From assembly GCF_000002075.1 (NCBI RefSeq), contig NW_004797490.1:963013-1027012 (forward strand): a DNA stretch of 64,000 nt. Direction: 5' to 3'. This document shows, piece by piece, positions 1 to 64,000 of this stretch. The notes beneath the pieces were generated by a model. That model did not search any database. It was not told the DNA's origin and saw only the letters and a list, made by a program, of their open reading frames with translations. This DNA is from Aplysia californica (lineage: Eukaryota). Each line of letters begins with the position of its first letter. The stretch's first letter is position 1. The translations under genes were made by a program, and so were the position numbers.

Positions 1-25301: not shown

Positions 25302-26403
25302 ATGTACAATGGCTTGTCAAAATGAGACTTCAGTCGTTGAGAATAAAGTTCACAAAGGAGAGATAAATCCCAAACTCACAATTGACTTTCAATAACTAGG
25401 CTAAGGAAAACTTGACGGACGAGATAAAGACCTCTCTAAAAATATTTTGATACATATGTATATTTCTCGGGTTGCAAATGGAATTTTGTTAATAAGCACA
25501 ATAATGAAAAAAAAATTAAATCATAGCGGAGAAATGTAACGTTTGAGGTAAATTCAAAGTGAACATGCGACCAACTTTTCAACTATTAAAGTTTCATTTT
25601 GTCAAGTTGTACGACATGTGAAAGTGGAAGCGTAGAATAAGCTTTCCGGGCGTATATCCAGTGTCTTTCATCAACTACCCTGAACAGGTTAACCAAAATT
25701 GATATGAATGAATGTAGCATAATTTCTTTCTTTGATTTTATGAGTTCTAAGTTTTAGTGTTTTGATATTACTTTGTTTTTCATTTTCAGCGTAAAACTAA
25801 TAATACAATCATCGTGAATTCCTTTGAAAAGCGACATGCATTCAAGAGATCAAATGTGGCGCTTATTGTGTAGTTTGAACTGAAGCTTTTACAGCCTCGT
25901 CTTGATTTTATAATTCCCACGGCAGCAAAACATTTTTGCACAAATCTTTTAGTTTTTAGCTTTACCTTTTCAACTCATTTACACCACATAACATCCTTTT
26001 TCTTTTAAAAGTAAAGGCACTCGCCATAATCCATCTCAGCATCAGTGTACTGAGAGATGAGAGCAGACGTTTGCAATATATTATATATGGACAGAAGTTT
26101 CATCCTTTCTTGAAACGCCACATTGCTCTTACAGAAACATTTTAATTTTTTTCTACTGCGATTTATGCAATGACTGTTTACTTTTAGACCACTTTTGAAT
26201 GTCTATTTATACTAATGATTAGTAAGTTCCCAAAAATAACCACCAAAATTTAAAAAAAAAAAAATTACAAAAGCAAAAACAAACACCAAAAAAATTTGAA
26301 AAAAATGTCTGTCATATATATATATTATAATGTGTGTGTACAGCTGCGTACATTTTTGAGAGAACAAGTGTTTCGTGAATGTTTCGATGTGTTTTCGTGT
26401 CGC

Positions 26404-26409
26404 AATAAA
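26404..26409 (+). terminator. Candidate polyadenylation signal of the plus-strand gene (an alternative AATAAA lies at 25342-25347)
   Basis: AATAAA followed by T-rich sequence, at the end of a repeat-poor AT-rich 3' UTR-like stretch and just before the transposon cluster. Confidence 0.4.
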
Positions 26410-26527
26410 GTGTTCAAACTAAATATATTTCCCGTATTCTTTTATATTTTTTAATAGACCAAAGTCATGCATGCATATTATGAAACATCCTGTTTGGGTA
26501 CACTTCGAAGTGCTGAACTAACTACAT

Positions 26528-27026
26528 CAAAGATAGTTCATAACAAGATGGGCCACTCAGCCAAAAAAGTTTCCGCCGGAAGTCCGCTCTTTGCTTCAGA
26601 TGGCGCTGCAGTCTGTTTTGAAGATCTCTTTCGTTTTTCCAGAAGAAGAATAGGAATAGCACCTCCTTGCGTGCGCAGATCGACTGCTGTTCATCAGCAG
26701 TTCGGGTTCGTTCAGAGCGGAGTTTTAGGTTTTTAAAATTTATTTTAATGACCTCTCGTCTTTCATTCTTAAGTCAAATTAAACGAAGAAAACAATCACC
26801 CCTTCCTCCAGAAAAGGTTTTTTGTCAGTGTAACCATTTTAAAAAAGCGTTCTTTCGAATTTTAGTTCAAAACTTGCTAGTTTCACTTTGATTTTTTAAA
26901 ATACAAGTAGGGTAGCTCTGTTCGCAAAAGGTGCGCATTTGCGAAGAGGGCGCCACCGAATTTTGAGGACACTTTTTTAATTGGCTCAAAGAGAGGAGTG
27001 GCCCCTCTTGTTATGTAAACTCTTTG
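26528..27026. mobile_element. Second copy of the P-like MITE, opposite orientation
   Basis: Imperfect 30-bp TIRs. TSD actacat at 26521-26527 and 27027-27033. Interior is the reverse complement of 32711-33212. Confidence 0.88.
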
Positions 27027-27086
27027 ACTACATGTAGCTCTACGTATAGCACAGCTTTCCTGCCCTATAATCATATTCTGTCGTCA

Positions 27087-27421
27087 CCACTTTCTGCCCC
27101 CTCCTCTGGGCTTCTTTCTACTGCCTTTCTCTACTGCAAGGCTGCTCCTTGGCTCTTTCTCACTGCTGTCATTCAGCCACACCCCTGATCGAAGGGTTGT
27201 AAGATCTAACATATAGCCTTCTCTGATACGGATGGGGAAAAAATCTCAAAGGTCCCGTGTGCAAGTTGCGCACGTTAGAGATCCCTCGATGATCCTAAAA
27301 TCGATAAGGGTAGGTTTCAGCAGGCACCCAAACAAAATTCAAAATTCCTACCGAATTTTTAAAAAAGTTTGTGTCCCGCGCGCTCATAAGACCTTATGCA
27401 ATTGCGAGCGCCGTAAAACAC
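27087..27421 (+). mobile_element. 5'-truncated SINE family A copy
   Basis: Matches about 33967-34318 (ccactttctgcccc...gcgagcgccgtaaaaca). Confidence 0.85.
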
Positions 27422-28099
27422 GTACCAAATGTATTTTTTTAAAAGCTGCATGCCCGAAACAAAAATGTTAATATATACCTGGTATACAATATGTATCAAG
27501 TTTTAAGAAAAGCTAACGACTACCAGCAGTTTTATTTGAATAACTTTCAACTTTTTTTCATCTATTAAGCAAGAAATCTGAAACAATAAACCTAATTATT
27601 TTTTTATGGCGCTTTCACTACATTGAAACGGGTAAATTAAATTTTGTAACACCCCCCCCCCCCTCGAAAAAAAAGCTTCGGAAATGTCAAAATTTGGGAG
27701 CTTTTTGTTTTTGAAAGCATCTATTGTTGTTATTATTACAGAAGTGGGTCCCACTTATTATAATAACGATTAACGGGATTTCGGCTATAACAGGCTATAA
27801 ATCCCCTCATCCGATCTCATACAGTCGTAACAGAGTACCCATAATAATATATCATAAATTTCCGACAACTGGGACCTTTCTCCAGACATACACACCCACA
27901 ATTTACTGGACAAGAAAGCAGTGAAAAGCTGTTCGTTGGAAATGGCCGAAATGCCGCACATCGCACCATTCTTGACACGCACAACCTGGCAAGACACATA
28001 ATTGAGTTAGTAGAGATGGCAAAGCCACTAGCCCACCACCAAACCTCATCAGCAAAATAGAAGTTTGTCTGGATCATCGAGAACATATTCAGTAAGAGT

Positions 28100-28281
28100 T
28101 TTAGTTTTAGATTTAGTAAAGGTTCTACAGCGCTCGCAACTGCATAAGGTCATATGAGCACCTGAAGATTAGAGGTGTTACAAGAGAGTAACAAACATAT
28201 AAAAGGAGGGGAGATAAGGACGATAGATGTTTGATAGGAAAGAAGAAGCAAACCACACCAGAGCACCCGCCAAGCACCCAC
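28100..28281 (-). mobile_element. Short head-less retroposon (family B)
   Basis: About 180 bp with the same 3' tail as SINE A. TSD tcagtaagagt at 28089-28099 and 28282-28292. Confidence 0.85.
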
Positions 28282-28475
28282 TCAGTAAGAGTAAGAGTAA
28301 AACGGATAAAAAAGCAAATGAAGCAAAACACCCATCAAAGTGAATTTGACCCACACGACGAATAGGAGACTTAAATTGATTGTTTAGATATATATTTGGT
28401 GATGTGTCATACTATTTTACTATTTATGCCGGGGGGAAGGAAAGAGGAGAGGAGGGGGGGGGGGGAGAGAGAGAG

Positions 28476-28525
<50 letters not shown>

Positions 28526-28573
28526 TGATGCACATTTCCCAATCAGAGAACTGTGACGTCGCGTGGCCTTGGT

Positions 28574-28755
28574 CTGTCCCCGCGGTTGTATGCACCCCGC
28601 ATAATTTAGCAAAATTTGATTTTTTGGGGGGCATAATTTCTGATTATTTTCCTGTATCATTCTTTGTCAAAATTAACAGAATCGCATAGTTTCACATTTT
28701 TGGGCTCAAGTTTGCATAATTTCAGAATTTTTCTTGCCTAAAACGACGGGGACAG
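28574..28755 (+). mobile_element. MITE with CTGTCCC...GGGACAG termini and a 6-bp TSD
   Basis: TIRs ctgtccccg/cggggacag with cttggt on both sides. Three homologous copies occur in the window. Confidence 0.88.
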
Positions 28756-29933
28756 CTTGGTCTGGCACCACATCGTCCCACTCTCTCACCGTGGGGTGGC
28801 AAGACTTGCAACATTACATGTCGTGTTGAAATTGAATGAATAGTAAGTACTGGGCTCTAGATCTACAGCAGATATACTTGTGCTCTTTTCCCAAAGTGAA
28901 GTAAGTGTATTTGATTACGAATACATGTGTAGAGCGCACAGAGCCTTCTGCAGAGCACGATAAGGTATGCGCTAAAAAAAAATGCAATAAAGGTAATTGT
29001 CAAGTCGACCCCCAAGGGACTAAAATACATGAACTACAAAAAAATTATATCGAGGAAAAAATAAGTGGAAGAGAGGGAAGAAATAAAGGATAAATTGACG
29101 ATAGGTGACCTGTGTAATAATAAATAAATAAACTAGTGACCCCCCCCCAAAAAAAACAACAACAACAAAATAACAACTACAACAACAACAAAAACAATAT
29201 NNNNNNNNNNNNNNNNNNNNNNNNNNNNNNNNNNNNNNNNNNNNNNNNNNNNNNNNNNNNNNNNNNNNNNNNNNNNNNNNNNNNNNNNNNNNNNNNNNNN
29301 NNNNNNNNNNNNNNNNNNNNNNNNNNNNNNNNNNNNNNNNNNNNNNNNNNNNNNNNNNNNNNNNNNNNNNNNNNNNNNNNNNNNNNNNNNNNNNNNNNNN
29401 NNNNNNNNNNNNNNNNNNNNNNNNNNNNNNNNNNNNNNNNNNNNNNNNNNNNNNNNNNNNNNNNNNNNNNNNNNNNNNNNNNNNNNNNNNNNNNNNNNNN
29501 NNNNNNNNNNNNNNNNNNNNNNNNNNNNNNNNNNNNNNNNNNNNNNNNNNNNNNNNNNNNNNNNNNNNNNNNNNNNNNNNNNCCCCCACCCCCACCCCCC
29601 GCAAAAAACAACAACAAAAAATCCCCGTCGAATGTTACAGCTGCAATAATTATGTCACTGAATCGGACACACAAAATCTTCACGTGGCATGATTTGGGTA
29701 CAGTTCAACTCTTAGTTTACGGTGTGCGCAACAAATTTTGAGATTCAAGTAAGTTTTCAGTATCACAAACTTTCTTGTAACCTCGCTCCTATTTATTAAC
29801 CTATTTGCATTTTTTTTAACTCCACCAAACTGAGAAGAAATTAACGATCTAAGCATAGCACTAGCAGTTAACAAGCAGTTTGATTATAGATAAGATAAGA
29901 TTTTTTAAATTAATGGTAAATTTAAACTATTTG

Positions 29934-30454
29934 TTTTTTTGGTAAGTGTTTTACGGCGCTCGCAACTGAATAAGGTCATATGAGCGCGCGGGACACATTA
30001 AACATTTTCAGTTGGTAGGATATTTTGGATTTTGCCCGGGTGGCGGCCGAAGCCTACTCGAACCGATTTTAGACCACCAAGGGATCTTTAACGTGCGCAA
30101 CTTGCACACGGGACCTCCGAGATTTTTCGCCCTTGTCCGAGAAGGCTAGGTGTAGATCTGTCCTACCAGAAGACCAGGGGTGTGGCTGAAACTTTCAGTG
30201 AAAGACAGCAGTAAAAAGGCTGCAGAAAGAGTCAGGAGCCCAGAGGAAGGGGCAAAGGAAGTGAGGGGGTGGGGTAGAAAATGGAGACGAAAGCAGACAA
30301 CAGAACATTTCTAGAGAGCAAGAAAGGAGGTGAAAGAAAGGAGACAATTATTAGAGGAGAATTTTTTTGTGGGTGGCAACCTGGATTCAAACCCGGGACC
30401 TTTGAATGAGAGTTGAGAGGCGAACACCTTAACGTCTAGGCCTCGAAAGCCCCC
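29934..30454 (-). mobile_element. Near full-length SINE family A copy
   Basis: Reverse-complement match to 33814-34336 along its whole length, head to tail. Confidence 0.88.
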
Positions 30455-30457
30455 TAT

Positions 30458-30635
30458 CTGTCCCCGTCGTTTTATGCAAGAAAAATTCTGAAATTATGCA
30501 AACTGAGCCCAAAGATGTGAAATTATGTGATTCTGTTAATTAACAAAGAATGATAAAGGAAAATAATCAGAAATTATGCCCAAAAAATTACCAAATTTTG
30601 CTAAATTATGCGGGGTGCATAAGCCACAGGGACAG
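30458..30635 (-). mobile_element. Same 6-bp-TSD MITE family
   Basis: TSD ccctat at 30452-30457 and 30636-30641. Confidence 0.88.
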
Positions 30636-31189
30636 CCCTATGACTATGAGAGATTTTTGTTATGACTGTTAACAACCAAGCCAGCTAAACTAGCACGCCG
30701 GATACAAAGAGTTAATGTGTAATCAAGGAGCTTAGAACTAAGTTTTTAATCTCCTTGAGCGCAATATCCTGCTCGAAAAATTATGTTGAGAGCTTTGGTT
30801 GTATTTTTATGATTGAAGTTAGAAACTTATCAGTCATGTAGGCAGTTCTTGGAAAAGGGAACGTAGTCATCAACAAAAATGAACACTGGGACTATCAGCA
30901 GGCGGACTCTGACTCGAGGTGGATATTGGAGAGGGGAGCGGAGCACGTGTGGCAATGCCCGGAGTGCTATGATGTTGTTCCCAGGAAAAAGTAAACAAGT
31001 CATCAACAGTGGAATCAGGGTAAAGTAGGACATTCCAGTGGCACCCTCCAATTCTATACGCATAGCTAGTTTGCAACGCTATTGTTGCGGCTAAGTCACG
31101 ATGGATCCGATTTCACGTTTCACAGGACAACCCCGTTCCAGCGCATGCAAAATGCCAGACCCCCTAACGCCGTGTGAAATTTGAATTGG

Positions 31190-31846
31190 CTGTATGAAAC
31201 ATTTGTAATAAATTGTAATCTCATAAGCAAAGGCGAAAAGATCAGACAAGTCCAACAGATTAAATATATCTCTATATAATATCTAATGCCAGATGTTCCA
31301 CAGAAATGAAAAGAAGAATTTGCAATGGCTAAGGCTAGTTTCAATAAAATGAGCCCAATCCTGAAAAAATAGAAACATCTCAATAAATGCCTGAATGAAA
31401 GTTCTGAAATGCTCTGTATGGTCAACCATACGGCTGTGAATGCTGTGAAAGACAGTGAAAATGAAATGAACGCAACAGAAATGTGGTTTCGTGGGAGACT
31501 GCTGAGAATATCGTGGAAGGAAAAGAAATCAAATGAGTTAGTACTTGATGAAGCCAACGTGGGACGCTCACTGTTAAAAACAATAAGGAAAAGACAAACG
31601 CAGATTTTGGGACACATGAATAGACATAAAGTAAAGGTCTTGAACATCTAGCTCTAACAACTGACAAAATTGAAAGCAAACGAGGAAGAGCTAGGCCCAG
31701 AGCAACCTACTTAACAGATGGGTAACAAACAGGGAAAGGTCGGGGTAACGTAGATTTTTTTAAGAGCATCCGAGCAGAGGAATGGATGGAGAAGCATGAT
31801 CACCGATGTCTGCCGCAGATCTGGCACTTGATGATGTTGATGATGT
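31190..31846 (+). mobile_element. Degenerate RTE-type LINE 3' end
   Basis: Frameshifted ASFNKMSPIL, YGCE, ATEMWFRGRLLRISW, QILGHMNR and KRGRARPR motifs, ending in a (gat)n-type tail. Confidence 0.8.
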
Positions 31847-31967
31847 GCGGCACCTCTCTTATCCCGTGATATTTTTACTCACGACTTGTGACAAGTGGCA
31901 TACGACGTGCGGCAGACAACTTTCTCTGACTGACGCCTGGCTGTCGGAGACTCTTTCACAACAGTGG

Positions 31968-32139
31968 ATTGTTTGTTTTGTTTTAGTAAGAATTTTATGG
32001 CACTCACAACACAAATAAGTCATATGTGCCGAAGACTAGAGGTAGTGCTAGAGAGTAACAAACAAAAGTAAGAGAAGTATAGACGATAAAAGTTTGGCAG
32101 GAAGGAAAGAGCAAACAACACCAGAGCACCCACCACCCA
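31968..32139 (-). mobile_element. Family B retroposon
   Basis: Same tail, core and ccaccca boundary as the other copies. Confidence 0.75.
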
Positions 32140-32401
32140 GAGCAGTGAAAGTATCGCGTTTTCCCTTTGCATACTATATAACATGTGTATACATAGTATC
32201 CTTCGTTTATCAGGCAGCCATACGTCATTTTCAAAAGGTACACTTTTCTGATTCACTTTAGAAATTTACTGTTTACCACCGGGCTTCCGAGTTCATTTTT
32301 AGTAATCGTTTTACGGCACTCGAAACAGTGGCGTCCAAGAGAAACTTGAAAATGTAATCACCCAAGCATCGGGTCAAAGACTTGCGTTACCCATTCATAC
32401 A

Positions 32402-32403
<2 letters not shown>

Positions 32404-32460
<57 letters not shown>
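32404..32460 (+). repeat. (TA)n microsatellite
   Basis: Direct reading. Confidence 0.95.
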
Positions 32461-32464
<4 letters not shown>

Positions 32465-32710
32465 TATGCATCATCTGACCCATTAATATTTCATTTATGT
32501 TGAGAGACGCCCGGGATATGGTCACTCAAAACTGACCTTAAAAATCAGGCTTGGCAAAATTGCGCGAAATTAAAGAAACGTAAAATTGTCTTCGCGCGAG
32601 TATTGAGGAGCATCATTATCAATATTGGTAACAACGGACATACATTGCATATCCAGTGAGTAAATAATTTTGTCTCAGTAGTAAACAAATTTTACGATAT
32701 TTGGTTACGA

Positions 32711-33212
32711 CAAAGATAGTACAAGACAAGATGGGCCACTTCTCTCTTTGAGCCAATTAAAAAAGTGTCCTCAAAATTTGGTGGCGCCCTCTTCACAAAA
32801 GCGCACTCTTTGCGAACAGAGTTACCCTACTTGAGTTTTAAAAAATCAAAGTGAAACTAGCAAGTTTTGGGATAAATTTCGGAAGAACGCTTTTTAAAAA
32901 TGATTACGCTGACAAAAAACGTCTTCCGGAGGAAAAGGAGATGGTTTTCTTCGTTTAATTTGACTTTAGAATGAAGGGCGAGAGGTCATTAAAATTTTTT
33001 AAAACCCAAAACTCCGCACTGAACATACCCGAACTGCTGATGAACAGCAGTCGAAGTCGATCTGCGCACGCATCGAGGTGCTATTCCTATTCTTCTTCTG
33101 GAAAAACGAAAGAGAGCTTCAAAACAGACTGCAGCGCCATCTGAAGCAAAGAGCATACTTCCTGCGGACACTTTTTAGGCTGAGTGGCCCATCTTGTCTT
33201 GTACTATCTTTG
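32711..33212. mobile_element. P-element-like MITE (30-bp perfect TIR, 7-bp TSD)
   Basis: TIR caaagatagtacaagacaagatgggccact at 32711-32740 and inverted at 33183-33212. TSD gttacga at 32704-32710 and 33213-33219. Confidence 0.88.
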
Positions 33213-33813
33213 GTTACGATAGTTTCAAACAAAACGGATTACAGTGCGATTACAACTACAACACAAAACTTGGACTTGACATATACTATGTGCTCATTGT
33301 TATTTTGTTTAAGAGCCATTTGTTTTGTGAAGTGCACTCTGGGCATCGATTCTATTAAATTTCGGTCATAATTATTTGTCATTTCATCCCAAATGTCACA
33401 GAAAATTGATTGAAAACAAAGGGTGTGAATTGGGAGCAAAGTCGCTTTTCTTCAGCTGCTGTTTCAAGGGATTTCACAATGCACGTAGGATTCATATCGG
33501 GGCTATTTACTGGTGACCACTCCAACGTTGAATTTTTATTTGTTTTTCCAAGAATTGTCTAGGGGTACACATTAATATAATAATAGCCCTGAGAGAAAAG
33601 GCTTTGCTGTGCATGGATATGTCTACTTGAAAGAAACCATGTCGAAAATATGGGTAAGACATGACACTCGCGCGATGTATTCCACTAAAACAAGCCATCC
33701 GGTGATTTTCACGAGGGCGGTTTTGTTTATTCTACCCCTGATAATCCAAAACCGTGGCAATTTCGTGGCCCCTGTTCCTCACTGACAGATGATTATGTTC
33801 AAACTCTAACTAT

Positions 33814-34336
33814 GGGGGCTCTCGTGGCCTAGAGGTTAAGGTGTTGGCCTCTCATTCAAAGGTCCCGGGTTCGAATCCGGGTAGCGACCGAAACATTTTC
33901 CTCTCTAAAATTGTCTCCTTTCACCTCCTTTCCTGCTCTCTAGCAAAGTTCTGTTTGCTTTCATTTCCACTTTCTGCCCCCACCCCCTCACCTCCTTTGC
34001 CCCCTCCTCTGGGCTCCTGACTCTTTCTGCAGCCTTTCTACTGCTACTCCTTGGCTCCTCCTTACTGCTGTCTTTCTGCCACACCCCTGATCTTCTGGTA
34101 GGAAAGATCTACACCTAGCTTTCTCGGACAGGGGCGAAAAATCTCGGAGGGCCCGAGTGCAAGTTGCGCACGTTGAAGATCCCTTGGTGGTCTAAAATCG
34201 ATAAGAGTAGGCTTCGACCGCCACCCGGGCAAAATTCAAAATTTCCTACCAACTGAAAATATTAGGTGTGTCCCGCGCGCTCATATGACCTTATGCAGTT
34301 GCGAGCGCCGTAAAACACTTTACAAAAAAAAAAAAA
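33814..34336 (+). mobile_element. Full-length tRNA-derived SINE (family A)
   Basis: A box TGGCCTAGAGG and B box GGTTCGAATCC, with a tRNA-Glu(CTC)-like head, pyrimidine-rich body, stem-loop tail and poly(A). TSD aaactctaactat at 33801-33813 and 34337-34349. Confidence 0.9.
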
Positions 34337-34789
34337 AAACTCTAACTATCACTAACACAGTCCAATAGCTCTTAAACAAAAACAAAATTAAAACTAATGA
34401 ACATGTGTAACTATTTAAGTCCACGCTTTGCGTGGTATTTGTAACTGCTCTGTTTTCCAATCTGTTGGAAGTTACCATCAGAAGATGCTGTACATTGCAG
34501 AGACAATAACATGCTTTTGTCAGTTGAAATATTCAATACAAGTCCATTCCACCAATGTTGATGCACCTCAGTATATTATACGAGCTAACACACTTTTACG
34601 TTTTTCTGATTTTGCACAATTTAGCCAAGCCTGATTTTTTTAGGTCAATTTTCAGTGACCATATCTCCGGCGTCTCTAAACATAGATTAAAAGGTCAGAT
34701 GATGCAGCATTCAGTTTTATATTGGTATGCTGCATGAGCGGGAAGTACAAAGCTATAATACGATGATTGGGCGATTACATTTTCAAAGT

Positions 34790-34936
34790 TTCTTTTGGAC
34801 GCCACATAAATGCCGAAAATTTGAGGTGTTACAAGTGAGTAACAAACATAAAAAAGGGAGGAAAGATAAGGACGAAACAGGTTTGACAGGACAAAAGAAG
34901 CAAACCACATCAGCAGAGCACACGCCAACCACCCAC
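34790..34936 (-). mobile_element. Family B retroposon (diverged, tail partly lost)
   Basis: gaggtgttacaagtgagtaacaaacata...gcaaaccacatcagcagagcacacgccaaccaccca. Confidence 0.7.
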
Positions 34937-35356
34937 TTTTCAAGTTCTCCTTCCGTATCCGAGAGGACGAGTTACTCGTCACTCCCCCCCCCCCCCCCCC
35001 CCCCCCCAGGCAAGGGCGTGAAATACCACAGTACATTTTTACATGGCATCAACCGACAAGCCAGAACAAAAATAAAATAAACACTCTCATCGGCACAATT
35101 TTATATAATTTAGGAGGCGGCTTCCGATCCTGCATGTCAAGGTCAATCTGAGCTGTGAGGGACATAGTCTCAGCAGAAAGATTGAGACAACTGGATAAAC
35201 ATTTCTCCTTCCTTGGGTCTTCTGCATATGATAGAGGAGCGTCTAACTGCTACACCACAGACGTCGGTTTGCCAGTACAAACGGGAATCAGAATTATAAT
35301 TTGAAGAGCACAGGGGGAAAACGACGGTAGTCACAAACTGGAAATTGTGAGGGTAC

Positions 35357-35800
35357 TTTACTTTTTCATCCTCTGTTGCCGTTAAGCGTCGAGGGGAGAT
35401 GAAGTTTTCTATGGTAGGCCAGCTCCGCAGCTCTTTCAGTTGTGATGTTATGTTTTCTTAGGGTTTCTTTGACACCCTCGATCCACCTTTTGCGTGGCCT
35501 TCCTCTTCCTTTATAGCCTGAGTGCTTGGTGTTGTAGGCTCTCAAGGCTGGCTGGTCAGGTGACATGCGTAACAGGTGGCCAAACCATTTTATCACCTGT
35601 CTTTCTATGTAACGCAGGCAGGACTCAGTGCCGATAGCTGCTCTTACTTCTTTATTTCTCTGCCAGTCTCGTCTTGTGATGTTAAGGGTTTTGCGGAGAC
35701 ATTTCATTTCGCATGCAGTGATTTTGCTTTCATGGGTTTTTCTACTTAAGGTCCAGGTTCGCACTGATAACATAATGTTGGTATGAATATATAGAGGTGA
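35357..35800 (-). mobile_element. 5'-truncated RTE-type LINE (C-terminal end of the RT ORF)
   Basis: WTL..ESKITACEMKCLRK..RRDWQRN..IKWFGHLLRM..GRGRPRKRW motifs, an aaaaagtaaa tail, and TSD gagggt(a/g)c. Confidence 0.85.
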
Positions 35801-35924
35801 CGAGGGTGCCAATTTTAAAAGCTGGTGGACTCATAACTTCATATTTGTTCGACTGGTGGTTTATTGTTAAGTGTTGTTGAAAGGTAAATCTAACAATAAT
35901 CAACCAACAGTTGAACAGAAATAC

Positions 35925-36104
35925 CTGTCCCTGTCGTTTTATGCAAGAAAAATTCTGAAATTAAGCAAACTGAGCCCAAAAATGTGAAATTATGCAATTC
36001 TGTTGATTTTAACAAAGAATGATAAAGGAAAATAATCAGAAATTCTGCAAAAAAATGATCAAATTTTGCTAAATTATGCGGGGTGCATAAAACCACTGGG
36101 ACAG
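35925..36104 (-). mobile_element. Same 6-bp-TSD MITE family
   Basis: TSD aaatac at 35919-35924 and 36105-36110. Confidence 0.88.
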
Positions 36105-36418
36105 AAATACAGTTGTGAGTCAACAAGCGTTCAAAATTGGTACCCTCGCGTTTTTCAGTTTGTGACTACCGTTATTTTTCCTCTGTAGTCTTCAATTGTT
36201 TTAAAGTTTAGAGCACATACGTGTATCATCCATAGAAATAGAAACAGAAAATTAGACCATGGAACAGATAAAGAAGCAAATGAAGAGAAAAGTCAGCATG
36301 AAGCGGTAAATCCCACTCTAAACAATCACAGACACTCCCCCCCCCCCCCCCCTTTAAAAAAGCTCGACAATAGACGAGATAACAAGAGGAAGTTCTTTTC
36401 CAATACAACAGTGAGCTT

Positions 36419-36604
36419 AGTTAGTTTTAGTTATAGTAGAGGTTTTACGGCGCTCGCAACTGCATGAGGTCATATGAGCGCCAGAAGATTAGAGGTGTTA
36501 CAAGAGAGTAACAAACATAAAAAAAGAAGAAGGGGAGACAAGGAAGATAGTTTTCTATAGGAAAGAAGGAGCAAACCACACCAGAGCACCCGCAAACCAC
36601 CCAC
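36419..36604 (-). mobile_element. Family B retroposon
   Basis: Homologous to 28100-28281. TSD acagt(g/a)agctt at 36408-36418 and 36605-36615. Confidence 0.85.
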
Positions 36605-36789
36605 ACAGTAAGCTTGAACTCGAGATGTTTGTTTTGAGTAATAAAGAGAAGCATATCGACACACTATAGTCATATTCAGTGCTGAGAAAAAGTAGGACAG
36701 ACAGACAGAAACAACAGAGTGAAAGTAAAGAAGTACAAAGACGTAAAACCTACCAGTGGCGCTCTCCACCCACCGGCTCAAACTCCACA

Positions 36790-36989
36790 TTGTTTTAGTA
36801 AGCGTTTCATGGCATAATCAACAAAATCACTGGTACTGTGTTGCAAGTGCCGTAAAATATAAGTGACGAAGATTAGAGGCATTACAAGAGAGTAACAAAC
36901 ACACAAAAAAGAAGGAGGAGAGATAAGGACGATAGATGTTTGATAGGAAGTTAGAGCAAACCACGCCAGAGCACCCGCCAGCCACCCAC
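36790..36989 (-). mobile_element. Family B retroposon with a rearranged tail
   Basis: Core and 5' boundary intact; the tail contains an inverted piece. Confidence 0.75.
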
Positions 36990-38109
36990 TAATTCAACAG
37001 CCCACCAATGAGGACAACAATGTGGGGGGGGGGGGGGAAGAAACAACCATAGTCTTCTCTTTAATTTCATGGTTTGCTTTATTATGATCAAGTAAAAGGA
37101 ATATGTATCTATCTAGTGTGGACGCATACAACTGACAATGTCAATTCTACAGGGAACGATGATGGAAAAGACAGAAAAAAAAATTGGGGGGGGGGGGGGG
37201 GGGGGGGAGGGGGAGAAAAAGGGGGGGGGGGTTTTTCCCCCCCCCCCGGGATCTGTACAACGAACACACATGACTTTGTACAAACATGGTAAATTATGTA
37301 AATAATATATTAATTATATATAGTTCATTGTGTATATATTTTGGTTCACACTTTATATTGTTCCTTTTTCATTTAGCATATGATTATGTACAGATTGCTT
37401 CGGCAGGAACAAAAAACAAGAGGATCATGATCACAAAAATACAACTTCAGGAGACCGGCTTACAGAAACCATGCCAGGACCTCCATATATAGCTCAAGTC
37501 ACTGATGAACACAATAAACCAGGTCAATAAAAGCAAAACAAACAAACAAACAAAACAAATGCAAGTCCAAAAATTCTTTGTTATTATGCTTTTTGAGGGG
37601 GTAAAAGGGTGCATATCTCACTGTACTTTTTCTTCATAAGCACACAAGTCTTTCAGAGTTAACGAACACACACACTTAATAATTATAGTGGAGTCCGCTC
37701 AAACTGAAATCAGCTGGACCACTAGATTTTCTTTGCCTTAACTGAGTTTTCAGTTTATAGAAATTGCTCAAATACAGGGGGAAAAATAATCGGTATTTTA
37801 TTTTATTTTGGTTCACTGCTGTTTTCCGTTTATGCGGACTTCACTGTATTTTCTTTTTCAGTCACAACATCTACAAAATATGGCAGGTTCTACCTTTCCT
37901 GCAGGGTAAGAGGAAAATAAAAATGAAAAAGAAAATGACAGATATTCAGTGTGATGTTTCAGGTTTTTGTAAAAATAAAACATAATGACTATCCTGTGGA
38001 GAAGAAGAATAAACATTTTCGATCATGTACATGAGAAATTAATCTTTTAGACCATTTTTGCCTTTTTTTCTCAATTGAATGCTTGAAGTCAGATTGACAG
38101 ACTGGGAGA

Positions 38110-38288
38110 TTTTTCGGTTTAGTAAGTTTTACAGCACATGCAACACATAGGCCATAAAAGTGCGGCAGATTAGAGATGTTACAAGAGAGTCAGTCACATT
38201 AAAAGAAAAGAAGCAGAAAAGATAAAGATGATAAATGTTTGACAGAAAAGAAGAAGCAAACCGCACCACAGCACCCACTAGCCACCCA
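38110..38288 (-). mobile_element. Family B retroposon (diverged)
   Basis: tagtaagttttacagcac...gcaaaccgcaccacagcacccactagccaccca. Confidence 0.7.
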
Positions 38289-39437
38289 TAGAATGTGACA
38301 ATCTATGGTAGGCTGTTCGACATAAAACAATTTTGTCCTTATGCAGTTCAATTACTGCCAACATTGTGCCCTGGCATTCCAAATTCAGTCTACATATTAT
38401 TTTTCAGACTATATGCTATACATATAACCTTTCCACTAGATTTTGGACTCATTTCATTTCACAGACTCCTACATTTTAGTTAGACTGTCTGGTTCTGACA
38501 GAGAGTGCTCACATTTAGGGAAACGGGAGAAGGGAAGTGGCTTGGAGGAAAGGCTGGTCTACTTTTAAAGCCGATGGGAATACATATTAAAGAGACTTAT
38601 ATCTACAGGCATGTAAAAACAGTAACTTCAAGCAACACATGACACTAGGTTATGCTGATCCTTCCCTTCTGTTTTGACCCCAGATGTGCCACCCACAAAA
38701 AGTTTTGGTTCTCAGCTAGATCAAGCTCTCTCTGTCTCTCTCTCCTGAGAGATCAATAGACAAGAGATACAACAAATATCCTATGGTCAGTCTACACCAG
38801 GCTAAAAAAAATACATGACCAGATGGCAGCCATAAAACTGCCCCCTAAGGTGAAACTTTTCAGCATTCTGATGATGCTTCACCAAAATCAGATATGATTA
38901 CTTTTACTTCCGTTCAATTTCAAATTATTCAACAATTTGTTTCGATACATTTCAAAATCATTTTGATAGAGCATCGTCTTGGAATGTACCACCAGACCAG
39001 CTCTAATTTATACTAAAATTAAAAAGTGTTACACTTCCTGGTTTTGGTAAAAACAATGTGCTTAGCATTCATCTCAAGCGCTTGTACACTTTGGCTATAT
39101 GTTACAAATCATTGTGGGGAGCTTGAAATTGTAAAAAGTTTTTTTAAGGTAGTTCTCGAAGGTGAAACATTCACGAGCTGGAGTTTCACAACCCAGAAAG
39201 TGTCAGTACTTAACGGCCTGCTATACACACATATTGCTACCTATAAGAAGTGTCTACAACCATCACATAAAGTAACCCTTGTTTTTTATTTTTAGCAGTG
39301 ATTAAAAATCACAACTTCAACAGCATTCACAAGTAATAAGGGCAGAACTGAAACAACACGCCCCCTTCCACAACACTACAATCTTGCAAAATACTCCCCG
39401 TGAATGACCAATAAGAACTTCCAATATATCCAGATAG

Positions 39438-40195
39438 TAGAGTTGGGGCGAGCGGACGGACGGGTTCGTTACTCGCGGACTCAGTCAGAGCAAACGGGTA
39501 ACGGACGGCCATGAGAGCGAACTGCGAACCTCAAGACAGTTCGTTTTTTGGGTCCGCTCCACAATTTGACTCTCTCAGGGAGTGGACTGCGGACCTCAAG
39601 CCTCAAGTCAGTTCGTTTTTTGGGTCCGCTCCACAATTTTATTCACTGGGCGGGCGGGCGAACGGACGAACTCTAGCAGACGAGATACTCGACACGAGAT
39701 TAGATCCATCGTCTATTGTTTGTTAATTAGGCCTGATGTTTCAAACCACAGGGAGTGAGAGAGGCTGGTGACGTAGTACTATGTGTGTAACCTTTCACCT
39801 CGTGTGTGGGGCACACTATGTACGTTCCTATTATCGCAAAGGCCGGGGGCCGGGGAGGGGGGGATTTCCGCCGTGAACGCCTTGCTACAATGTGAGGCAG
39901 GAGGGTGATTTTTTAAAATTTTTTTTTTTTTTGGGTGGGGGTTGTAAGTTGTAGGCAATGGAAGGAGTCGTTCCCGTCCGTCCGCCCACCCGCTCGAATG
40001 CATGGAGTCTCTCGGTCCGCCCGTCCGCTCGCTCGCTAAACGAACTGTTGTCTCTGCACGATGTGTAGCGAGTAACGAGTAGCGAACTACTCTTCACAAA
40101 CGGACGGTTCGTTACCTGTCCGCTCGTTTGCGGGTAGTGCCAGCGGGTAGTTCGTTATCCGCGGACGCTAATTTTGCGAGCCCAACCCAAACCTA
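39438..40195. mobile_element. hAT-superfamily non-autonomous element
   Basis: TAG...CTA termini (tagagttggg / cccaaaccta). 8-bp TSD ccagatag at 39430-39437 and 40196-40203. Subterminal gcggacggacg-type repeats. Confidence 0.85.
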
Positions 40196-43100
40196 CCAGA
40201 TAGTGACAAATATATTACAGCAGTATTGAAGAGAGCCCTTTATGTTGTGCAAATGTATCTTTAAGTCTTATGGGCAACACACATACAGATTACCGCATAA
40301 TGTGTAAAATACTAATTGTCACAGCATGAGACAAACCACACATCTGCCATCTTATTTCCATAAAGCCATTTACTACCACTTTCAAATAATGATAATATGC
40401 AGGTTACCTTTCTTTCTAAACGTTTTGGCATCTACAAAACTAACTAACTTCCTGATATGATCTGAAAATAATGGCACAGCTAGAAAGGTATAAAGCAGCA
40501 ATTGTACCTCATGACAAGCCATCATATATATAATATAAGCACTTCAAAGATAGATCACCAAGTACAACCAAAAAAATTCCTACAAAAAAGTACCTTAGCT
40601 CAAGCATTTTTCACTTGGGGCAGTAATGCAGCATAATGCTGGTCATGAAAATCACCACACAGACAACCACTACTTAAACAAGGAAGGGTTTGTGTGTGAG
40701 AGTGCGTGTGCCTATGGAATTAGTGGTTAAAGGAGAACTCAGTACTAGAAAGACAGAAACATATATCATTGGTGTACGACTCTAACCATGTATCTGCCAA
40801 ATTAGCCCAAACAGGTTTCTTGGGGAGGTGGGGATTTCTCCATTATCTTCCAGAATCTCTCAAGAGTATTCCCTTTACATATTTATGGTATCACTTATTG
40901 CAATTACGGTGGCCAATAACATAATTTCAAACAAAAGAAGTGTTAGACCTAATTAAGCAGACACACAATTGAAATTGACACAGACGACAATAAATAAACA
41001 GATTACTCAGCTGCTTTAAAACAACATAGGCCCAGCGTGTGTCAGAGAAGGAGGTTAACAACTCCACACAATCGATTTCTTACTACCAAGGGCAAGAAAT
41101 CAATGTGCAGCTACGTCGTAACATCCTTTATTGACACGAGTTGGTCCTTGTCATCAGCAAAAAATAAAAATATAATCGAGTAATCCATTTAAAATTCAGC
41201 CATTGTCGGTAACATGGACAAAACCTCTTAAACATCTTTAAAAAACAAAAGTCAGACGATGGAAAGTCGAGAAAGATTGATGACAAGCAAGACTTCAACT
41301 TCAAGCCAGTAGATTGAGACACAAGGTATATATACGCATTCCTAAATAAAATCACAAATCGTAGCCACTTTTTTTGCAGCTGGGCAAATTCACAGCCTTA
41401 AATTACAGAAAGATACATTCCATTAAAAAATGTTGACAATTTGTAAAACGTAAATTTTCAGCGTATTTACAATAAACTGAGTACAATAAGTACAACAATG
41501 CTGATGGTTAAATACCACATAGACAAAAACTGAACATGTATAGGGTATAGATTATGTAAAACAACAATATTAGTAAAGTAGTTTTCTTCCAGAGCAGGAA
41601 TAAGGGACCGTTAACTCTACTGTTCCAAAATAATCTCTTAGTCTACTTGTGACATAACAGCAATCGTAAAAACAGGTATATACACACGCGATAGAAAAAA
41701 CTTGGTTATAAGGACGTAAAAGCAGTCCTATTTTTGTGGTTTTCAAGCTGCAATATTCACAGCGACTTCGGCTTGTGTGATAAACTGAAAACAAAACTTG
41801 TTCTTAATCACTTTGTCATGCCTTTATCAGAAAAAGGTATGAAAAAGATCTCAAATCAAATAATGACTGAAAGAAATTTGTTCGCAAAATTAAAAAGCAT
41901 TTCAATGGTTAGTAATGTGTTTGTTCTCTCATGATGGGACGGAAGGAGAGAAAAAAAGACAAAGATAATAAAATCAAGCACCCCCGCCCCTCTCCCCTCT
42001 TTTGCTAATTTAGCTCCTTTCAATGAACTGACCTCCCAATCCTTTAAAAAAAAGAGAAGAAAATACTGAACAACATACGGCATAAGGACAGAACCCACAC
42101 ACATATCAGATCTGACCGTAGCCGCCCACAACAGTCTGTAGTTTTAAGTTTTAGTTGGATCAAACGAGATTTCTGAGGGGGTTTTTTTCCTTCCCAGTTT
42201 TCAGTTAGGTAGTTTTATGGTGCTTGTAACTGCATATAAGGTCATATGAGCATGCGGGACGCAAGTTCGTTGTTTTCACGTTAGTTCACAGGACATCTTT
42301 GCAAGTCAGTATTTAGACTTCTGGGAATGTCATGGCTGCCCCAAAATTTCATGCCAATGATGCCATCCAAAGGTATGAACAACAAAGAAGCTGTCCTCAT
42401 ACCAGAACTAAAATTTTGAAACGTCAGGCAACTCAGCATACAGTGCCTCAATCATATTGGCACTGCAGCATAACCTCATGGCATTTTAATGACCAAATCT
42501 GTGTTGATGGTGTCGTAAAACACCTACTCAATCAAAAGCATAACCTAAGAAAAGATTAACAAATCACGACCTCAGTGCTTTCTTGTCCTATCTCCATTTT
42601 TAGTAACAGTGAAAACAGTTCATTACAAAGAGTGAGCTTTAGAAGAAGTCATATTTTCAATGTTTAAAAAAATGGAGATAGGACAAAAAAGCACTGAAAT
42701 AGCAAAATGGCTGATGAAAGAACCGATGACTAAAGGACTGCAGTTGAAAGATTTAAAAATCAAAAGTTGAACTTCGGAAATTGGTGCTTATTTTTCCGTG
42801 TTATTGATTGAAACTCTATAAAAAGTGCGTAAATAGGGAAATTATTTCATTTTATGCAACTTTAATTATGCATATTTTACAGTACTACAGAAGTAGTCTG
42901 AAAGATAATGTAGAAACTTCAAAACAGTGCAATAATACTTTCCCTGAATCTTCCTCACAAACCTTATACACACCGATAAAGCCTTCAACACTAGCTCTAT
43001 GAACAGGATATGTAAAGAACGACTACAAGTTATTTTCACTTTCAGAATTTTTCAAGAGGAAAAGACATACACCAATATCTACTCAAGTAAAGAGAAATAG

Positions 43101-45531
43101 CACTCAGTGGATAATACATTCAGGCTTGCATTGGACCCACTTTTTGAAGGATACAGCTTTTACACCCCCCCCCCCCCCCCCCCGGCGCAGTTATCTCTAA
43201 GACTTTCCCCAAGAGGCAAGAAGAGTACATTATAAGGAGTCTAAAATTTAAGAACATATTTGCATGGTCTGTCAAGAGCCACAGAAAAAGTTCCAAGATT
43301 GCATAATCACTGCATGCACAGACCAATTTGATGGGACAGTTCAACCCATGATCTCCCTGTGCAAGATCCCAATGGGGGGGGGGTCAAACCTGTTGATTCC
43401 AAAGAAAGGGAAATCATAAGAAAACAGAAAACAATCTTTTCCCACTCACTATGTCCGAAAACCTGTTTGTAGCACACTACGCATTTACCTGACTCTAAAT
43501 GTGGAAACTACTTTTCCTCCTGAGTCCGGAGACTAGAAATTGTGCCAGCCCTATCTTCCTACTTTGTACAATGGCACGAAACAACTGTTTACAATATTCA
43601 TGATTACCATCTGAGCCTATGGATCATGGTGGAGGAGATGTCAATACAAAGTTAGTTCAACAGAACCTTGCAGAATGGAGCACACAGACCAGAACTGTGA
43701 GGAAACAAACAGCTACTAAAAGTAACAGCTGGCAACTCTAGCGAGATATACAAACAGACGAGAAATCCTTGGTACAATTTGTAAACCTTGTCAGGGTCCC
43801 AGGATAAAGAATACAGACTATCGACACTGAAGTACTATTTCTATTCGTCTCAATCACTATGCTGCCAAATGGCTATTTACAAGGTACCTACTCTCTATTT
43901 TCATCTCATCAACATTTTTTTTCGTTTTGGTCTCATACAACAAAAAAACCTGTCTGTGCTTCTTTCTGCACACTCTAACAAAGTCAAAACTTTGTTCAAC
44001 ACTTGAAGGTAATGAAACTTGCTGGTCATAATCATGACTGTGCATCAATACTTTACCCAGACTTGTTTCGGTCAATAAAAAAGGGCCAGTCATACAAAAG
44101 TAGAAACTAGAAATATATATGTATATATATATATAATTTATAACTAAATATAATTGACACGATAACTGAAGAGATCACAATCCCCAAACACAAATAAGAA
44201 CAAACCCTTCCCAATCCCAAATGTGACCAATGTATACTACAACACTATGTCCAGGGTATAAAATAATTTCTCAACTCCTACATATCACATATTGTTATGC
44301 CAATAATCCCTAAAAAAGAACGTCTAAAAATAAGAAAACACATTTCTTGTGCTTTCAATGTGGAGAAGAAACACAACCAAAAATACTTAAAACTAATTAA
44401 TCAATCACCTTAATATTAATATGTACAATAGCACAAAAATAAAACAACCAAAATCAATGGTAATGGGTATAGAACACGCAGCAAAGACTATAATCTCGGA
44501 CTGATACTGTACTCACCAAATATGGGGAAATGTCAACACGTTTAGTTTCCCTGTACTCATGAAATGGATAATGAAACTGAAAATGGTCTGTACAAGGAAA
44601 TATTTTACAGCTATTCAACCATGGTACGTGCCTTTTCTGTACAACTTTGAAATAGTGCCACACTGCTCCTACAAAAGCACAAAGACGTACACATAAAGTG
44701 TGATTTCCACTTTGAAGACTTCAACTGTTAAAAATCCAGAAAAATTAGTTTTACTTCACTATCAAAGGGTAAAATCAAAAGCAACTAGTACTAGAAGACG
44801 AAAAATCTTTGTCAAAAGCAAGACTGCTCCGAGGGACAAAGGTACAGACACACAGTACAGCAATCATGATGATGTACTCTCAGAACTAATGAGCCAATAA
44901 AGCCAATCCTAACATGGTACCACTGTCATTTATGGAGAGAATATATACACTTAAATCTACCTGGGATTACAGTGTTGCATTCATTTTGTGGTGCACCAAA
45001 AAAAACAACCCAACAACAACCAAACAACAAATGACCACAGCAGGAAACCTATCTGGGACTATAGAAGATAATTGGGACAACGCCTCAAGGGGGAATCACA
45101 AACAATAATACAATGCCTTACAGAGCTTCTGCCCATGCACATAAATACATGCAAGCAAGTACACTGGCTGCCTGACAAAGTAGAACATGGAATCACTCAC
45201 GATATAATATGCAGCACAGCAGCCAGCTCTAAGTTGGTAAGAGAATGAAGAAGCAGAACGGTTTTTTTTTACAAAGTGTTACTGTTCAAAGCAAATTTAC
45301 AACTTTTGCTTTGTGCAAATCCATTTTAACATTCAAATATTCACAGCATACAAAATTTGATATAAGTACAGAAATGGCGTTCTTAATGCATGATTCTCAG
45401 CTACCAAAGAAAAAGATTTAATTTTCCTCAGCTTTGATGGGACTTGCAGTAGCTGATATAAAATATTTTAAAAATCAATTAGGAATTTTATTCAGCCAAT
45501 AGTGGTTGTGATGAAACTAACAGAACATATC

Positions 45532-45784
45532 CATGGCAGAGCGCAAGAAGTGACTATTTCCACTTTTGGTCAAAATGGAGTAATTGAGGTGGGTAGTGAT
45601 ATTTTCAGCAGCTCTTTTACCTCTGTAAATATCGAAGCTGTAGCTTAATTCGGCATCAAGATATTAATGCTTCTTTTTTTTTTTTTTTTACCATATTATA
45701 GAGATTTCAATATCGTCAATATTCCAAACTCGTATTTCTCGAAACTGAAAAGTGGAATATAGTCACTTCTTGCGCTCAGCCGTG
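45532..45784. mobile_element. CAC/CAT-terminal MITE with about 36-bp TIRs (CMC/Transib-type termini)
   Basis: catggcagagcgcaagaagtgactatttccactttt versus inverted aaaagtggaatatagtcacttcttgcgctcagccgtg. TSD not preserved. Confidence 0.65.
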
Positions 45785-46853
45785 CAATATGCTCATCTGT
45801 CTTTGGGCCAATCATTTCATTACAACTGTTCAACGCTGACTGTATATCTTAGGAACACAGATTCATAATCTCATCTCCGAACTTCTTTTATGAGACAGCC
45901 ATTGAAAATATGTTCAGCACTTCAGACCTGCATAAATATGAAAATCATGGACGCTTTCAATAGATCTAGCGTATAAAGCTTTGTGTCCTTCTTCCCCTTC
46001 CCTTTTAACCCTCAGCTCCTTATTACAAATTTATATTTTAAAAATTTTCATGGGCTACCACATTTTTCAGAAGTTGCCCTCAACTTTTGAGTGTGACTTT
46101 GTTTCTTTTCCTAACCTACCCCTTGATTTCCTTTGGACAAAATGGCTTTTAAAAAATTATGGTTACCAGGAAAAGCTTATCAAGATAAACCCAAGATATA
46201 AAAATTGTATCATACTCCAGATAACTTAACTAAACAGTTCCTTTATGATAGACAATTCAATCCCTCTGACTTATCTAAAAACATGGACTTTTGCGTTTAA
46301 AGCCTTTTGTGATAGAGCCCTTCAAATGTAAATGAGAAAAGAATAAGCACTTTTTATGCATCTGAATATCTTGTAACATCAAACAATAAAAATATGTAGA
46401 AAACCATTCTACTACTGATAAGAGAATACTGACAATATTATATATTTCAATTGTGCCATATGTAGATTACCAAAACTGGCATACAAAAGAATTTTGCACA
46501 AAAACACTCAAATCGCTTCTCATCATAATAATTTCTGCTGTAGATTATGGTAATTCAGTGTGATAACACCCATATTCTGCCAGGGATAGATTTGGGCAAA
46601 AGAACAGTGTAAAAAATAAAGGCAGAACACACCATAGCAGCAACCACCAACAACCTTCAGGCTACTCTCATCCCACTATCAGAAATACATTTCTCCCCCC
46701 CCATAAAATCCTCGTTCTGTTGATACTGATATTATATAAGTTAGAACGCCGGAGGTAAACAGGAGTGTGATCAGGAGTAAGGGAAAATGCTGTGTAGATT
46801 GACACATAAGTACACAAGGAAACCCAACCGGGCTTTAAAAACTTCTCATAGTA

Positions 46854-47038
46854 CAGTCGAACCTGTTAAAACCGTATAAGACAATCATAATACAGATGGC
46901 AACTTCCCATTTCCGGACTGAACCCCTTGTGATTTTTTCTTTTATACATTTATACTAACACTGTGTAAGACATCCACCTGTCTAAGACGACTGCTTTTCT
47001 CCTCGGCAATGGATGGTTGTCATAGACAAGTTTGACTG
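46854..47038. mobile_element. pogo/Tigger-like Tc1-mariner MITE
   Basis: TA|cagtcgaacctgt ... acaagtttgactg termini. Confidence 0.6.
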
Positions 47039-49393
47039 TTGTCAAACACATACTTTTACAAAAACTTACAATAGCAAAGCAATCTCATGGACAGTTACAA
47101 TTATTATAAATCCCCAAGCAGCAGAGCTTTTGCCCTTCTGTTTATCCAAGGGACAAAATACTATTGCATGGTTTTACAAGAAAGAACAATTTCAAAGCTG
47201 TATCATGAGGCCATAAGAATCATTTTGAAGACCTTAAATAAGCCTCTTACAATCACAAGAACAAAAAGACTGAAAACATGGCTAATCTCTGTCTCTGACA
47301 AAATTGCAATAATTTGTAACAGGTGAATTTATTTAGGTGGCAAAGTAAAATAGCATCTATCACTTCCACACAGCATGTGAAGTATAATTACCAGTCATTT
47401 TTACAAATTTGTGAGGAATATGAACTCAACCACTTTTAGAAATCGAAAGAGGTTAAAAATTTAAACCCTAAAAAATCAAATTTTCTAACCTAAAGCAAAG
47501 TGTATGGAGGGAGGCTAATAAAATAAAAATTGAGAGCACATTGCATATAATCAATTATTTTGTTGCAAAACAAAACAACAATCCTGTTACACCCTGCATA
47601 GATAGGCAGTCCCCTCCCTGCATTTTCCTAATACTGGGGGGGAAAAAAAACACTTTATTTTATCGCATAACAAAGAATTATCAGCAGAAAACTAGGAAAT
47701 TCCCATACTAGTGGTGAAACAGGAGCAGTAGGAAGACAAGGCCATTTCACTCAAGTCAGGAGATGCACCTTAATTAGAAAATGAGTACAGAACACGTTGT
47801 ACAATTAGCCCCCCCCCCCCCCCCCCAAAAGAAAGCAGGAAGACAACAGCAGACATCAAACACAACAATTGCCAATTATATATGTTGTATATTTACAAAG
47901 ATTTGTGTGAAAATAATATTCTCTTACAAAACAAGAAATCTTACTATTCCATTCCCCTGCTCCTGTGCTGCCTTGCAATAAATCTGTAGATGTGTTACTG
48001 GGAGACTTGCTAACTGAGTAACTCTCTTTTCTGGAAAAAAGAATCACTTTTGAGTTGCCTGATCTAATTCATAAGTGAAAATTTCGTCCGACCCTCCCCT
48101 CCTCCCCCAAATCTGTACCACCCCCTTTTTTTTTGACAGAGCAAAAAACGCCCCCCCCCCCGTCCTCACAGGCATATCCACTCAGTGAAAGTCATGCTTC
48201 AATAACTATGGCACTGATTGTCTCTCACATAATTTTCTCAAAACATTTCAGGACATACATTTTATAGTGCTCTTCAATTCAGAATCTTTTCCACAAACTA
48301 CAATTTCTGCTGAACCCTGCACTGTTAAAGAAAGAAAAAAATAATAACGAACAACTGTCAGCAAGACAGAAAGCTTGTGAGGAATCTGTACTACACAATT
48401 CTCCTGAAAATCATTAAATCATATAAGTGAGGAAAAAAAACCCAAAATCCCATAAAATCAAAATAACAATACAAATATATGGACATAAACATGGATTTCA
48501 ACTACATTGGCACAAAAAAGAAAAGTTTCTGGAACTGTTTTACAGCAATGTTTATCTTTGGCATTATGCACATCAGTGGCTGTGAACGCCTATGAATGAC
48601 AAGCTTGAAACAATTTTTCATTTATGTTTTTCTTATTATTTCATAACTTTAACACAAACTACAAACTATTGTTCTCTTATAATAAAAAAAATCCCCGTGA
48701 TGTAGTTTAAGAGACCCTTGAAGAAAGACAAACCTCAATACTTGCATACCCTTGACAAAAATCCCAATTAACTCAAATGCTCACTGTCAATAAAAGCATG
48801 CTATCATAATCATAAGGTAACATTCAGCCCTTGCAATCAATTCATTATGAAGAATAGCTATGGTACCTACAAATTATGCCACACATCCATTACAGATAGA
48901 CTTCCAAAACAAGGGGCATCTATGAAAGGAAAAATGACTGCAAAGGCGCAGACCTATCCAATTTCGGGTACATGTGTGCATTTTTAAGAGCACTGCTTCA
49001 CTTAGTTGTGTTTAAAACACAGTTATCTCTCTATATGGCAAAATGCTTCACATGAACCACAAACACTGCACTGCTACACTCTTGCATAGGAAGCTGTGAG
49101 AGCTCAGTTTGATATTTTATTACTGTGTTCAAGGGATGATGTTTATGGTCATGGAGTTTATAGCAAGTCACCAAAATTCACAATGGCTGTGCAACTGCAT
49201 CGATAGAAACTGACATTAGCAACTGCAAGTAAAGCACGCTGCAATAACGATCTTACATCTATTTGTCTGAAAACCTGGAGGTGTCAATTCAGCACTGCAG
49301 CACTGGCTTCAGCACAAAAAGCTACAAACCGCCATCACACAGTGGCAGCATCAGCCCTCACTGCTTTGGAAGTGGAGATGGAGAAAAACCTAT

Positions 49394-52300
49394 CTAGTAT
49401 CTGTAAAGCATGGTGCGATAAGGGTCCTGCATCTGACTCTCTGGGACAGCTGACCGACTCATGAGGTCACGCTCCTGAGTGCCTGTGGTTGATGTGGCGT
49501 GAGCATGACTGAGTTTGGAGGCACCTGGGTACTGGCGATCCTCTATGAAAGGGTATGGAGTGTTCTGGTGTGGATAGAAGCCGCGGTGTGCAGCCGCAGC
49601 AGCATAGTCTCTCTCCAACATGGCGTGTTGTGCTGTCGTCGGGTGGCTGAGGAAAGCACTGTTCACATTGTCCGACACATGCTGGCCATACGCTGCTGTG
49701 CCTGCGTACAGGTTGAAGCCACTGTTCACACCAATGCTGGAGAACATGTCTGTTGATGCAGTAGTTGGGGGCAAAGCCCGGAAGTCTTGGATGGCTGCCG
49801 TGGCAGCCGCTGCCGCTGTCTGGCGGTAGCGCTCATCAAAGGGTTTGGGTGCCGTTGGGTGTGCAGATCGCGTGTAGTCCAGGGACCCCGGTGAGCCAGA
49901 GTAAGGAGTCATGGCATTGGGGAAATAGTTGCTCAGATCAAAACGATCCAGCTGAAAAGAGTCCTGGGTTTGAGATGAAGGCAGACAAGGGAACATTCCA
50001 CGTTCAGTTGAGGTCCTAGCTGAGGGGTCAAACATAAAGTCCCGACTGCCCAGATAATTCTCTTTGCTGGGAAAGAATGGATTACTTGCAGTTGCCATGT
50101 TAGGTTGCCTCTGTAGGTACGGATTCTGCCAGTGTGTCGGCCTACCATCCTGACCAGTCCAGGCATTAGAGAATGGATGTCGTGGCATTGCCTGGGGCAT
50201 GGGTGGTGCTGGGAACATCTCTGACCCTGGCATGGTAGTTGTGCGACGCAACAAGGAGCTGGAGGTGCTAGAACGCAGAGGAGTCGAGTCTGGTATGCGT
50301 GACAGGCTGCTGCGTTCTGTTGGCTGTGGGGTCAGGAACGGTGTAGTCATGGCTTGTCGCGGGAACATGGCCTCCGCCATAAAGCTGTTTGTTACCGGTG
50401 GGCCAGAGAACAGGTTGTCTGGTTGACGCAGGTACGAACTCTCTCTACTGCCAGGCACTGTTGCTGCTGAGTGTAGTGAGTTCAGGGATGAAAATGTGTC
50501 AAAGGCAGGAGGAGGAGGAGGAGCCCCCACATTGGGAGCGAGAGGCGTGGCTGTCTGTCTCTCTGGAAGACGAGGCAATGCCGACGCTGTATCTCGGGGG
50601 TAAAATGACTCGTGATGCCGTTCTGAAGCGGCCAGGGCATCCATTCGACTACGAAGATCTGCAGGTGCCAAGGATGGGAGGGTACCATCAAGATTGGAGG
50701 TTATAACAGAGGTGGGAAGGCCAGTAGCAGGAGACTTTGTCATTTCCCTAGACCCGGGCCCAGACTTGTCCACCATGGCCTCTAGCTGTTGCAAGCCACC
50801 AGGGGAGGGTACCATACTAGCTCCTCGTGTGTGTGTCAGAGACTTCAGATACTCGTCAAAGTACTCTTTGGCAGCCTCTGTGGTTTGCTGTGAGTGTTCT
50901 GGCAGAGGCTGTGGGGGCAGGCTGTAACTGCTCGTGTCTGGCAGAGAGCTGCTGCCATCCCTCACGACACCCTCGGGGGTCTGCTCAGCACTAACGACCC
51001 GCTCCGGCTGAGACCTGGGCTCTGGGATTGAGCCATGGGAGTGCTGCATCTCAACTGAGCCAAGCGGCTGCTGCATCTCCACTGAGCCTTGGGGCCGACT
51101 CTCCATTCCACCATGGCTGGCCATGTCCATGGAGCTGTGTGAATGCATTTCCACCGAGCCATGAGGGTGATTCGTCTCCACAGAACCATGGTGAGGCATT
51201 TCCACTGAGCCCAAAGGCTGCTGTGCGTCTACTGAGCCGGCTGAGTGTAGATTCTCCATAGACGGCACAGAGGGCACTGCGGACATGGGAGCCTCCTCTG
51301 AATGGACTGAATGCTGCTGGACCAGATTAGTTGGGGGCGGCACGGAGAACGGTGTATTGGGACCTGGCACAGAAAATGGTGTGTTTGGCCCAGGGACGGA
51401 GAAAGGTGCAGGCTCTGGGTCTTCCTGCTCCATCTCATCCTCTGAGCTCTCTGGGGGCGGTGGAGCCGGGGCACGTGGTGGTGTCAGGGGGATATCATTG
51501 CTAACTTCATCGTCGTCACTCTCTTCCACCGCATAAGAGGTGGCTTCATCTACAATTTCCTCTTCCACGTTATTCACCATCTGCTCTTCTTCTGGAGCTT
51601 TAGCCTCCTCAGAGTCTGCCTGATCTTCAAGACTCTCTGGCTGTGGACATGGGCTCGGAGATCTCCCTTCATCTTCCTTCTCAGTCTCCACTGGCATATT
51701 CTCTTCCTCGAGATTGTCTGCATCTGAAAAGTCCCGGTAGGGGCTTGCCACACCCTGTATCATGTTCTCTTCACTGTACTCTGGTGAAGCTGGCCTTGAA
51801 GACGCCACTTCTTCGGGTCTGGAGGGCACTTCTACTGGGGGGTCAGGTTGAGATTCTGTTTCAACAACTTCCTCTTCTGCCTCTTCCTCCAACTCCACCT
51901 CCTTCTGTACAACAGCAGGTTCTTCTGTTTTTTCTACATTTTCCTTGGTTTCTTCTGCTTCTTCTTTTTCTTCTTTTGTTTCTTCCTCCTTTTCTTTATC
52001 CTTTGTTGGTCCCCTTTTACGCCCTGGCCTTTTCTTTACAATTACTTTCTGCATTGATTTCTTCTTTTTTGCAGTTTTAGGAGACTTTGTGGATTTTTTT
52101 GCAAGAGCTTTTTTCGCTTTGATTCTGGCACTAGGTTTCCTTTTGGGAGGTGTTTTCTTCTTCAGTTTACTCACCGAAGCCACTTTTTTCACAATCGCTG
52201 GGGATTTTCTTGCAGCCAAACGAGGAGAACTGACAGGTCCTGCTGGAGGTTCTGAGGTATTCGGCTTTTTAGGGGAGATCTTTTTCTTCTTTGGGGGGGA

Positions 52301-53586
52301 GCCGGCCATTTTATTGTCTTCAGCATTCTTGGACTTGTCGACAGACACATCACTACCTCTTTTCCTCTTGCCCTTTACAGTTTTGATGGGTTCGGACTTC
52401 TTCTCCACAACATCACTGTCTCCTCGAGCAGGAGACTTCTTTCTTCTAGGAGATTTTTTACCAGAACTTGGATCCGGATGTTCTGCCACCTTTTCAACTT
52501 TCTCCTTCGCTTGTCTCTTTTCTTTCTCTTCCAATTTTTGTTTCTTTTTCTTTTCAATTTCTAACATTTTCTCCTCTTTTTCTAGCCTTGCCTTTTCCTT
52601 AATTTCTTCTTTCTCTTTTACCTTCATTTCTATTTTTGCTTTTCTTTCCTGTTCTTTTTGGGCAGCCTTTTCCTCTTTTTGTTTCTTCAGCAGTTCCAAT
52701 TTTTCTTGCCTTTCCTTCTCCTTCAACTCAGCTTTTTCTTGTTTTGCTTGCTCCTTCTTCTCAGCCTTTTCTTTCTTCTCTTTTTCCTTCTGTTCCGTTT
52801 TTTCTTTTTTCTCTAGTTCTTTTTTTTCTGCCTTCTCCTTTTTCTCTTGCTCTTTCTTCTCTAACCTCTCTTTCTTTTCAAGTTCTTTTTTATCCGCCTT
52901 CTCGATCTTCTCCTTCTCCTTTTTCTCCTGCAACTCATTCTTCCTCAAAAGCTCTTTAGGTGGTGGTGGAAGGGGGGTGAGGACCGTGAGAGCCACTTTG
53001 TCCCGTCGAAAGTTGCCAGGAGACTCTTCCTCCGATTCATCATCACTCTTGAACTCGTACAAGTCCTTGGGCCCCCGAAACTCTGGGCTGTTCATACTTT
53101 CTCGCACTGGGTCCAAAGCAGTGACTGTTTCCATCGCCTCTTGCTCAATATCTTCCGCAACATGGTGCTGACCAGGAGCCTGACTTTCTGGGGTCACTTC
53201 TCCTGCCCCTGAGGTAACTGAGGGAGGAATGTTCCCCGACTCATTCAAACCAGTCTCAGCAGCAACTTTTGTTGTCGAAGGTGTGGCTGGCGAGTCTCTT
53301 GCCTTGTCTACACTGTCTGGCACCTGATTGGATGAATCGCTGCTGGCCTCTGAAGAGCCAGGTCTACTGCCAGGGTCTGAGCGGCGAGGCAAGGCCGAAG
53401 TATCGATAACCTGATGTACCCTCTTCTTGTGCCAGAACAACGAATTCCGCTGCTTACACTTGAAGTCACAGAGGTGGCACTGCACCGGCTTCTCGTTGGT
53501 GTGACTGCGAAAATGTACTTTGAGATTGTCTGCATGACGGAAAGATTTGCTGCAGCCGGGCCAAGTGCAGTGGTAGTTGCGTTCTC
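49394..53586 (-). CDS. Zinc-finger protein coding exon 4 (fingers 11-12, KE-rich, basic, acidic and Pro/Ser-rich C-terminal regions); total protein about 2,670 aa
   Basis: ttcgttgttccAG|GAGAACGC acceptor restores the HTG|ERNY linker in phase 1. Continues CTWPGC..HFRSH TNEKPV QCHLCDFKCKQRNSLFWHKKRVH into the 1363-aa ORF, ending at TAG 49396-49394. Confidence 0.94.
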
Positions 53587-56459
53587 CTGGAACAACGAAA
53601 AAACAATGATTCGATTAATAACAATGCATGACACTGTTTGGGTTGACTCTTTATCTACGAGGGGGGTAAACCCACTATGCCTGGGGCTTGTTTTTGGTAC
53701 TAAATCTAAAGATAAAAGACTTATTTTGATAGTTCTTCATCTAACGAATGATATCCTGATAAAAGAGACCTGTTTTCGGCAATTGCCGAAAAGTAATTTG
53801 ATGTTAAAGTCATCGTAAAGGAAAGTGCCGGAGCCGCTCCCAGCGGCTCACTTGCACAGTGGTACCAACCGCGAGCCACTGGGAACGGCTTGCCGGAGAT
53901 AAAAGAGTTAAAGAGAAGGAGAAAAGTACAAACAATGTCATCTATTACTGGAAAAAGTTTGCGGCTCGCGAACATGGCCTCGCCGGATCGAGAGCCGCAA
54001 AATATGGCTCGAGTGGCTCGCTATCTATTCCAATCCAGTAATGAAAAAATACAAAATTCTTAGCCAATCGACTTTAAAAAAATAATAGAATAGACTTCCT
54101 GTTAGCGGATATGAAAGAAAATATAGCACTGACAGACAATTTTCAGTCATTTCAGCACTTTTTTCTGTCCCCTTTGAAATGAAAAAATGAAAAAATGAAA
54201 AGAAAAGTGCTCCCCTGACTTCAGTATGTCTCATATTTTCACTTCTATAATAGGCACACATGAATAACTTTCAACTTGAACATTTCTTTGCATTGCTTGA
54301 GGCAACCTACCTGTTTGAATAATGCTGTTGTACTTTTATCATTATGACCTTTCAAAGCTGGAAAATTGTTGACTTCATATGATTCCTTTGATATTGCATA
54401 ATCACTTTTAGTAACCCCAAAATAATGTAATGGAAAAAATCTTCAATATGGTATCACCATCTGATGGATTACTTTTTTACCTTCAGTTTGATGTGCCATA
54501 TATGGTAGGTGTGTATTTAGTAGGATGTTTTGACACTTTCCTTTGGTGGGGTAGGGGTGTAAAAATAGGTCAGGGAAAAGCCCTGGGCTAGTGGTGGATT
54601 TTGGCCTGGTAGGAAAAAAGTTAAGAGCAACAAAGCTGAACTGCCAATTCTTCTGTCTCACCTTTCACCCTAAAGCGAATTTACGTAACAATGTAACCCC
54701 CTTTGACTTTGGAAATCAATTTGCTCTGATAACGAGTATTTTTGCAAAAGAAGAATGGGTAATATAAATTTGAAAACACCTGTTGTAAAATAGAAAAAAA
54801 AACCAGTTATATGGCAAGCTCAAGAAGATAAAGTTCATAAACGAAATGCTGTAATAATGATTTAAAAATACATAGGTCACAAAATGGACGAAATGGGTGT
54901 GCATGGATTCATATACTTTCCAGGTGCTGAAACATAAATATCTATTAAAAGCTTTTCTATTTCATAGAAATGTCCATGAGGGCAATGGTTATGGTACCAC
55001 TCAGTCACATCGAGTTGAAGAATGTCACACTCATGGAAATGTACCCCTTTGGCATGAGCCTCATATTCAAACTAAAAAACTGCAGAATTACTGATCTATG
55101 AAACTGCTGTCATTCATTTTAAAAAATAAGTGCCAATACTTATCGTCTTCAGAAGTGCAAAAGCTTCTCTCAAGATGTACAGTAGTTCTCTTTTCTGTAA
55201 CTTAGCCACTGAAACTGGATTTTACAGGTTACAGGCCAGGCCTATCTATTACACATATGTTAATTGAATAAAACTTTCACGCATCATAATCTGCAGGAAG
55301 AGAAAAAGAGCAGAAAATCCCTTCATTTCTAGCTTTTGACAGATGTGTGTCAAAAACAGTGCCAAGAGACACTGGTCATTGACCCATAGAGCAAACAGTT
55401 CCATGATAAATACACGAATGCCATTTGGATCTCGTGAAAATATCTTAAAATTTGCAAACAAAAAGACACAAATAAATTGGGGTTAAACAGAAAACAATAT
55501 TATTTGAATAATAACTTTTTTGAGAAAATAATTGAAATAACAGAAAAAACGGCACCAATGTAATTATGACAGAAACTTTTCACCTGCATTTAAATGAAGT
55601 GTGTTGTTGGTGCACCATATACAGTGAACTAAATCAGCAGAAAAACTTGTTTAAAACACTAGAGCCTATTCTCGTGTATTAACAGGATATCTCGCTGGCC
55701 ATATCCCTTGTATTTACGGGATGTGCTTTATCGATCGATATCTCCAGTGTTTTTCGGTTACAAGCTACAAGAAGCAGCGAGCCAACAGTTGACCCACTTG
55801 TTTCGCATCACGAAAAATTTGGTGAGGTTATGTGTGATACCCTTCGAGCTGTAACAGATTGAGTCAGTCATCCCTGCACAGCGATAAATGATTTTATTAT
55901 AAATTGAGGGCAAAAAAAAATTGCGTAACCCCCAGACATTGCCATGTCAAAATATTGACAATATACAAACTATTTGGACAAATTAGATGCAGTTTTCTTT
56001 TTCTTTGAGAGCATTTCTTTCTTTCTCTTGTTGCATTTTTCTTTTATTATGATAGACTTCACAGTCTTTTTGTGGTTAACGCTTCCATATACTGTAGAAG
56101 TGTCAGGTTGCAATGGTTGTTACGTTAAAAATAGCTCAGGCTCAAGTGAGTTAAAGTATACTGGAGTGTCCGAAAGTTTGGCTTCATGGCAATCTATTGG
56201 ACTCAGAATCATTATGAATGATGCTAATTCAAGGCACTGATAATATCGCCTCTATTCATTAAAGTAACATGGCACTGTATCAAAAAACAGTATATGATTC
56301 CTGAAAATCAATTTTTAACACAAACCAAGTGGGATCCTGTGCCTTTCAATACACAAATTGAAGCCACATTTTGATTGTTCACCGTAGTACCTGAAATGCT
56401 CATAGAATTTAAAACATCGCTATTACTGAAAGCTAAATTAAAACCAGTTTTATACATAC

Positions 56460-56739
56460 CTGTGTGCGTAATGGCATGGCGTTTCAGATGACTCCGTTTG
56501 AAGAAGGAAAAATTACAACCTTCGACATTGCAGAAAAACTTCTTTGGTACCAGGCGATGAAACTCCTCCTGGTGACTCTTGAGGAACTTTGGTGTACGGA
56601 AACTACGGCTGCAGCCAGGGATGTTACAGGAATACGGCCGAGTAGCAGTGTGTATCAGTTGATGACCTTTCAGAGCACCTGATGTTTTGAAAGTCTTCTT
56701 GCATGTTTCACACGCAAATGGTCGAACCAAAGTATGAAC
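56460..56739 (-). CDS. Zinc-finger protein coding exon 3 (fingers 8-10)
   Basis: tctcatgtcAG|GTTCAT acceptor and acag|GTATGT donor (phase 1). Reads VHTLVRPFACETCKKTF..HQLIH TATRPY CNIPGC..HQEEFH..CNVEGC..HAITHT. Confidence 0.95.
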
Positions 56740-57065
56740 CTGACATGAGAAAATAGTTAAGAGGACTCAGATAATAGAAACTACTGCTGGAACAAACATT
56801 ATTTTTACAAAATAATACAAAACTGGGGAAAGAATACTGTTGCTGAAATGAGCGGTCATATAAGAAACCCTCATACATTTGAACAACGACAAAAGCAAGG
56901 TAAAAATAAAAGATATATATTGTAAAATTATCACAATTTCTTATGCAACCCTACATTTCTGAATGGCCTGTCACCAGTAACAGCTATATGATCTATCTAA
57001 ATCATACAGGAAGCCGATCACTTCGACTTACCTGTCTCGGCCAACCCATGTTGTGTCACAATGTG

Positions 57066-57469
57066 GTTTTTTAAAAAGTTTTATTAGAGGTTTTACGGCG
57101 CTTGCAACTGCACAAGGTCATATGAGCGCCAAAGGGTGGATGTCAACAGAGAAGTCCTTACAGAAAATCAGACTAACTCTGCTCACCTCTCTAGCTTCAA
57201 CAGCACAAAGTCTGCTTCGACTATCAAGGCACCCCGGAAATTGCTGGTCACAAGAATGTGACACACATACAAAAGAAGCAGAGGAAAAAGACGATAGTAA
57301 GGATTAAGAAACAAAAAGCAGCAGTTCCCTGTTGTAGTTCAGGCACAGTTATGAGCATGACATTGTTGGATCAGCCCATTTACAATTCTACTGTGCATTA
57401 GAACGGGAAATGTCCCCCCTTTGGGAATGGCCTAAACACACTTCAGTCAGTGGCACCGCCCTGGGGGGT
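57066..57469 (-). mobile_element. Family C retroposon in zinc-finger gene intron
   Basis: Homologous to 6070-6458 and about 30 bp longer at the 5' end. TSD tcacaatgtg at 57056-57065 and 57470-57479. Confidence 0.82.
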
Positions 57470-57628
57470 TCACAATGTGTAGGATGATGCACAATTCCAG
57501 CAGAAAGAAAAAGATTCAGTAAAGTCTTCCCCCACTTGGGAATCAAACTTTTGTGGCCATAGTGATAATGGAACATCCCCAAAATACCAGTCTTAACTTG
57601 TATGTCTTTAATTTATAATTAAACTCAC

Positions 57629-57820
57629 CTTCCTATGGCGACGCATGTTGTCTTCGGTGGAGAACATTTTACCACAGTCTGGGCACTGCACGTCCCGGTC
57701 CCTTGAGGCATGCATGTTCTTGTGGTGCTTGTGCAAGTTGGCCTTATAGTTGGTGCGATACTCACACAGTTCACACTTGAACCGCTTCGGTTCATCGGGG
57801 AAGTGCGTGTGAAAATGCAC
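57629..57820 (-). CDS. Zinc-finger protein coding exon 2 (64 codons, completes finger 5, finger 6, most of finger 7)
   Basis: ctgtacccAG|GTGCAT acceptor and aag|GTGAGT donor. Reads VHFHTHFPDEPKRFKCELCEYRTNYKANLHKHHKNMH...CPDCGKMFSTEDNMRRHRK and joins its neighbours in frame. Confidence 0.95.
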
Positions 57821-58422
57821 CTGGGTACAGTAAAAATTTGGTTTGCGGTAAAATGAGTATACCAACATAGAATAATAACAGGGGGCTCAGAACAGACAGG
57901 AAAAACAGGAGAAGACGCAGAAGACATAACTAGAGGCTTATAATTCTTTAGACCGGCTGAGAGAAATACATCAGATCAAAATAACAGTAACGCTGAGGAT
58001 AGAAAAAAAAGAAGGAACTAGCGTAGATAGCTTTCCCCCCATCATTTACCACATTCCTATAATAGAAGTAACCCAGTGACCAAGAACAGCCGAGATATAG
58101 CAGGCTAAGCCTAAGCTCATAACCTTGAGCGTAAAAAAAAAAAAGGCACATACATCACTGGCAATTTAACACTGGTCGAAAAGAAAGATGCCATTAGTAG
58201 GACCATCTAGAGACACCAATCAAACCCTACTTGCAAAATGCTAACCAGAAAAGTTTCTACCCCAACCACCCTGAACAAACTCTAATGGCTGATACACCCA
58301 AAACAAACCATAATGTTAAAGGAAGAGGTAAACAATCTCAATTTAAAGCCAGCAAAAATTTTAATCATTTTATCTGTGCAGCTTTGGGTGTTTAAGGGTA
58401 CCATCATGACATGTCCGTGTTT

Positions 58423-58626
58423 TTAGTTTTAGTAGGAGTTTTACGGCACTCCCAAATGCAACACAATAAGGTCATATAAGTGCCGAAGATTAGAGGTGTT
58501 ACAAGAGAGTAACAAACACGAAAAAGAATGAGGGGAGATAGAGACAATAGATTTTTTATAGGAAAGAAGGAGCAAACCACACCAGAGCACCCGCCAACCA
58601 CACCAGAGCACCCGCCAACCACCCAT
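58423..58626 (-). mobile_element. Family B retroposon in zinc-finger gene intron
   Basis: Homologous copy with a tandem duplication at its 5' end. TSD catgtc(c/a)gtgttt on both sides. Confidence 0.85.
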
Positions 58627-58858
58627 CATGTCAGTGTTTGTGCAGTCGGGCACAGATAACTCAAACATGCCGGGGACTGACAAATGTGTTCAAAACATCC
58701 ATTATTCTGGTAAACCGATGTTAAAAAAAAAATAAAGAGATATCAGTTGGGGAATGGCATATTGTACAGGCTATCCGTAACTTTTTATAGTTTTCTGCGA
58801 CGTGTTATCTGTGCCCGACTGTATTGCTAATCTGCCACACTTCGGTAAAATAACATAC

Positions 58859-61800
58859 CTTGAGAGAGGATGCGTACTTGAACTCTTTGTCACACTGAGA
58901 GCACTTGAATGGCGTTGGGCCCTGACAATTATCAGTGTGCTCTTCTATTGTGATTTGGTCGCACTTGATGTAACGGTTACACACCTTGCACAGCTTCATG
59001 TCTAGCTTGTCTTTATGCAGTTCGCTGATGTGCTCTAGTAGCTTGGCACGTTCGTCAGTCTCAAAGTCACAGCGAGAGCATGGGAACACCCCATGTGTGA
59101 ACAGGTGTCTGTTGAGAGAGGCCATCTTAGTGCAGCCATAGTGGCAGTGAGGGCACTTGTAGGGCATGTTCACTTCGAGCATGTGCACCTTCTTCATGTG
59201 CCGGCTGAGAGCTGAACGGCCCCGTGCCTGGTGGTCGCACTGGCTGCACTTGACAAAATCGAGGCGCTTCTTGTAGCGCCTCACTGGCTTGTTGTCCTCC
59301 CCCGCACTCTCAAGACCGGTGTCCTGGCTCTCCCCGGCTTCTATCTCTGTATTTGTCATCTCATCCTTTGTCTCAGGCTCATGCACCGGCGTGTCTTGCT
59401 CAGACCCACCAGATGTTGATGCAATGCTCTCTCCTATATCGGAGGTCTCCACCCTTCCTGACACAACAGAGTCTTTGTCTTGGGGTACTAAAGTCTCGAC
59501 ATTTACATGGTTTGCAACCTGTACTTCACTTTCTGGTGGTGCTAACTGAGACACTTTAGGCTTTCCTGCAGTTTTTTTTCTCTTTTTCGGTTTTGAGGAA
59601 GTGGATGATACTTTGCTGCAATCTTTAACACTTTCACCATTTTTACCCAACAAATTCGATTCCTTTGAAACAGAAACACCTTTGCTTTTCGCTTCCTTTT
59701 CACTGCTGCACACAGCTGATGTACTTTCTTCAACTTTGCTAAATCCTTCATTCTCATCGTGAACACCATGTTCTTCAGATAACTCTGGAGTATTACTCAC
59801 AGGCTTTTTGGACTTTTTTTTTCTTTTCACTGAAGTATCAGATTTGACTGCCACCTTAACCTGAGTCTCACTTGTAGGAACATTATCACATTTCGCAGCA
59901 CTGGTCAATTGGCTACCATCTGCTACCACAGAGTCCACCACATTCGCCACATTACTCTGATCAAGGTCTGAATCGGCACTCTTAGTAGAGATTCCCACCT
60001 CAGCAACTACTGCAGTGACTCGCTTTTTAGGCGGTTTTGACGCTGCTGTACCTCCAACAGCTTTGGCCTTCGCATAGTGACTGCTCCCCACAGAAGAGGC
60101 ACCTCTGCTGGATGTGTGGCCAGCAGAGGCAGAACCAGTCTTTTTGCGGTTCTGTGCAGCATTCTTGGCCTTTGGTGGTTCCTCAAACAGGTCTCTAATG
60201 GCGGCCTCCTCTTCTTCTGTCAAACAACACTCTTCTTCAGGAGGTTCGGGCACAAACACAAAATTTTCTATGACATCATTAATTGTCTGTAAGTACTGGG
60301 CTGTTCTGTCTGCACATGACACTTCATCCATTGGAATTTCAATTCTTTTCTTTGGAGGTCTCTTTATTTTGACAACTTTTTTATCTGAATTCGCATTTGC
60401 AGAAGTCTCAGTAGAAATACTAGGTGCTTGACTCGGGACTTTCAACGTGTCTTTATTACTACAAATGTCAGCAGTAGCTGGAGTGGAGGTAGCGGTGCTA
60501 CTTGTCTCACTGAGGTGACCATTCGAACAGAGGGTGGCAGGATTGACAGATGAAGTAGCTGATGGGACAAGTTCACATTTAGATTGAGAGTCTACCTTGG
60601 TGGAAAGAGAAGCAGGCGGCTCAGCAGAAGAATCGGTTATTACTTTCTCTTGTACAGAAGACGAGACATTTATTCTTTGCAATACTTCGGACGGCACATT
60701 TGGAGAAGATGTGTCCTGACACTGCACAGCACCGCTCACAGGCTCAGAGGATCCGGACGCTGGTTCAGTCACTTTTTCACTTACATCCATCTTGTCAATA
60801 ATGGAACTGTTTCCATTGCTTGGAGATGAAAGGGGTTTTCTTTGCACATAGGTGTCCCCATTCTCAATCACACTAGACCTTTTAGGAGATTTTTTCCTTG
60901 ATTTTTTACCATGTACGGAGCTCTGAGCAGTAGGTTGGGGTTTGAGTGAGACTGCACTCGGCACAGAAACATTTGTGGATCCCTGTGTGGGAGACAGCTG
61001 TGGAACAAGAGATGCAGCCACTTCTTCCAGGGCATTGCTCTCCTTAGGACTGGTGCCAGCCTGCGTCTGACTGGACACCAAGCTTACGGCTGACTTACAG
61101 GAGGTAGACAAGTTCATCGGCTCTTCTTGCTCTGGAAGTTGCTGGAAATTCCCACTTTTCACAGCTGGAGTGGAAGAAGAGCCGAGTGACAGCCCTACCT
61201 CACAGCCATGCCCCTGTTCAGAGACGACAATATCTGCTGCGATTTCAGAGCTCTTCTCCGAAGAAATAGGGGTATCAAAGCAGTTTTTGCTGTAAACAAC
61301 ATTCGGGGTATTGGAAGCCGAATTATGAATGGCGTTCTGATATGATTCATGAGCCTGTGAATGATCTTTGTGACGAAACTTAGATGGCAAAGATGACGAA
61401 GGAGATGAAGATAATGACGATACTTGTGTTGGTAACACTGATGGCGATGTTGGTGTGGTTTGAAGAGAGGCCTTTTCAGACCCCTGTGAGAGTGATGACT
61501 CTTCAGGTAAAAGCAGGTGGGTCCCTGAGATCAAGTGGTTATTATTGTTACTAGTTGAACCTGGATGATGAGGTGACAAGTTCCCCAAACTGTGCTTCTG
61601 GGAAGATTCACTATGTGAACACACATCCGAAGGAGTAATTGCAGAGACCTTCACCTCAGCACTTTCAACTTGATCTGTAAAAGAAGAGGCTGACGTGGAA
61701 GTTGCTTCACCATTGCTTAGACATGCAGGGGTTGATTCAACACTTTCAAATTTTTTGTCATTTCCACGTCGTTTCTTGGGAGGTTTGGGAATTGCCTTTG

Positions 61801-62206
61801 TCGTCACTTCAGACTTGTTGTTAACCTCACGCTTATTATGGTTATGGTGCAAGCTGGTTGGGGATTTGGTTCCATCATTGTCATTCTTCCCCTCTGATGC
61901 TCCACTGCTACTAGGCTGGTGCACATTGCTGGGAGACTTGCTTGACTTCAGCTGTGAAGCAGAGACACCTTTGGACTTTGTTGTTCCTGACGACGTAGAG
62001 GAAGATAATGTAGAAGATGTGGATGTACTTGGTAACGCTGCCACCATTTTCCCCCCTCGCTCTACCACAACAACAGATGTCTTGCCCATGCCATCAAGCA
62101 GCTTGGCACAGTCTTCTGCATCCAGCACAACTTTTGGGGAGGTCATGCTCATCTTGAGCTTTGCCTCTGTAACCTTCTTGTGATCCTTGTCTACTTTGGT
62201 CCTCAT
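58859..62206 (-). CDS. Large multi-C2H2 zinc-finger protein, coding exon 1 (1,116 codons: Ser/Thr-rich disordered N-terminus, fingers 1-4 and most of finger 5)
   Basis: 1133-aa ORF. Acceptor (ttttcacatcttgctttcAG) opens the exon at 62288. ATG at 62206 (caagATG) has an in-frame TAG upstream at 62260-62258. Donor aag|GTATGT follows 58859 (phase 0). Fingers: CSQC..HMKKVH, CPHC..HLFTH, CSRC..HISELH, CKVC..HTDNC, CSQCDKEFKYASSLK|VHFHTH. Confidence 0.92.
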
Positions 62207-62288
62207 CTTGGATATTTGTGATCCCAGACGAAATACAACGCATAAACTCTGTAACCGCTACATTCTCTTGTGTTCACAGCCTTGATCA
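62207..62288 (-). promoter_or_regulatory. 5' UTR part of zinc-finger exon 1, with a start-stop element (ATG TAG, 62263-62258) and the start (62243) of a uORF overlapping the CDS
   Basis: Read directly from the minus strand between the acceptor at 62288 and the main ATG. Confidence 0.7.
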
Positions 62289-63763
62289 CTGAAAGCAAGA
62301 TGTGAAAATTTTTTTTTTATGTAGGATTCAATTGTGAGCCCCTGACTAGCATGCCTTTACAGAATTGGACATTTTTTAAAATAAAAAGAGTGTAAAATTT
62401 TAAAAAATATTTAAAAAATTTGTTACTTTTCCCTTGATAATAAAAAATAAAATTTGAAAGAAGAACAAGATAAAGATACAGAAACCAGAAAAAAGCCCTC
62501 ATACACAGTCTCCAACATGACAAAGTAAAACATCCTATGATAAAACATAATTGCTTGAAAGGCCCTTCTTTCTTAGATCCAGGTCAGGAGTTGCACCCAT
62601 CTCTCCTGTCTGAGACTTGCCGGGGTTTGGGAAGACAGATGTTATGTTTTTGGTTTCCATGTGTATTTTGTTTTTGTTCATCTCCAGACAAAGGGAACCA
62701 CTTGGAAGCCTATAGCTGATGCCAGGGTTACCCTGGACGAAAATCCCAATTAGATGGCAAGAATTCTTGCCTTCCAACCAAGAATGACCTGAAAGCTAGT
62801 TCTATGGACCAGTCATAAGAGATTGAGAGCAGTAGGCCACTATACCCACCTATTTAGACCGAAGTGGCATGGCGGTGAGGGAGGCCTCATCACCTAAGCC
62901 ACCGAAAGTGTAACTTGAAGAGGATTTGGGGTCTCTCTTTTGTTGGATCCGACTTTCAGTCAGCATGTCAAAAAAAAACAACCCACGATAGATGGACAGA
63001 AGACATAGCAAGAAAGAAAAAAAGATGCAACCTCTACGTCAGACAGCTAGTGACGTACAAGTGCCATCCCATCAAGGGGGTGTCCTGTTGATGGGACAGC
63101 CAACTATTTTTATTCTATTCCCTGTCAGCTTGGGGAAGGGAGAAAGTAGAAGGAAAAAGAAAGAGGATAAAAGACAGACAATACACCAAAGTATATGTCA
63201 CTCATGTGTACATGAGTGTAGATGTTCATAGACGACATTTCACTATTGAAGGGAATGCACCTCCTGCTGGTAGAGCAGCAGATTTATTTATTGGCCCCCA
63301 ACCTACTGAGGGTCGGAATGGATGACCCTGGTTTGAATCCCCAATAAGGCGCTCAGATCGAGGCTGTCTGGAGGAGTTTCAGGCTATCCGCCAATTTGGC
63401 ACAAACCTATTCGGGAATAGACATTAAATTCAGAAGTCTGCCAAATAACCTTACAATGCTGAAAGCGGCATTAAACCTACAAAATGACCAACCACCATTT
63501 ATCATCAAGGTAAACACAAAAAAAGGCATTAAATGCTGACTACCTATCTTTAAATAAACTAAGGATTTGGGAGGAAAGTCACATCCAGTCTTACCTCTCG
63601 AGGACTATTTTAAAGCATTTCTTGATTTACAAGAAAAACTTACGCTAAACTTACAAATGCTCACTCTTCTCAAACCCTTTCAAATGTACCTTATAAGGCT
63701 TCAAAAGATTGTTTTCCAGTTATGAAATAGAAAACATCAGAAATTTAAAAAATATATACTTAC

Positions 63764-63891
63764 ATTATAAAGTAAAACAAATCAAATATAACAGTTGCCC
63801 TCAACCCATTTCCAAGCTGACACAAGGTCTGCCTATGGCTGCAGAGGAGAAACAGTAAGATCCATTTTTTCACCCATTCCTTTTTGGAGGT
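63764..63891 (-). other. Candidate upstream non-coding exon of the zinc-finger gene, with two short uORFs
   Basis: Strong acceptor ttttttttcttttgcAG before 63891 and donor aat|GTAAGT after 63764. Contains MGEKMDLTVSPLQP* (63877-63833) and MG* (63809-63801). No transcript evidence. Confidence 0.4.
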
Positions 63892-64000
63892 CTGCAAAAG
63901 AAAAAAAATGACAGTCAACATAAATTTTTTTAATGTGTAGGTCAGTTCACACCTCAGTGTGATCTTGCCTGGGGCAAACATTGTATTGTTATATCGAGTT

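Follow-up and report, generated by a model that had tools for sequence, protein, structure and literature searches.

The messenger RNA of LOC101861956, a large C2H2 zinc-finger gene of Aplysia californica, holds close ahead of its main start codon a minimal start-stop element (an ATG followed directly by TAG) and then an out-of-frame upstream open reading frame (uORF) that runs across the main start. This feature is real and is present in the assembled mRNA. We consider it probable that the two elements are part of an ordinary AUG-rich leader, one that would constitutively damp production of the large zinc-finger protein and in which the main start, Met1, would be reached mostly by leaky scanning. 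In that most likely case LOC101861956 adds a further regulator gene to a pattern that is common among animal genes, in which an AUG-rich leader carries both a start-stop and an overlapping uORF. Positions refer to the window, the whole 64,000-nucleotide stretch that was analysed (Table 1); L002 denotes window positions 61001-64000 together with 7 kb of upstream sequence.

Table 1. Positions of the LOC101861956 coding span, exons and upstream elements in the window.
Feature	Position	Strand	Remarks
C2H2 zinc-finger gene LOC101861956 (P0001), coding span	49394..62206	-	2,670 aa
Met1 (caagATGa) and conserved N-terminal motif, residues 1-57	62036..62206	-	holds Met19, Met21, Met40 and Met54
49-aa out-of-frame uORF (frame +2), overlaps main start	62094..62243	-	weak context tttATGc
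Untranslated part of first coding exon, 82 nt	62207..62288	-	acceptor 62288; at least the third mRNA exon
Start-stop ATG-TAG, main frame	62258..62263	-	context agagaATGt, A at -3; ends 51 nt before Met1
Non-coding exon, 128 nt, spliced at both ends	63764..63891	-	contig joints, CT..AC
2-aa uORF, good context (ggaaATGg)	63801..63809	-	sequence
14-aa uORF, two in-frame ATGs, good context (ggaATGg, aaaATGg)	63833..63877	-	sequence

Transcript, upstream elements and protein

Four runs were compared over L002, namely X12, X6, X4 and X24. Contigs from the first three contain the joints 62288/63764 and 63891/L002:4352 (CT..AC; L002 positions 1288/2764 and 2891/4352), and these spliced CT..AC joints support the RNA status of X12, X6 and X4, which is a program's guess; the raw-read run X24 has near-zero depth across the gene and bears on the matter neither way. 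In the contigs of these three runs the upstream exon that the initial annotation had offered as a candidate is spliced in, the acceptor at 62288 is used, and both upstream ATGs (uATGs) of the first coding exon are kept intact. That exon had been called exon 1; with spliced exons upstream of it in the contigs it is at least exon 3, and the corrected gene model has at least two non-coding exons ahead of it. A downstream acceptor that would skip the uATGs was considered and rejected as the main form, the contigs (which lose rare variants) being unbroken over 62288-62094 in all three runs. Over the covered exon part X12, X6 and X4 differ from the reference at 0, 0 and 1 letters, respectively (0-1 letters in 1,288), and are therefore not usable as an outgroup.

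The further upstream exon lies beyond the window and extends from L002:4352 to 4452 in X12, 5004 in X4 and 5299 in X6 (G000:C220 from 1028364). The corresponding leaders measure 311, 863 and 1,158 nt and hold 6, 21 and 34 uATGs; contigs cannot reveal the transcription start, and the leader is to be read as at least 311 nt with at least 6 uATGs, reaching up to 1,158 nt with 34. Mean depth in X6 is 20.7 over the upstream exon as against 191.6 downstream, so transcription may begin nearer by or from a different first exon. The LOC101861956 protein has at least three RefSeq accessions with a single sequence among them, which suggests UTR variants.

With respect to the elements themselves, the initial annotation placed every one of them correctly in the minus-strand sequence, including the start-stop, the frame opening at 62243, the main ATG at 62206 and the in-frame methionines. 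The order it described, a short uORF followed by an out-of-frame uORF across the main start, is present in the mature mRNA as represented by the contigs, and its estimate of about 14 nt between the two agrees with the 14 nt found. The start-stop consists of an ATG and an immediate stop, lies in the 5' UTR and falls outside any AUG uORF, which is what defines such an element. The ATG of the overlapping uORF has T at -3 and C at +4 and lies 37 nt before Met1. Its stop, at 62096-62094, is a TGA formed by the Leu-Asp codon pair of a conserved LLDG motif, with Met40 4 nt downstream; its 49-aa peptide has no Pfam match. Further in-frame methionines are Met19 and Met21 at 62152 and 62146, Met40 at 62089 (ggcATGg) and Met54 at 62047 (aaaATGg). 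The two short uORFs predicted for the upstream exon are there as well, and it is this exon that holds the uATGs of best context; in the spliced mRNA the end of the 2-aa uORF is 62 nt from the start-stop, 82 nt from the overlapping uORF and 119 nt from Met1.

The first coding exon matches P0001, the Aplysia californica LOC101861956 protein, which has 11 canonical C2H2 fingers at residues 987-1331 (Pfam matches these too). In a local search, seven of nine other gastropod proteins shared its MRTK start and residues 1-57 (E 1e-18 to 5e-23); the remaining two, P0007 and P0009, are gene models that start elsewhere and were excluded from the methionine counts given below, leaving seven. An MRTY start is found in six of six bivalve proteins, which from their 54-62% identity across the finger array we infer to be orthologous. 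Since these gastropod MRTK and bivalve MRTY N-termini are retained, Met1 is, on sequence comparison, the conserved start of the LOC101861956 protein. The MRT(K/Y) N-terminus itself (62195-62206 on the minus strand, residues 1-4) is kept from gastropods to bivalves while the sequence beyond it diverges, and we take it to resemble histone H3 ARTK-type mimic motifs. When metagenomes were scanned with the N-terminal 58 aa, 308 pattern matches came up, of which none was confirmed, and no relative was found. A ZFP91-like identity for the gene was considered and not established: ZFP91 chains appeared only among many generic C2H2 matches and were absent from a further search. The literature searched did not mention LOC101861956, and the conserved MRT N-terminus of this uncharacterised mollusc zinc-finger family is a by-product of the analysis.

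Several neighbouring features were also recorded. About 2.4 kb past the window end, L002:5413-5523 (+) has X6 contig coverage followed by 231 letters from elsewhere, and on the plus strand it ends in ATG and then GTAAAT, as the first exon of a gene running the other way might. CGGAAG and GCCAT-type motifs, presumably ETS/YY1-like, lie at L002:5345-5427; this divergent first-exon-like contig end and these motifs together suggest a bidirectional promoter near L002:5300-5413. Roughly 15 kb upstream of the window end, at L003:7945-9426 (+), there is a 494-codon open frame with no Pfam match that may be part of the divergent gene. Series of interrupted open frames with the look of decayed DNA transposons occur at L005:5942-8156 and L006:3555-5494 (+), those in L006 being presumably P-element/THAP-like. 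Within the window, a 154-codon open frame at 35366-35830 (-) resembles what we take to be the C-terminal end of a non-LTR retrotransposon ORF, and a 371-codon open frame at 24186-25301 (+), which follows a CA repeat and an N stretch, is probably an exon of a neighbouring gene.

Frequency of the arrangement by chance

Chance expectation was gauged with dinucleotide shuffles, 5,000 per leader. The observed numbers of uATGs stand against shuffle means of 2.1 (2 observed, 82 nt), 5.1 (5, 210 nt), 6.8 (6, 311 nt) and 18.9 (21, 863 nt), and the 1,158-nt leader, with 34 as against 27.1 expected, is slightly above its mean (P = 0.044). An overlapping out-of-frame uORF, counted by itself, turned up in 45-52% of shuffles. 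The succession of a start-stop and an overlapping uORF was found in 3.9% of shuffles at 82 nt, 10% at 210 nt, 14% at 311 nt and 32-37% at 863 and 1,158 nt, and any uORF of at most 3 codons followed by an overlapping one in 8.4% (82 nt) and 31% (311 nt); this combination was chosen after the fact, and the 82-nt figures are to be read accordingly. The arrangement exceeds chance barely for the 82-nt piece alone and does not do so for the real leader.

The whole window has a density of 0.89 start-stop hexamers per kb per strand, and the one at 62263-62258 is the sole start-stop in the 1,158-nt leader. Among human genes, 1,417 of about 19,000 are reported to carry start-stops, with enrichment in transcription factors (PMC13338717), and overlapping uORFs average about 14% of uAUGs in a survey of 478 eukaryotic species whose main text is without molluscs (PMC7889888). 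Given the shuffles and these frequencies of human start-stops and of overlapping uORFs, the arrangement is unsurprising in a scan of many genes.

These figures bear on a second account, in which both elements are near-neutral by-products: two chance ATGs of an AT-rich UTR that scanning subunits mostly ignore and that serve no selected function, with the TAG doing no more than preventing an in-frame ATG from lengthening the conserved N-terminus by 19 aa. We regard this account as unlikely. It fits the shuffle-like uATG counts, the overlapping uORF in about half of shuffles, the hexamer density of the window, and the origin of the uORF stop in codons of the conserved motif. Moreover, the RNA fold over 62288-62040 gave no signal (z = -0.11; 85 of 200 shuffles fold as well), and an Rfam search over L002:900-6400 returned no matches at E <=0.1. 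Against it stand the A at -3 of the start-stop and its closeness to Met1, a location in which such elements are described as repressing more (PMC13338717), and the absence of any other start-stop in the 1,158 nt. In addition, PMC7889888 describes a general selection against overlapping uORFs and against uAUGs close to the start, so that those which do become fixed may be ones that a regulator of low output tolerates or benefits from.

We also asked whether a longer frame could lie hidden in the leader. An open frame of 81 codons, free of ATG apart from the start-stop's own, runs in the main frame through three exons from L002:4411 via 63891-63764 to 62258 (-), and the TAG of the start-stop is the sole main-frame stop between it and Met1. 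Its length was reached by 67 of 3,000 shuffles of the 311-nt leader, by 322 of 3,000 shuffles of the 863-nt leader, and by 18 of 263 overlapping intron windows. The 42-aa middle exon had one match, an unrelated repetitive protein (E 1e-4, 25% identity). With a length within reach of chance and without a credible homologue, this frame was rejected as a hidden uORF.

Modelled initiation and the choice of start codon

It is plausible that the gene is translationally repressed, as the initial annotation had suggested, because the assembled mRNA contains both elements and start-stops have a repressive effect in human reporters (PMC13338717). Specifically, under the reading that we favour, constitutive damping, the start-stop and the overlapping uORF would be the last two of at least six uATGs in a long, multi-exon leader, and output would be low at all times. 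The good-context ATGs of exon 63891-63764 would capture most scanning subunits, and the start-stop, with its A at -3, would capture a further share. Subunits that resume scanning past the start-stop would have 14 nt in which to regain initiator tRNA before the overlapping ATG, and most would presumably pass it without one; the dependence on distance behind this step is described in PMC13338717 and PMC5972666. The overlapping ATG, being weak, would cost little. With eIF2-alpha phosphorylated, subunits would re-initiate even later and run past Met1, 51 nt on from the start-stop, so that output from Met1 would remain flat or fall.

We explored this scheme with a toy model of scanning and re-initiation in which assumed parameters were swept widely (4,000 sets), reading out the stress/basal ratio of Met1 output per loaded subunit; its values are illustrations and not measurements. 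For the 82-nt piece, with the start-stop and the overlapping uORF only, the median ratio was 0.74 and no set exceeded 1. The 210-nt leader gave a median of 0.76 (23% of sets >1, 3.0% >1.5) and the 311-nt leader 0.86 (35% >1, 7.0% >1.5). An ATF4-like control reached medians of 1.14-1.24 (62-67% >1, 29-37% >1.5), and the model discriminates weakly even for this control. When ATGs of the 311-nt leader were masked (3,000 sets), modelled Met1 output gained 1.4-fold for the start-stop, 1.2-fold for the overlapping ATG, 1.9-fold for both, and 4.0-fold for the three ATGs in exon 63891-63764.

Some points count against constitutive damping. The uATGs show no depletion, an observation as compatible with indifference as with use; the 2-aa uORF sits an ATF4-like 82 nt before the overlapping ATG; and the toy model predicts a large relative induction for the longest leaders: the 863- and 1,158-nt forms show median stress rises of 5- and 43-fold, respectively, from a near-zero base, with all sets rising. 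Shuffled 863-nt leaders behave much alike, with a median of 3.9. Shuffles reached the observed ratio in 217 of 300 cases for 82 nt, 190 of 300 for 210 nt, 199 of 300 for 311 nt and 68 of 300 for 863 nt; as modelled, the real leaders of these four lengths appear no more inducible than shuffled ones.

The same results weigh on delayed re-initiation of the ATF4 type, in which the 2-aa uORF rather than the start-stop would feed the overlapping uORF, and a low level of ternary complex would let subunits bypass the latter and reach Met1. We judge this very unlikely. In its favour, the leader has a short uORF followed by an overlapping out-of-frame one, the context of the 2-aa uORF is good and its spacer 82 nt long, human ATF4 carries a start-stop too, and some rise is seen in the stated fractions of sets for 210 and 311 nt and in all sets for the long leaders. 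The pair alone, however, was never induced in the model, and the likeness of real leaders to shuffles argues the same way. The stress-inducible, ATF4-like behaviour proposed by the initial annotation is not supported, given the 14-nt spacer, the 37-nt bypass window, the weak context and, for this pair, a modelled stress response that lowers use of Met1. Were the gene nonetheless stress-inducible or isoform-switching, Aplysia would have a new target of the integrated stress response, one whose geometry differs from that of ATF4.

A shift of initiation from Met1 to a downstream in-frame ATG, brought about by stress or by leaky scanning, would yield a product without the N-terminal motif. Such an isoform switch strikes us as quite improbable, and the conserved Met54 is a more plausible downstream start for it than Met40. 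Six of the seven gastropod relatives retain Met54, its context is good, and the modelled ratio of downstream in-frame starts to Met1 goes from 0.70 to 1.68 under stress. Set against this, Met54 lies inside the conserved motif and may be retained as a residue, Met19 is kept in none of the seven and Met21 in two, and in Aplysia the good context of Met40 would capture most subunits before Met54. The particular switch between Met1 and Met40 by re-initiation that had been proposed finds no support: Met40 is a Met in none of the seven relatives, a start there would cut the conserved motif, and re-initiation, said to be permitted by uORFs of roughly 20 aa, would be inefficient after one of 49 codons (PMC4176352).

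A variant that reverses the logic of ATF4 is highly improbable. Here the start-stop, so close to Met1, would cause re-initiating ribosomes to overshoot it under eIF2-alpha phosphorylation and start at Met54. If true, stress would deprive a 2,670-aa zinc-finger regulator of a conserved N-terminal motif whose MRT start is shared by sea slugs and mussels, in an animal used for studying translation in memory. Constitutive damping remains our preferred reading of the leader.

Comparison with ATF4 and other known leaders

As a comparator for an ATF4-type leader we used the bZIP gene at G000:C6:2949200-2944025 (-), which by its resemblance we take to be ATF4/CREB2; it is a single comparator, with a leader predicted from splice signals. 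That leader has a 3-aa uORF1, a 40-nt spacer and a 63-aa overlapping uORF2 in strong context (cacaATGg, A-3/G+4), the ATG of which is followed by a donor site after 5 nt and by the main ATG after 100 nt. It also has a small third uORF overlapping uORF2, as described for ATF4 of some animals in a figure legend of PMC4176352. In the ATF4 model a permissive short uORF is followed by an inhibitory overlapping one; ternary complex is regained before the latter, and the delay caused by stress lets it be bypassed (PMC5972666, PMC10275272, PMC11058473). Paired uORFs are stated for Aplysia ATF4 (PMC4176352), and in the literature searched "ApCREB2" was not found linked with "uORF".

The LOC101861956 leader is like that of ATF4 in having a short uORF ahead of an out-of-frame uORF across the main start in the mature mRNA, and its gene is likely a transcription regulator. 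Human ATF4 carries a start-stop too (PMC13338717, PMC11058473), although there it lies ahead of uORF1 and does not serve as the re-initiating uORF. In geometry the two leaders part. The spacer is 14 nt here and 40 nt in the comparator, where the splice is predicted; the 82 nt from the 2-aa uORF to the overlapping ATG would be an ATF4-like spacer, though the start-stop intervenes. The inhibitory ATG is weak here and strong there, classed by -3 and +4 only, and it lies 37 nt from the main ATG as against 100 nt, a figure that comes from one comparator with predicted splicing; the literature searched gave no published threshold for this window. LOC101861956 also holds 4 to 32 further uATGs. The leader resembles ATF4 in the order of its parts, fails the three geometric features compared, and should not be called ATF4-type.

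Likenesses are also offered by the start-stop systems of Rendleman et al. (PMC13338717) and the 1-aa stuORFs of PMC5473865, which share with LOC101861956 an AUG-stop near the main start, a likely transcription regulator and other uORFs alongside. No test in a mollusc was found in the literature searched. According to PMC5473865, 1-aa stuORFs require DENR-MCTS1, and a strong stuORF reporter has acaaaATG where LOC101861956 has agagaATGt. A start-stop-only ATF4 reporter is described as showing hardly any stress response (PMC13338717). Finally, leaders that are generically rich in uORFs and overlapping uORFs, as surveyed in PMC7889888, share with this one their many uAUGs and an overlapping uAUG in weaker context than the main start, whereas uAUGs are generally depleted there and are not depleted in the LOC101861956 leader.
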